In this document: one piece after another, positions 1 through 30,260 of the stretch
How the letters are laid out: the number at the start of each line of letters is the position of its first letter
Numbering within the stretch: the first letter of the stretch is position 1
IMG/VR virus record: IMGVR_UViG_3300031566_000252
Coordinates: 1-30,260 of that record
From: a virus
Length of the DNA: 30,260 bases
Reading direction: 5' to 3' (one strand)
Notes under the pieces: model-generated
What the model was told of the DNA's origin: nothing
The model's input: only the letters and a program-made list of their open reading frames with translations
The model's database searches: none
Program-made: the position numbers and the translations under genes

Positions 1-127
1 TCTGTAATCTGTGTTTGTGTCTATGTTTAATGATTGTGAATTTTTTAATACTGAAATAAAGTCGCCTATGATTTGTAGCATATCGCTTAACACATCATTT
101 TCATTTCCCTCATCTTTACTAACTAAG
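1..127. repeat. Left copy of an exact 127-nt duplication of the window ends (identical to 30134..30260). It indicates a circular or circularly permuted genome linearised inside a gene.
   Basis: Read directly: bases 1..127 and 30134..30260 are identical, and a minus-strand ORF continues through the junction in frame. Confidence 0.95.
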
Positions 128-363
128 TCCATAACATATAATTTAAAATCATAATTTATTTCGTTAGGTAGGTATTGAGCGTTCTCGATACTCAAATGTG
201 ATACTGCATAGTTTCTTTCCTTTATATCTATCTCCCATATATCTCCAAAGCTATGTGATTTGATACCTGTGTTGGCTTCTGATATATCAGCAAATAATTC
301 TATTAGATTGTTAAGAGTAACATTCTTGTAATAATTGTTATTTTGGTTTATTATCTGTGGCAT
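1..363 (-). CDS. N-terminal 121 codons of a 162-aa hypothetical virion-module protein that wraps the circular junction (ATG at 363, continues at 30133, stops at 30008).
   Basis: Hand translation of the minus strand from ATG 363 (MPQIINQNNNYYKNVTLNNLIELFADISEANTG...) runs without a stop to base 1. It joins in frame with the track ORF 30008..30226. An in-frame stop lies just upstream at 376..378. Confidence 0.75.
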   Translation of the reverse strand, partial: MPQIINQNNNYYKNVTLNNLIELFADISEANTGIKSHSFGDIWEIDIKERNYAVSHLSIENAQYLPNEINYDFKLYVMDLVSKDEGNENDVLSDMLQIIGDFISVLKNSQSLNIDTNTDYR

Positions 364-475
364 TATTTCATTGTATTATAATCTTTCGTGTAGCTTAAAA
401 AGGTAAATACCTGTTCAGCAGAAAGTTTTGTTATTTCATTTATTTTTAGAATATCCCCATTAGATAAACTATGTA

Positions 476-1126
476 TTACTCCGTACCAACCCCACTTAGC
501 GTGGAAGTCGTTTGAGTTTGCAATTCTTTTTTCTTCTTCATCTCTCTTTGTTGTTTGCTCAAAGATGATTGCAAAGCGACTTGATATTCCTTTCCGATAG
601 TCAAAAAAAAACTAGCAGCACCATTTACAGTAGCCACACTTAAATTGTCTTTGAATAAATTTGCTCTATCAAAAGACTTGTCGCTATCATATTCTTCAAT
701 AGCATATTTCTTTTTCTTTTGACTTGTTATTGGTCTGTATAGAATAGCCATTATGTAGTGCATATTCTCCCAAGGTTCAGACAAATAATTATCTAAATCA
801 ACAAATTCTCCAAAGGTTAAATCTTTTAACTTAGGATGAAACCCAAAATCAATACCATCTATTTCAATTATTGTATTAAGAGTAGTATTCATCTTAACAT
901 TCAATAACTTGTTTAACTCTGTTTTAACGGCATCAATATCTTGTTTCCTTATCTTATCTATTAAATTAATAGAAAGTCCTGTAAACGAGCTTATAGCTAT
1001 CTTGTCGAGGATTGTAGTGTCTGTTACGTCTTTAGTTTTAGACATAAACTCTTGATACATACCTAAACCGATTTGATTCCATTTTTCAGGAATAGTATAA
1101 TCTTTATTTTTAACTGTTAATAACAT
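476..1126 (-). CDS. Hypothetical protein (216 aa). It follows the terminase genes and is preceded by the conserved promoter-like motif.
   Basis: Long minus-strand ORF with an ATG start, co-oriented with all other genes. I recognised no motif. Confidence 0.8.
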   Translation of the reverse strand: MLLTVKNKDYTIPEKWNQIGLGMYQEFMSKTKDVTDTTILDKIAISSFTGLSINLIDKIRKQDIDAVKTELNKLLNVKMNTTLNTIIEIDGIDFGFHPKLKDLTFGEFVDLDNYLSEPWENMHYIMAILYRPITSQKKKKYAIEEYDSDKSFDRANLFKDNLSVATVNGAASFFLTIGKEYQVALQSSLSKQQREMKKKKELQTQTTSTLSGVGTE

Positions 1127-1145
1127 TATTCTTTTTGGTATCTAT

Positions 1146-1160
1146 TAGTAAATATAAAAA
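1146..1160 (-). promoter_or_regulatory. Copy 1 of a conserved 15-mer (minus strand TTTTTATATTTACTA); candidate phage promoter.
   Basis: Plus-strand TAGTAAATATAAAAA is identical to 18654..18668 and 21400..21414. It is intergenic, with 19 nt between it and ATG 1126. It contains TATATTTA, close to the Bacteroidota -7 box TAnnTTTG. Confidence 0.55.
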
Positions 1161-1194
1161 ATGTAAATTTGGTGCGTATTTGCTTAATCTCAAT

Positions 1195-1230
1195 AAAGGG
1201 AGTTTGGTTATCCTATTGCCATCTCCCTTT
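1195..1230 (-). terminator. Candidate intrinsic terminator immediately after the large terminase stop codon.
   Basis: AAAGGGAG (1195..1202) pairs perfectly with CTCCCTTT (1223..1230), with an inner TGG/CCA extension. On the minus strand the 3' arm runs into TTTATT. The loop is long, so this is only a moderate call. Confidence 0.4.
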
Positions 1231-2543
1231 TATTGTATAAAATACTTTCCTGTGTTTGGTTTCAACTCATACCACATTCTCATCATAAGAGCATCTGAAA
1301 AGTCAGGCGACCTACCCAATACATCTTTAACCTTTTCCTTTGGTAACATTGCTAATTTGCTATCCTTATCAATATTGAATCTTCTAACCTGTTCTAGTTC
1401 CTGAATAATAGTTTCTTTCATCTTTGGACTATTAGGATTAACATATACTTGTCCACTATTTATTTGCTCTGCTAGTTTGTAATAGCATTGTGTCTTTAGA
1501 TTTTGATAGTTTTCTCCATTGATTACTTTACCATTATTTTGAAATGGTTTGCATCTTAATATATCTCTAACACCACCACCTATACCATCATCATCCACAA
1601 TAATATTTGATAGTTTAACTCCCTCTTTCCTTTGAAGTTCTTTTATCACATTTGCTGCTTCAACTATTGTATTGGTATCTAATACTTTAAATTGTTCTGC
1701 TTTCAATCCGTTCCAATAAATTATAACTGTTTTGTCTTTTCCAAATCGAGCAATATCAGCCGTGATATATTTGTCGCCATCTTCTATATTTGAATTGTCA
1801 AAGATATTCAAAATAGCATTGTATTCAATTAACTTATCATCACTATCATCATACTCCCAATTCCCATATAACAACCTCTGTTTACTTACCTCATCTAATT
1901 TATTAAGTTGTTCTTCATAGTGTTTAGATATGAACTCATTATCAGTAGCAAGTGATTGAATAAAGAATTTATAATCAGGTAGGGTATTGTCTTTTGATGG
2001 TTTGTAGAACTGATGGTACACCCAATTCTTTGCAGGGTTACAAGTCATAAAGACTTTAGGTATTAGATTGTTCTCATCTAATTTATATCTTATCCTTGAC
2101 GAAAGTATTGCTTTCGCTTTATCAGTAATTTGATTACACTCATCAATAAAAGCCATAGTAATTTCCAAACTACCCAAGCTATCATAATTAGGGTCACTAG
2201 GATAATGGAACAAATCTTTAAGCATAACTTCGCTACCATTGAAAAATGTTATTATGTTACTACCTCCGTTATAGTTATAGTCTTTTCCTGACTTCATTCC
2301 CCACTCACTACATATCTCAAAGAATGTATTCAGAGTAGTCTTTTTTAATGAATCTAATTTACTCCTGCCTATTAGACATCTAATACCTTTGTACTTTATA
2401 CAGGATAGTATTATCCAAGCACAACCTAGATAAGACTTACCACCACCTGCTCCACCTCCAAAAAGTATTTCAGAAGTAGTGTTGTCCATAAGGTACTTGA
2501 AAGCCGTACTTTGTTTAGGAGTAAAATCACATTCAATCTTCAT
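1230..2543 (-). CDS. terL: Terminase large subunit
   Basis: 437 aa. Walker A-like FGGGAGGGKSY, Walker B-like MAFIDE, and a C-terminal nuclease-like region (IIVDDDGIGGG). Overlaps the small-subunit gene. Confidence 0.9.
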   Translation of the reverse strand: MKIECDFTPKQSTAFKYLMDNTTSEILFGGGAGGGKSYLGCAWIILSCIKYKGIRCLIGRSKLDSLKKTTLNTFFEICSEWGMKSGKDYNYNGGSNIITFFNGSEVMLKDLFHYPSDPNYDSLGSLEITMAFIDECNQITDKAKAILSSRIRYKLDENNLIPKVFMTCNPAKNWVYHQFYKPSKDNTLPDYKFFIQSLATDNEFISKHYEEQLNKLDEVSKQRLLYGNWEYDDSDDKLIEYNAILNIFDNSNIEDGDKYITADIARFGKDKTVIIYWNGLKAEQFKVLDTNTIVEAANVIKELQRKEGVKLSNIIVDDDGIGGGVRDILRCKPFQNNGKVINGENYQNLKTQCYYKLAEQINSGQVYVNPNSPKMKETIIQELEQVRRFNIDKDSKLAMLPKEKVKDVLGRSPDFSDALMMRMWYELKPNTGKYFIQ

Positions 2544-2883
2544 TAGTTAAATTGATATTAATTTGTATAGGCTCATCATCAGTAGTCATATCCATTTGCT
2601 GCTTCTCCCAATATCCTCTTTTCCTACCTTTAGTCTTTAGGTAAAAGATAGTAGCAGAGGTGTTATCATTCTTAATCTGTTTGAATAATTGGCTTTCAGC
2701 AAAGTCTAATGCTACTCCCTCTATTTCTTTGACCTGTTTAGCAAAGTCCTCATCTTCTTTTAACCAATTATAGAATGTACTTCTAGCCACTCCAACTGAT
2801 TTACAGGCAAATGTTACCACACCTAAAGATTGTTCAAGTGCTTCTAATACTTTCTCCTTTTTTATGTGTCCATTTTTGTCCAT
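2533..2883 (-). CDS. terS: Terminase small subunit (HTH type)
   Basis: 116 aa. HTH segment GVARSTFYNWLKED and the motif ATIFYLKTKGRKRGYW typical of phage small terminases. Lies directly upstream of and overlapping terL. Confidence 0.75.
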   Translation of the reverse strand: MDKNGHIKKEKVLEALEQSLGVVTFACKSVGVARSTFYNWLKEDEDFAKQVKEIEGVALDFAESQLFKQIKNDNTSATIFYLKTKGRKRGYWEKQQMDMTTDDEPIQININLTNED

Positions 2884-3542
2884 TAGTCTAGGCTTTCATA
2901 AGGTATATTCAATGCTTCTATGACTGCAAATTCAAATACTTTGCTATCATTGTCATATCCATTTAATTGTTTCATTCTTGTCTTTAGTTCTAACCATCTT
3001 TGAAATGTGTCTGATGATACCTTTAATGATATTGAATTGTCAAACTTATCTTCCTTTTCTAAATCTAAAGGTGCATCTTCTTCTACATCAAATTGCTCCC
3101 AATCAAAGTTTAAGACATCTATCATATTAGATATTTCCTTTTCATCAAACGGCATTGTTTCAGCCATCTTTTCAATAGAATAGACTTCTTTTAATTCTTC
3201 AAAGGTTTCTCCTAACTTAAAAGCATTAGACTTAAATCTAGTTTCATTAGTTTCAATAGCAACGATTTGAGCATCTGCTTTAGACATCTCTCCATAGTTA
3301 TATGCGTGAGCCTTATCCATACCTATTTCTCTCATTACATCTAATCTGTGGTTACCATTTACCACTTCATACTTATCTCCTAGTTCTCTTATTTGAATGT
3401 TCTCTACTTGTCCATTCTTTTTGAAATTAGCTATAAGTTTTTCAGTTTGTTTTTCATCTTCTTCCTTATAGTTCCAATCTGCTTTTACTAAGTCTTTGAT
3501 TTCTATATCTACCCAACCCAGTTTATGTTTCTTTTTTGCCAT
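2883..3542 (-). CDS. ParB-like N-terminal (ParB/Srx nuclease-like) domain protein
   Basis: 219 aa. ParB-fold signature YEVVNGNHRLDVM. Its start overlaps the 3' end of the DpdA gene by 34 nt. Confidence 0.7.
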   Translation of the reverse strand: MAKKKHKLGWVDIEIKDLVKADWNYKEEDEKQTEKLIANFKKNGQVENIQIRELGDKYEVVNGNHRLDVMREIGMDKAHAYNYGEMSKADAQIVAIETNETRFKSNAFKLGETFEELKEVYSIEKMAETMPFDEKEISNMIDVLNFDWEQFDVEEDAPLDLEKEDKFDNSISLKVSSDTFQRWLELKTRMKQLNGYDNDSKVFEFAVIEALNIPYESLD

Positions 3543-4387
3543 AGTTCTGTATAAAATTGTTCGTATTCTTTATATGCTTTGATACCTAATCTCATATTGT
3601 ATAATCTTCTTTTGGCTAAATCATCTCCAAATAGAATTTCAGTATCTAATTTACCTAACTTATTTATTACTTTTTGTTTATCCTTAAACCTAACTGCTTT
3701 GATACTTCCTTTTTCGTGGAATGGTATTGTTCCATACATTTCACTTTGTAACCAACTTGTACTATCAACAGAATAGAAAGGATAGTTTCTTAATACTTCT
3801 GTTTTAGTCATAGCAAATCCGTGTACCTTTATTCCTCTATCATAAGCAGGTTTGATTAATTTGTTATAGTTTAATCTTTTCCTGTGTCCTCTATCTCCCT
3901 CCAATGCTATGTAGCCACTCTCACAAGTATCAAGCATTTCCATATAATCATTCCAATCCATTGTGGTTGGGTGGTAAACAGGTACGCATTTAGAATAAAG
4001 GTTTTCTTTTCTTAATACATCTCTCCATTCCAATACTACTTCTTGTGTTACTATCTCTCCAATATCTAATTCAGCATAGTAATCAAACTTGTCAAAGTTT
4101 TCTTTTAGCCATATAACATAAGCATCAAAGTATTCTTGTGGTGTTTCCTTTGTCTTACTTTTCTTTGAATGAAAGGTTGCACTCATTACTCCCTCCTCTG
4201 ATTTTTCATTAAAGAAAGAATGTGCACCACTATCAATGAATAGTATCTTATGTGCTTCTTTAGTACCCTCCATTACTTGTGGTCTTTTGTTACCTCTTAA
4301 GTAATAGTAAGAATAGAAAGCATATTCTATTTCATTTTTAACCTTTTGTGGCTCTCCACCCTCAACACCTGCTAGAAATATTTTCAT
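3509..4387 (-). CDS. dpdA: DpdA-family DNA guanine transglycosylase (TGT-like 7-deazaguanine inserting enzyme)
   Basis: 292 aa. Signatures FIDSGAHSF, YIALEG, KVHGFAMT and YSVDSTSW match the DpdA/TGT-like pattern. Sits in an operon with queD/queE/folE. Confidence 0.8.
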   Translation of the reverse strand: MKIFLAGVEGGEPQKVKNEIEYAFYSYYYLRGNKRPQVMEGTKEAHKILFIDSGAHSFFNEKSEEGVMSATFHSKKSKTKETPQEYFDAYVIWLKENFDKFDYYAELDIGEIVTQEVVLEWRDVLRKENLYSKCVPVYHPTTMDWNDYMEMLDTCESGYIALEGDRGHRKRLNYNKLIKPAYDRGIKVHGFAMTKTEVLRNYPFYSVDSTSWLQSEMYGTIPFHEKGSIKAVRFKDKQKVINKLGKLDTEILFGDDLAKRRLYNMRLGIKAYKEYEQFYTELWQKRNINWVG

Positions 4388-5328
4388 AATAATTTAAGTA
4401 TGTTATCAAAGTTCTTAACCTTATATGGTTTAGGCTTCTTGTAATTGTGTATAGCATTGTGTACTTTATCAATCAATTCTTCCATATTATCAAATAGGTT
4501 ATCAGGTAATGTTTCCCTATAAGATAATCTATTAGGTGCAAATGGTATGCAACCTAAATTTAAACTTTCTAACATAGCTATACCAAATGTTTCTTGTAAT
4601 GCAAAACTAACTGATACTTTTGCTCTTGATAATAACTTATAGTATTCATCCTTAGTAGTCCAAACATCTTTTGTTTTTATCCATTCTATTTTATCATTAG
4701 GATATTTTTCTTTGTAGTCTTCTATCAGTTTATCAAATAAGAAAGGTTGTTTTTCATTTGCCAACCTGTGTGGAAATACTACTATATCTTCTTTTGGTTG
4801 TGGCTTATGATTATCAGTAAATACAGGAAACTTTTCTACCACTATCTTATCCCAAGTAGCACCAAAGTATTCTTCTATAATTTTTTTATGAAAGTCAGTA
4901 GCTACTATAACTTTATCTACACATTCTATCATAGCAAATTCCACACCTGTTGCCCACCTTGTCAATTCCTTTTGTGCTAGGAAATCATACTTATCCCAAC
5001 AACCTGCGTGTAACATTCCAACCATTTTAAACTTTAAGTCCATACAATCTCTTATGTATGCTATGTTAGTTACTATGGGATTCCATAAGTCTAAAAAGAA
5101 TATAGTATCATCATCAGTTATCTTACCCTCTTTGATAAGTTTAATGATTTCTAATCCCTGTTCTAGTTTAAATTGGTTAGTACCTATCACATCAAGGAAC
5201 TCTCCCTCTTTGATTTCTTGTACTTCTTGATTACCTACAATTACATCCACCTTATCTTTTAAGGCATCTAACCATTGTTTAGTATATCTTTCTTCTATTG
5301 ATTCTATGTGTGCTAAAATTATTGCCAT
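4384..5328 (-). CDS. GT-B fold glycosyltransferase (GT4/GT1-like) embedded in the deazaguanine island
   Basis: 314 aa. C-terminal E-x7-E motif QETFGIAMLESLNLGCIPFAPNRLSYRE, and the second Rossmann domain begins VVFPHRLANEKQPFLF. ATGA overlap with dpdA. Confidence 0.75.
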   Translation of the reverse strand: MAIILAHIESIEERYTKQWLDALKDKVDVIVGNQEVQEIKEGEFLDVIGTNQFKLEQGLEIIKLIKEGKITDDDTIFFLDLWNPIVTNIAYIRDCMDLKFKMVGMLHAGCWDKYDFLAQKELTRWATGVEFAMIECVDKVIVATDFHKKIIEEYFGATWDKIVVEKFPVFTDNHKPQPKEDIVVFPHRLANEKQPFLFDKLIEDYKEKYPNDKIEWIKTKDVWTTKDEYYKLLSRAKVSVSFALQETFGIAMLESLNLGCIPFAPNRLSYRETLPDNLFDNMEELIDKVHNAIHNYKKPKPYKVKNFDNILKLL

Positions 5329-5642
5329 ACCTCTGCTCCATTTTCATTGTCCTCTAATACAGAACAATAGTTTAATTGAAATACTGTTAGTAATTCTTTT
5401 GCTATCATTTCACAAGACATATCTCCAAATGTTTTAGGGTACATATCTTCTAGGAATTGATTGATAGTTCTTTTCAATAGTATGATTTCTATATCTCTAT
5501 CATCGTGGGTAACTTCTTTCTTGCAACATATATGAAAAATATGTCTGTGTGGAAATGCTAGAAACTCAACTCCCTCTAACTTACAATCAGTCCATTGGTG
5601 TACTGCTTCGTGTTGTAGGTTTACTATTATATTTGTTTTCAT
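5319..5642 (-). CDS. Small T-fold (QueD/PTPS-like) protein; second paralogue of unknown role
   Basis: 107 aa. The pattern LQHEAVHQW..C...(x)..FPHRHIFHI resembles the QueD/PTPS Zn-binding H...H / HxH arrangement. Overlaps both neighbours. Confidence 0.45.
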   Translation of the reverse strand: MKTNIIVNLQHEAVHQWTDCKLEGVEFLAFPHRHIFHICCKKEVTHDDRDIEIILLKRTINQFLEDMYPKTFGDMSCEMIAKELLTVFQLNYCSVLEDNENGAEVWQ

Positions 5643-6469
5643 TTAATTAATTCTAGAAATTCACTTTTCACTTTATGGTCTGTTTTAAAATTACCTATCA
5701 GCTTTGATGTGGTAGTCCAAGTGTCGTGTTTCTTAACACCTCTCATCTCCATACACATATGTTTAGCCTTTAAGACTACTGCTATACCTAAAGGGTCTAG
5801 TTCCTCTTGCAGAAACTCTGCTACTTGTGTTGTTATTCTTTCTTGGTTTTGTAATCTTCTGCTAAAGGTTTCCAAAGTTCTAGCTAATTTACTTAATCCA
5901 ACTATTCTTTTGTTAGGTATGTAAGCTATGTGTCCGTGTCCAAAGAATGGTGCTACGTGATGTTCACACAAAGAATGAAAAGGTATATTAGTTTGTACAA
6001 TCATTTCATCATATCCCTCACTTTCAAAAGTGGTACAATTCCATTTAGGAGGATTAAGAAACTCCTTAAAGAATTTAACATATCTTTTTGGTGTATCTTG
6101 TAAACCCTCTCTGTTTGTATCTTCTCCAAATGCTTGTAACAATCTTGCCACACTATCTTCTGCATCTCGTTCTCCTGATTCTTCCCAAGGAAACTCTAAC
6201 CAACCTAAATCAGTTTCATCTATCTTATTCCATAAAGCAACAAAAGGAATATCAGGATATTTATCTTTCCACTTCATTGCCGTTCTACCACTATCAATTA
6301 AATCATCAACTATGTAATCAGCTTGTTCAGGTGTATCTACTGCATTTCCTGTTAGTCCTGCAATGATTTGTCCACCTCTAGGTACTCCATAGTATTTTCC
6401 TTTAGGTAATTTTTTTACTCTTTCATAAATTTGTTCCCAAGTAATTACACTCCTGTTGTTTTGTTCCAT
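5639..6469 (-). CDS. folE: Fusion protein: N-terminal minimal Gpt-like phosphoribosyltransferase domain plus GTP cyclohydrolase I (FolE)
   Basis: 276 aa. Residues 1-97 align by eye with E. coli Gpt (ITWEQIYERVKKL / VPRGG / YIVDDLIDSGRT PRPP loop / WLEFPWEE). Residues ~100-276 carry GCH-I signatures LQDTPKRY, CEHHVAPF, GLSKLAR, QNQERIT and KHMCMEMRGV. Confidence 0.85.
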   Translation of the reverse strand: MEQNNRSVITWEQIYERVKKLPKGKYYGVPRGGQIIAGLTGNAVDTPEQADYIVDDLIDSGRTAMKWKDKYPDIPFVALWNKIDETDLGWLEFPWEESGERDAEDSVARLLQAFGEDTNREGLQDTPKRYVKFFKEFLNPPKWNCTTFESEGYDEMIVQTNIPFHSLCEHHVAPFFGHGHIAYIPNKRIVGLSKLARTLETFSRRLQNQERITTQVAEFLQEELDPLGIAVVLKAKHMCMEMRGVKKHDTWTTTSKLIGNFKTDHKVKSEFLELIK

Positions 6470-7170
6470 AATTCAATTTGTAACCTTGTACAGAATTTAA
6501 TACTCTCACGAATACATAAGTCTGCTACAAAGTTTTGATTAGTTTTTAATTCAGTTAAGTCCTCTGCATTAGGCATCAGATATATTTTGTTTCTGTCTAC
6601 ATTAAATTCTTGTATCTCATTCCAATTATCTTCATTGCTTATAACAAATTTAAAAATAGATACAGGACTATTGTTAAAAAATTCAATCACTTCTGGTATG
6701 TGTCTTTTGTTTTTAGGCATTCCACTATTACCAAGTTTAGGACTAACATTATATAAATCAATCCAATAATCTAATTCCTCTAATGGCTCAATCGTTCCAT
6801 TTGTTTCTACTTCTACAAAAGGATGATAACCTTTATTGGATAAGTAATTCATTACCTCAATGATTGCTTTCTGTTGCATTAAAGGTTCTCCACCTGTCCA
6901 AATTAGATGTGTACCTTTTTTCATTTGCTCTCCGTACAAATCAATAAGCATTTTGCCTACTTCTTCTACTTCATAAGTTATACCTTTTGTCCAAACTTCT
7001 AATGTGTCGCACCTCCAAGTTGCTCCATCATATAGTTGTCCATCTTTCTGTGTGCCATAACCTCCACACAATAAATTACAAGCCTTTAATCTAACAAAGA
7101 TAGCAGGTACACCCATTGTTTCTCCCTCGCCCTGTAAACTATAAAAATGTTCTGATACTTTAATTTTCAT
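6445..7170 (-). CDS. queE: 7-carboxy-7-deazaguanine synthase (QueE, radical SAM)
   Basis: FYSLQGEG N-terminal motif, cysteine cluster ACNLLC...WRCDT, and GGEPL. I prefer the ATG at 7170 over the track's GTG at 7179. Confidence 0.8.
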   Translation of the reverse strand: MKIKVSEHFYSLQGEGETMGVPAIFVRLKACNLLCGGYGTQKDGQLYDGATWRCDTLEVWTKGITYEVEEVGKMLIDLYGEQMKKGTHLIWTGGEPLMQQKAIIEVMNYLSNKGYHPFVEVETNGTIEPLEELDYWIDLYNVSPKLGNSGMPKNKRHIPEVIEFFNNSPVSIFKFVISNEDNWNEIQEFNVDRNKIYLMPNAEDLTELKTNQNFVADLCIRESIKFCTRLQIELWNKTTGV

Positions 7171-7618
7171 ATGATGCACTATTTTTGTTGTTTTCTCTTA
7201 CTGTTACTTTACTTACCTTTACTCTATTTGACGTTTCTTTACATACAAATTCATTTACCTTATTGTAAATAAACTCTGCAAACTTTTCAGCACCTACATC
7301 ATCAATCTTTCTTAACTGAATAATTTTAGATTCTTCTAATATATTATACATATACATTTTAGGGTCATCATTGGCTACTATCATAGTATGGTCAAACATA
7401 TAATCAAACCATTCTTTAGGACTTTTGCCATCAATAGTTCCTTTGGCTCTTTTCATTCCTCCGAAATCCCATACCCAATTCCTATCGTCTAACTCTCCCT
7501 CAAATTCTATAAGAAAAGAAAGTGCGTATCCGTGCAAGTAATAACAATGTGTATCTATTGCGTGGTGTTGTCTGAACACACAAGAATAACCATCAAATAA
7601 CTTACTACTCTTAAACAT
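7160..7618 (-). CDS. queD: QueD-family 6-carboxytetrahydropterin synthase-like T-fold protein (LHGY variant)
   Basis: 152 aa. FRQHH...HCYYLHGYALSF...WVWDFGGMK...FDHTMIV parallels E. coli QueD AAHRL...KCGRLHGHSF...IIDFAELK...LDHHYLN. The third His is replaced by Tyr. Confidence 0.7.
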   Translation of the reverse strand: MFKSSKLFDGYSCVFRQHHAIDTHCYYLHGYALSFLIEFEGELDDRNWVWDFGGMKRAKGTIDGKSPKEWFDYMFDHTMIVANDDPKMYMYNILEESKIIQLRKIDDVGAEKFAEFIYNKVNEFVCKETSNRVKVSKVTVRENNKNSASYEN

Positions 7619-7874
7619 TTTCCTGCTTCTTTATAAGTTCTAATTCAAATTCCAAATGGTCTATTGCTTTCTGTATGTCTTGTGCCTTTGGATTGTTAGC
7701 TTTCTTACCTGCTCTTAACAAGTAGGTAACTGCCGTTCCCACATTATAAGTTAAAAGAAAGTCATCTATAACCTCGTTGGCTTTGATGCCCTTAAAGATA
7801 CCTTTGTAATAGTTAGGAGTATCTTTTTCTTCTAATCCATTTCTAGTATAATCGTAGTAGTATTTACTTTGCAT
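7611..7874 (-). CDS. DUF3310-like phage protein
   Basis: 87 aa. The motif VGTAVTYLLRAGKK...KAIDHL resembles the DUF3310 family (GNAxKYxxRxGxK). Confidence 0.5.
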   Translation of the reverse strand: MQSKYYYDYTRNGLEEKDTPNYYKGIFKGIKANEVIDDFLLTYNVGTAVTYLLRAGKKANNPKAQDIQKAIDHLEFELELIKKQENV

Positions 7875-8088
7875 CTTTTTTCTTCTTTTTAGGTTTATCC
7901 ATTTCCTTTTTAAAGTATTGAAACATAGTACCTAAACAACTAGAGCAATTTGTACCATACTTGTAATTCGTTCTATGAATTTCATTATACAATTTTATCA
8001 TTCTAGTTTTGAAATGATGCGATTGAGCAACACCTGTTTTGATACCCTCCCAAATTTCTTTAAATTCTGTTTTTTGTTCTTTATTCAT
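7864..8088 (-). CDS. Hypothetical protein (74 aa from ATG 8088), Lys-rich C-terminus
   Basis: The internal ATG (MNKEQKTEF...) sits 2 nt after the stop of the upstream gene. The track start at 8154 would overlap that gene by 65 nt. Confidence 0.6.
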   Translation of the reverse strand: MNKEQKTEFKEIWEGIKTGVAQSHHFKTRMIKLYNEIHRTNYKYGTNCSSCLGTMFQYFKKEMDKPKKKKKDAK

Positions 8089-8089
8089 T

Positions 8090-8323
8090 TTACCATTTTT
8101 TAATTGGACATTCTTCTGTTTTCCAAGCTGCCTTTGTTTCCACAGGGCAACCACATTTGTTACATTCTTTATCTTTATGGTCTAACCATTCACAACGACT
8201 GCAAGTATGCACTCTATCATAATAGGTTTGACTATCTACATTCTCGAAACCTCCTAACACTCTTTTACTAACTGCTTTCAGGTAGTTATAAGATTTAAGC
8301 ATTGCACTAGCTTTCTTTGTCAT
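8090..8323 (-). CDS. Hypothetical Cys-rich (zinc-ribbon-like) protein
   Basis: 77 aa with CSRCEW...ECNKCGC...EC cysteine pairs. Confidence 0.65.
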   Translation of the reverse strand: MTKKASAMLKSYNYLKAVSKRVLGGFENVDSQTYYDRVHTCSRCEWLDHKDKECNKCGCPVETKAAWKTEECPIKKW

Positions 8324-8531
8324 CTGTCTTTTTTAATTTTAGTATACCAAAAGGTTTAGCATCTTTAGAATAAATTATATCTACATCTTCAAACTCTATT
8401 GTATTCAAATCTATTAGATATTCTAATTCATTATCTTTATTGTAAAATTCTATCACTGGAATATTGTAATCACAGTAATCTATCAATTCAGCTAGTTTCA
8501 TTAATTGTTTTTCTAATTTTATTTTTGACAT
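8307..8531 (-). CDS. Hypothetical protein (74 aa)
   Basis: Minus-strand ORF with an acidic product. Overlaps the 3' end of the sigma-like gene. Confidence 0.55.
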   Translation of the reverse strand: MSKIKLEKQLMKLAELIDYCDYNIPVIEFYNKDNELEYLIDLNTIEFEDVDIIYSKDAKPFGILKLKKTDDKES

Positions 8532-9003
8532 TCTTAATTGTATAGAATATACTTCTACGGCTGATGCCTGTTTTTTCTGCTAAAGTTGTGTAGGTATATT
8601 TACTTCCATTGTTATCTCCAAAGTAATAAAGTTTGAAAAGTTCTCTATCATACCAATAAAAATTATCTAATTCATTCATAATCAAATGGATAGATTTTTC
8701 ATTTGTATTATCATTAGTAAATATAAAAGTATCTAAATTAGTGTCTTGGTCGTCTATATGTTGTTGATTGTATTTTTTAATCTTATAGTAATACCTACTA
8801 GTTTTAGAATGATACATCAAACTCATTATCCTTGCACCAAAAAAAAAGAGTTCACCTTTTTGTCTGATGGACTCTAAATCTTCTTTAGGATATTGATACA
8901 TTGCTACAAAGCATTCGTGAAGCAAGTCTTCTGCATAACTTGTTTTACAGATATTCTGTGCTATGTTTAATAGCTTATCGTACTCTCCTTGTGTCAAATT
9001 CAT
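8488..9003 (-). CDS. Sigma-70 family (ECF-like) RNA polymerase sigma factor
   Basis: 171 aa from ATG 9003. Region-2-like DLLHECFVAMY and region-4.2-like HTH YTTLAEKTGISRRSIFYTIKNVKNKIRK. Confidence 0.6.
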   Translation of the reverse strand: MNLTQGEYDKLLNIAQNICKTSYAEDLLHECFVAMYQYPKEDLESIRQKGELFFFGARIMSLMYHSKTSRYYYKIKKYNQQHIDDQDTNLDTFIFTNDNTNEKSIHLIMNELDNFYWYDRELFKLYYFGDNNGSKYTYTTLAEKTGISRRSIFYTIKNVKNKIRKTINETS

Positions 9004-9062
9004 GCACAAGAATATAAAATAAACAAATAATTTGAAAACTATTTATTGTAAACTTATGAACA

Positions 9063-9449
9063 TCAGCCTGTTAGCACTTTTACTCTCTCCTTATAGTCTT
9101 TTATCATTACCTCTATATCAAACCTACTAAACTTAACTGTAAGTCCTGACAAGTGTTGCATCTTGTTTGCTACTTTAGAGCCAAGTGCCTGACTAAATTT
9201 AAACTGCTCTCCTTGTGAAAACATATTACATTTAACGCATTGAGGTTTAACATTACTTTCGTGCCATCTGGTAGCAGTATGTCGCCTAGACATAAAGTGC
9301 CCTGCGTGGACTTCTTTCCAATGTTTCCTGCTACCACAGGTAAAGCAAGTACACATACCATACTCATCTGAATTTGATATGCGTACCCACAAACTAAACC
9401 ATTTGTCTAGTTCCTTTCTTAATTTAGCTACTGATTTTTCTTTTGCCAT
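9063..9449 (-). CDS. ninG: NinG/Rap-family recombination endonuclease-like protein
   Basis: 128 aa. The pattern CFTCGS...HAGHFMSRRH...RWHESNVKPQCVKCN matches the lambda NinG family Cys/His arrangement. Confidence 0.7.
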   Translation of the reverse strand: MAKEKSVAKLRKELDKWFSLWVRISNSDEYGMCTCFTCGSRKHWKEVHAGHFMSRRHTATRWHESNVKPQCVKCNMFSQGEQFKFSQALGSKVANKMQHLSGLTVKFSRFDIEVMIKDYKERVKVLTG

Positions 9450-9553
9450 TCATCAAATTCTTTTTGTCGTTTTTCTAATCTATAATCAAAATACATATCC
9501 AATAAAATATAAGATGCCATCATCAATAGTATTACTGCGTATAAGTATTTCAT
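9428..9553 (-). CDS. Possible 41-aa single-pass membrane micro-protein (absent from the ORF track)
   Basis: Hand translation: MKYLYAVILLMMASYILLDMYFDYRLEKRQKEFDEWQKKNQ. Its ATG forms an ATGA overlap with the stop of 9550..9765, and it fills an otherwise 100-nt gap. Confidence 0.4.
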   Translation of the reverse strand: MKYLYAVILLMMASYILLDMYFDYRLEKRQKEFDEWQKKNQ

Positions 9554-9765
9554 TTTACTAATGTGTATTTTGCAAAAGATACCTTTTCTCCAAATCTATT
9601 TCTGCTTTTTACTATATCAGTTTTTATATCATATCCCTCATCTTTAAGGTCATAAATAACTGCTGCTAATCTCATTATGGAGTATTCTTTTAACGCATCT
9701 AACGGATTAATACTTCCAATTGATTTCAAGTGTCTTAACACTTTTTGTTTCTGATTTAATTTCAT
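9550..9765 (-). CDS. Small winged-helix/HTH DNA-binding protein (HTH_39-like)
   Basis: 71 aa. LKSIGSINPLDALKEYSIMRLAAVIYDLKDEGYDI resembles the short phage HTH family with the RLAARIxELR motif. Confidence 0.55.
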   Translation of the reverse strand: MKLNQKQKVLRHLKSIGSINPLDALKEYSIMRLAAVIYDLKDEGYDIKTDIVKSRNRFGEKVSFAKYTLVK

Positions 9766-9777
9766 ATCTACTTTTTT

Positions 9778-10041
9778 TTATTTGATTACATTGTTTAGCC
9801 AAGATTTTAACTTACCTACTGCGTGATTCATCCAAGTTGCATTAAAGGTTTGTATTAAATCTAAAGTTGGTATCTCAACAATAACAGTTTTGCTAACGTG
9901 AGTTCTACCTAATTCATCTACAATTATTGGTACTTCTAATTGCATATGTGTTGTGTTGCCATCAACTGCTATACTTGAAATTTCTTTTACCGAACAATAG
10001 ATATGTTTGGCATCTTCACTTTTTTTACTTAATCTAGTCAT
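9778..10041 (-). CDS. Hypothetical protein (87 aa)
   Basis: Minus-strand ORF with an ATGA overlap to the upstream gene. Confidence 0.65.
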   Translation of the reverse strand: MTRLSKKSEDAKHIYCSVKEISSIAVDGNTTHMQLEVPIIVDELGRTHVSKTVIVEIPTLDLIQTFNATWMNHAVGKLKSWLNNVIK

Positions 10042-10439
10042 TTTAATAATTTTGCTTGGTTAATAGTTAAACTTATTTGCTTTTGAGACCTTTGGTATCT
10101 ATCCCACATTGTTAATTGATTTGTCTGTCTTAATAATGCTTCTGATGTCTTATGTTTTTTAAGCCACACACTCCATTGTCTGACATTCAAGAAACAACTA
10201 CTACCATCAGTACCATCTCTAACTCCTGATTCAAATACATAACTAACTTCTTCCATAGTCATACCTCCGTAGTAATGGATAAGGTCGTTGTATAAGAGCC
10301 TAGAGTTCAATTTTATTTGCTTATCATCAGGCTTCTGTCCTAATTCAATATAAGTTTTAGTCATTAGATTATAGACATCTAATTTCAAAGAACTAATATC
10401 ATTCCTTTTTATTCTAGAAAATATCTTTTCCGTTTGCAT
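10038..10439 (-). CDS. Hypothetical protein (133 aa), replication-module neighbour
   Basis: Minus-strand ORF overlapping the 3' end of the initiator gene. I recognised no motif. Confidence 0.7.
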   Translation of the reverse strand: MQTEKIFSRIKRNDISSLKLDVYNLMTKTYIELGQKPDDKQIKLNSRLLYNDLIHYYGGMTMEEVSYVFESGVRDGTDGSSCFLNVRQWSVWLKKHKTSEALLRQTNQLTMWDRYQRSQKQISLTINQAKLLK

Positions 10440-11070
10440 ATTCCTGTATTGTCTTATTATAATCTGTTAATACTGTTTCTACACTAGACTTCTTTTTATC
10501 ATTGAAACCATTTTTCATCCACCTCTGCATTCTCCTTTTGACATCAAAGGTACTTTGCTTTTCAAACTTCATTTTTTTACCTGTAGGACTTTTTTCTGTC
10601 CAATAGTCTATAAAGTTATCTAATTCAGTAAAACCTAATTCAGAAGCTATACTTTCCCATTCTAATAAATAATAAGTATTTTCTTTTTTAAGTATCTTAT
10701 TATCATTAGTACTTACTAGTACCTGATTTTCTAAATTAAGGTTTTCCATACTAAGGTTTTCCATATTAAGGTTTTCTAATATAGGTGTTTCACTTACAAT
10801 ATAATGTACTCCTTGCAACTTACCTTTAATCCTTTGTCGTTCCCTTTTAACATATCCATTATCCTCTAATTCCTTTATGGCAGAATAAATAGCAGTTATG
10901 CCGTCCTTATGCCTAGTAGCTAATTCCGTAGCATAGACACTCCAATCGTTCGGTAATGATAATAGATAAGCCAACAAGCCTTTTCCTTTAAGAGACAAGC
11001 TCTTATCACGTAAGAACACATTACTAATGACTGTATAGTTCTCATTCTTCTTAACTGTTATTTTCTCCAT
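10414..11070 (-). CDS. Winged-helix replication initiator / replisome-organizer-like protein
   Basis: 218 aa. N-terminal YTVISNVFLRDKSLSLKGKGLLAYLLSLPNDW...AIKELEDNGYVKRE is typical of phage/plasmid wHTH initiators. A central pentapeptide repeat, ENLNMENLSMENLNLEN, is encoded by 15-bp iterons. Confidence 0.65.
   Translation of the reverse strand: MEKITVKKNENYTVISNVFLRDKSLSLKGKGLLAYLLSLPNDWSVYATELATRHKDGITAIYSAIKELEDNGYVKRERQRIKGKLQGVHYIVSETPILENLNMENLSMENLNLENQVLVSTNDNKILKKENTYYLLEWESIASELGFTELDNFIDYWTEKSPTGKKMKFEKQSTFDVKRRMQRWMKNGFNDKKKSSVETVLTDYNKTIQEYANGKDIF
10721..10780. repeat. Tandem 15-bp repeats (3 good copies plus 1 degenerate) inside the initiator gene; candidate origin iterons
   Basis: TTAAGGTTTTCCATA (10736..10750), CTAAGGTTTTCCATA (10751..10765), TTAAGGTTTTCTAAT (10766..10780), and degenerate ACCTGATTTTCTAAA (10721..10735). 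Confidence 0.85.
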
Positions 11071-11497
11071 TACTCATTGCGTTAAATTCATTATTCAGCA
11101 TATTCTTTTTTCTATTCAAACTTGCTATCTTTTCATCTATATCATTCAACTCTAATAAAACACCTAAAGGATTATCTTCGTATACATAATCTAAAGACTT
11201 CCAATATTCCTCTTTAACTTTGTTATACAATTTATTGTATTGAGGATAAACTCTAGCATCTGACATATATCTTTCGTGTTCCTTTTCATAGAAATATAAA
11301 GATGTTCTATGCCTATCTATATATTTTGATAAACTTGCATAACCTATTTCTATATCCACTAGCATAAAGGAACAAAATACTTGCCTTGCTCTACAATAGT
11401 CAGGAGTTCTTCTTCTGCTATCTATTGCACCCATTGGTAAATCAGCTTCTTTTTCTACCAAGTACTTTAATGTTCTAACTTTACTATTATAGTCCAT
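11051..11497 (-). CDS. DnaA C-terminal domain-like HTH DNA-binding protein
   Basis: 148 aa. SRRRTPDYCRARQVFCSFMLV...SLSKYIDRHRTSLYFYEKE resembles DnaA domain IV (Bac_DnaA_C). Confidence 0.55.
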   Translation of the reverse strand: MDYNSKVRTLKYLVEKEADLPMGAIDSRRRTPDYCRARQVFCSFMLVDIEIGYASLSKYIDRHRTSLYFYEKEHERYMSDARVYPQYNKLYNKVKEEYWKSLDYVYEDNPLGVLLELNDIDEKIASLNRKKNMLNNEFNAMSNGENNS

Positions 11498-11879
11498 ATT
11501 CTTCTTCTATTTCTTCAATTATTAAATTAATATCTTCTTGGTCTAAATTTCTATTCCATCTTTCATTAAGAGTAGAACTAGAATACAATACCACTTCTCC
11601 ATATATGTATGCTAACATATTTGCTACATTTTCAGGACTACTAATATCGGTATAGGTTTCTCCAAAATGGTCTTTTTCATATTCCTGTATCTCTCCTATT
11701 GCATCAAATACTGACATATGACTTTCAATCCATTTTTTAGCTTTGTAATATCCTATAATAAAATAATCTTCATTCCATAAATAATGGTGTAAATCACTAG
11801 CATCATTATCTAATCCTATTCCATCTTGTAGTTTGCTTACTGTTTCTTCGGCAATTTCTACTAATATATTTCTATTCAT
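11487..11879 (-). CDS. Hypothetical acidic protein (130 aa)
   Basis: Minus-strand ORF preceded by the SD-like cassette TAGGAAATTATG. Confidence 0.75.
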   Translation of the reverse strand: MNRNILVEIAEETVSKLQDGIGLDNDASDLHHYLWNEDYFIIGYYKAKKWIESHMSVFDAIGEIQEYEKDHFGETYTDISSPENVANMLAYIYGEVVLYSSSTLNERWNRNLDQEDINLIIEEIEEEYGL

Positions 11880-11885
11880 AATTTC

Positions 11886-12071
11886 CTATTTTAATTTGTT
11901 ATCATCTTGTTTTAATACCTCATACATATCAGGGTCTAATTCTTTTATTTGCTTATAAATCTTTCTAGCTTCTGCTTTTGCTTTCTCGGTTACACTCTTA
12001 GGTATATCCGTTCCAGTCGCTTCATTTATTATCAAATGAGCCTTATGTAATAATTTGTCTACTTCGTTCAT
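11886..12071 (-). CDS. Hypothetical protein (61 aa)
   Basis: Minus-strand ORF packed tightly between its neighbours. Confidence 0.6.
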   Translation of the reverse strand: MNEVDKLLHKAHLIINEATGTDIPKSVTEKAKAEARKIYKQIKELDPDMYEVLKQDDNKLK

Positions 12072-12075
12072 AATA

Positions 12076-12312
12076 TTAATAGTCTTCGTTATCTAGTTCA
12101 GAGTAATGGTCTTTCATTTTCTCATCATATTCGTATTGCTCTATCAAATCATAATCCCAACTTGTATCTCCACATTCAGAACAATAATAAATCTTGTCAT
12201 CGTGTGCTAAACTTTCTTTTACTTCTTCTTCGCTACCACAACAAGAGGTAACCAAGTCGCTATCCCTCCCCTCGTCGAAAGGATTGGATAGCTTATATTG
12301 GTCATAGTTCAT
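12076..12312 (-). CDS. Hypothetical Cys-containing acidic protein (78 aa from ATG 12312)
   Basis: The ATG at 12312 lies 1 nt after the upstream stop (12314). Contains SCCGS...CSECG cysteine pairs. Confidence 0.6.
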   Translation of the reverse strand: MNYDQYKLSNPFDEGRDSDLVTSCCGSEEEVKESLAHDDKIYYCSECGDTSWDYDLIEQYEYDEKMKDHYSELDNEDY

Positions 12313-12313
12313 A

Positions 12314-12637
12314 TTAAAAAGGTAAACCATTATGTTCTTCTTCTTGAACTACTTCTTGTCCTACTTTTTGCATCTTCCATACATCAGCACTAGTATAATA
12401 GTTGCCTTTGTATTCTCGACTACTTAAATTGAACAATACCTCAATGTCATCTCCTACATTGAAGCCGATTAACATATCAACCTTTTCTTGTCCGAAAAGA
12501 TTAAAACATATTTCAGGATTAAATTTAGCACCATTGTCTAATACAAAGGATTGCTTTACCCATTCCTTACCTGCTTTTGAAACACCTTTTTGTGCATCTA
12601 ATACTTTGGCTAACTTGCCTTTCATTTCTAAATTCAT
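12314..12637 (-). CDS. DUF3127-like OB-fold protein with an SSB-type C-terminal tail (putative ssDNA-binding protein)
   Basis: 107 aa. MKGKLAKVLDAQKGVSKAGKEWVKQSFVLD...SREYKGNYYT matches the Bacteroidota DUF3127 pattern. An acidic tail ends in LPF, like the bacterial SSB DDDIPF tip. Confidence 0.6.
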   Translation of the reverse strand: MNLEMKGKLAKVLDAQKGVSKAGKEWVKQSFVLDNGAKFNPEICFNLFGQEKVDMLIGFNVGDDIEVLFNLSSREYKGNYYTSADVWKMQKVGQEVVQEEEHNGLPF

Positions 12638-12655
12638 AATAATTAATTTGATTGG

Positions 12656-13045
12656 TTACTTTTTAAAACTTTCTGATTCATCTTCTGCAAATACTCCAAG
12701 AGCATAAAGTCCTGCCAACTTAAGTACGGCTCTACTCATTGCTCTTTTCTCTGCCATTTCCATTACATACCACGTATTGGTATTGCCATCTTTGAAACTT
12801 GCACCCTTTAAGGCACTTCCAAAGGTTTCTATGTAATTAGCATCGTGTATGGAAGCCTTTGCCTTAACTACTGCAAATTCAGGCTTACAACTAATAACTT
12901 CATATTCAATACTAATATCAAAACCTGCTTGAAGTTTATCTACACCACTCCTTGTGATGATTGTGTAATGCTGATGTTGAAATACATCTTCTGCTACCAA
13001 GCCATTATCCTTAAATAACTTGTTCATTGTTTCTTTTCTTGTCAT
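12656..13045 (-). CDS. Possible Rad52/Sak-like single-strand annealing protein
   Basis: 129 aa. FGSALKG...MEMAEKRAMSRAVLKLAG is reminiscent of the Rad52/Sak motif GxG...A.EKA.KxAxTDxLKRAxxxFG. Adjacent to the SSB-like gene. Confidence 0.35.
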   Translation of the reverse strand: MTRKETMNKLFKDNGLVAEDVFQHQHYTIITRSGVDKLQAGFDISIEYEVISCKPEFAVVKAKASIHDANYIETFGSALKGASFKDGNTNTWYVMEMAEKRAMSRAVLKLAGLYALGVFAEDESESFKK

Positions 13046-13125
13046 TAGATAAATAAAATTAAAATTGGTAAAAATACTATTATCACTCCTGCGATAAGTT
13101 CTAGTGCCGTGTCTTCTCTTTCCAT
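13045..13125 (-). CDS. Possible 26-aa hydrophobic micro-peptide (absent from the ORF track)
   Basis: Hand translation: MEREDTALELIAGVIIVFLPILILFI. It has TAATG stop/start overlaps with both flanking genes and fills the 79-nt gap exactly. Confidence 0.35.
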   Translation of the reverse strand: MEREDTALELIAGVIIVFLPILILFI

Positions 13126-13403
13126 TATTTGTATAGTTTTATGATACCATAGACACTATCTAACTGCTCAATAGCAAATTGATACTTCTCTATACAACTC
13201 TGACAATAATTAACCATATGGTCGATACCATCATTCTTAAATTTAACGATTTCATTTTCTTGCATATCAATCAATTCTTCGAGTCCTGATTTTCTGCTTT
13301 CTATGGTGTACATCACATCTCCTAGTTTGACACTTTCTACCATTTTTTCTTTTTCCATAAACTGCTCTCGCAATTCCATAAAATACTTTTTGCTTAATCC
13401 CAT
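13125..13403 (-). CDS. Hypothetical protein (92 aa)
   Basis: Minus-strand ORF preceded by TAGAAATTATG. Preferred over the overlapping alternative-frame ORF 13267..13458. Confidence 0.7.
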   Translation of the reverse strand: MGLSKKYFMELREQFMEKEKMVESVKLGDVMYTIESRKSGLEELIDMQENEIVKFKNDGIDHMVNYCQSCIEKYQFAIEQLDSVYGIIKLYK

Positions 13404-13408
13404 AATTT

Positions 13409-13651
13409 CTATTTTTTATATAATTTTTTAACCATTGAGCAATTACTACCAATACCAACCTGCTCGTAATGTCGGTATCTATTAATCCCTATCATAACTA
13501 GATTAGGATATTCTTTCTCGAAAATTATCATTGCGTGATTAACATCATCTGCTTCTATAACTTTGATAATATCGTCGTGTCTATTAAGATGCTTCAAGTC
13601 CATCTTAACACCATTCTTATCTCTTTCTGAATAATAACAATTGTAAATCAT
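13409..13651 (-). CDS. Hypothetical protein (80 aa); first gene after the strong terminator
   Basis: Minus-strand ORF preceded by AAAAAAATAGGAAATTATG. Confidence 0.7.
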   Translation of the reverse strand: MIYNCYYSERDKNGVKMDLKHLNRHDDIIKVIEADDVNHAMIIFEKEYPNLVMIGINRYRHYEQVGIGSNCSMVKKLYKK

Positions 13652-13696
13652 AATTTCCTATTTTTTTATAAATCTATGTAATTGATTTCTTACCAC

Positions 13697-13724
13697 CAAA
13701 AGCCCGAGCCGTTAAGCTCGAGCC
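13697..13724 (-). terminator. Rho-independent terminator (minus strand)
   Basis: On the minus strand, GCUCGAGC-UUAACG-GCUCGGGC forms an 8-bp GC-rich stem with one G-U pair, followed by UUUU. It lies 18 nt downstream of the stop at 13742 and stands out in an AT-rich genome. Confidence 0.75.
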
Positions 13725-13741
13725 GTTGAGGTTGGTTAATT

Positions 13742-13999
13742 TTATAAATCGTAAGTTCTAATTCTCATATCATAAGGACTACAAACCTTTTGAATTTTTT
13801 CTAATAAATCATTTCCGTTAGAATTGGTACTTGTAGAATAAAACATCCAACCATAATAAAAATCTTTTTCCATACCTAATTTTTTAGCTTCTCTCCAACC
13901 CATACTAGATGGTTTCATAATACCTATCCAAAGAGCATCTAAATAAGTTCCTTTGTGGTTTTCAACTATTTTATCTAATTCTAATTTTAAATCTTCCAT
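13742..13999 (-). CDS. Hypothetical protein (85 aa), an apparently monocistronic unit
   Basis: Minus-strand ORF with a 152-nt non-coding region upstream and a strong terminator downstream. Confidence 0.75.
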   Translation of the reverse strand: MEDLKLELDKIVENHKGTYLDALWIGIMKPSSMGWREAKKLGMEKDFYYGWMFYSTSTNSNGNDLLEKIQKVCSPYDMRIRTYDL

Positions 14000-14070
14000 T
14001 TTCCTATTTTTTAATAATTAATATACCACGAATATATAGACATCATATCAGTCTAACAAGAAAAAGTATA

Positions 14071-14154
14071 ATAACTTTCGTGTAACTTTATTGAAAAATA
14101 TGTAACTCCTTATGTTATAGGCAGTTACAGATGAAACTTTTTTTAATAACTTTA
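14071..14154. promoter_or_regulatory. Cluster of TAACT-core repeats including a 7-bp inverted repeat (TGTAACT-N15-AGTTACA, 14101..14129). Candidate operator/promoter region, or a weak terminator for the upstream operon.
   Basis: ATAACTTT at 14071..14078 and 14146..14153. TGTAACT at 14081..14087 and 14101..14107. Inverted AGTTACA at 14123..14129. Lies in the longest ORF-free gap in the window. Confidence 0.5.
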
Positions 14155-14883
14155 TAGTTCCATAGGAACGACAATAGGAATAGTGCCGTTTTCTAATACT
14201 ACACCACAAGATATGATGTATTTTTTTGTGAAGTTCTTTGCGTATGCCATAGCATAGGTCCTATCATCTACTCCACAACCAACCTGCATAGCAAATAATT
14301 TTTTGTCTTTATTACAATACCAATCTGTATATGCCTCTGTATGAATGTGTCCTTGTACAACACTTGTTTGCCATTCTAATACTCTTTTTGTAGCACCTTT
14401 TCCTGATGAGCCTGTTCCGTGTACATATTTAACACCATCTATTGTATGTTCTTGTGCAAACTCCCAACCATAAGTACCTAATACCTCGTCATAGTCTTTT
14501 ATCCATCTATTTGAAATACCACTACTAAAAGCTTTTCTACATATAATAGCATCGTGGTTTCCTATACATACTTTAGCTTTTGGAAATGCTTTGTAAAATG
14601 GTTGAATTTGAGCAATGGCTCTATCTAATTCTTCTCCTGCACCAAAACCATCAGGGTCTTGTTCGTGAAAACTAGAATAATGGTTATCAATAATATCTCC
14701 AATCAGTACAACTGTATTACAATTATACTTTTGATATGTATTTATACAATGTTCGAGGTAACCCTCTCTTGTAAATGGAGAATGTAAATCACCAATCACT
14801 AATACATTTCTAAAATCTTCCTTTCTTAAATCGTGAATGATTTTTTCTTCGTTTGGTCGCAACCTGTATCTATTGTTTGCCAT
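14152..14883 (-). CDS. Calcineurin-like metallophosphoesterase
   Basis: 243 aa. Motifs VIGDLHSP, LIGDIIDNH, IGNHD and VQGHIHT. Confidence 0.8.
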   Translation of the reverse strand: MANNRYRLRPNEEKIIHDLRKEDFRNVLVIGDLHSPFTREGYLEHCINTYQKYNCNTVVLIGDIIDNHYSSFHEQDPDGFGAGEELDRAIAQIQPFYKAFPKAKVCIGNHDAIICRKAFSSGISNRWIKDYDEVLGTYGWEFAQEHTIDGVKYVHGTGSSGKGATKRVLEWQTSVVQGHIHTEAYTDWYCNKDKKLFAMQVGCGVDDRTYAMAYAKNFTKKYIISCGVVLENGTIPIVVPMEL

Positions 14884-15259
14884 TTTTTATCTTTTCTAAT
14901 CCTCTACTTCCAAAGTATGCACCTATTACTGTGATTAAGACTATTTGCAGTAGGTCTACCCACTTATCTTCCACAAGGAATACTATTGTGCCACTATCAA
15001 TAAAAATCATTAGTACGGTGCTAAAAACAAGAAAAGCCAAAACCATTGGTCTAATGTTCTTTGACAACCAAGAATCACTTTGCATATCAGCTTCCCACCT
15101 TTTGGTAACTTCTTGCTCAATGATACTACGATTTGCATTGATAATTTTTTCTAATTCGTTTTTAAGAATTAATTTTTCTTCTTGCGAAGTTACAACTTCA
15201 TCTATGATTTTGGAACTATCGCCTAAAAGTTTTGAAAAGATGCTTGTTAATAAAGCCAT
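14870..15259 (-). CDS. Holin (GTA_holin_3TM / DUF3154-like)
   Basis: 129 aa. An N-terminal amphipathic/coiled segment, then SWLSKNIRPMVLAFLVFSTVLMIFI and LLQIVLITVIGAYFG hydrophobic helices. Overlaps the endolysin gene. Confidence 0.6.
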   Translation of the reverse strand: MALLTSIFSKLLGDSSKIIDEVVTSQEEKLILKNELEKIINANRSIIEQEVTKRWEADMQSDSWLSKNIRPMVLAFLVFSTVLMIFIDSGTIVFLVEDKWVDLLQIVLITVIGAYFGSRGLEKIKNGKQ

Positions 15260-15597
15260 ATTGAATGTGGTTTGTTTCTGTCAGTATCTACGTGGATAAA
15301 TGTATCTGCTATCCCAATTCTTCTGAAACCTACTTTGATTAAAGCGTGTACCATTGTTAATCTATCTTGTCCATTTGCACAATGAATATCTGCTGCACAG
15401 AATTTCATATGGCTGCTATTAGGATTTCCTCCAATAGACTTATTGTGTTCAGGAGTCCTATATCCTGAATTTATATAAAAAGGAATCTTTGATATATGTC
15501 TAGCATCATCCAACATTTCAAGAAATTTAACTTCCATTAATTCTCCTGTTCCTTTTTTAGTTGGGCAATCAAATTCGTGATGTTTAAAGTATATCAT
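15247..15597 (-). CDS. Peptidase M15 (zinc D-Ala-D-Ala carboxypeptidase-like) endolysin
   Basis: 116 aa. INSGYRTPEHNKSIGGNPNSSHM..AADI...HVD matches the M15A/VanY-like signature. Confidence 0.8.
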   Translation of the reverse strand: MIYFKHHEFDCPTKKGTGELMEVKFLEMLDDARHISKIPFYINSGYRTPEHNKSIGGNPNSSHMKFCAADIHCANGQDRLTMVHALIKVGFRRIGIADTFIHVDTDRNKPHSIWLY

Positions 15598-15758
15598 TTT
15601 CTTTTGTTTCTATAATAAATAAACCTATCAATAGTATATATAATTGAAACTATCAATAAAGCTATTTGTAAAGTTTGATGTAATGTTGTAAAGCTAATTG
15701 AAAATGATACACTATTCAGCCCTAGTACATCTGCGTTTTCCTTTATTATTTCTTTCAT
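15594..15758 (-). CDS. 54-aa single-pass membrane protein upstream of the endolysin (holin/antiholin/spanin-like; absent from the ORF track)
   Basis: Hand translation: MKEIIKENADVLGLNSVSFSISFTTLHQTLQIALLIVSIIYTIDRFIYYRNKRK. Its stop overlaps the endolysin start as ATGA. Confidence 0.55.
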   Translation of the reverse strand: MKEIIKENADVLGLNSVSFSISFTTLHQTLQIALLIVSIIYTIDRFIYYRNKRK

Positions 15759-15808
15759 CTTTATTATCTATGTAGCTTTTTAGCTTAATTTCGTTTTTCT
15801 TTTTTGGT

Positions 15809-16366
15809 TTATATTGAGCCATCTAGAAAGTCTCTTAAAGTTATTTGTGTATCGTCTAATCTTCTTTTTCCTAAATTCATTCCGTTGTTGTAATTGTTTC
15901 TACTTGGTCTTAAATCAGCACCTGTATTAGTATTGTATTCAGGAAACAAATTGTTATTCTCGCATAAGTAGTCAATCAATCTTTCTGTGTACCATTCAGC
16001 AGTATTCATAACTGTATTCCTTAGGTAATTTAATTCTTCTAATGGTGCAGTCGTTGAGTTTTCACTTGTTTGTCTTACAATATCTTTATTCATTATTTTG
16101 TAACCCAAAAAAGGAATTGCTTCATACAAAGTCCAATGCACCAAAGCATCTTGTATGTAGGTATTTATTAAGGTTTCATAGTTACCTGTTAAAGTGCCAC
16201 CTGTAATATCAGATTGTAATTTTTCATACAATTTACTACCTAACTTTGTCCAAATATGTAAATCTTGTGCGACTTTCATATATGGTCTTAACAACTCTAC
16301 ATCAACATTTCCGTTGATAGTTGTACTTCTTTTTAATTTATCTTCTGATATGAATAGTACTGCCAT
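15809..16366 (-). CDS. Hypothetical virion protein (185 aa), possibly a head-tail connector/adaptor
   Basis: Lies immediately downstream of the portal gene. No firm motif; the functional guess rests on position only. Confidence 0.6.
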   Translation of the reverse strand: MAVLFISEDKLKRSTTINGNVDVELLRPYMKVAQDLHIWTKLGSKLYEKLQSDITGGTLTGNYETLINTYIQDALVHWTLYEAIPFLGYKIMNKDIVRQTSENSTTAPLEELNYLRNTVMNTAEWYTERLIDYLCENNNLFPEYNTNTGADLRPSRNNYNNGMNLGKRRLDDTQITLRDFLDGSI

Positions 16367-16368
16367 TG

Positions 16369-18222
16369 TTATCTAGGGTTTACATAACCACGATTAGGCA
16401 TATCAATTGGTGCTTGATATATCTTTTGGTCATTTTCCTCAGGTTTGAAACCTCTGCTTCTTGCCTTTGTTTTGTTAATTATTTCGTCTGTGTTGTAATT
16501 AGGTTTGTTACCAAACTTTGTTACATATATTTTTCTAACCCACTTATGATAACAATTAGGTCCTCCTTTGTAAAGCCAAATATTGTAAATATCAGAGCCG
16601 TTTTCTCCAAAACCTTTGTTAGCAGGTATGCTTGAAAGACTATGAGCCTGTCCAATTATATCTTCCTTTCTATATATCTTGTTTGCTTGTACCATTTGGG
16701 TACAGAATTTTCTTTCAGAAGAATGTTTTTTAGTTTTACCTGTATATTGGTAACGAACTCTGTAAAGATTAAATTCATCGTCAAAACCATCTTGTTTGCT
16801 ACCTCGTTTTCTAGGACTTCCTGTTCTTACTAAATTTAATTTTTTTGATAATTCATTAAGGTTGTGTTCAAAGTCAAAATCTTGGTGTTCATCTTCCATA
16901 TTCACTTCTTCCTCACTTAACAACTCCCAATTTTTTAAATCTTCATCCTCGCCATATTTTTCAATAAAATTATTCAGAACCTTATGTCTAGCAAACTTTC
17001 TAGCTTCTTCCTCTAACACTTGTTGCTTTGGTGCATATCCAAGTTCCTCTCTTATTTCATCTTCTGTTAATACATCAGCCAATATATCAGCATCAAACAT
17101 ACTATTCAAAGGACTTAAATCTTTAATAGATATATTACACACCATATTGTTAGTCGTACATAGCATTTTAAGGCTCTTTAAGAGCATATCTTGATAAGGT
17201 TGGACAACTGTATTAGAATATAACTCATAGGCTTCTAATATCTCCGTTCTCCCACCTAATTGTCCTTCCGTTTTTACTCCCAATAATTGAGGACTAGTAA
17301 CTCGGTGTCCAATCATTATGTTTTGAATACATAATTCGTTTAAAACTGTATATTGTTTGTCGGCATCTGACAATTGGATAGGTTGTAAATCAGGTTTTGA
17401 ATTAGCATCATCACTAAAAGTAAGAACAAACTTACCTGCATTTCCTGCACCACTAAACTTCCTTGATATTTGTTGCTCAATAGCAAATCTTTCTTCTTCC
17501 GTTGGTACTCCATTGTTGAAGTTTATCCAAAAACTAGGGCTAAAACCATTTTGGATATTTGCCAAATGAAAATTGGAGGTAAGATTATCGGTAAGAATCC
17601 AGTTAGTAGATGCCACATAATCAGGAGTATGGTATATGTCCATTCCTGCACTATACAACCCATTGAAATAAATAGCATTAGGACTTGTTCTGTCGTTACT
17701 ATCAAAAGCAGGTATTCTGTGAGGTGCATATTGTTTCTTTCTAATTTGTGTCCAATCATTAGATAGGTAGTATTCTTCTACAATACCCATTGCATTAGGT
17801 TTACCACTTCTTAATTTCTCAACAGGTATATGATGTACCTGAACAATCTTTGTTCTATCCACATTCCAAATAACATTCCAAGCATAAGAGCCGTGTAGTT
17901 TTAAATCAAAAGCAGTTTTTCTTAATAATTCTTCTACACTACCACCTTTGCCATTAATGTTAGCAAAGAATTGTTTCAACTCTACATTTGATTGTAAATT
18001 TCCATTTTCTTCTATTACAACTTCTTTACCTGCTATCATTTCAGATGTTGCGTTTACTATTGCAGAATGTGTTGCAGATGAATTGTATAACTCAATTAGG
18101 AATTGAGGGTACTGATTTCTGTATTCTCCCTCTCCAAACTCTACCCAATCAGTTCTGTCAGATTCAACGATTTTTGGTGCAGTCTGTTGTTCTAGATAAA
18201 CTTGTGATAATCTATTTTTCAT
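16369..18222 (-). CDS. Portal protein fused to a C-terminal MuF/SPP1 gp7-like minor head protein domain
   Basis: 617 aa. The size and N-terminal ~450 aa are portal-like. The C-terminal ~150 aa carries ...SERKFCTQMV...YKGGPNCYHKW, like the MuF CxxC...PxHxNCRC module. Confidence 0.7.
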   Translation of the reverse strand: MKNRLSQVYLEQQTAPKIVESDRTDWVEFGEGEYRNQYPQFLIELYNSSATHSAIVNATSEMIAGKEVVIEENGNLQSNVELKQFFANINGKGGSVEELLRKTAFDLKLHGSYAWNVIWNVDRTKIVQVHHIPVEKLRSGKPNAMGIVEEYYLSNDWTQIRKKQYAPHRIPAFDSNDRTSPNAIYFNGLYSAGMDIYHTPDYVASTNWILTDNLTSNFHLANIQNGFSPSFWINFNNGVPTEEERFAIEQQISRKFSGAGNAGKFVLTFSDDANSKPDLQPIQLSDADKQYTVLNELCIQNIMIGHRVTSPQLLGVKTEGQLGGRTEILEAYELYSNTVVQPYQDMLLKSLKMLCTTNNMVCNISIKDLSPLNSMFDADILADVLTEDEIREELGYAPKQQVLEEEARKFARHKVLNNFIEKYGEDEDLKNWELLSEEEVNMEDEHQDFDFEHNLNELSKKLNLVRTGSPRKRGSKQDGFDDEFNLYRVRYQYTGKTKKHSSERKFCTQMVQANKIYRKEDIIGQAHSLSSIPANKGFGENGSDIYNIWLYKGGPNCYHKWVRKIYVTKFGNKPNYNTDEIINKTKARSRGFKPEENDQKIYQAPIDMPNRGYVNPR

Positions 18223-18644
18223 TATGCTTGAATGTAAATTGTGTTAGTTGTTGGATTAGAGTGTTCTGTATAATTAACCTCATTTCCAAACTTGTGTGCC
18301 GTTGTAAACGTGCCATTAGGATAAACAATAGCTTTTCCTTTTTGTAATATTCTTTGTGTATCTGCATCTTCTACCCTCCAAGTATAACTTCCTGTCGGTT
18401 CAAAGTGTACAATACCATTTGCTAAATCTTCATCAGCAGAAGCAAATGTAAGTTTAAAAGTCAGAATATCAAATCTAATTCCTTGAACATAAGATATTGG
18501 AGTAATGCTTTTTTCAACTTTAGATAAATCATTGCTTAAAATTATCTTAAAAGTATCTTCACCACTTCTTAATACCTCTGTAAGTGTACATCTTAAAGAT
18601 TGTAATTCATCTACACCAACTAATGCTTGTTCAAAGTATTGCAT
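18222..18644 (-). CDS. Hypothetical virion-module protein (140 aa)
   Basis: Minus-strand ORF preceded by the conserved promoter-like motif, with a 1-nt ATG/stop overlap (position 18222) to the portal gene. Confidence 0.75.
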   Translation of the reverse strand: MQYFEQALVGVDELQSLRCTLTEVLRSGEDTFKIILSNDLSKVEKSITPISYVQGIRFDILTFKLTFASADEDLANGIVHFEPTGSYTWRVEDADTQRILQKGKAIVYPNGTFTTAHKFGNEVNYTEHSNPTTNTIYIQA

Positions 18645-18648
18645 ATCC

Positions 18649-18668
18649 GTTTATAGTAAATATAAAAA
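18649..18668 (-). promoter_or_regulatory. Copy 2 of the conserved motif (20/20 identical to 21395..21414); candidate phage promoter
   Basis: Plus strand GTTTATAGTAAATATAAAAA, minus strand TTTTTATATTTACTATAAAC. The 15-mer core lies 9 nt from ATG 18644. Confidence 0.55.
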
Positions 18669-18689
18669 AAAGCTATTTATTACAATAAC

Positions 18690-18718
18690 AAAAAAAAAGA
18701 GGTACAATTAAGTACCCC
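18690..18718 (-). terminator. Candidate intrinsic terminator after the capsid / 188-aa structural gene pair
   Basis: On the minus strand, GGTAC-TTAATT-GTACC (5-bp stem) is followed by TC and a run of nine T. It lies 29 nt downstream of the stop at 18745. Confidence 0.5.
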
Positions 18719-18744
18719 CTTTCAAATCAAATTATGAATTTATG

Positions 18745-19311
18745 TTAAGAATTTACCAATGTAACAGTAAATGCTGCATTGTCAAATGGTACAGTAGTAT
18801 AATCAGCAACAAATACCATAGGTTCAGGCTCTTGTCCTGAAAATGTGTAATCGTATCCGTTCATATCTCCTGCTGCCACCCCTGATGCTTCAGTACCTGC
18901 TAACAAGTCTAAACCATTTTCTAAACCAACTGCTACAATTACATTGTGTCCGTTAGCATATTTTTGTTGCAACTCACAGAATACTAGACATCTGTTTTGA
19001 GTAAGTAATTTTAATTCATTTCTATCAGCTACTGTTAAAGCGTGTAGCTTGATATTCACACTTGGCTCATAAAAAACTGTTCCGTTTTCTACTGAACCTG
19101 TGATTGTTTCTGTTATAGAGGCAGTACCTCTTGGTAAGTCATATTGATATAGATTGCTTCCACCAACGGCTGCGTTTATGTCTAAATCTGTCAATGAACC
19201 TGATGCAACTGTTGTTGTCGCATCAGCTAATACACAAATGTAGAATCGCTTTACACCACCCATTACATTTTTACAATCTAATCCCCTACCTTTTGTTAAA
19301 TTACAAGCCAT
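18745..19311 (-). CDS. Virion structural protein (188 aa), possibly the major tail/tube or a capsid accessory protein
   Basis: Directly follows the major capsid gene and precedes a terminator. Gly/Thr/Val-rich beta-type composition. Function inferred from position only. Confidence 0.6.
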   Translation of the reverse strand: MACNLTKGRGLDCKNVMGGVKRFYICVLADATTTVASGSLTDLDINAAVGGSNLYQYDLPRGTASITETITGSVENGTVFYEPSVNIKLHALTVADRNELKLLTQNRCLVFCELQQKYANGHNVIVAVGLENGLDLLAGTEASGVAAGDMNGYDYTFSGQEPEPMVFVADYTTVPFDNAAFTVTLVNS

Positions 19312-19336
19312 ATTATTGGTTTTGTATTGATTGGTA

Positions 19337-19354
19337 GGAGTGCCTAAACACTCC
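19337..19354 (-). other. Intercistronic GC-rich hairpin between the capsid gene and the 188-aa gene
   Basis: GGAGTG (19337..19342) pairs with CACTCC (19349..19354) around a 6-nt loop. No U-tract follows on the minus strand. Confidence 0.4.
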
Positions 19355-19379
19355 CACTTTTCAAAAGATTAAAATTAAA

Positions 19380-20288
19380 CTATGATACTACTACAACTTC
19401 TGAACCAATACCTACTTGTACAGAACCACTAAATTTAGCAACGATTCTAATGTTGTCAGAACCATCTAATGCACTCATATCTAGCATTTTGATTTCTGTT
19501 TGGTCGCTGATTAAGTCAGTACCAAAGTATAAGTTTCCTTGTTTAGCTGCTACGATTGTATCAACAGGCATTCCTGGACACATTGCAATTTTAACACCAT
19601 TTGCTAAAGGAACATATCCATCTTGCATATTGTAAGCGTTCACATATCCTAAAGCAGAAATTGCTGATAAGTAATGTCTGTAAGCAGCAGTTCCCATATA
19701 TAGGTATAAATCTTCTGCTCCGTAAACTGTTACAGGAATATTGTTAATTGCTTCTTCAATGTTTTCGATGATGTTTGTAGCCGTAAATACACCTGTTTTT
19801 GCTACTGGGATAGTATTACCATCTACTGCAAAAGCACCTGTTGTTGCAGTTAAAAAACCTTCAAATTGTCCTGCACTAGCACCTGCACCATTCCAAATGT
19901 TGTTTTCTACATTCTGTCCAATAGAACCTGCAATGTGAGAAAATACAAATGCCATAAAGTCTGCACTGAAATCAGAGTTGTTTGCACCTGCTCTCATTTG
20001 AGCTGCCTGCCAATCGTCTAATATGTCTTGCTTACAAAGTTGAACGTTTACTTCTAATAATTTAGGAGTAAGAATTTTGTCAGTTAAAGTTAAAGTACCT
20101 GAACCATCAAAATCACAAGAAGCATTTTTGATAAGACCATTGTCAGTCATTACCTGTAAAGTTCTTTTGAATTTAATGTTTTCATAAGTAGTCATAAATC
20201 CTAAAGATAAAGACTGTTTGAATGCTGCTGCTAAGTAGACACCTGCTGCTTCTCCTGCGTAACCTGTTGTTATTACTGGGTTTGCCAT
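19380..20288 (-). CDS. Major capsid protein (HK97-fold type, inferred)
   Basis: 302 aa. Follows an acidic scaffold-like gene and a prohead protease. Ala/Gly-rich with a typical MCP size. No search performed. Confidence 0.7.
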   Translation of the reverse strand: MANPVITTGYAGEAAGVYLAAAFKQSLSLGFMTTYENIKFKRTLQVMTDNGLIKNASCDFDGSGTLTLTDKILTPKLLEVNVQLCKQDILDDWQAAQMRAGANNSDFSADFMAFVFSHIAGSIGQNVENNIWNGAGASAGQFEGFLTATTGAFAVDGNTIPVAKTGVFTATNIIENIEEAINNIPVTVYGAEDLYLYMGTAAYRHYLSAISALGYVNAYNMQDGYVPLANGVKIAMCPGMPVDTIVAAKQGNLYFGTDLISDQTEIKMLDMSALDGSDNIRIVAKFSGSVQVGIGSEVVVVS

Positions 20289-20311
20289 AATTATTTGTTA
20301 TAAATTAATTG

Positions 20312-20917
20312 TTAATTGTTTAAGTCGTACAAGAACTTTTCTTGTTGAGTTAATTTGTTATAATCTGCTTTGCTTAAAGATACTTTTGATGTTCCTTTAG
20401 AAAACTTTTTTGTGTTTACATTATGAGTAGCAGGTTTATTACCTAATTGTTTAGATAATTCTGTATTTTCTTTTTGTAAATCAACAATTTCTTCTTCTTG
20501 TGAAAGATTAGTTCCTGTAATTTCAGCAACACTTTCTTTAAGTGCATCAATTTCTTCTTTCATTTCAGTAAAGATTTGCATAACAACCTCCGAAAATTCA
20601 GTTAATTTGTCGTCAGACATTTCTTCCTTATCTTCTTCTTCTGTTTCTACTTCTTCCTCAATTTCTACTTCTCCTACTGATGCGATGATGCCTTCTTCTT
20701 CCACTACGAAAGTCATTCCATCTTCCATCTCATAAGAGCCGACAGGTACTGCGATAGTCGTGCCATCTTCTGTCATTACCATAACCTCAACACCCTCTAC
20801 AAGTGCATCAGCTTCTGATACTATAATTGTTCCATCTAAAAGTTTACCCTCAAATGCTAAAGCAATAGTTTCATCCTCGATGCCTAATGCTACTCTGATT
20901 CTAGTTTTAATATCCAT
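20312..20917 (-). CDS. Scaffolding-like protein (acidic, coiled-coil)
   Basis: 201 aa with Glu-rich runs (EVEIEEEVETEEEDKEE) and heptad-like C-terminal helices. Lies immediately upstream of the capsid gene. Confidence 0.55.
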   Translation of the reverse strand: MDIKTRIRVALGIEDETIALAFEGKLLDGTIIVSEADALVEGVEVMVMTEDGTTIAVPVGSYEMEDGMTFVVEEEGIIASVGEVEIEEEVETEEEDKEEMSDDKLTEFSEVVMQIFTEMKEEIDALKESVAEITGTNLSQEEEIVDLQKENTELSKQLGNKPATHNVNTKKFSKGTSKVSLSKADYNKLTQQEKFLYDLNN

Positions 20918-20944
20918 AGTTTTATTTTATAATCCGAATTTTTG

Positions 20945-21385
20945 TTAAATTAATCTATCAGCTTCTTCTATTACATCTTCTAAATCGGCAGTTAAATTTG
21001 CTAATTCAGTAGATTTATCCACTAATTTACTAGCAAGAGGAATTTTAGAAATATCAATTCCTAAAGCTTCAGCACTTTTATCAAATTCTCGTTCTTGGTT
21101 ATTCATTACGTCAACTAATGAATTTGCTACATCTCTATCATTTGATGATTCTTGCACAAAATCGCTAATTCTAGATATTGCTTGAAGATATTGCGTATTT
21201 ATATCTTCAAAAATATTTATGTAATTTTTTAAATCTTTAATCAAACCATCTGCTTCTTTAATAGAAGTTTGTGCTTCATCAACTAAAGCTAATTCAATTT
21301 TTTTAGCTTCTGCTAATTTTACTTTTTTTAATTTATCTAACTTTGATTTGTCAATAGCAGATAAATATGTTTTGTTTTGTGGCAT
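20945..21385 (-). CDS. Hypothetical coiled-coil virion-module protein (146 aa)
   Basis: Minus-strand ORF preceded by the conserved promoter-like motif. Confidence 0.7.
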   Translation of the reverse strand: MPQNKTYLSAIDKSKLDKLKKVKLAEAKKIELALVDEAQTSIKEADGLIKDLKNYINIFEDINTQYLQAISRISDFVQESSNDRDVANSLVDVMNNQEREFDKSAEALGIDISKIPLASKLVDKSTELANLTADLEDVIEEADRLI

Positions 21386-21394
21386 AGTATGTCA

Positions 21395-21414
21395 GTTTAT
21401 AGTAAATATAAAAA
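21395..21414 (-). promoter_or_regulatory. Copy 3 of the conserved motif; candidate phage promoter
   Basis: GTTTATAGTAAATATAAAAA is identical to 18649..18668. The 15-mer core lies 14 nt from ATG 21385. Confidence 0.55.
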
Positions 21415-21425
21415 TATGTTACTTG

Positions 21426-22175
21426 TTACATTTTCGGTTTAAGAATATCCTCTAAAGCAGATATAATGTCGTGGTCGCTACAAGGCATAAACAATCCCTC
21501 GTGTTCGTGGTATCCCTCGCAACCCATTTCTTTAGCCACTTCAATAGCTTCTTCCTTTGTTTCAAATAAAGGCATTCCATCTATTTCATCTACTTGTTCG
21601 TATTTCTTTTTCTTTTTCTTTTTTGGATGGTTGCCAAGAGTTTCCATTTTATCAACGAAATATCCCTCAATAGATAATCCTTTTAGTTCTCCCTCTTTGA
21701 TTCTTTCCCAAACCTCATCATTTTCTATTTTCATAGATACCATCCACGTTCCTTTTGGTACTTCAAAACCAAAGAGTTTAGATTTATCCATTTCAGCATC
21801 AGTAACAATCCAACTTTCAACTGTATGAACACCTGTTGTATTTTCTTCGTGCTGAATAGTAGCCTTGTTATTGTTCTGATGTTTCAAATACATCTGACTA
21901 GCTTTTTTAACTGTTTCTTCTGTAAAGTAAACATAATACTCCTGATTTGTTTCTGCATCAAACCTATAAATTTGTTTGTTAGGTATCAATGCAGGACTAA
22001 CCAAAACCCTTTGTTCATTGTCAGTCTTTGCTAAAACTAGATTAGATTTCTTTTTATTGAAATACATAAAGTCTATTTCTATTGCAGGGTCTGTTACTAA
22101 AGATATTGCGTCAATAGCCATATCCTCGTTCTGTTCATCTATTACTAATTCTACGATTTGTGTGTTATTTTCCAT
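21426..22175 (-). CDS. XkdF-like prohead protease with a Lys-run linker and a C-terminal Cys/His mini-domain
   Basis: 249 aa. ISLVTDPAIE...HEENTTGVHTVESWIV...GTWMVSMKI...IKEGELKGLSIEGYF resembles the PBSX XkdF family. This is followed by HPKKKKKKKY and EMGCEGYHEHEGLFMPCSDHD. Confidence 0.6.
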   Translation of the reverse strand: MENNTQIVELVIDEQNEDMAIDAISLVTDPAIEIDFMYFNKKKSNLVLAKTDNEQRVLVSPALIPNKQIYRFDAETNQEYYVYFTEETVKKASQMYLKHQNNNKATIQHEENTTGVHTVESWIVTDAEMDKSKLFGFEVPKGTWMVSMKIENDEVWERIKEGELKGLSIEGYFVDKMETLGNHPKKKKKKKYEQVDEIDGMPLFETKEEAIEVAKEMGCEGYHEHEGLFMPCSDHDIISALEDILKPKM

Positions 22176-23959
22176 TATATTGTTGCTTTACGTCTTATTT
22201 TAGTTAATTTATCTTGTTCATTAGTCATATCATCTGATACTACGAATGCTTTTACCACTCCACCTGTTTGTCCACCACTTCCATCATTTCCGGCAAAGGC
22301 TCTACCACCTCCTGCTTGATTAATTGTACTCAATAATGGTTTGAACATTCTTGTACTCTTTGCATTGATAACACTTTCTCCTTTACTTAAAACAGCAGGT
22401 ACAGAATCACTTGTTCCTGTTCCACCACCACCTACGATACCACCTGCTGCAAATTGTGGTGCAGGAGTTGTTGCAATTGCTTTCACTTGTGCTAACCCTG
22501 ATGCTATTGTAATACCTGCTAATGCGGGACCTAAAATTCCACCCTGTGCGATAGCCTTAGATGCACCTACATAAGTATTGATAGTAGCATCAATAATACC
22601 TGCAATCTTTCCTGCTGCTGATTGTTCGCCAAATAAACCTTTAACACCTGCCGTAACACCTTGCATAGTTTGTAACTCGGTATTTGCAACTGCTTTGTTT
22701 ATTTCTTCATCAGCCTTTGCGTGTTCTTCTTTAATTTTAGTAATATCATCAGCTTTCTTTTTTTCTAATTCAGTTATATCTGTACCACTTTTTTCAGCTA
22801 ACCTAAATAGTTCCTCGTATTGTTGTTCTACTTCTTCAAGTTCTCTTTCTCTTTCACTTAAAGTTTCTAATGCAATTTGATTCTTAACCTCTCCAAGTTC
22901 TTTTTCTAAAGATACTTGATTTGTTAATTGCTCACTTCTAAAACCTGTTATTTGTGCTTCAATTCCTTTCCTTTCGTTTAAGGCGTCTTGTAATGCAACT
23001 TGGTTTTCAATGTTATCAAGATTCTTTAAATCTGCTTGTGCTGATGCTATTTGCAAATCAGCTAGAGCCAACATATCTTTTTCTTGTTGGTTTAGTATTT
23101 CCTCTAACTTTTCATTGGCTGCAATTCTTTCTTCAAAACTAGCATTTTCATTATCTCTTATCTGTCTTTGCTTTTCAGCTAATCTATCATTTTCTTCAAC
23201 TAATCCTTGTAATGATGCCTTTGCTAAAATTGCCTGATTTTCTAATTGTTTAGCAGTTTTTGCCTGACTTGCAGCGGCTTTTACATCAATTTCTTTAATA
23301 CCATCTACAACTTGTGTAGTAATATTTCCAACTTCTGAAACGGCTTCTGTAAAATTAGTAACAATACTTTTTCCTGCTTCAACTGTTGCTAAAGCAGTTT
23401 CTTTTATTGCATTTTTAGTTTCCGTTACACCTAAAGTTAATTCAGCTATTTTTTCATTATCCCCACCACCTAAAGGAGATTTTTCCCAAGCTAACATTAA
23501 TTCTTGAATAGCTAATTTAATTCCAAAAAAAGATAATTTTAAAGGTGTTAAAGCAATAGTAATTATGCCACCCATTACTTTACCAAGAGCATCAAAGTTT
23601 TCAGTACTTTTAGTGACGTTTTCATACACTTCAACTAAAGTATTTGCAACCTCATTGAATACAATACTTATAGTATCAAAGACAGTAGAAATAGCATCAG
23701 CAATTTTCTGATTCTTTTGTAATGCTTCTGATAGAAATTCAAATGCTTTTTGTATAACAATTACTATACCTGTCGCACTTGCTATGGCTTTGAAACTTGT
23801 TCCAATACCTTTTATACCTTTAGCAAGTTTTGGTGTCTGCTTTGCCGTTGTTTCGGTAGCTTTACCAATGTCGTCTATTCCTTGTTTGACATCTTCTAGT
23901 TTTTTCTCACTATTGCCTGTATCAATACCGACTTTTGCTATTACTTCTTCTTCTGCCAT
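22175..23959 (-). CDS. Tape measure-like protein
   Basis: 594 aa. N-terminal hydrophobic segments, a long central coiled coil, a Gly-rich C-terminus, and the common TMP motif GGTGTSDSVPAVLSKGESVINA. Confidence 0.7.
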   Translation of the reverse strand: MAEEEVIAKVGIDTGNSEKKLEDVKQGIDDIGKATETTAKQTPKLAKGIKGIGTSFKAIASATGIVIVIQKAFEFLSEALQKNQKIADAISTVFDTISIVFNEVANTLVEVYENVTKSTENFDALGKVMGGIITIALTPLKLSFFGIKLAIQELMLAWEKSPLGGGDNEKIAELTLGVTETKNAIKETALATVEAGKSIVTNFTEAVSEVGNITTQVVDGIKEIDVKAAASQAKTAKQLENQAILAKASLQGLVEENDRLAEKQRQIRDNENASFEERIAANEKLEEILNQQEKDMLALADLQIASAQADLKNLDNIENQVALQDALNERKGIEAQITGFRSEQLTNQVSLEKELGEVKNQIALETLSERERELEEVEQQYEELFRLAEKSGTDITELEKKKADDITKIKEEHAKADEEINKAVANTELQTMQGVTAGVKGLFGEQSAAGKIAGIIDATINTYVGASKAIAQGGILGPALAGITIASGLAQVKAIATTPAPQFAAGGIVGGGGTGTSDSVPAVLSKGESVINAKSTRMFKPLLSTINQAGGGRAFAGNDGSGGQTGGVVKAFVVSDDMTNEQDKLTKIRRKATI

Positions 23960-24075
23960 TTGCCTTTTATTATATCGTTATTATTTGTTTTAATATTTGA
24001 TGTATAATATTTCATAGTGTCTTTCATAACACTAAAATTCATATCTATCAAAAGTCCTAAAAGTCTAAATTTCAT
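23941..24075 (-). CDS. Possible 44-aa ORF in the gap upstream of the tape measure gene (weak)
   Basis: Hand translation: MKFRLLGLLIDMNFSVMKDTMKYYTSNIKTNNNDIIKGKWQKKK. Starts 4 nt after the upstream stop and overlaps the TMP start out of frame. No other support. Confidence 0.2.
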   Translation of the reverse strand: MKFRLLGLLIDMNFSVMKDTMKYYTSNIKTNNNDIIKGKWQKKK

Positions 24076-24078
24076 ATC

Positions 24079-25284
24079 TTAATATGTTACTATTTGAGCC
24101 TTAACATTGTTAATAATACAACCACCTGCTCCTGTTGTTGAGTTTATCATAAATTGTATAAAGTTATTACCACCAACTGTATTTACATAATAACTATGCG
24201 TTCCCTCATTAGTAAATACTTGACTATTTTGATTGTTTACTCTTACTTGTACTTTTAATTCAATGTAATCTATTGTTACATCAGTATATGGTATTTGTTT
24301 TAAGTCAAAAGTAATTTTCCAAAGGTTAGTACCCCAAACTAAAGGAGTATATCTCATTGCTAAATTTCTCGTTCCATCTCCAAACATTTTACTACCACCA
24401 GTAGTTGCATCGTAAGGTATTGTAATTATGTTATTTGTATCTTGATTAATTTTCTGCCAAGTAGGACTTCCTAAAAAATTAGGATTAAAAATAGAATTAG
24501 CAGCTAGTATTTCAGGTATTCTAACTTCTGTAATTTTTAAAGTAATATCCCAATAAACATCATCTCCTACTTCTCCTGTTACCATTAGTTTTAAATAATC
24601 ATGCCCCAATGTATTATCAACCATTTGTAATTCTAAAGAATAATTTAATGCTGAATCTCTTAATTGTGTTGGTGTGTGATTACCTACTTCTGTAAACTGT
24701 CCTGCAATATTTCTGAATGCTTGAAAATTAGATTGACTCCACATCAATCCCTCATTAGAACAAAGAGCAACACTATTAGATTGTATAAAGTAAGCAGTAG
24801 CATAAGAATTGTTAGGATGAAACCTATGGTCTTTCCTGCCACCTATAAAAATCTCTGTTTCAGTATCATCACTTGTAAAGCCACTATATTGTAAAATGGT
24901 GTATCTACCTCTGTTTTGTATTAAGTTAGCTGAATAAGACATCTCTCCAAAGTTTTCACTGTATGAGCCGTTTCCGTGTAATATAGAAAAATTAGCTTGT
25001 TGACTTGTAGTGTGTCTATCTCCATTTAAAACATTGTTCGTTCCTGCCTTAACAATATTGTTATTTCCACGTACAAAAGATTTAACTTCAAATTCATTAT
25101 TTGAATTTAAGTTTTTAGCAGGTGTTATTTCATTGGAAACTGTAAAAGCATAACAATCTCCTGATTTATATTTGTAAGCATATTGCAAACAATCCTCTTG
25201 TGTTCCTTTTGTGGTTGCACCTCTCTTTGTTTCATCAACAAATAAAACTAATCCACCATCTGAAATTGAATCTATTTTTTTCAT
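24079..25284 (-). CDS. Putative tail fibre / receptor-binding protein (401 aa)
   Basis: Last of three large structural ORFs. Asn/Thr/Gly-rich beta-type composition. Function inferred from position. Confidence 0.5.
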   Translation of the reverse strand: MKKIDSISDGGLVLFVDETKRGATTKGTQEDCLQYAYKYKSGDCYAFTVSNEITPAKNLNSNNEFEVKSFVRGNNNIVKAGTNNVLNGDRHTTSQQANFSILHGNGSYSENFGEMSYSANLIQNRGRYTILQYSGFTSDDTETEIFIGGRKDHRFHPNNSYATAYFIQSNSVALCSNEGLMWSQSNFQAFRNIAGQFTEVGNHTPTQLRDSALNYSLELQMVDNTLGHDYLKLMVTGEVGDDVYWDITLKITEVRIPEILAANSIFNPNFLGSPTWQKINQDTNNIITIPYDATTGGSKMFGDGTRNLAMRYTPLVWGTNLWKITFDLKQIPYTDVTIDYIELKVQVRVNNQNSQVFTNEGTHSYYVNTVGGNNFIQFMINSTTGAGGCIINNVKAQIVTY

Positions 25285-27497
25285 TACACCCTTATTAGTT
25301 CAACACTTGTTAATTTGTTTCTGTCTGTATTATAATCAACTTTGTTTAATCTGTACTCTTGCTGATTTATTTTGTATTTTTTAGAAAAATCTAAATTTAG
25401 AATATCAGTAGGAGTTAATTTAGCTTTCATTCTTAATAAAATAGCATTTTCATTATATCTTTCTTGAATGTATGCAAACCAATATTTAGTAAAAAAATTA
25501 TTTGTTGGTTGTAAACTTAAATCACTCATACCAACTGTATTTACTAAACCGAATAAAAAACTAAAATCATCAGCATTAACATTAGAAAGTATATCAGTAA
25601 AATGTGTCATACCATTGTAAGCATATCTTTGGTCTCCAATATCAGGATTCCAAGCTGCATCGTTACTATCTAACAACCAAACAGGACTTATTGGATAACT
25701 AATAGCAGGATTGTAACTTCCTACCCTATAAACTATTCTAGGTTTATTTTTAAAAGTAGTCATAACATCATCTTTCAACTCTCCCATATGTTGTGAATTA
25801 ACTGCTACATTGCTTAAAGTTCTACAAAGTGGTGCTGCAAATACTTTTAATTCAATATCAACTACTTCTGTATTATCTGTATTGTATATTATCTTATGAT
25901 TTCCATATCTCATTCCATTTTGAGATTCATAAATATTATGATAATGGTCGTTACTATCTTCTGCAAATTTAAAGTTAATTTCTTTTGGTATTTCTACCAC
26001 TGATATTTCTTCTTCATTAGTATCAACTTTGTCAGTCCAATCTATAAAATCTTGTGAAACAAAGTCTGAATATGGCTGAAATAAAATTGTATTTCCATCT
26101 TGTTGTGTAACATTTAGATTAAACATTGTAATTACATCTTTCAATATATCTGATAATTTAATACTTCCTAAATTTCCTAATATATTTGATTCAGGTGTGC
26201 TTGGTGCTATGTAGTATCTAAATTCTGATAACAAATTATCAACCCCAAAACCATAATACCAACCACCAACATTACCTGCTGAATTACTAAATTGAGTATA
26301 ACTAGGATTGAAAGATGAACCAAATGTTACTTCTATTACATCTCCTGCATCATAGAAACCACTATGTGTGAAAGTATGGTACTGAAAAGCAGTTGCAGTA
26401 GCAGGATTACCTGCACCATTAAAAGTACTTGCATCTATATTTACAGAATCAGCTACTACACCATTTACAAACATAGAAACAACACCATTTTCAGTAAAGC
26501 CACCACCTAATGTTTGAGGTGCTGATAATAATTTTAAATCTACTTTAATAAATACTTGTGCAGCTTCTGTTAAAGTTATAGTACCATATTCATCTACTTC
26601 ATTTAAAGTATCTCCTGTTTCAATTCCCCATTGAAATTTGTGTGGACTTTGATTTGTAAAAGGAAAAACTTGCCCTACTTCTCCAACACTTTCAAAAGGA
26701 CTTATTTTAGCATAATAAGGTAATCCATCTGCTAAACCTGAAGATAATTGAGCAGTAATAGTTCTTGGTGGTGCTACTTCTTGCAGCATAACAGTATCAA
26801 AATACAATCTTTTAAATTCATCTGTACTAAACAAATCACTAACATAATTGAAACCTGCATATTGCATTATCTTATCAATTACTGCTTTTAACTTTAAACA
26901 CAATACATAGTTTAAATTCTTTTGATAAGGTATATATCCTTGTCCATATTGAACGTCTGTAAAATTAAAGTATTGGTAGGTATAATCTACTTCTACATTA
27001 GATTGATTAACTCCTAAAAAAGAAGCATAAACATTTCCCCAAGACCTTTCGTGATTTAGGTAACTCCAATCAATATCATTCATTGTAGCATCTCCCAATA
27101 TATCCATTAAGTTAGCAACATTATTAAAAATAGTAACCTTATAAGATATTTCTGTCTGTTTGTTTAACGAATGATTTAATGCTAGAAAACCCTCTAGTAT
27201 AGTGATACCATCAACAATAAGAATACATCTTTTGTTTTTATAAGGATTAAAGCCTATAACAACTCCTGCTAATAAAGAAGATTCATTATTATATCTATCT
27301 ACATCGTAGAAATGATTAAAGTATTCGTTGTTATTTTTAGTTGCAGGTAAATTAAAATCTTTTGAATAACTAGCGTTCTTACTACTTACATCTCTTATAT
27401 CATCAATCTGAAATGTTAAAGAAACATTTTCATTTCCATAAGTATCTAAGGTTTGATATTCGCCACTATCTAATTTTACTTTAAGTTCTACTATCAT
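25284..27497 (-). CDS. Large tail/baseplate structural protein (737 aa)
   Basis: Largest ORF in the window, with ATGA-type coupling to its neighbours and an N-terminus typical of tail proteins (VSLTFQIDDIRDV...SKDFNLPATKNN). No search performed. Confidence 0.55.
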   Translation of the reverse strand: MIVELKVKLDSGEYQTLDTYGNENVSLTFQIDDIRDVSSKNASYSKDFNLPATKNNNEYFNHFYDVDRYNNESSLLAGVVIGFNPYKNKRCILIVDGITILEGFLALNHSLNKQTEISYKVTIFNNVANLMDILGDATMNDIDWSYLNHERSWGNVYASFLGVNQSNVEVDYTYQYFNFTDVQYGQGYIPYQKNLNYVLCLKLKAVIDKIMQYAGFNYVSDLFSTDEFKRLYFDTVMLQEVAPPRTITAQLSSGLADGLPYYAKISPFESVGEVGQVFPFTNQSPHKFQWGIETGDTLNEVDEYGTITLTEAAQVFIKVDLKLLSAPQTLGGGFTENGVVSMFVNGVVADSVNIDASTFNGAGNPATATAFQYHTFTHSGFYDAGDVIEVTFGSSFNPSYTQFSNSAGNVGGWYYGFGVDNLLSEFRYYIAPSTPESNILGNLGSIKLSDILKDVITMFNLNVTQQDGNTILFQPYSDFVSQDFIDWTDKVDTNEEEISVVEIPKEINFKFAEDSNDHYHNIYESQNGMRYGNHKIIYNTDNTEVVDIELKVFAAPLCRTLSNVAVNSQHMGELKDDVMTTFKNKPRIVYRVGSYNPAISYPISPVWLLDSNDAAWNPDIGDQRYAYNGMTHFTDILSNVNADDFSFLFGLVNTVGMSDLSLQPTNNFFTKYWFAYIQERYNENAILLRMKAKLTPTDILNLDFSKKYKINQQEYRLNKVDYNTDRNKLTSVELIRV

Positions 27498-29002
27498 AAT
27501 CTTTGTACTCTATTTTCGTGTCCTGATTGTATGTTTATGATGTATTGTTTTAACTTATCATTTGCAGTTGTTTGTAATATGTAATCTGATTCCGTTACTA
27601 TAACAGGGTCAAAGTTTCCATTGCTACTTTGAATATAAGCAATTGGACTTACAAATAATTCTTTCAATGATTCTGCTTCTGCATCAGTTAACCAATCAGA
27701 ATTTGCTTCTATTGTTTCTATTGCATTAACATTATAACTCCTTGTACCACCCTCATAACTTCCATACTCCCAACGATTGTTATTATTTACATTTTGAGGC
27801 TGACTAATTAAAGGAGAATATCCATAATTCGCTTTGTAATTACTTCTAGTTATTTCAGTTGTTCTAGTTGATTTTTTAGTAAAGCTAAAGTAATCCCAAG
27901 CACCTAAACTGTTAAGATAAGTTATTCTAATTCTTTCATAGGTACATTCTTCTGATACTAATCTAAAAGTGTATTTTTCACTAATTTGATTGGTTGCAGC
28001 ATTTCTTGCCCATACCTCATAATGTGTAACTCCATCAAAAGTGGCTTCCGTAACTGCACCACCACCAACTGCCGTTAATCCATTGTCAGCTAAATTCTTA
28101 CAACCTACTCCAACATACAACAATCCCTCTGATGTATAAGGTGGCTCAACTCCATTTTGAATACTAAAGAAAGGATTGAAACTTCCACCATTAGAATCAT
28201 TGTTTGGTATTATCATTGTAAAAGCATTACTTCCATATGCTTTTATGTATATATCATAAACTGATGAAGCTAAATTGATTAAAGGTATTTGATGTCCATT
28301 GTTTCCACTTACATATGTATAAACTCCATTAAAGAAAGCTAAAGTTTCATAATCAGTTTTGGTAACCTTTCTTTCTATATTGTTTTCCTTTCTAGTTAAG
28401 AATTTTTTTGTATTACCATCTAGTATGTAATCAAGACTTTGTGCGTGTCCTTGTTGTAAATCACTAAATTGTAAAACACCATTCCAAAAATAATATCTAG
28501 GAAGAAAATTAGTCTTAGAAGATATTTTTAATACTTTAATTGGTGTCTTTACAAATACACCATCTTCAAACCATTCAGCACCTACCCTAAAATTAACTTC
28601 AACTAAATTACTTTTATTTCTTGCAAATCTATCTATTTGATGAATTGCGTGTGGTTTAGTTTGAAAGCCTATTTGTTCTTTGGTTGATTGATTTAGTATT
28701 CCGTTATTGAAAGATGCAAAACCACTTTGGTCTGTTTTAACATAATCTTCAACTATTGCTCTTACATTAAATAAAGCATTTCTATTATCTAATGCAGGAC
28801 TATTTGGTGGTGCTTTCATTGTAGCGATTTGTTTATCATCTACAAACACTTGCAAAATGTATTTGAAATTTACAAAATTATAGTATTGAGGATAGTTTGT
28901 TATACCATCTAATGAAACTACAAAGTCGTGATAAGCAAAGTTAATTACTTCTCCTTTGTCTGCTTCTGTATATTGAATTGTTATGTAATTCTGTACTGCC
29001 AT
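27494..29002 (-). CDS. Tail-associated structural protein (502 aa)
   Basis: Long ORF translationally coupled to the 737-aa gene. Function inferred from context only. Confidence 0.5.
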   Translation of the reverse strand: MAVQNYITIQYTEADKGEVINFAYHDFVVSLDGITNYPQYYNFVNFKYILQVFVDDKQIATMKAPPNSPALDNRNALFNVRAIVEDYVKTDQSGFASFNNGILNQSTKEQIGFQTKPHAIHQIDRFARNKSNLVEVNFRVGAEWFEDGVFVKTPIKVLKISSKTNFLPRYYFWNGVLQFSDLQQGHAQSLDYILDGNTKKFLTRKENNIERKVTKTDYETLAFFNGVYTYVSGNNGHQIPLINLASSVYDIYIKAYGSNAFTMIIPNNDSNGGSFNPFFSIQNGVEPPYTSEGLLYVGVGCKNLADNGLTAVGGGAVTEATFDGVTHYEVWARNAATNQISEKYTFRLVSEECTYERIRITYLNSLGAWDYFSFTKKSTRTTEITRSNYKANYGYSPLISQPQNVNNNNRWEYGSYEGGTRSYNVNAIETIEANSDWLTDAEAESLKELFVSPIAYIQSSNGNFDPVIVTESDYILQTTANDKLKQYIINIQSGHENRVQRL

Positions 29003-29553
29003 TAGTTATATTTTTTGTTGTAATCCTTAATTGCAAATTTCAAGAACTTATCTATATCACTTGCGTATGCTTTTCTTATTTCAGGTGGTAGTTTTTTAGC
29101 TTCAAATCTAAAGGCACTACTAAAAAATCTAGTAGCAGGTATTCCATATAGTGCAATACTCCTACCAATAAGGTACGCTAAGGACTTATCTTTTATAAAC
29201 CTACCCTTTTTATCCCTACCCTTAATTCCTTTCCTTTTAACCCAAGCTAATGCAACACCTCTTTTGATATTCTTACCTTTAAATTTAAAAGGAGAATTTC
29301 TTCCATTCCTTTTTCCTTTAGGACTTTGTTTTCCTGAACTTCCTTTTACTCCTTTGTCTTGAAACCTCCAATAATATGGTGCAGTAAATTCCATTTCTAA
29401 TGAACCACTTTTATAAACCTCAACCTCATAGTCAAGATTCTTTGCTAATTCGCCACTAGATATATGGTCGCCCTTTGCTAAATTATTTACAGCTCTTTGT
29501 ATAACCTTATCAGCAAATGCTTTTAATACCTTTTCTGTTTCAAGAGTATTCAT
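29002..29553 (-). CDS. Putative neck/tail-completion protein (HK97 gp10-like, with a basic insertion)
   Basis: 183 aa. The N-terminal VIQRAVNNLAKGDHISSGELAKNL and C-terminal GIPATRFFSSAF resemble the gp10-type pattern. A central K/R/G-rich segment is present. Confidence 0.4.
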   Translation of the reverse strand: MNTLETEKVLKAFADKVIQRAVNNLAKGDHISSGELAKNLDYEVEVYKSGSLEMEFTAPYYWRFQDKGVKGSSGKQSPKGKRNGRNSPFKFKGKNIKRGVALAWVKRKGIKGRDKKGRFIKDKSLAYLIGRSIALYGIPATRFFSSAFRFEAKKLPPEIRKAYASDIDKFLKFAIKDYNKKYN

Positions 29554-29987
29554 TAAGCTGTTATTGAGCCAATAGCATAAGGAATATCAACTGCTGCCGT
29601 TGTTACAATATATATGCTTTCTAAAGTGTCAGCAGCTGCAAGAAACAAATTATTCATTACAAAAGTTCCACCTGCTTCTAAAGTTATATTTTGGTCAGCA
29701 GAAACAACATAACTCATAACTATCTTAACGTTAGTTGTATCATCAGCATTTGTTAATCTAATATACTTAACTAAATCAACATCATACTCTCCATCTCTAG
29801 GTGCTACTCCTGTTCTTGAAAATTTAAGTATTTCTTGTGTTCCTGTTTGTATATTGAAAACATTATTTACATAGTTTCCTACATTCTGAATTTCTTGTGT
29901 ATTAATTGTGTCAAATGTTGTTCCATTTAAAGTAATAGTTTCTGAAACTGTTACGCTTAAAGTTGTTGGTGTTACTGTTGATGCCAT
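29553..29987 (-). CDS. Hypothetical virion structural protein (144 aa)
   Basis: Thr/Val/Asn-rich beta-type ORF, translationally coupled to the next gene. Confidence 0.65.
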   Translation of the reverse strand: MASTVTPTTLSVTVSETITLNGTTFDTINTQEIQNVGNYVNNVFNIQTGTQEILKFSRTGVAPRDGEYDVDLVKYIRLTNADDTTNVKIVMSYVVSADQNITLEAGGTFVMNNLFLAAADTLESIYIVTTAAVDIPYAIGSITA

Positions 29988-30007
29988 TTTTATTTTTTAT
30001 TTGTTAA

Positions 30008-30260
30008 TTATTCTATTGCTCCATTACAAGCACTATAATCAAAGAATACTCTAATTGATAAGTCAGCCACCCAACCTGTTACATCATCATCAAATCGTTC
30101 TGTAAATGGTTGGCAGTTAATATTATCTTGTAGTCTGTAATCTGTGTTTGTGTCTATGTTTAATGATTGTGAATTTTTTAATACTGAAATAAAGTCGCCT
30201 ATGATTTGTAGCATATCGCTTAACACATCATTTTCATTTCCCTCATCTTTACTAACTAAG
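30008..30260 (-). CDS. C-terminal part of the junction-spanning 162-aa gene (same gene as 1..363)
   Basis: The reading frame is open from the window end (30260) to the stop at 30008. The track's GTG start at 30226 is internal to the longer ORF seen in the left copy. Confidence 0.75.
   Translation of the reverse strand, partial: LVSKDEGNENDVLSDMLQIIGDFISVLKNSQSLNIDTNTDYRLQDNINCQPFTERFDDDVTGWVADLSIRVFFDYSACNGAIE
30134..30260. repeat. Right copy of the exact 127-nt terminal duplication
   Basis: Identical to 1..127, read directly. Confidence 0.95.

Follow-up and report, generated by a model that had tools for sequence, protein, structure and literature searches.

A probable DpdL-type 7-deazaguanine DNA-modification island with an associated glycosyltransferase in a compact 30-kb phage

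How does a phage that encodes the enzymes for 7-carboxy-7-deazaguanine (CDG) but no QueC complete a DNA modification, and what might a glycosyltransferase contribute to it? The question is raised by IMG/VR record IMGVR_UViG_3300031566_000252, whose full 30,260 nucleotides were analysed here (hereafter, the window). An unbroken run of overlapping minus-strand genes at 2883-7618 encodes a QueD-like protein, QueE, a Gpt-like::FolE fusion, a small T-fold protein (DpdL, as argued below), a glycosyltransferase (GT), DpdA, and a ParB-like protein, and is followed directly by TerS and TerL. All seven ORFs were found on the minus strand at the coordinates given below, with neighbours overlapping by 1-34 nt, in agreement with a preliminary description of the locus. 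That description proposed that three non-canonical components, namely a PRTase domain, a second T-fold protein, and the GT, occupy the place of QueC in an undescribed hypermodification route. Its coordinates also took in a small DUF3310-like ORF upstream of QueD (87 aa; 7611..7874, minus strand), which overlaps QueD by 8 nt, matches Pfam DUF3310 below the cut-off (0.0015), and matches just the C-terminal part of the “nucleotide kinase” family phrog_236 (1.3e-14); this ORF is a candidate island member at most.

The ends of the window are exactly identical over 127 bp, and independent contigs of 30.3-30.6 kb span the junction between them; the window is therefore a complete circular phage genome of approximately 30.1 kb. 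Searches of all six frames by tblastn and phmmer with phage QueC and Gat-QueC returned a best E of 0.8, no SGGxDS motif occurs in the window, and QueF and amidotransferases are absent from it. Because the window is the whole genome, QueC is missing from the entire phage and not just from the region of the island, so that the absence reported in the preliminary description holds genome-wide. Among the 36 minus-strand ORFs scanned (some 25 short ORFs of 41-133 aa lie outside this set), no polymerase, pyrimidine hydroxymethylase, NDP-sugar gene, kinase, reductase, or dGTPase was found; for the short-ORF regions, the precomputed Pfam annotation of sister contigs lists DUF3127, HTH_39, and a weak DUF6171 and nothing else.

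The three genes of the CDG module are readily recognized. The QueD-like 6-carboxytetrahydropterin synthase (152 aa; 7160..7618, minus strand) matches Pfam PTPS (1.5e-13; 51 bits versus a cut-off of 22.4) and phrog_2389 (1.3e-35). It carries the motif CYYLHGY rather than the canonical CxxxHGH, and is 58% identical to the QueD of Cellulophaga phage phiST, which shares the HGY variant, as do 12 of the 32 DpdL-linked QueDs in which the motif was located. QueE, the radical-SAM CDG synthase (241 aa; 6445..7170, minus strand), matches phrog_2076 from end to end (1.1e-49), its top NCBIfam matches are all QueE models (1.6e-17), albeit below their cut-offs, and a Cx3Cx18C cluster motif can be read from its sequence. 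Finally, the FolE (GTP cyclohydrolase I) domain (5639..6169) of the fusion gene (5639..6469, minus strand) matches Pfam GTP_cyclohydroI at aa 104-275 (1.1e-65) and NCBIfam folE models above their cut-off.

The small T-fold protein (107 aa; 5319..5642, minus strand), a QueD paralogue, is 45% identical to phiST CGPG_00067 (E 3e-22) and matches phrog_17812 (2.7e-23). Its motif LAFPHRHIF fits the published DpdL signature LxxxHRHxF exactly, and all family invariants are kept (H15, L28, H32, H34, F36, R49, E52, S76-C77-E78, and E97-D98). By these sequence features the protein is DpdL, which the preliminary description had itself named among the families to look for, and which is the proposed CDG decarboxylase of phiST, in whose DNA dG is fully (100%) replaced by dDG (Cui et al., NAR 2023, PMC10516641). 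The phages in which the same study found DpdL are precisely of this kind, with DpdA, FolE, QueD, and QueE and without QueC; with the T-fold protein identified as DpdL, the QueC-less layout belongs to a pathway type already described. The dpdL and dpdA genes of ACP17 or phiST gave no dDG in E. coli, and further enzymes are perhaps needed (Cui et al. 2023).

Like the window, the phiST dDG pathway (FolE, QueD, QueE, DpdL, and DpdA3) combines a CDG module and DpdL with the absence of QueC, in the gene order QueD-QueE-FolE-DpdL-x-DpdA and with a CxxxHGY variant of QueD. The differences lie around this core: the phrog_887-type transglycosylase of the window has no BLASTP similarity to DpdA3, phiST has MazG and a P-loop kinase-like gene (AAA_18) at the position of the GT, and the window possesses both a Gpt-like domain on FolE and an adjoining ParB-like gene, neither of which occurs in phiST.

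At its N-terminus, the fusion carries a short Gpt-like (xanthine-guanine PRTase-like) domain of ~100 aa (6170..6469, minus strand). Its PRTase matches are weak (phrog_8995, 1.4e-4; NCBIfam xanthine PRTase, 2.5e-5), and similarity to PDB XGPRT chains (E 3.5e-4) falls at two motifs, an RGG loop and the PRPP motif DDLxDSG(x)T. Between these motifs the domain lacks ~37 residues of E. coli Gpt, which we take to be two strands and the flexible catalytic loop of the PRTase structure. The same short domain precedes FolE in 34 phage records, QueC-encoding Queuovirinae among them. Two phages serve as examples: in the QueC-encoding Vibrio phage VpKK5 the domain and FolE form one fusion protein, and in the Gat-QueC-encoding Pseudomonas phage PaMx25 the domain sits immediately upstream of where folE is annotated to start. 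Since it accompanies FolE in phages with QueC or Gat-QueC, the domain is independent of QueC loss and does not stand in for QueC.

DpdA, a DNA guanine transglycosylase of a divergent subfamily (292 aa; 3509..4387, minus strand), matches phrog_887 (1.3e-31) and no Pfam family, TGT included. It has 164 phage tblastn matches, phages 9g and CAjan included, and in those listed records that carry annotation, the match falls on a tgt/DpdA gene or a “hypothetical protein”. Six residues are invariant across 32 small DpdAs: D52 (DSGA), D108, H139, H189, and S206 and D208 (SVDSTSW). AF2 models the protein as a TIM barrel (pLDDT 90.5); Foldseek did not single out TGT, and no specific tie of the fold to solved TGT structures was found. 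The Queuovirinae-type clusters (9g, CAjan, PaMx25, and VpKK5), which join DpdA and FolE/QueD/QueE to QueC or Gat-QueC to yield dPreQ0 or dG+, have a DpdA of the same broad family (phmmer ~1e-13 to PaMx25 and VpKK5), with a common DSGA...SVDS(T/S)SW core. Unlike the window, they encode a canonical QueD (HGH) and lack both DpdL and the GT.

Overlapping dpdA by 34 nt is the gene for a ParB/Srx-fold protein (219 aa; 2883..3542, minus strand), which matches phrog_723 (2.6e-14), NCBIfam ParB/Noc (1e-6), and Pfam ParB_N (0.007), with no PADLOC match at E <= 0.01. The pairing is conserved: in relatives, as well as in the QueC-type cluster L139, the gene immediately after the homologous DpdA is a ParB_N gene. 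In the bacterial Dpd system, a DNA transglycosylase gene is likewise coupled directly to a ParB-fold gene, whose product, the ATPase DpdB, is needed by DpdA (Gedara et al., NAR 2023, PMC10164549). The window protein carries NGNHR where DpdB has a DGQQR motif, and the restriction components DpdD-K are absent from the window. By analogy, the ParB-like protein is a possible DpdB-like helper of DpdA.

There remains the GT (314 aa; 4384..5328, minus strand), which matches Pfam Glycos_transf_1 above the gathering score (2.3e-7). Its AlphaFold model has a GT-B fold (pLDDT 94.8), and the best PDB matches of the model are retaining GT4 enzymes, namely MshA (E 4e-10, TM 0.68), BshA, TarM, and glycogen synthase; identity to any solved GT is only 10-18%. 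The diphosphate-binding R188 and K193 and the EX7E motif (E246-x7-E254), features shared with MshA and BshA, are invariant in 44 homologues, and together with the confident model they suggest that the enzyme is active. The acceptor-binding N-domain has invariants of its own (E9, R14, Y15, W19, D46, D80, W82, H107, D112, D115, and W125). The family is acidic (median pI 5.9) and its closest structural neighbours work on small molecules, both of which count against action on DNA; the T4 glucosyltransferases are not among the 50 structural matches listed for the model.

This GT is found well beyond the window, as a widespread companion of DpdL and DpdA. Relatives are encoded on at least 594 viral contigs in IMG/VR. 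The loci compared are phylogenetically related, so that the counts are not of independent events: among the 79 IMG/VR loci retrieved with the GT, 77 contain DpdL and 74 a TGT-like gene, and no QueC lies within 10 kb in any of them; DpdL lies on the same strand within 6 kb of the GT in 92/94 GT loci. The GT-DpdL-DpdA triad occurs in the cultured phages PA5oct, ACP17, BUCT-ZZ01, X1, Phosso, and BCSR5, and in 28 loci from assemblies of bacterial and archaeal genomes, of which many are MAGs; linkage extends over Bacteroidota-like, Pseudomonas, Acidovorax, cyanobacterial, and rhizobial phages. In published work, the DNA of PA5oct behaves as G-modified. At one locus, L138, genes for an epimerase, a sugar nucleotidyltransferase, and a dehydratase lie beyond the DpdL-(rSAM)-GT-DpdA-ParB block, separated from it by a few genes. 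Such NDP-sugar genes beside the module are rare: no locus but L138 has all of them, and four others have a dehydratase homologue. In the literature searched, no glycosyltransferase is tied to deazaguanine DNA, and neither Hutinet 2019 nor Cui 2023 contains, in its full text, a word starting “glycosyl” or “phosphoribosyl”, in keeping with the earlier statement that no described phage deazaguanine needs such an enzyme. Of the three components thought to be unexplained, the GT still is; the T-fold protein is accounted for as DpdL and the Gpt-like domain as a common phage FolE partner. The candidate hypermodification thus survives in a narrower form, in which the GT is the only new part.

On balance, we favour the view that the locus is a DpdL-type 7-deazaguanine DNA-modification island of the phiST kind with one extra, conserved tailoring GT that adds a sugar. 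FolE, QueD, and QueE would convert GTP to CDG, the established chemistry of these families, and DpdL would convert CDG to 7-deazaguanine, as proposed by Cui et al. (2023). The short Gpt-like domain, as an accessory of FolE, may handle guanine, PRPP, or nucleotides. Since the phage has no DNA polymerase, its DNA would be copied by the host replisome from normal dNTPs, and DpdA, perhaps aided by the ParB-fold protein, would exchange guanine for the deazaguanine base in already replicated DNA. The GT4-like enzyme would transfer a sugar from a host NDP-sugar, most likely onto deazaguanine, either as the free base before insertion or already in DNA, to give a glycosylated derivative instead of plain dDG. 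Such a product is plausible. The acceptor atom is not obvious, in that C7 of 7-deazaguanine bears no hydroxyl or amine; a sugar would need a C-glycoside, a CDG acyl-glycoside, or attachment at N2/O6.

A possible though less probable reading is that the island yields plain dDG only, as in phiST, and that the GT puts no sugar on DNA, serving instead as a helper or scaffold for DpdL/DpdA, modifying or sequestering a free intermediate (for instance, to detoxify or store the base), or glycosylating a host or virion molecule. The want of an acceptor group and the acidic, MshA- and BshA-like character of the GT favour this, and the enzyme is dispensable for the core route, because phiST and its relatives make dDG without it and the window phage has GT-less relatives (L007 and L012). 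Even so, L007, 88% identical to the window up to the last dpdL codon and 75% again from the ParB gene, has a single different DpdA in exchange for the GT and DpdA (3511-5327), and this swap as one cassette argues for a role in the pathway. Likewise, the near-constant company of DpdL and a TGT-like gene, the invariant catalytic and donor-binding motifs, and the dedicated NDP-sugar genes in the block of L138 speak against plain dDG, and linkage across such diverse phages would not be expected of a GT whose role had nothing to do with the base.

The original proposal, that the pathway ends at or branches from CDG and that the PRTase domain, T-fold paralogue, and GT replace QueC, is unlikely. A nucleotide-level form of it, in which CDG or DG would react with PRPP to a ribotide, has precedent in the tubercidin and toyocamycin pathways, and could draw on the Gpt-like motifs, on full-length Gpt-like genes in 39/94 GT loci (e.g., in BUCT-ZZ01 and in PA5oct, whose gp163 matches Pfam Pribosyltran at 2e-11), and on the MazG and kinase-like genes beside DpdL in phiST-type clusters, which hint at nucleotide chemistry. 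Against it stand the residues missing from the Gpt-like domain and its presence in Queuovirinae with QueC or Gat-QueC, the identity of the T-fold protein with an enzyme already proposed, a 30-kb genome with no polymerase and none of the nucleotide enzymes sought in the scanned ORFs, and a DpdA with intact invariant residues. Finally, an auxiliary module for host queuosine/tRNA or folate metabolism, without phage DNA modification, is very improbable: FolE, QueD, and QueE are common to tRNA queuosine synthesis and the window DpdA has no Pfam TGT match and no link found to solved TGT structures, but its homologues include those of the experimentally studied 9g and CAjan, phages with such a gene set carry deazaguanines in DNA, and no preQ0 for tRNA can be made without QueC.

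If the GT does glycosylate deazaguanine, the island would follow the second-layer logic of T-even hydroxymethylcytosine glucosylation, in which the T4 alpha- and beta-glucosyltransferases, also of GT-B fold, use a host NDP-sugar on a non-canonical base; here, however, the enzyme is GT4-like, the base, a purine analogue, offers no hydroxymethyl handle, and the product is only proposed. Eukaryotic QTMAN/GTDC1, a GT4 enzyme, mannosylates queuosine in tRNA, and would thereby set a precedent for glycosylation of a 7-deazaguanine derivative inside nucleic acid by a GT4 enzyme, although queuosine has a diol and deazaguanine does not. Defence glycosylases that attack dDG DNA exist (bioRxiv 10.1101/2025.10.29.685425), and these would select for a second, sugar layer on the deazaguanine DNA of phages.

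The island lies on the minus strand as a run of genes in which neighbours overlap by 1–34 nt with no gap, and both this unbroken arrangement and the gene calls of the preliminary description were borne out by the open reading frame (ORF) list and by profile searches. The run comprises a QueD-like gene (7160–7618; Pfam PTPS PF01242, 1.5e-13, 51.2 bits against a cut-off of 22.4), QueE (6445–7170; phrog_2076, 1.1e-49), a 276-aa Gpt-like::FolE fusion (5639–6469), a 107-aa small T-fold protein identified here as DpdL (5319–5642), a 314-aa GT-B glycosyltransferase (GT; 4384–5328; Pfam Glycos_transf_1, 2.3e-7, above cut-off), a 292-aa DpdA (3509–4387; phrog_887 “queuine tRNA-ribosyltransferase”, 1.3e-31), and a 219-aa ParB-like protein (2883–3542; phrog_723, 2.6e-14), directly after which come the small and large terminase genes. 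A PADLOC scan returned matches neither to Dpd nor to other defence families. When the island was compared by megablast with 50,697 phage records, nothing matched, indicating a phage with no close cultured relative. A small DUF3310-like ORF (7611–7874) overlaps the start of QueD; in Rhizobium phage RHph_I1_18, a 422-aa DUF3310 protein (locus L105, 11065–12333) is encoded about 1.7 kb downstream of DpdL.

An exact 127-bp repeat is present at the two ends of the window (1–127 and 30134–30260), and independently assembled contigs of 30,274–30,567 bp from other samples cross these ends. The window is thus an entire phage genome of about 30,133 bp, circular or circularly permuted, with the break falling within a 162-aa gene. 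QueC is missing from the entire phage: tblastn and phmmer searches of all six frames with the QueC of VpKK5 and the Gat-QueC of PaMx25 reached a best E-value of only 0.8, and no SGGxDS-type motif occurs in any frame, so that the absence of QueC noted earlier holds over the complete circular genome. The rest of the genome encodes structural and lysis functions and small early proteins. A scan of 36 minus-strand ORFs revealed no DNA polymerase, thymidylate-synthase-like hydroxymethylase, or sugar-nucleotide gene; for the approximately 25 short ORFs (41–133 aa) outside that scan, precomputed Pfam assignments on sister contigs comprise only DUF3127, HTH_39, and a weak DUF6171.

The small T-fold protein, on sequence evidence, is DpdL, a putative decarboxylase of 7-carboxy-7-deazaguanine (CDG). 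Its tblastn homologues occur in Cellulophaga phages phiST, phi13:1, and phi19:2 and in Acidovorax phage ACP17, and it is 45% identical (BLASTP, E 3e-22) to phiST CGPG_00067, the QueD paralogue that was named DpdL and proposed to decarboxylate CDG in a phage whose dG is wholly replaced by 2'-deoxy-7-deazaguanosine (dDG) (Cui et al. 2023, PMC10516641). The signature LxxxHRHxF, as opposed to CxxxHGH of QueD, was reported for DpdL (PMC10516641), and the window protein reads LAFPHRHIF at aa 28–36; the same signature is found in 95 of 98 DpdL-like ORFs across the collected loci. Every one of the 13 invariant columns of a 13-member DpdL alignment is kept, and the protein co-occurs with DpdA, FolE, QueD, and QueE, without QueC, in a complete circular genome. 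The gene order also parallels that of phiST, with QueD-QueE-FolE-DpdL-GT-DpdA in the window and QueD-QueE-FolE-MazG-DpdL-CGPG_00066-DpdA3 in phiST. Given this order and the identity of the T-fold protein, the QueC-less layout represents an already described pathway type rather than a gap filled with new parts, and the T-fold paralogue is not the non-canonical occupant of the QueC slot that the preliminary description took it to be. The island follows the DpdL/dDG route but uses a DpdA of another subfamily and adds a conserved GT partner not described before.

Two further features of DpdL loci were observed. The phiST gene between DpdL and DpdA3, CGPG_00066 (locus L002, 7239–7718), was called unknown by Cui et al. 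(2023, PMC10516641); it and its homologue in phage MA9V-3 (locus L003, 7342–7812) match a P-loop kinase-like Pfam family (AAA_18, 1e-6 to 1e-7). The DpdL of MA9V-3 and that of Vibrio phage Bakedbeans each make up the C-terminal portion of a larger fusion (L003, 6461–7342; locus L104, 8221–9372).

The QueD and QueE proteins depart in detail from their canonical relatives. QueD exceeds the Pfam PTPS (PF01242) family cut-off, as expected of its fold, yet does not match the signature CxxxHGH, in which we take both histidines to be zinc ligands; the window reads CYYLHGY (aa 25–31), with a tyrosine in place of one of them. This HGY variant is common to the QueD proteins of the window, phiST, ACP17, and BUCT-ZZ01, and is presumably functional, since phiST still makes dDG. 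It was found in 12 of the 32 DpdL-linked QueDs in which the motif was located and in neither of two QueC-linked QueDs examined; with the other 20 DpdL-linked proteins reading HGH, the variant is ruled out as a specific mark of DpdL clusters. For QueE, all of the best NCBIfam matches are QueE models, each below its cut-off, and the cluster site consists of three cysteines spaced Cx3Cx18C (aa 31–54) rather than the usual Cx3Cx2C. Still longer inserts between the second and third cysteines are seen in PA5oct, BUCT-ZZ01, and X1.

The first ~100 aa of the FolE fusion weakly match xanthine-guanine phosphoribosyltransferase (PRTase) at both diagnostic motifs (PDB XGPRT, 3.5e-4; NCBIfam, 2.5e-5), while Pfam Pribosyltran gave no match at E ≤ 0.01; the FolE part (aa 104–275) is supported by both NCBIfam and Pfam (1e-65). 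Relative to E. coli Gpt, the RGG loop, the DDLIDSGRT PRPP motif, and a C-terminal WxxFPWE are kept, whereas approximately 37 residues between the motifs (Gpt 49–85) are gone, leaving an incomplete PRTase core. The E. coli Gpt sequence used agrees with the PDB alignments of the fusion; in PRTase structures, the missing residues form two strands and the flexible catalytic loop. A Gpt-like domain of about 100 aa precedes FolE in 34 phage records. For example, it is fused to FolE in the QueC-encoding VpKK5 and lies directly upstream of the annotated folE start in the Gat-QueC-encoding PaMx25, so that it is not tied to the loss of QueC and cannot be assigned to the QueC slot as was first suggested. 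In PaMx25 (locus L004, 5862–6243), the Gpt-like coding sequence is overlapped by an annotated “hypothetical protein”, gp38, whose translation gives no alignment to the Gpt-like domain; the deposited annotation probably truncates a Gpt::FolE fusion. Separate, full-length Gpt-like ORFs are present in 39 of 94 GT loci, including those of BUCT-ZZ01 and PA5oct (gp163; Pfam Pribosyltran, 2e-11). The domain may serve in guanine, PRPP, or nucleotide handling, such as the recycling of DpdA-released guanine towards GTP, and it is doubtful whether the short form can be catalytically active.

The window DpdA matches the tgt products of PaMx25 and VpKK5 by phmmer (~1e-13), and tblastn located matches in 164 phage records, including the DpdA genes of 9g and CAjan over the HGF...SVDSxSW core; where annotated, the matched genes are called tgt/DpdA or “hypothetical protein”. 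It has no Pfam match, including to Pfam TGT, and PDB sequence and profile searches with the window protein, a 40-member family profile, PaMx25 DpdA, and PA5oct gp168 returned nothing meaningful. The AF2 model (pLDDT 90.5) is a (beta/alpha) TIM barrel for which the top Foldseek matches are generic TIM barrels (E ≥ 1.7e-4), none of them a TGT. The 32 small DpdAs compared, those of QueC-encoding Queuovirinae included, share without exception residues D52 (DSGA), D108, H139, H189, S206, and D208 (SVDSTSW), and D52 and D208 are presumed, by analogy with TGT, to be catalytic-type aspartates. In 26 of 28 GT-linked small DpdAs, DSGA is followed by H or P (V and F in one each), and in the GT-less proteins by F; this position was given no weight, since the GT-linked PA5oct gp168-type proteins have a canonical DSGGFQ.

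In relatives of the window and in loci L138 and L139, the gene immediately after the homologous DpdA is of the ParB_N family; L139 (6345–8535) is a QueC-type cluster ordered QueC-DpdA-ParB-QueD-QueE-FolE. In Arthrobacter phage Mufasa8, genes 90 and 91 likewise encode DpdA and then ParB_N within a QueC-type (preQ0) cluster. From this recurrence, DpdA and ParB may generally be paired in phages, much as DpdA is with DpdB in bacteria, where DpdB, a ParB-fold ATPase, is required for insertion of preQ0 by DpdA (PMC10164549). The window protein has ParB-family matches and a conserved position next to dpdA, carries NGNHR in place of the DGQQR NTPase motif, and had no PADLOC match at E ≤ 0.01. It is reasonable to suggest by analogy that it may act as a DpdB-like helper of DpdA.

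The point of interest in the island is the widespread triad of GT, DpdL, and DpdA. The AlphaFold model of the GT, built with 44 homologues (pLDDT 94.8), has a GT-B fold with retaining GT4 enzymes as its nearest neighbours, namely MshA (E 4e-10, TM 0.68), followed by BshA, TarM, and glycogen synthase. R188 and K193 (FPHRLAxEKQP) and E246-x7-E254 are invariant among the 44 homologues, and the predicted donor site therefore appears intact. The family is acidic, with a median pI of 5.9 versus 8.2 for DpdA. It comprises 193 clusters at E ≤ 1e-5 and is found on at least 594 IMG/VR contigs; a BFVD search with the model gave the ACP17 homologue, which bears no functional annotation, as the sole close match.

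Within 6 kb of the GT and on its strand, a DpdL ORF is found in 92 of 94 GT loci, FolE in 77, and QueE in 59. The 79 IMG/VR loci include 77 with DpdL, 74 with a TGT-like gene, and none with QueC. Bacterial and archaeal genome assemblies, often MAGs, supplied 28 loci, 20 of them with DpdL and 26 with a TGT-like gene. One large BUCT-ZZ01 neighbour is a second GT rather than a DpdA. The TGT-like partner is of three types: the small phrog_887 DpdA of the window; a phrog_10773 protein, as in ACP17, X1, and BUCT-ZZ01; and the PA5oct gp168-type protein. Cultured phages with the triad include ACP17, PA5oct and its relatives, Phosso, BUCT-ZZ01, X1, and BCSR5. About 16 of 27 cultured phages with a DpdL tblastn match also have GT, and BCSR5, which has both genes, was missed by that search. 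DpdL without GT is found in phiST-type phages, MA9V-3, and the metagenomic loci L007 and L012–L014.

An example of linkage is seen in L007 (IMGVR_UViG_3300009172_000954), which is 87.8% identical to the window from 8911 down to 5328, the end of dpdL; the alignment resumes at 3510 into the ParB gene at 74.7% identity. Between these flanks, the 1.8 kb of the window encoding GT and DpdA (3511–5327) corresponds to 0.9 kb in L007 (3640–4545) encoding one different DpdA, also of phrog_887, which is 23% identical to the window DpdA and 32% identical to that of the GT-less L012. This cassette replacement between conserved flanks indicates that GT and its own DpdA are exchanged as a unit. In another example, locus L138, from an 83-kb contig (GCA_043956535.1, JBINNZ010004840.1), is ordered QueD-QueE-PRTase::FolE-DpdL-radical SAM/SPASM-GT-DpdA-ParB-ParB, with a DpdA 41% identical to that of the window, and beyond this block lie a 119-aa ORF, an epimerase, a 158-aa ORF, a sugar-1-phosphate nucleotidyltransferase, and an NDP-sugar dehydratase (sugar genes at 9478–12732). 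These sugar genes look like a dedicated donor supply for GT; they are rare in the set, a dehydratase homologue occurring in four other loci. Together, the cassette replacement and the L138 sugar genes tie GT to the deazaguanine pathway.

Several GT loci carry additional genes. Extra radical-SAM families, which are not present in the window, lie between DpdL and GT in 27 small-DpdA clusters, 18 with a 431-aa type (e.g., L021, 3790–5085) and nine with a 324-aa SPASM type (e.g., L138, 4932–5906), which suggests more elaborate chemistry in those lineages. GT and a TGT-like gene also occur in bacterial chromosomes. In L127, on a 424-kb contig of Magnetospirillum aberrantis, they are accompanied by DpdL and QueD, and the neighbouring genes encode an HEPN protein, a CoiA-like nuclease, and a histidine kinase–response regulator pair; in L135 (Pseudooctadecabacter jejudonensis), the neighbours are a C5 DNA methylase, DUF3800, a Vut_1/YhhQ-like transporter, a second GT, and an integrase. 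These neighbours look like defence or mobile-island genes, and the islands could represent the equivalent of the phage module in bacteria. Finally, Xanthomonas phage PhiXhv-12 (locus L103, 6771–10005) carries a distant GT relative (23% identity) beside a Gat-QueC-like gene and an LmbE/BshB-type deacetylase, and may have a separate sugar chemistry beside its deazaguanine gene.

In the pathway that is best supported, GTP would be converted to CDG by FolE, QueD, and QueE and CDG to 7-deazaguanine by DpdL, and DpdA, possibly with the ParB-like protein, would exchange this base into host-replicated phage DNA. The GT would be a pathway-specific tailoring enzyme using a host NDP-sugar as donor, and we lean only slightly towards its acting before insertion, on the free base rather than on DNA, in view of the acidic family, the small-molecule GT4 neighbours, and the co-exchange with DpdA. 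The main rival reading is that plain dDG is made and that the GT does something else. Glycosylation would be chemically difficult, since 7-deazaguanine has no C7 hydroxyl or amine. Under the rival reading, the window would simply add a new, compact example to the dDG pathway type already known; the rival has the linkage of GT to the pathway, through the L007 cassette and the L138 sugar genes, to contend with. Cui et al. (2023, PMC10516641) found no dDG with dpdL and dpdA of phiST or ACP17 in E. coli, and proposed that the reaction might call for additional enzymes. The GT sits between dpdL and dpdA in ACP17, and may account for the absent product from that pair. It is thus tentatively suggested, as a possibility to which we give somewhat less than an even chance, that the GT of DpdL/DpdA loci leads to a sugar-bearing 7-deazaguanine in this phage, in hundreds of uncultured lineages, in PA5oct, ACP17, BUCT-ZZ01, and X1, and in the alphaproteobacterial islands, with some lineages elaborating it further through radical-SAM and their own NDP-sugar genes.

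In the searchable literature, no paper was found linking a glycosyltransferase to DpdL, DpdA, or deazaguanine DNA, though an earlier prediction may exist in Iyer et al. 2013 (NAR), which deals with predicted DNA-modification systems, or in the supplement of Cui et al. 2023. The full texts of Hutinet 2019 and Cui 2023 contain zero words starting with “glycosyl” or “phosphoribosyl”, in keeping with the earlier statement that no described phage deazaguanine is known to need a glycosyltransferase or a PRTase. The initial observation is therefore confirmed and its interpretation partly supported: as a candidate for undescribed hypermodification, the island retains the GT-DpdL-DpdA triad with its undescribed GT, and loses the QueC-less route to the identity of DpdL and the PRTase domain to its presence in QueC phages.

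PA5oct DNA is reported to resist cleavage at several G-containing restriction sites and to be a target of modified-G-specific nucleases (PMC12191111). Defence glycosylases that attack dDG DNA have also been described (bioRxiv 10.1101/2025.10.29.685425), and such enzymes would favour phages that modify their DNA one layer further. With the triad common (at least 594 viral contigs) and present in growable phages, the prediction is directly testable by mass spectrometry. To our knowledge, all known sugar-decorated DNA bases are pyrimidines (glucosyl- and arabinosyl-hmC, base J, and glycosylated hmU derivatives). A sugar-bearing 7-deazaguanine, if true, would be the first glycosylated purine analogue in DNA and a new chemical class of DNA hypermodification, and would shield these phages, as a second layer of protection, from the restriction enzymes, END nucleases, and defence glycosylases that are known to target deazaguanine DNA.

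What the first reader, a model, noticed from the sequence alone, without database searches (positions are those of the whole stretch)
4384..5328. Glycosyltransferase between DpdA and the deazapurine synthesis genes: possible sugar-decorated 7-deazaguanine
Seen: a 314-aa GT-B protein with the E-x7-E motif QETFGIAMLE, translationally coupled (ATGA) to dpdA and overlapping the T-fold gene. It is therefore co-expressed with the modification enzymes. I saw no hydroxymethylase or other usual substrate-generating enzyme for DNA glycosylation in the genome. Recollection, not alignment: the motifs VVFPHRLANEKQPFLF and TKDEYYKLL...QETFGIAMLES..GCIPFAPNRLSYRE look closer to the DUF3524-containing GT4 branch than to generic GT4 enzymes. 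That branch includes eukaryotic GTDC1/QTMAN, the tRNA-queuosine mannosyltransferase (WPHRWEHDKDPE... / ...HEFFGVAMLEA..GC.P..P..L.YPE). Queuosine is itself a 7-deazaguanine, so a QTMAN-like enzyme next to DpdA would suggest glycosylation of a deazaguanine in DNA, or of host tRNA Q.
Basis: partly seen in the sequence, partly recalled or inferred. Interest (0 to 1): 0.85.

Follow-up and report, generated by a model that had tools for sequence, protein, structure and literature searches.

The report
QTMAN-like sugar transferase in deazaguanine operon
A phage gene for a sugar-transferring enzyme, related to the animal enzyme that puts mannose on the tRNA base queuosine, always sits inside the gene set that swaps guanine in phage DNA for 7-deazaguanine, so these phages probably carry a sugar-decorated deazaguanine that nobody has described.

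Summary
ORF 4384-5328 (-) encodes a 314-aa GT-B/GT4 glycosyltransferase with an intact E-x7-E motif. It shares ATGA with dpdA and overlaps the upstream T-fold gene by 10 nt. That T-fold gene is DpdL, the proposed 7-carboxy-7-deazaguanine decarboxylase.

The QTMAN recollection also survives testing. The family profile scores 78-86 bits against real tRNA-queuosine mannosyltransferases, versus 15.6 bits for the best of all PDB chains. hhalign gives E=2.8e-27 over residues 98-287. The first ~97 residues are not alignable, and PF12038 is not detected, so this is a sister family, not a member.

The new result is linkage. The family has at least 680 50%-identity clusters and at least 598 IMG/VR hits. 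It sits beside DpdL and DpdA in 77 of 80 viral loci, with the three exceptions at contig ends. All 25 full-length bacterial-genome hits sit beside DpdA, and most also have DpdL. The same holds in cultured phages ACP17, PA5oct, X1, BUDD, BCSR5, Phosso and BUCT-ZZ01. DpdL phages without the GT, such as phiST, which has plain dDG, mostly pair DpdA3 with a nearby kinase.

Most likely the enzyme glycosylates DpdL-made 7-deazaguanine. The product is unproven and I found no report of it.

The parts
4384..5328 (-). QTMAN-related GT-B (GT4-like) glycosyltransferase, 314 aa. This is the finding.
   Evidence: ORF. Pfam PF00534. AF2 pLDDT 95.5. GT4 fold matches. QTMAN relationship. Catalytic-type residues R188, K226, E246 and E254 are invariant.
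5319..5642 (-). DpdL, a QueD-like T-fold protein proposed to decarboxylate 7-carboxy-7-deazaguanine. 107 aa. Its stop overlaps the GT start by 10 nt.
   Evidence: It carries LAFPHRHIF, matching the DpdL signature LxxxHRHxF defined in PMC10516641. phrog_17812 scores 2.7e-23. tblastn hits phiST CGPG_00067 and ACP17 DpdL. Aligned.
3509..4387 (-). DpdA-type DNA guanine transglycosylase, short form, 292 aa. Its start shares ATGA with the GT stop.
   Evidence: phrog_887 queuine tRNA-ribosyltransferase scores 1.3e-31. tblastn hits annotated phage DpdA/TGT genes. Overlap shown.
5639..6469 (-). Fusion protein, 276 aa: an N-terminal phosphoribosyltransferase-like domain (about residues 1-100) joined to GTP cyclohydrolase I (FolE).
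   Evidence: Pfam GTP_cyclohydroI scores 1.1e-65 over residues 104-275. Weak PRT hits: phrog_8995 at 1.4e-4 and NCBIfam xanthine PRT at 2.5e-5. The same fusion is seen in L010 and L106.
6445..7179 (-). QueE, the radical-SAM 7-carboxy-7-deazaguanine synthase, 244 aa.
   Evidence: phrog_2076 QueE-like scores 3.8e-50. Pfam Radical_SAM is weak.
7160..7618 (-). QueD, 6-carboxy-tetrahydropterin synthase, 152 aa.
   Evidence: Pfam PTPS scores 1.5e-13. phrog_2389 scores 1.3e-35.
2883..3542 (-). ParB_N-like protein, 219 aa, overlapping the end of dpdA. Possibly a DpdB-like partner of DpdA. Its membership in the system is inferred.
   Evidence: Pfam ParB_N is weak at E=0.0072. Homologues beside DpdA or the GT in L010, L011, L098 and L101 carry PF02195 or match this protein.

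Best explanation
The gene encodes an active nucleotide-sugar-dependent glycosyltransferase. It is a dedicated tailoring enzyme of the DpdL-type 7-deazaguanine DNA-modification pathway.

Proposed pathway:
1. FolE, QueD and QueE make 7-carboxy-7-deazaguanine from GTP.
2. DpdL removes the carboxyl to give 7-deazaguanine (DG).
3. The GT transfers a sugar from a host NDP-sugar onto DG.
4. DpdA exchanges genomic guanine for the modified base.

The result would be virion DNA carrying a glycosyl-7-deazaguanine instead of plain dDG.

I favour glycosylation of the free base before insertion, because the acceptor domain is acidic and has few conserved basic residues. Glycosylation of dDG already in DNA, possibly with the GT docked on DpdA, is the close alternative.

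What is shown: fold, intact donor-site residues, homology to QTMAN, operon structure and near-obligate linkage to DpdL and DpdA.

What is inferred: the acceptor, the sugar, the atom glycosylated (N2 by analogy with huimycin HuiG, or C7/C8), and the order of steps.
For: Active GT-B enzyme:
- PF00534 scores above its cut-off.
- AF2 pLDDT is 95.5, with GT4 fold matches.
- R188, K193, K226, E246 and E254 are at least 99% conserved in 138 sequences. They align with QTMAN's PHR, K and HEFFGxxxxE residues.

Operon: seven genes have overlapping stops and starts.

Linkage:
- 10 of 10 first loci have DpdL, DpdA, FolE and QueE.
- 77 of 80 IMG/VR loci have DpdL and 77 of 80 have DpdA. The three without DpdL have the GT at a contig end.
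- In 77 dereplicated clusters, DpdL is within 5 kb in 69 and DpdA in 67.
- All 25 full-length hits in GTDB genomes sit beside DpdA.
- Gene order varies (DpdL-GT-DpdA, DpdA-GT-DpdL, GT-DpdL-DpdA), so linkage is selected rather than inherited synteny.

Conserved acceptor domain: 22 N-domain positions are at least 93% conserved across very different phages. Many of them differ in the paralogous GT of PhiXhv-12, which has no deazaguanine genes nearby.

The nearest other family, QTMAN, glycosylates a 7-deazaguanine nucleoside (names).

Precedent: the GT4-type enzyme HuiG glycosylates a free 7-deazapurine base with UDP-GlcNAc.

PA5oct, which carries the GT, has restriction-resistant DNA attributed to a modified G of undetermined chemistry.

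ACP17 dpdA plus dpdL expressed without the intervening GT gave no dDG.
Against: - DG has no hydroxyl or side-chain amine at C7. An N-, C- or O6-glycoside would therefore be needed, and I know of no retaining GT4-type enzyme that makes a C-glycoside (from my own knowledge, not tested).
- phiST makes dDG at 100% replacement without this GT, so the GT is not needed to make or insert DG.
- DpdL sequences do not differ between GT-linked and GT-less systems.
- The protein is acidic (pI 5.34, family median 6.1), whereas T4 DNA beta-glucosyltransferase has pI 9.05. This argues against direct DNA binding.
- No sugar-nucleotide synthesis genes are in the window.
- No mass-spectrometry evidence for a glycosylated deazaguanine exists in the searched literature.
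- The phiST dpdL plus dpdA3 co-expression also failed, so the ACP17 failure is not diagnostic.
Confidence: 0.55

Rival explanations
1. The GT works in the deazaguanine pathway, but no sugar ends up in DNA. It might make a transient glycosylated or activated intermediate. It might glycosylate a pterin intermediate from FolE/QueD/DpdL, as cyanobacterial pteridine glycosyltransferases do. Or it might detoxify or sequester free DG or CDG.
For: - Linkage to DpdL, FolE and QueD is as strong as linkage to DpdA.
- DpdL is a QueD/PTPS-type T-fold protein that could bind pterins.
- The acidic acceptor domain fits a small-molecule acceptor.
- The top fold matches, MshA and BshA, are small-molecule GT4 enzymes.
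Against: - The GT is most often immediately adjacent to, or translationally coupled with, DpdA or DpdL.
- It is absent from preQ0/preQ1-type phage clusters, which share FolE and QueD. Its only hits in cultured phages are the DpdL phages and the PhiXhv-12/Ep032 paralogue group.
- A pterin glycoside has no evident use to a phage.
- A known pteridine GT was not among the top 50 PDB fold matches.
Confidence: 0.2
2. The GT is a functional analogue of QTMAN. It glycosylates queuosine in host or phage tRNA to retune translation during infection.
For: The only other family with clear sequence similarity is tRNA-queuosine alpha-mannosyltransferase. Bacterial hosts carry Q-tRNA (established knowledge).
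Against: - The QTMAN_N domain is not detectable.
- The N-domain pI is 4.7, versus 8.8 in QTMAN, which is unfavourable for RNA binding.
- The GT is tied to DpdL clusters that stop at DG and encode none of the later steps to queuosine: no QueC-like protein was found among the scanned ORFs of the window, and none among the commonest neighbour families of the GT.
- Nothing explains why a tRNA enzyme would be linked to DpdL and DpdA in about 100% of loci.
Confidence: 0.08
3. The GT is an ordinary envelope, LPS or teichoic-acid glycosyltransferase carried as a moron, for lysogenic conversion or superinfection exclusion. It lies in the operon by chance.
For: JGI's automatic name for several homologues is 'glycosyltransferase involved in cell wall biosynthesis'. 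The fold matches include TarM, WbnH and PglA.
Against: - These are generic GT4 fold matches at 10-19% identity.
- The best PDB sequence score is only 15.6 bits.
- There is near-obligate linkage to DpdL and DpdA across unrelated phages of Proteobacteria, Cyanobacteria and low-GC hosts.
- The conserved N-domain implies a single acceptor despite very different host envelopes.
Confidence: 0.03

Closest known systems
tRNA-queuosine alpha-mannosyltransferase (QTMAN/GTDC1; Pfam QTMAN_N PF12038 + Glycos_transf_1), including bacterial PF12038 proteins
   Same: - Homologous over the second half of the N-domain and the whole donor-binding C-domain: hhalign E=2.8e-27 over residues 98-287.
- Shared motifs: PHR(L/W)xxxK(Q/D)P, K(D/E)(E/D)Y, and (Q/H)E(T/F)FG(I/V)AMLE...GC.P..P..L.Y.E.
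- Both are associated with a 7-deazaguanine base.
   Different: - About the first 97 residues are not alignable, and PF12038 is not detected.
- The phage protein is compact (314 aa) and its acceptor domain is acidic.
- Its context is DNA modification (DpdA, DpdL), not tRNA.
- DG has no cyclopentenediol hydroxyl, so the acceptor atom must differ.
DpdL/DpdA3 7-deazaguanine (dDG) system of Cellulophaga phage phiST (Cui, Hutinet et al. 2023, PMC10516641)
   Same: It has FolE, QueD, QueE, DpdL and a DpdA-family transglycosylase, and no QueC. DpdL sequences are equivalent.
   Different: - phiST-type systems use DpdA3, with a P-loop kinase in phiST, MA9V-3 and D479 and a MazG-like pyrophosphatase in phiST. 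They lack the GT.
- The window type uses a short or long non-A3 DpdA plus the GT, often with a PRT domain and a ParB-like protein.
- The paper does not mention any glycosyltransferase.
Phage DNA glycosyltransferases acting on hydroxylated pyrimidines (T4 alpha/beta-GT on 5hmC; HY126/RB69 arabinosyltransferases on 5-hydroxycytosine)
   Same: Both are GT-B fold enzymes encoded next to base-modification genes. The HY126 GT (9iqz) appears among the fold matches at rank 16, TM 0.60.
   Different: - Those systems encode the enzyme that creates the acceptor hydroxyl. None is present here.
- The base here is a purine analogue.
- T4 BGT is basic (pI 9.05), whereas this GT has pI 5.34.
- There is no specific sequence similarity.
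HuiG, the huimycin glycosyltransferase (7-deazapurine natural-product tailoring)
   Same: It is a GT4-type enzyme (PF13439 family) that glycosylates a free 7-deazapurine base with UDP-GlcNAc. In huimycin the sugar is on the 2-amino group (my own knowledge). It is a chemical precedent for glycosylating the base before insertion.
   Different: It belongs to an actinomycete secondary-metabolite cluster without DpdA. Its substrate is O-methylated preQ0.

Membership tests
GT-B / GT4-like glycosyltransferases (Pfam Glycos_transf_1) | Match to PF00534 above the gathering threshold | tested here: met
   30.9 bits against a cut-off of 26.4. All 47 aligned members match.
GT-B / GT4-like glycosyltransferases (Pfam Glycos_transf_1) | Two Rossmann-like domains; E-x7-E motif and phosphate-binding Arg/Lys in the C-domain | tested here: met
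   AF2 pLDDT 95.5. Foldseek matches MshA, BshA, TarM and GlgM at E~1e-9. E246, E254, R188 and K226 are invariant.
GT-B / GT4-like glycosyltransferases (Pfam Glycos_transf_1) | NDP-sugar-dependent transfer activity | not testable with these tools
   Needs an enzyme assay.
QTMAN / GTDC1 family (PF12038 + PF00534) | N-terminal QTMAN_N (DUF3524) domain | tested here: not met
   0 of 47 members hit PF12038 at E<=10. Positive controls score 186-228 bits. N-domain-only hhalign gives E=0.028, probability 1.7%. With a more diverse profile, only residues 98-176 of the N-domain align.
QTMAN / GTDC1 family (PF12038 + PF00534) | QTMAN-type C-terminal domain motifs (PHRW.HDK.P; HEFFGVAMLE; GC.P..P..L.YPE) | tested here: met
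   BLASTP E=1e-13. Profile scores 78-86 bits, versus 15.6 bits for the best PDB chain. hhalign probability 99.2-99.75%.
QTMAN / GTDC1 family (PF12038 + PF00534) | Acceptor is queuosine-34 of tRNA; donor is GDP-mannose | not testable with these tools
   Context and the acidic N-domain argue against a tRNA acceptor. The donor is unknown.
DpdL-type 7-deazaguanine DNA modification system (PMC10516641) | FolE, QueD and QueE present, with no QueC | tested here: met
   Searches identify the three enzymes. No QueC-like hit appeared in any scanned ORF of the window.
DpdL-type 7-deazaguanine DNA modification system (PMC10516641) | DpdL with the LxxxHRHxF signature in place of QueD's CxxxHGH | tested here: met
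   LAFPHRHIF in ORF 5319-5642. Homology to phiST and ACP17 DpdL.
DpdL-type 7-deazaguanine DNA modification system (PMC10516641) | A DpdA-family transglycosylase | tested here: met
   phrog_887 scores 1.3e-31. tblastn hits annotated DpdA genes. It is not the DpdA3 subtype: there is no match to phiST CGPG_00065.
DpdL-type 7-deazaguanine DNA modification system (PMC10516641) | dDG present in virion DNA | not testable with these tools
   Needs LC-MS/MS.
Phage DNA base glycosyltransferase systems (T4 a/b-GT, Afh-type) | A co-encoded enzyme that creates the acceptor hydroxyl (hydroxymethylase or hydroxylase) | tested here: not met
   None found among the window ORFs.
Phage DNA base glycosyltransferase systems (T4 a/b-GT, Afh-type) | Direct action on double-stranded DNA | tested here: inconclusive
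   pI is 5.34, versus 9.05 for T4 BGT. Only two conserved basic residues, R14 and K54, lie in the N-domain. The HY126 GT is only a generic fold match.

The most novel reading that the evidence does not exclude
Phages with this gene, including the cultured phages PA5oct, ACP17, X1 and BCSR5, carry a glycosylated 7-deazaguanine in their DNA. This would be the first sugar-bearing purine-type base in any genome. The sugar may be attached through an unusual N- or C-glycosidic bond, because DG has no hydroxyl. The enzyme shares ancestry with the eukaryotic tRNA queuosine mannosyltransferase, which would imply an ancient glycosyltransferase lineage specialised on 7-deazaguanines in both RNA and DNA.
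Probability: 0.45. Interest if true: 0.9.

Novelty: new variant of a known kind. Interest (0 to 1): 0.8.

Why it matters
7-Deazaguanine DNA modifications are a major phage counter-defence, and eight derivatives are known. None carries a sugar, and all known DNA glycosylations are on pyrimidines.

A large, unnamed GT family is locked to DpdL and DpdA. This predicts a new hypermodified base and explains an unassigned gene in the clusters of PA5oct-like therapeutic phages, whose modified G has not been identified. It also offers a candidate for the 'other unknown enzymes' that Cui et al. allowed might be needed after their ACP17 reconstitution failed.

The family is also the nearest relative I found for QTMAN outside the PF12038 proteins. 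That gives a handle on how QTMAN-type enzymes recognise 7-deazaguanines.

The prediction can be tested directly with existing phages by LC-MS/MS.

Tried and rejected
- Megablast of 3000-8000 against the phage collection found no match, so there is no close cultured relative.
- phmmer of the GT against PDB sequences found no glycosyltransferase at E<=10. The profile search gave only 15.6 bits.
- A QTMAN structure is not in the PDB.
- AF2 of human QTMAN from 10 vertebrate sequences failed (pLDDT 35.9). The planned reciprocal Foldseek of QTMAN against viral models was therefore dropped as meaningless.
- tblastn of QTMAN against phages hit only the PhiXhv-12/Ep032-type paralogue, not the DpdL-linked GTs. 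Single-sequence search is too weak in that direction.
- hhalign on the N-domains alone was not significant.
- I looked for informative domain fusions in long homologues. P0350, at 490 aa, has an unassignable tail.
- I looked for differences between GT-linked and GT-less DpdL that might signal different chemistry and found none.
- The Marinobacter QTMAN-family gene has no queuosine-related neighbours: Suf genes, a U32 peptidase and an AraC regulator.
- NCBIfam gave no useful name for the GT, DpdA or DpdL.
- Literature searches found no report of a glycosyltransferase in DpdA clusters or of a glycosylated deazaguanine in DNA.
Full report
**The observation**

The window is AT-rich (about 31% GC) and all genes are on the minus strand. 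All four quoted motifs are present at residues 183, 225, 245 and 259.

Pfam Glycos_transf_1 matches above its gathering score, and Glyco_transf_4 matches weakly over the N-terminal half. An AlphaFold2 model built on 47 homologues is confident (pLDDT 95.5, pTM 0.91) and shows two Rossmann-like halves. Its best PDB fold matches are retaining GT4 enzymes: MshA, BshA, TarM, GlgM and sucrose-phosphate synthase. TM-scores reach at most 0.69 at 10-19% identity, so this is a generic GT4 resemblance only.

The stop codon shares ATGA with the start of the next gene. The upstream gene's stop lies 10 nt inside the GT start.

**The operon**

| Coordinates (-) | Gene | Evidence |
|---|---|---|
| 7160-7618 | QueD | |
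| 6445-7179 | QueE | |
| 5639-6469 | phosphoribosyltransferase-like domain fused to FolE | |
| 5319-5642 | 107-aa T-fold protein (DpdL) | |
| 4384-5328 | the GT | |
| 3509-4387 | DpdA-type transglycosylase | |
| 2883-3542 | ParB_N-like protein | |

All seven genes overlap end to end, and small and large terminase genes follow.

The T-fold protein carries LAFPHRHIF. This matches LxxxHRHxF, the signature Cui, Hutinet et al. used to define DpdL, the proposed 7-carboxy-7-deazaguanine decarboxylase.

There is no QueC, no thymidylate-synthase-like hydroxymethylase and no DNA polymerase among the window's ORFs. The rest is portal, protease, tape measure, replication initiator, NinG and similar. The cluster is therefore the 'DG type', which in Cellulophaga phage phiST replaces 100% of G by 2'-deoxy-7-deazaguanine.

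**Relationship to QTMAN**

It proved identical to database protein P0121 and 96% identical to macaque 'tRNA-queuosine alpha-mannosyltransferase'. It hits Pfam QTMAN_N at 1e-67.

- The window GT against this sequence gives BLASTP E=1e-13, with 29% identity over 132 residues.
- With the database size set to that of the PDB, phmmer gives E=6e-10 to 4e-8 against ten vertebrate QTMANs.
- The family profile gives 78-86 bits on those QTMANs. The same profile's best hit among all 177,635 PDB sequences, which include many GT4 enzymes, is 15.6 bits.
- Profile-profile comparison gives probability 99.2% and E=6e-20 for the C-domain.
- When five bacterial PF12038 proteins are added to the QTMAN profile, this rises to probability 99.75% and E=2.8e-27 over residues 98-287. 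That span covers the last third of the N-domain as well.

Independently, I scanned 185,579 bacterial and archaeal species genomes with the family's two most conserved peptides. The scan returned only the family itself and five proteins from Planctomycetota and Marinobacter. Two of those five were checked with Pfam and are bona fide PF12038 members at 186-189 bits; the other three matched the QTMAN N-domain by jackhmmer.

Against membership:
- None of 47 members hits PF12038 even at E<=10.
- The N-domains compared alone are not significantly similar (E=0.028).

The family is therefore a sister of QTMAN with its own acceptor-binding region.

**Context elsewhere**

This is the main new result. 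tblastn finds 25-35% identical homologues in cultured phages of unrelated lineages:
- Acidovorax ACP17
- eleven PA5oct-like Pseudomonas jumbo phages
- Sinorhizobium Phosso
- Burkholderia BCSR5
- Xanthomonas X1 and BUDD
- Synechococcus BUCT-ZZ01

In every one of these the gene lies among FolE/QueD/QueE, next to DpdL and a DpdA. Three long metagenomic contigs show the same arrangement.

Larger surveys agree:
- IMG/VR holds at least 598 matching stretches. Of the 80 best loci, 77 have DpdL and 77 have DpdA. The three lacking DpdL have the GT at a contig edge.
- After dereplication to 77 clusters at 80% identity, the commonest neighbours within 5 kb are DpdL (69), FolE/PRT (59), QueE (44), DpdA in short (34) or long (33) form, and QueD (24).
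- All 25 full-length hits in bacterial genome assemblies also sit beside DpdA, and most beside DpdL. They are MAG contigs and Alphaproteobacteria such as Methylobacterium and Magnetospirillum.
- The family comprises at least 680 50%-identity clusters at E<=1e-30.

Gene order around the GT is shuffled between lineages, so the linkage is maintained by selection.

The converse does not hold. DpdL also occurs without the GT in several phages:

| Phage | Features |
|---|---|
| phiST, phi13:1, phi19:2 | DpdA3; phiST also has a P-loop kinase between DpdL and DpdA3 and a MazG-like pyrophosphatase |
| MA9V-3 | DpdA3 and the same P-loop kinase |
| RHph_I1_18 | DpdA3-like DpdA |
| D479 | DpdA3-like DpdA with an adjacent dNMP kinase |
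| Bakedbeans | DpdA not found in the flank |
| Faecalibacterium phage Roos | short DpdA, no GT |

There are thus two DpdL-based architectures, and the GT marks one of them.

**Inference on function**

The donor-side residues R188, K193, K226, E246 and E254 are at least 99% conserved across 138 sequences, so the enzyme is very probably active.

Twenty-two N-domain positions are also at least 93% conserved across phages of very different hosts: E9, R14, Y15, W19, G42, F44, L45, T50, K54, Q57, D80, W82, P84, Y91, H107, A108, G109, D112, D115, W125, E130 and H147. This implies one common acceptor that does not depend on the host envelope. Many of these positions differ in the paralogue of PhiXhv-12-type phages, which sits beside GlmS and an LmbE-like deacetylase with no deazaguanine genes nearby.

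DpdL does not differ between GT-linked and GT-less systems, so the DpdL product, DG, is the most likely acceptor or its precursor.

The protein is acidic: pI 5.34 overall, 4.7 for the N-domain, family median 6.1. T4 DNA beta-glucosyltransferase has pI 9.05 and the QTMAN N-domain 8.8. The conserved N-domain residues are mostly aromatic or acidic. This weakly favours a free-base acceptor over naked DNA or tRNA.

A GT4-type enzyme that glycosylates a free 7-deazapurine base is known: HuiG in huimycin biosynthesis. In huimycin the sugar is on the 2-amino group (my own knowledge).

My best explanation is therefore CDG -> DG (DpdL) -> glycosyl-DG (GT) -> insertion into DNA (DpdA). Glycosylation after insertion is the close alternative.

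**Experimental hints in the literature**

[quoted passage not shown] The authors inferred a modified G at GA and/or GG from the resistance pattern and from the phage's QueE and PTPS genes. Its chemistry was not determined.
[quoted passage not shown] In ACP17 the GT lies exactly between those two genes.
- The phiST pair also failed in that experiment, so this is only suggestive.
- No paper in the searchable library mentions a glycosyltransferase in these clusters or a glycosylated deazaguanine in DNA.

**Weaknesses**

- DG offers no hydroxyl, so an N-, C- or O6-glycoside is required.
- phiST shows that DG can be made and inserted without the GT.
- No sugar-nucleotide genes accompany the GT in this window.
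- Nothing here identifies the sugar.

Rivals:
- A pathway role without sugar in the DNA: a pterin or base glycoside, or a transient intermediate (0.2).
- QTMAN-like action on tRNA-Q (0.08).
- An envelope glycosyltransferase carried as a moron (0.03).

**Verdict**

The QTMAN likeness is confirmed as a sister-family relationship. The pathway association is confirmed and generalised to hundreds of phages. The sugar-decorated deazaguanine remains a well-founded and readily testable prediction.

I rate it a new variant of a known kind (7-deazaguanine DNA modification systems), with interest 0.8.

Noticed in passing
window 5639-6469 (-), residues ~1-100; also L002:10330-10764, L007:2057-2530, L106:4745-5674: A phosphoribosyltransferase-like domain is fused to the N-terminus of FolE here. 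It is a separate gene in PA5oct-like phages and BUCT-ZZ01, and it occurs in about 40 of the GT loci. It could salvage the guanine released by DpdA back towards GTP, or phosphoribosylate CDG/DG as TubE does in tubercidin biosynthesis (my own knowledge).
   Followed up: partly
window 2883-3542 (-); L010:8775-9428, L011:7939-8685, L098:5066-5737, L101:3182-3964: A ParB_N-like protein overlaps the end of dpdA or the GT in the short-DpdA versions of the cluster. This recalls DpdB, the ParB-like partner of DpdA in bacterial Dpd systems.
   Followed up: partly
L015:8634-10004 (19 of 77 GT clusters); L012:10166-11182 (9 clusters); L039:13034-13426 (9 clusters): A 456-aa radical-SAM protein lies immediately upstream of the GT in a quarter of dereplicated clusters. 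Its best NCBIfam hits are the PhpK, HpnJ and AprD4 families. A radical-SAM/SPASM protein and a HIT-domain protein recur in others. These may add further tailoring steps to the base or the sugar.
   Followed up: partly
L006:6896-8005 (Xanthomonas phage PhiXhv-12; also PhiXhv-15/16, Ep026, Ep032): A paralogous GT with a QTMAN-like C-domain is the only phage hit when searching with human QTMAN. It sits beside GlmS and an LmbE-type deacetylase, with no deazaguanine genes nearby. It may belong to a separate glucosamine-type glycosylation system in these jumbo phages.
   Followed up: partly
L008:6239-6718 (phiST CGPG_00066), L009:7342-7812 (MA9V-3), L097:7552-8097 (D479): Several GT-less DpdL/DpdA3 phages carry a kinase next to DpdA3. 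phiST and MA9V-3 have a P-loop (AAA_18/AAA_33) kinase-like protein between DpdL and DpdA3, and D479 has a dNMP kinase after its DpdA3-like gene. phiST also has a MazG-like pyrophosphatase. This suggests nucleotide-level steps in the dDG route that fully replaces G.
   Followed up: partly
L009:6458-7342 and L093:5191-6372: In Chryseobacterium phage MA9V-3 and Vibrio phage Bakedbeans, DpdL is the C-terminal domain of a larger protein (294 and 393 aa). The N-terminal part is unidentified.
   Followed up: no
L123-L127 (Phycisphaerae/Planctomycetota MAGs; Marinobacter salicampi L127:7347-8468): Compact bacterial members of the QTMAN family are present; the two checked with Pfam (L124, L127) score 186-189 bits on PF12038, and the other three matched by jackhmmer only. 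The Marinobacter gene lies between Suf Fe-S assembly genes and a U32 peptidase. Its function in bacteria is unknown.
   Followed up: partly
L005:5317-5850 and L096:1819-2313: Xanthomonas phages X1 and BUDD have a PAPS-reductase-family (PP-loop) protein next to FolE within the GT/DpdL cluster. It is not a recognisable QueC.
   Followed up: no
L013 (IMGVR_UViG_3300031669_002029, 5.6 kb): This IMG/VR contig encodes a GT 100% identical to the window's. It is the same phage or a near-identical one. The nearest DpdL in a cultured phage is from a Chryseobacterium phage at 47% identity, which together with 31% GC hints at a Bacteroidota host.
   Followed up: no
L001:6320-6718 (ACP17) and homologues in 21 of 77 GT clusters: An unannotated 130-175-aa protein family with no Pfam or NCBIfam match recurs near the GT, between FolE and DpdA in ACP17.
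   Followed up: partly

Follow-up and report, generated by a model that had tools for sequence, protein, structure and literature searches.

The window, by which we mean the whole 30,260-nt stretch of viral DNA that was analyzed, carries on its minus strand a run of genes in which a phosphoribosyltransferase (PRT) domain and GTP cyclohydrolase I (FolE) share a single open reading frame. The genes and domains of this region, with the matches on which each assignment rests, are as follows.

3509..4387, minus strand: DpdA-like DNA guanine transglycosylase, DpdA1-like (phrog_887 'queuine tRNA-ribosyltransferase', E 1e-31)
4384..5328, minus strand: GT-B-type glycosyltransferase-like gene between DpdL and DpdA (Pfam Glycos_transf_1, E 2e-7; phrog_4356)
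5319..5642, minus strand: DpdL-like gene, proposed decarboxylase of 7-carboxy-7-deazaguanine (CDG) (LAFPHRHIF; phrog_17812, E 3e-23)
5639..6163, minus strand: complete FolE domain and stop codon, residues 103–276 of the fusion (PF01227, TIGR00063, alignment with solved FolE)
6179..6469, minus strand: minimal Gpt/XGPRT-like PRT domain, residues 1–97 of the fusion (phmmer, family profile, PHROGs, AlphaFold/Foldseek)
6445..7179, minus strand: QueE-like CDG synthase (phrog_2076, E 4e-50; our own HMM, E 1e-70)
7160..7618, minus strand: QueD-like 6-carboxytetrahydropterin synthase (Pfam PTPS, E 1.5e-13; phrog_2389, E 1e-35)

The frame at 5639..6469 (minus strand) is uninterrupted in the ORF list and encodes 276 amino acids, in agreement with the initial annotation, which had placed a PRT and FolE in one ORF. 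The FolE half (residues 104–275) matches PF01227 GTP_cyclohydroI at E 1e-65 with 220.8 bits against a cut-off of 27, and it passes both TIGR00063 folE (204.8 bits, cut-off 181.6) and NF006825 (211.9 bits, cut-off 174). It can be aligned with solved FolE structures across the entire catalytic domain, where SLCEHHVAPF and KHMCMEMRG fall on the same motifs of the solved enzymes (CEHH and HMCM); we take CEHH ... HxC to be the zinc and catalytic motifs of type IA FolE. The earlier description of this part as a complete FolE is thus borne out, and we confirm that the ORF joins a shortened Gpt-like domain to a complete FolE. A sequencing error or a split ORF behind the fusion is ruled out because a protein of the same length that is 97% identical (P0018) has the same fusion, as do 79 of 80 IMG/VR loci, and the same architecture occurs in >120 metagenomic clusters of 272–295 aa.

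The fusion gene begins within the 3′ end of the QueE-like gene, the overlap being 25 nt, and the DpdL-like gene lies directly downstream of the fusion. The published DpdL signature is LxxxHRHxF (PMC10516641), which is fitted by LAFPHRHIF in the ORF at 5319–5642. The GT-B-type gene belongs to the cluster by position and co-occurs only with DpdL-type loci. The window's DpdA matches phage NP1 DpdA by BLASTP (E 2e-12) and annotated phage DpdA genes by tblastn, and it has no similarity to the DpdA3 of immuto; we rejected an assignment to DpdA3, the type found in the phages with full guanine replacement, because the gene differs from the immuto enzyme and resembles DpdA1-type genes. No QueC was found anywhere in the window with our own HMM, and the locus had no megablast match among the phage genomes of INPHARED. 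DpdA occurs here with FolE, QueD, and QueE, and the DpdL signature points to the 7-deazaguanine branch. The phage is predicted to replace guanine in its own DNA with 7-deazaguanine, the base being read from the genes of the cluster.

The first ~97 residues had been described as Gpt-like from blocks matched by eye. A phmmer search of the PDB with the N-terminal domain returns E. coli and Yersinia XGPRT at E 4e-4 in two stretches that are exactly those blocks, and a family profile made from 59 members matches XGPRT end to end (profile 3–112, chain 3–141; E 2.7e-10). The domain also matches phrog_8995 'phosphoribosyl transferase' at E 4e-6. Its AlphaFold model has a pLDDT of 93.7, and the best 19 Foldseek matches of this model in the PDB are all XGPRT (probability 1.00, query-normalised TM ~0.7), which gives it the type I PRT fold. 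The isolated N-terminal ~100 residues match nothing in Pfam even at E 10, PF00156 included, and the domain scores 23.9–27.9 bits against a cut-off of 138 for the xanthine PRT family NF006613; it is detectable only via phmmer against the PDB, PHROGs, and the family profile. Genes with this module are usually annotated only as 'GTP cyclohydrolase'.

The XGPRTs of E. coli and Yersinia (1A95, 1A97, 1NUL, 4JLS, 5XTK, and 6KP5) are the best match in both profile and fold, and they share with the phage domain the order of elements, RGG, DDLxD[ST]GxT, the Lys for O6, the stacking Trp, and PW[DE]. However, XGPRT has 152 residues and the phage domain ~97, which lacks the hairpin of strand 2, flexible loop, and strand 3, ~10 residues of the hood, and the C-terminal tail. 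The phage domain also differs in being fused to FolE, in being almost confined to phages, and in lying below the NCBIfam and Pfam cut-offs. Taking sequence and predicted structure together, residues 1–97 are best placed in the Gpt branch of type I PRTs, as a shortened member specific to phages.

The initial annotation reported that a central Gpt segment of ~30 residues is missing. The loss is real, but it is not a single block, since HMMER alignment to XGPRT gives deletions of 21 and 10 residues and MAFFT alignment to Gpt gives deletions of ~27 and ~11. The deleted parts are the hairpin of strand 2, loop II, and strand 3 and a part of the hood, and DSSP on the AlphaFold model likewise places no hairpin between the helix at 32–39 and the strand at 52–58. 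The domain thus has no flexible catalytic loop II on a strand 2–strand 3 hairpin. Type I PRTs close their active site with this flexible loop, and the loop-less domain may be a poor catalyst or none; with the loop absent, either a slow enzyme is to be expected or the site would be closed by some other element, perhaps one within the FolE oligomer.

To compare the active-site residues, we aligned the domain with E. coli Gpt by MAFFT, using a Gpt sequence whose blocks agree with the PDB alignments. Invariant between the two are R31, G32, G33, D55, D56, D59, G61, T63, K82, W90, P94, and W95. The motifs lie at the following positions, each with its translation checked, and those of RGG, loop III, and WLEFPWE are where the initial annotation had put them.

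6371..6379, minus strand: R31-G32-G33, pyrophosphate-binding loop I, Gpt R37-G38-G39 (alignment, conservation)
6281..6316, minus strand: YIVDDLIDSGRT, PRPP/5′-phosphate-binding loop III (MAFFT and HMMER alignments)
6224..6226, minus strand: K82, Gpt K115 (MAFFT)
6182..6202, minus strand: WLEFPWE hood motif (MAFFT and HMMER alignments)

Loop I reads VPRGG, as in a pyrophosphate-binding loop, and YIVDDLIDSGRT has the loop III pattern of two hydrophobic residues followed by D-D-x-x-D-[ST]-G-x-T. In the alignment, D55-D56 of loop III correspond to Gpt D88-D89 and D59 to Gpt D92, which we take to be the Asp in contact with N7 of the purine in 6-oxopurine PRTs. The equivalent Asp is also present in PRPP synthetases, and for this reason D59 is only weak evidence for a substrate bearing N7. 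In the hood, MAFFT and HMMER both equate W90 with Gpt W134 (presumably the base-stacking residue), P94 with P138, W95 with W139, and E96 with D140, and K82 stands at Gpt K115, which we take from XGPRT structures to contact O6 of the 6-oxopurine. A purine hood with a Lys for O6, a stacking aromatic residue, and a PW[DE] motif therefore appears to be present. The initial annotation proposed a structure prediction as a check on the purine pocket, and the pocket indeed looks intact at the residue level and lies within a confidently predicted AlphaFold model.

These residues are also kept throughout the family. Those of loops I and III are at least 90% conserved among 150 representatives, and the Gpt residues for pyrophosphate, ribose/Mg, 5′-phosphate, and 6-oxopurine are invariant or at least 90% conserved in relatives down to ~30% identity; the position of K82 is K in 46 of 52 sequences from QueC-type loci and in all 17 from DpdL-type loci. 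At Asp59 and Glu96, which correspond to residues with catalytic and Mg-binding roles, conservation is as strong as at residues that only bind. Between the window's copy and the unfused copy of a close relative (L002), dN/dS is ~0.21, and the PRT domain is, on these substitution patterns, under purifying selection.

Such conservation bears on two readings in which the domain would not be an enzyme. One is that it is an inert remnant, or a mere appendage for folding or oligomerisation of FolE, and this would suit a domain that is shortened, that falls below all curated PRT cut-offs, and that is carried by only 34 of 392 phage FolE records. We consider it very improbable, however, because the active-site residues are conserved across a family of ~1200 clusters at 50% identity, dN/dS is ~0.2, the fold is predicted at high confidence, and L002 has kept the domain as an ORF of its own after its FolE was replaced. 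The other is that PRPP, GMP/GTP, guanine, or (p)ppGpp in the PRT pocket tunes FolE activity or assembly. PRT folds serve in regulatory roles in PyrR and PurR, and a sensor would explain a domain that has lost flexible loop II but retained the binding residues, and that is covalently attached to the committing enzyme of the pathway; the remnant of a FolE helix (EDNxxRxxQY) on most unfused copies could still dock FolE. Moreover, (p)ppGpp occupies the PRPP site of bacterial purine PRTs (bioRxiv 10.1101/2020.03.04.977603). This sensor reading is nevertheless improbable: the Asp59 and Glu96 equivalents are conserved like pure binding residues, related phages have full-length, loop-bearing Gpt-like enzymes in the same genomic role, and a specific allosteric interface is hard to square with the L002 module, which sits beside a non-homologous FolE.

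The initial annotation proposed a search of domain architectures, and our searches showed the fusion to be widespread in phages and rare in cells. Fusions occur in 34 phage records in addition to the IMG/VR loci and metagenomic clusters given above, in all of these always within 7-deazaguanine DNA-modification clusters. Among the carriers are the Pseudomonas phages NP1 and PaMx25 and the Vibrio phage VpKK5. The family profile finds ~1200 clusters at 50% identity; the profile used for the search of the 1.84-billion library was built from window and metagenome proteins only. Cellular genomes yielded merely 17 weak or rare matches among 185,579 species genomes, and PRT-FolE fusions are also present in chromosomes of Dehalococcoidia, where no que gene lies within 8 kb of them. 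In unfused form, the PRT adjoins FolE in immuto_2-6A and in the loci L015, L086, and L002, and in Brevundimonas phage MaInes FolE and the PRT are together with QueC, QueD, and QueE ~8 kb away. Most unfused copies retain the remnant of the first FolE helix after the PRT fold. In L002, where the PRT is a separate ORF beside a non-homologous FolE, the PRT ORF appears to have persisted after replacement of FolE. The initial annotation did not know of the wide distribution of the module or of its unfused copies, nor that the missing part is the catalytic flexible loop.

Among the 80 loci, QueE is found in 76, QueD in 72, and a DpdA on the same strand in 66, and the loci without a detected DpdA are mostly short contigs. 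The module accompanies Gat-QueC, QueC, QueC plus QueF-L, and DpdL clusters alike. When the 52 QueC-type and 17 DpdL-type sequences were compared, no contact residues were found to differ between the two sets, which argues for one common substrate. The PRT domain resembles Gat-QueC in being an accessory domain that, in clusters of the Queuovirinae type, is joined to a core enzyme of the preQ0 pathway, but Gat-QueC switches the end product to G+, whereas the PRT domain occurs whatever the end product. A role in anti-defence was considered and set aside as too thinly supported; two unfused copies adjoin Acb2/Tad1-like and Tad6-like genes, and one of these copies, P0142, resembles a truncated remnant of an NP1-type fusion.

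Stand-alone Gpt-like PRTs with the signature residues of the window's domain are encoded by phiST (gp064), immuto_2-6A (gp211), MaInes (MAINES_00780), and CP220 (YP_009169316), phages that combine FolE, QueD, and QueE with 7-deazaguanine DNA, as the window's phage is predicted to do. These are separate genes, unlike the window's fusion, even though those of immuto_2-6A and MaInes adjoin FolE. The phiST PRT is the best match to the domain among predicted viral structures. The hairpin that the window's domain lacks is complete in the phiST and MaInes proteins, and the immuto_2-6A protein has no hairpin but keeps a long hood. Full-length, hairpin-bearing Gpt-like enzymes in equivalent positions in phiST and MaInes indicate that the minimal form descends from real enzymes. 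The phages with stand-alone PRTs use DpdA3 (PMC10516641), in contrast to the DpdA1-like enzyme of the window. Our literature searches, whose coverage did not extend to Crippen et al. 2019 on CP220, brought up no paper that describes a PRT-FolE fusion or a PRT belonging to the 7-deazaguanine clusters of phages, in line with the initial annotation, which knew of no characterised fusion, and no characterisation of the stand-alone phage PRTs was found. The accounts of phage 7-deazaguanine modification that we read name FolE, QueD, QueE, QueC, DpdA, DpdL, DpdM, and DpdN, and no PRT was found in them.

The reading that we tentatively prefer, while judging it somewhat short of an even chance, is that the domain is a 6-oxopurine (guanine) PRT that makes GMP, in part from the guanine that DpdA releases, and thereby feeds GTP to FolE. 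Loops I and III would hold PRPP, the Trp/Lys hood would cover a 6-oxopurine, and the two would be joined to give a 5′-mononucleotide, the chief reaction being guanine + PRPP to GMP + PPi. FolE, QueD, QueE, and DpdL would convert GTP to 7-deazaguanine, and DpdA would then exchange DNA guanine for 7-deazaguanine, freeing one guanine per exchange. The PRT domain would capture this guanine together with guanine from the breakdown of host nucleic acids, and the host's guanylate kinase and nucleoside-diphosphate kinase would raise GMP to GTP, on which the FolE domain of the same polypeptide acts. Such a cycle would supply the only purine input of the pathway, and it would also clear guanine, which dissolves poorly and, as a product of a reversible base exchange, could compete in it.

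Several features of the context favor a link to FolE and GTP over a link to the deazapurine end of the pathway, namely the fusion in 79 of the 80 loci, the adjacency of unfused copies to FolE, the pairing in MaInes, the Dehalococcoidia fusions without que neighbors, and the presence of the module with every downstream chemistry. Recycling of guanine is further favored because DpdA, which uses free bases, lies on the same strand in 66 of the 80 loci. GMP is two kinase steps from GTP, so that the fusion would not channel its product directly. Several of the fusion-bearing phages infect hosts (Pseudomonas and Vibrio) that are expected to own purine PRTs, and it is thus not obvious why such a phage would need its own.

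The contextual evidence would also fit a PRT for 7-deazapurines if its substrate were common to all of the clusters. As in TubE or ToyH, CDG, 7-deazaguanine, preQ0, or ADG would react with PRPP to give a deazaguanosine 5′-monophosphate, and decarboxylation or tailoring, kinases, and ribonucleotide reductase would carry this to the dNTP in a pre-replicative route beside DpdA or in place of it. We regard this as unlikely, although a real precedent exists. TubE is a purine-type PRT specific for CDG rather than 7-deazaguanine, its gene is clustered with homologues of FolE, QueD, and QueE, and a decarboxylase acts after it (PMC6112128). The window has a similar gene content, with the PRT clustered with FolE, QueD, and QueE and with a putative DpdL. 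The initial annotation, which named ToyH, gave only half of the precedent; the real one for such a PRT is TubE. On the other side of the comparison, TubE is a free-standing protein of 194 aa from a Streptomyces antibiotic cluster with no DpdA partner, and the product of the tubercidin and toyocamycin pathways is a free nucleoside antibiotic, not DNA.

Evidence from other phages also points toward 7-deazapurines. Guanine is completely replaced in CP220, phiST, and immuto_2-6A (PMC10516641), and each of these, that is, every phage group in which complete replacement has been shown, has a Gpt-like PRT gene, whereas phages with lower levels of modification (such as 9g, CAjan, and phiSM; PMC10516641) are absent from the matches of the PRT search. 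Co-expression of DpdL and DpdA gave no dDG, and its authors suggested that other enzymes may be needed (PMC10516641). An ADG nucleoside has been reported from CP220-infected cells. Against these points stand the shared contact residues of QueC-type and DpdL-type clusters, which speak against tuning of the domain to the final base. All clusters have CDG in common, yet a CDG nucleotide would bypass QueC, which acts on the base. The fusion partner is FolE and not one of the last enzymes of the pathway, the cellular fusions have no que neighbors, and such a PRT would compete with DpdA, present in 66 of 80 loci, for free deazapurine. Furthermore, the window's DpdA is of the DpdA1 type and not DpdA3, and no polymerase, kinase, ribonucleotide reductase, or dGTP-clearing enzyme was detected in this ~30-kb phage. 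It is rather unlikely that the Gpt-like PRT is the missing enzyme for pre-replicative 7-deazaguanine nucleotides by the logic of tubercidin, in which CDG and PRPP would give a CDG ribonucleotide that is decarboxylated or tailored and carried on to the dNTP. Of the two functions inferred in the initial annotation, we consider that guanine recycling fits the context better than a 7-deazapurine PRT does.

For enzymology, the domain presents a natural type I PRT of ~95 residues in which the catalytic loop has been lost while the other active-site residues are under selection. For phage 7-deazaguanine clusters, an active field, it adds a Gpt-derived module that is a common and conserved part. If the domain salvages the guanine released by DpdA, the purine cycle would be closed, which would account both for the supply of the pathway and for the forward pull on the exchange. 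If instead deazaguanine nucleotides are made, a pre-replicative route would be opened, and DpdA alone would account neither for the 100% replacement in CP220, phiST, and immuto_2-6A nor, perhaps, for the modification in the window's phage. On either reading, the route to 100% guanine replacement becomes a directly testable question.

The window represents approximately the whole of a ~30-kb tailed-phage genome, with terminase, portal, tape measure and lysis genes, a replication initiator and an SSB gene, and it appears to be complete and circularly permuted because its alignment with L002, a 30.7-kb contig that is 77-87% identical, wraps around its ends. No DNA polymerase or nucleotide kinase was detected in the window. 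The gene of interest, which joins a shortened Gpt-like phosphoribosyltransferase (PRT) domain to FolE, lies inside a co-directional cluster in the following order.

7160-7618, minus strand, QueD
6445-7179, minus strand, QueE
5639-6469, minus strand, PRT-FolE fusion
5319-5642, minus strand, DpdL-like protein of 107 aa with the signature LxxxHRHxF (DpdL is the proposed CDG decarboxylase)
4384-5328, minus strand, GT-B-like glycosyltransferase
3509-4387, minus strand, DpdA1-like transglycosylase

QueC, which marks the preQ0 branch, is absent from the window. By analogy with phage phiST (PMC10516641), the DNA of this phage is predicted to contain 7-deazaguanine. The GT-B-type gene stands between the DpdL and DpdA genes. 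An ad-hoc HMM detects it in 9/80 IMG/VR loci, each of DpdL type, and in 0/52 QueC-type loci. 7-Deazaguanine offers no side chain as a target for glycosylation.

A single open reading frame of 276 aa fills positions 5639..6469 exactly. Residues 104-275 match the full GTP cyclohydrolase I family in Pfam (PF01227, E 1e-65), their TIGR00063 score exceeds the curated cut-off, and their CEHH and HMCM motifs line up with solved FolE structures. These three lines of evidence agree with the initial annotation that this part is a complete FolE, and it is an ordinary member of the family. Pfam gives no match for the first ~100 residues. XGPRT chains match them in two blocks (phmmer, E 4e-4), PHROGs labels them 'phosphoribosyl transferase' (E 4e-6), and a profile built from 59 diverse members of the family aligns end to end with XGPRT (E 2.7e-10). 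The AlphaFold pLDDT of the domain is 93.7 when modeled alone and 98 for the same region in the full-length model, and in a Foldseek search of the PDB with the domain model the best 19 matches are all XGPRT, with a TM of about 0.7. In an alignment with E. coli Gpt, whose blocks agree with the phmmer and profile matches to XGPRT, the invariant columns are R31 G32 G33, D55 D56, D59, G61, T63, K82, W90, P94 and W95. From these searches, models and columns, we conclude that a minimal Gpt-like domain is indeed present on FolE.

The central Gpt segment described as missing is truly absent, as two deletions rather than one: the larger removes the strand2-loopII-strand3 hairpin with flexible loop II, which is the catalytic loop, and the other removes about ten residues of the hood that covers the purine. 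All ligand contacts of Gpt are conserved except those on the deleted loop, and the domain is predicted to work in a Gpt-like manner. Because it lacks the flexible loop and falls below the curated model cut-offs, both of which define membership of Gpt, we place it in the Gpt branch as a new, phage-specific short variant and not as Gpt itself.

The fusion forms more than 120 clusters at 90% identity in marine and other metagenomes (272-295 aa, 67-97% identical to the window protein). The same N-terminal domain is found on FolE in 34 GenBank phage records, each annotated as GTP cyclohydrolase only, including Pseudomonas NP1, PaMx25 and PAJD-1, Stenotrophomonas phages, Vibrio VpKK5 and Sphingomonas MMDA13; phage records with any FolE match number 392. 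When 1.84 billion representatives were searched with a profile, 1210 clusters reached E <= 1e-10, and among the best 150 of these, 49 have a FolE domain and many of the rest are short or fragmentary. Of the 80 IMG/VR loci (L016-L095), 79 have the PRT domain fused to FolE and one has it beside FolE; 76 encode QueE, 72 QueD and 66 DpdA, which is on the same strand every time, and the loci without DpdA are mostly short contigs. QueC occurs in 52/80 and DpdL in 16/80, and no locus has both, a pattern that fits two alternative routes beyond CDG. Only 17 loci in 185,579 species genomes match, mostly ordinary Gpt at 23-27% identity, so the minimal form is essentially a phage protein. PRT-FolE fusions also occur in metagenome-assembled chromosomes of Dehalococcoidia and Tepidiformaceae (L101 7950-8858, L104 7872-8843); the L101 copy is flanked by carboxylesterase and FG-GAP genes, with no que or dpd genes detected within 8 kb. 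Some fusion genes are of about double length (L078 9980-11722; the ~582-aa proteins P0246 and P0328). Since Pfam matches to Intein_splicing, HNH_3 and Hint occur in the 150 best family members, these genes may contain an inserted intein.

In the close relatives L002 and L003, DNA homology to the window covers the PRT domain and the first FolE helix, stops for the FolE body and restarts at DpdL. The FolE body has been replaced by a non-homologous one (L002 8333-8999 versus window 5695-6134), so that a separate 132-aa PRT reading frame ending in a FolE-helix remnant is followed by a non-homologous FolE of 218 aa. Since this frame is kept, with a dN/dS of about 0.21 for the PRT part between the window and L002 copies, selection has maintained the module even in the absence of its first partner. 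In most of the other unfused copies the 'EDNxxRxxQY' remnant of the FolE helix likewise survives, which suggests that they derive from fusions. The PRT domain is under purifying selection and tightly coupled to FolE within DpdA clusters, and it is very improbable that it is an inert remnant. Two unfused minimal PRTs (L012 6291-7426, L013 7001-8116) adjoin Pfam matches to the anti-defence families Acb2_Tad1_hairpin and Tad6 and have no 7-deazaguanine genes within 7 kb.

Among predicted viral structures, a 'phosphoribosyl transferase' of Cellulophaga phage phiST matches best, and searches with Gpt and the phiST protein show that phage Gpt-like PRT genes concentrate in 7-deazaguanine phages. The carriers are phiST and its relatives (L096 6908-7336), Flavobacterium phage immuto_2-6A (L097 6989-7384), CP220-group Campylobacter phages (L117 4992-5405) and Brevundimonas phage MaInes. 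In immuto_2-6A the gene is immediately upstream of FolE within a QueD-QueE-FolE-DpdA-DpdN-QueF cluster, and in MaInes it adjoins FolE, with QueC, QueD and QueE about 8 kb away. Unlike the window domain, which has lost both the hairpin and part of the hood, the phiST and MaInes proteins have the full hairpin and the immuto_2-6A protein has lost the hairpin but kept the hood. Complete guanine replacement has been reported for CP220, phiST and immuto_2-6A (PMC10516641), and all three groups encode a stand-alone Gpt-like PRT. This association would fit a 7-deazapurine PRT resembling TubE, the CDG-specific enzyme of the tubercidin pathway that provides a solid precedent (PMC6112128), as would the failed reconstitution with DpdL and DpdA (PMC10516641); we nevertheless consider this activity unlikely, in part because DpdA, the DNA guanine transglycosylase, needs free deazapurine, which such an enzyme would drain.

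We favor instead the conversion of guanine, a 6-oxopurine, and PRPP to GMP. Guanine released by DpdA would be captured as GMP by the PRT domain, and GMP would be raised to GTP through host kinases, supplying FolE. Besides the drain on deazapurine, this reading is preferred because the coupling is specific to FolE, including in MaInes and the Dehalococcoidia chromosomes without nearby que genes, because the module is indifferent to downstream chemistry, with identical contact residues in QueC-type and DpdL-type clusters, and because no phage enzymes for a route at the nucleotide level were detected in the window. Thus, of the two roles proposed in the initial annotation, FolE coupling and shared contact residues favor guanine recycling, and synthesis of a deazaguanine nucleotide is less favored. 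Guanine is poorly soluble and transglycosylation is reversible, which makes product removal plausible. The main difficulty for guanine-to-GMP conversion is the missing catalytic loop: PRTs with this loop deleted are much slower; the domain could therefore be a weak catalyst or serve chiefly for binding. A role as a regulatory sensor seems slightly less likely than a TubE-like activity.

No phosphoribosyltransferase is mentioned in the main text of PMC10516641 or of the 2019 Nature Communications paper, and our literature searches, Crippen 2019 on CP220 apart, found no description of a PRT-FolE fusion or of a PRT in phage 7-deazaguanine systems, in keeping with the earlier remark that no characterization of such a fusion was known. 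PRT-FolE is widespread in the phage 7-deazaguanine pathway and has been overlooked until now, although this DNA-modification pathway has been much studied, and it offers a concrete way to test how complete guanine replacement arises.
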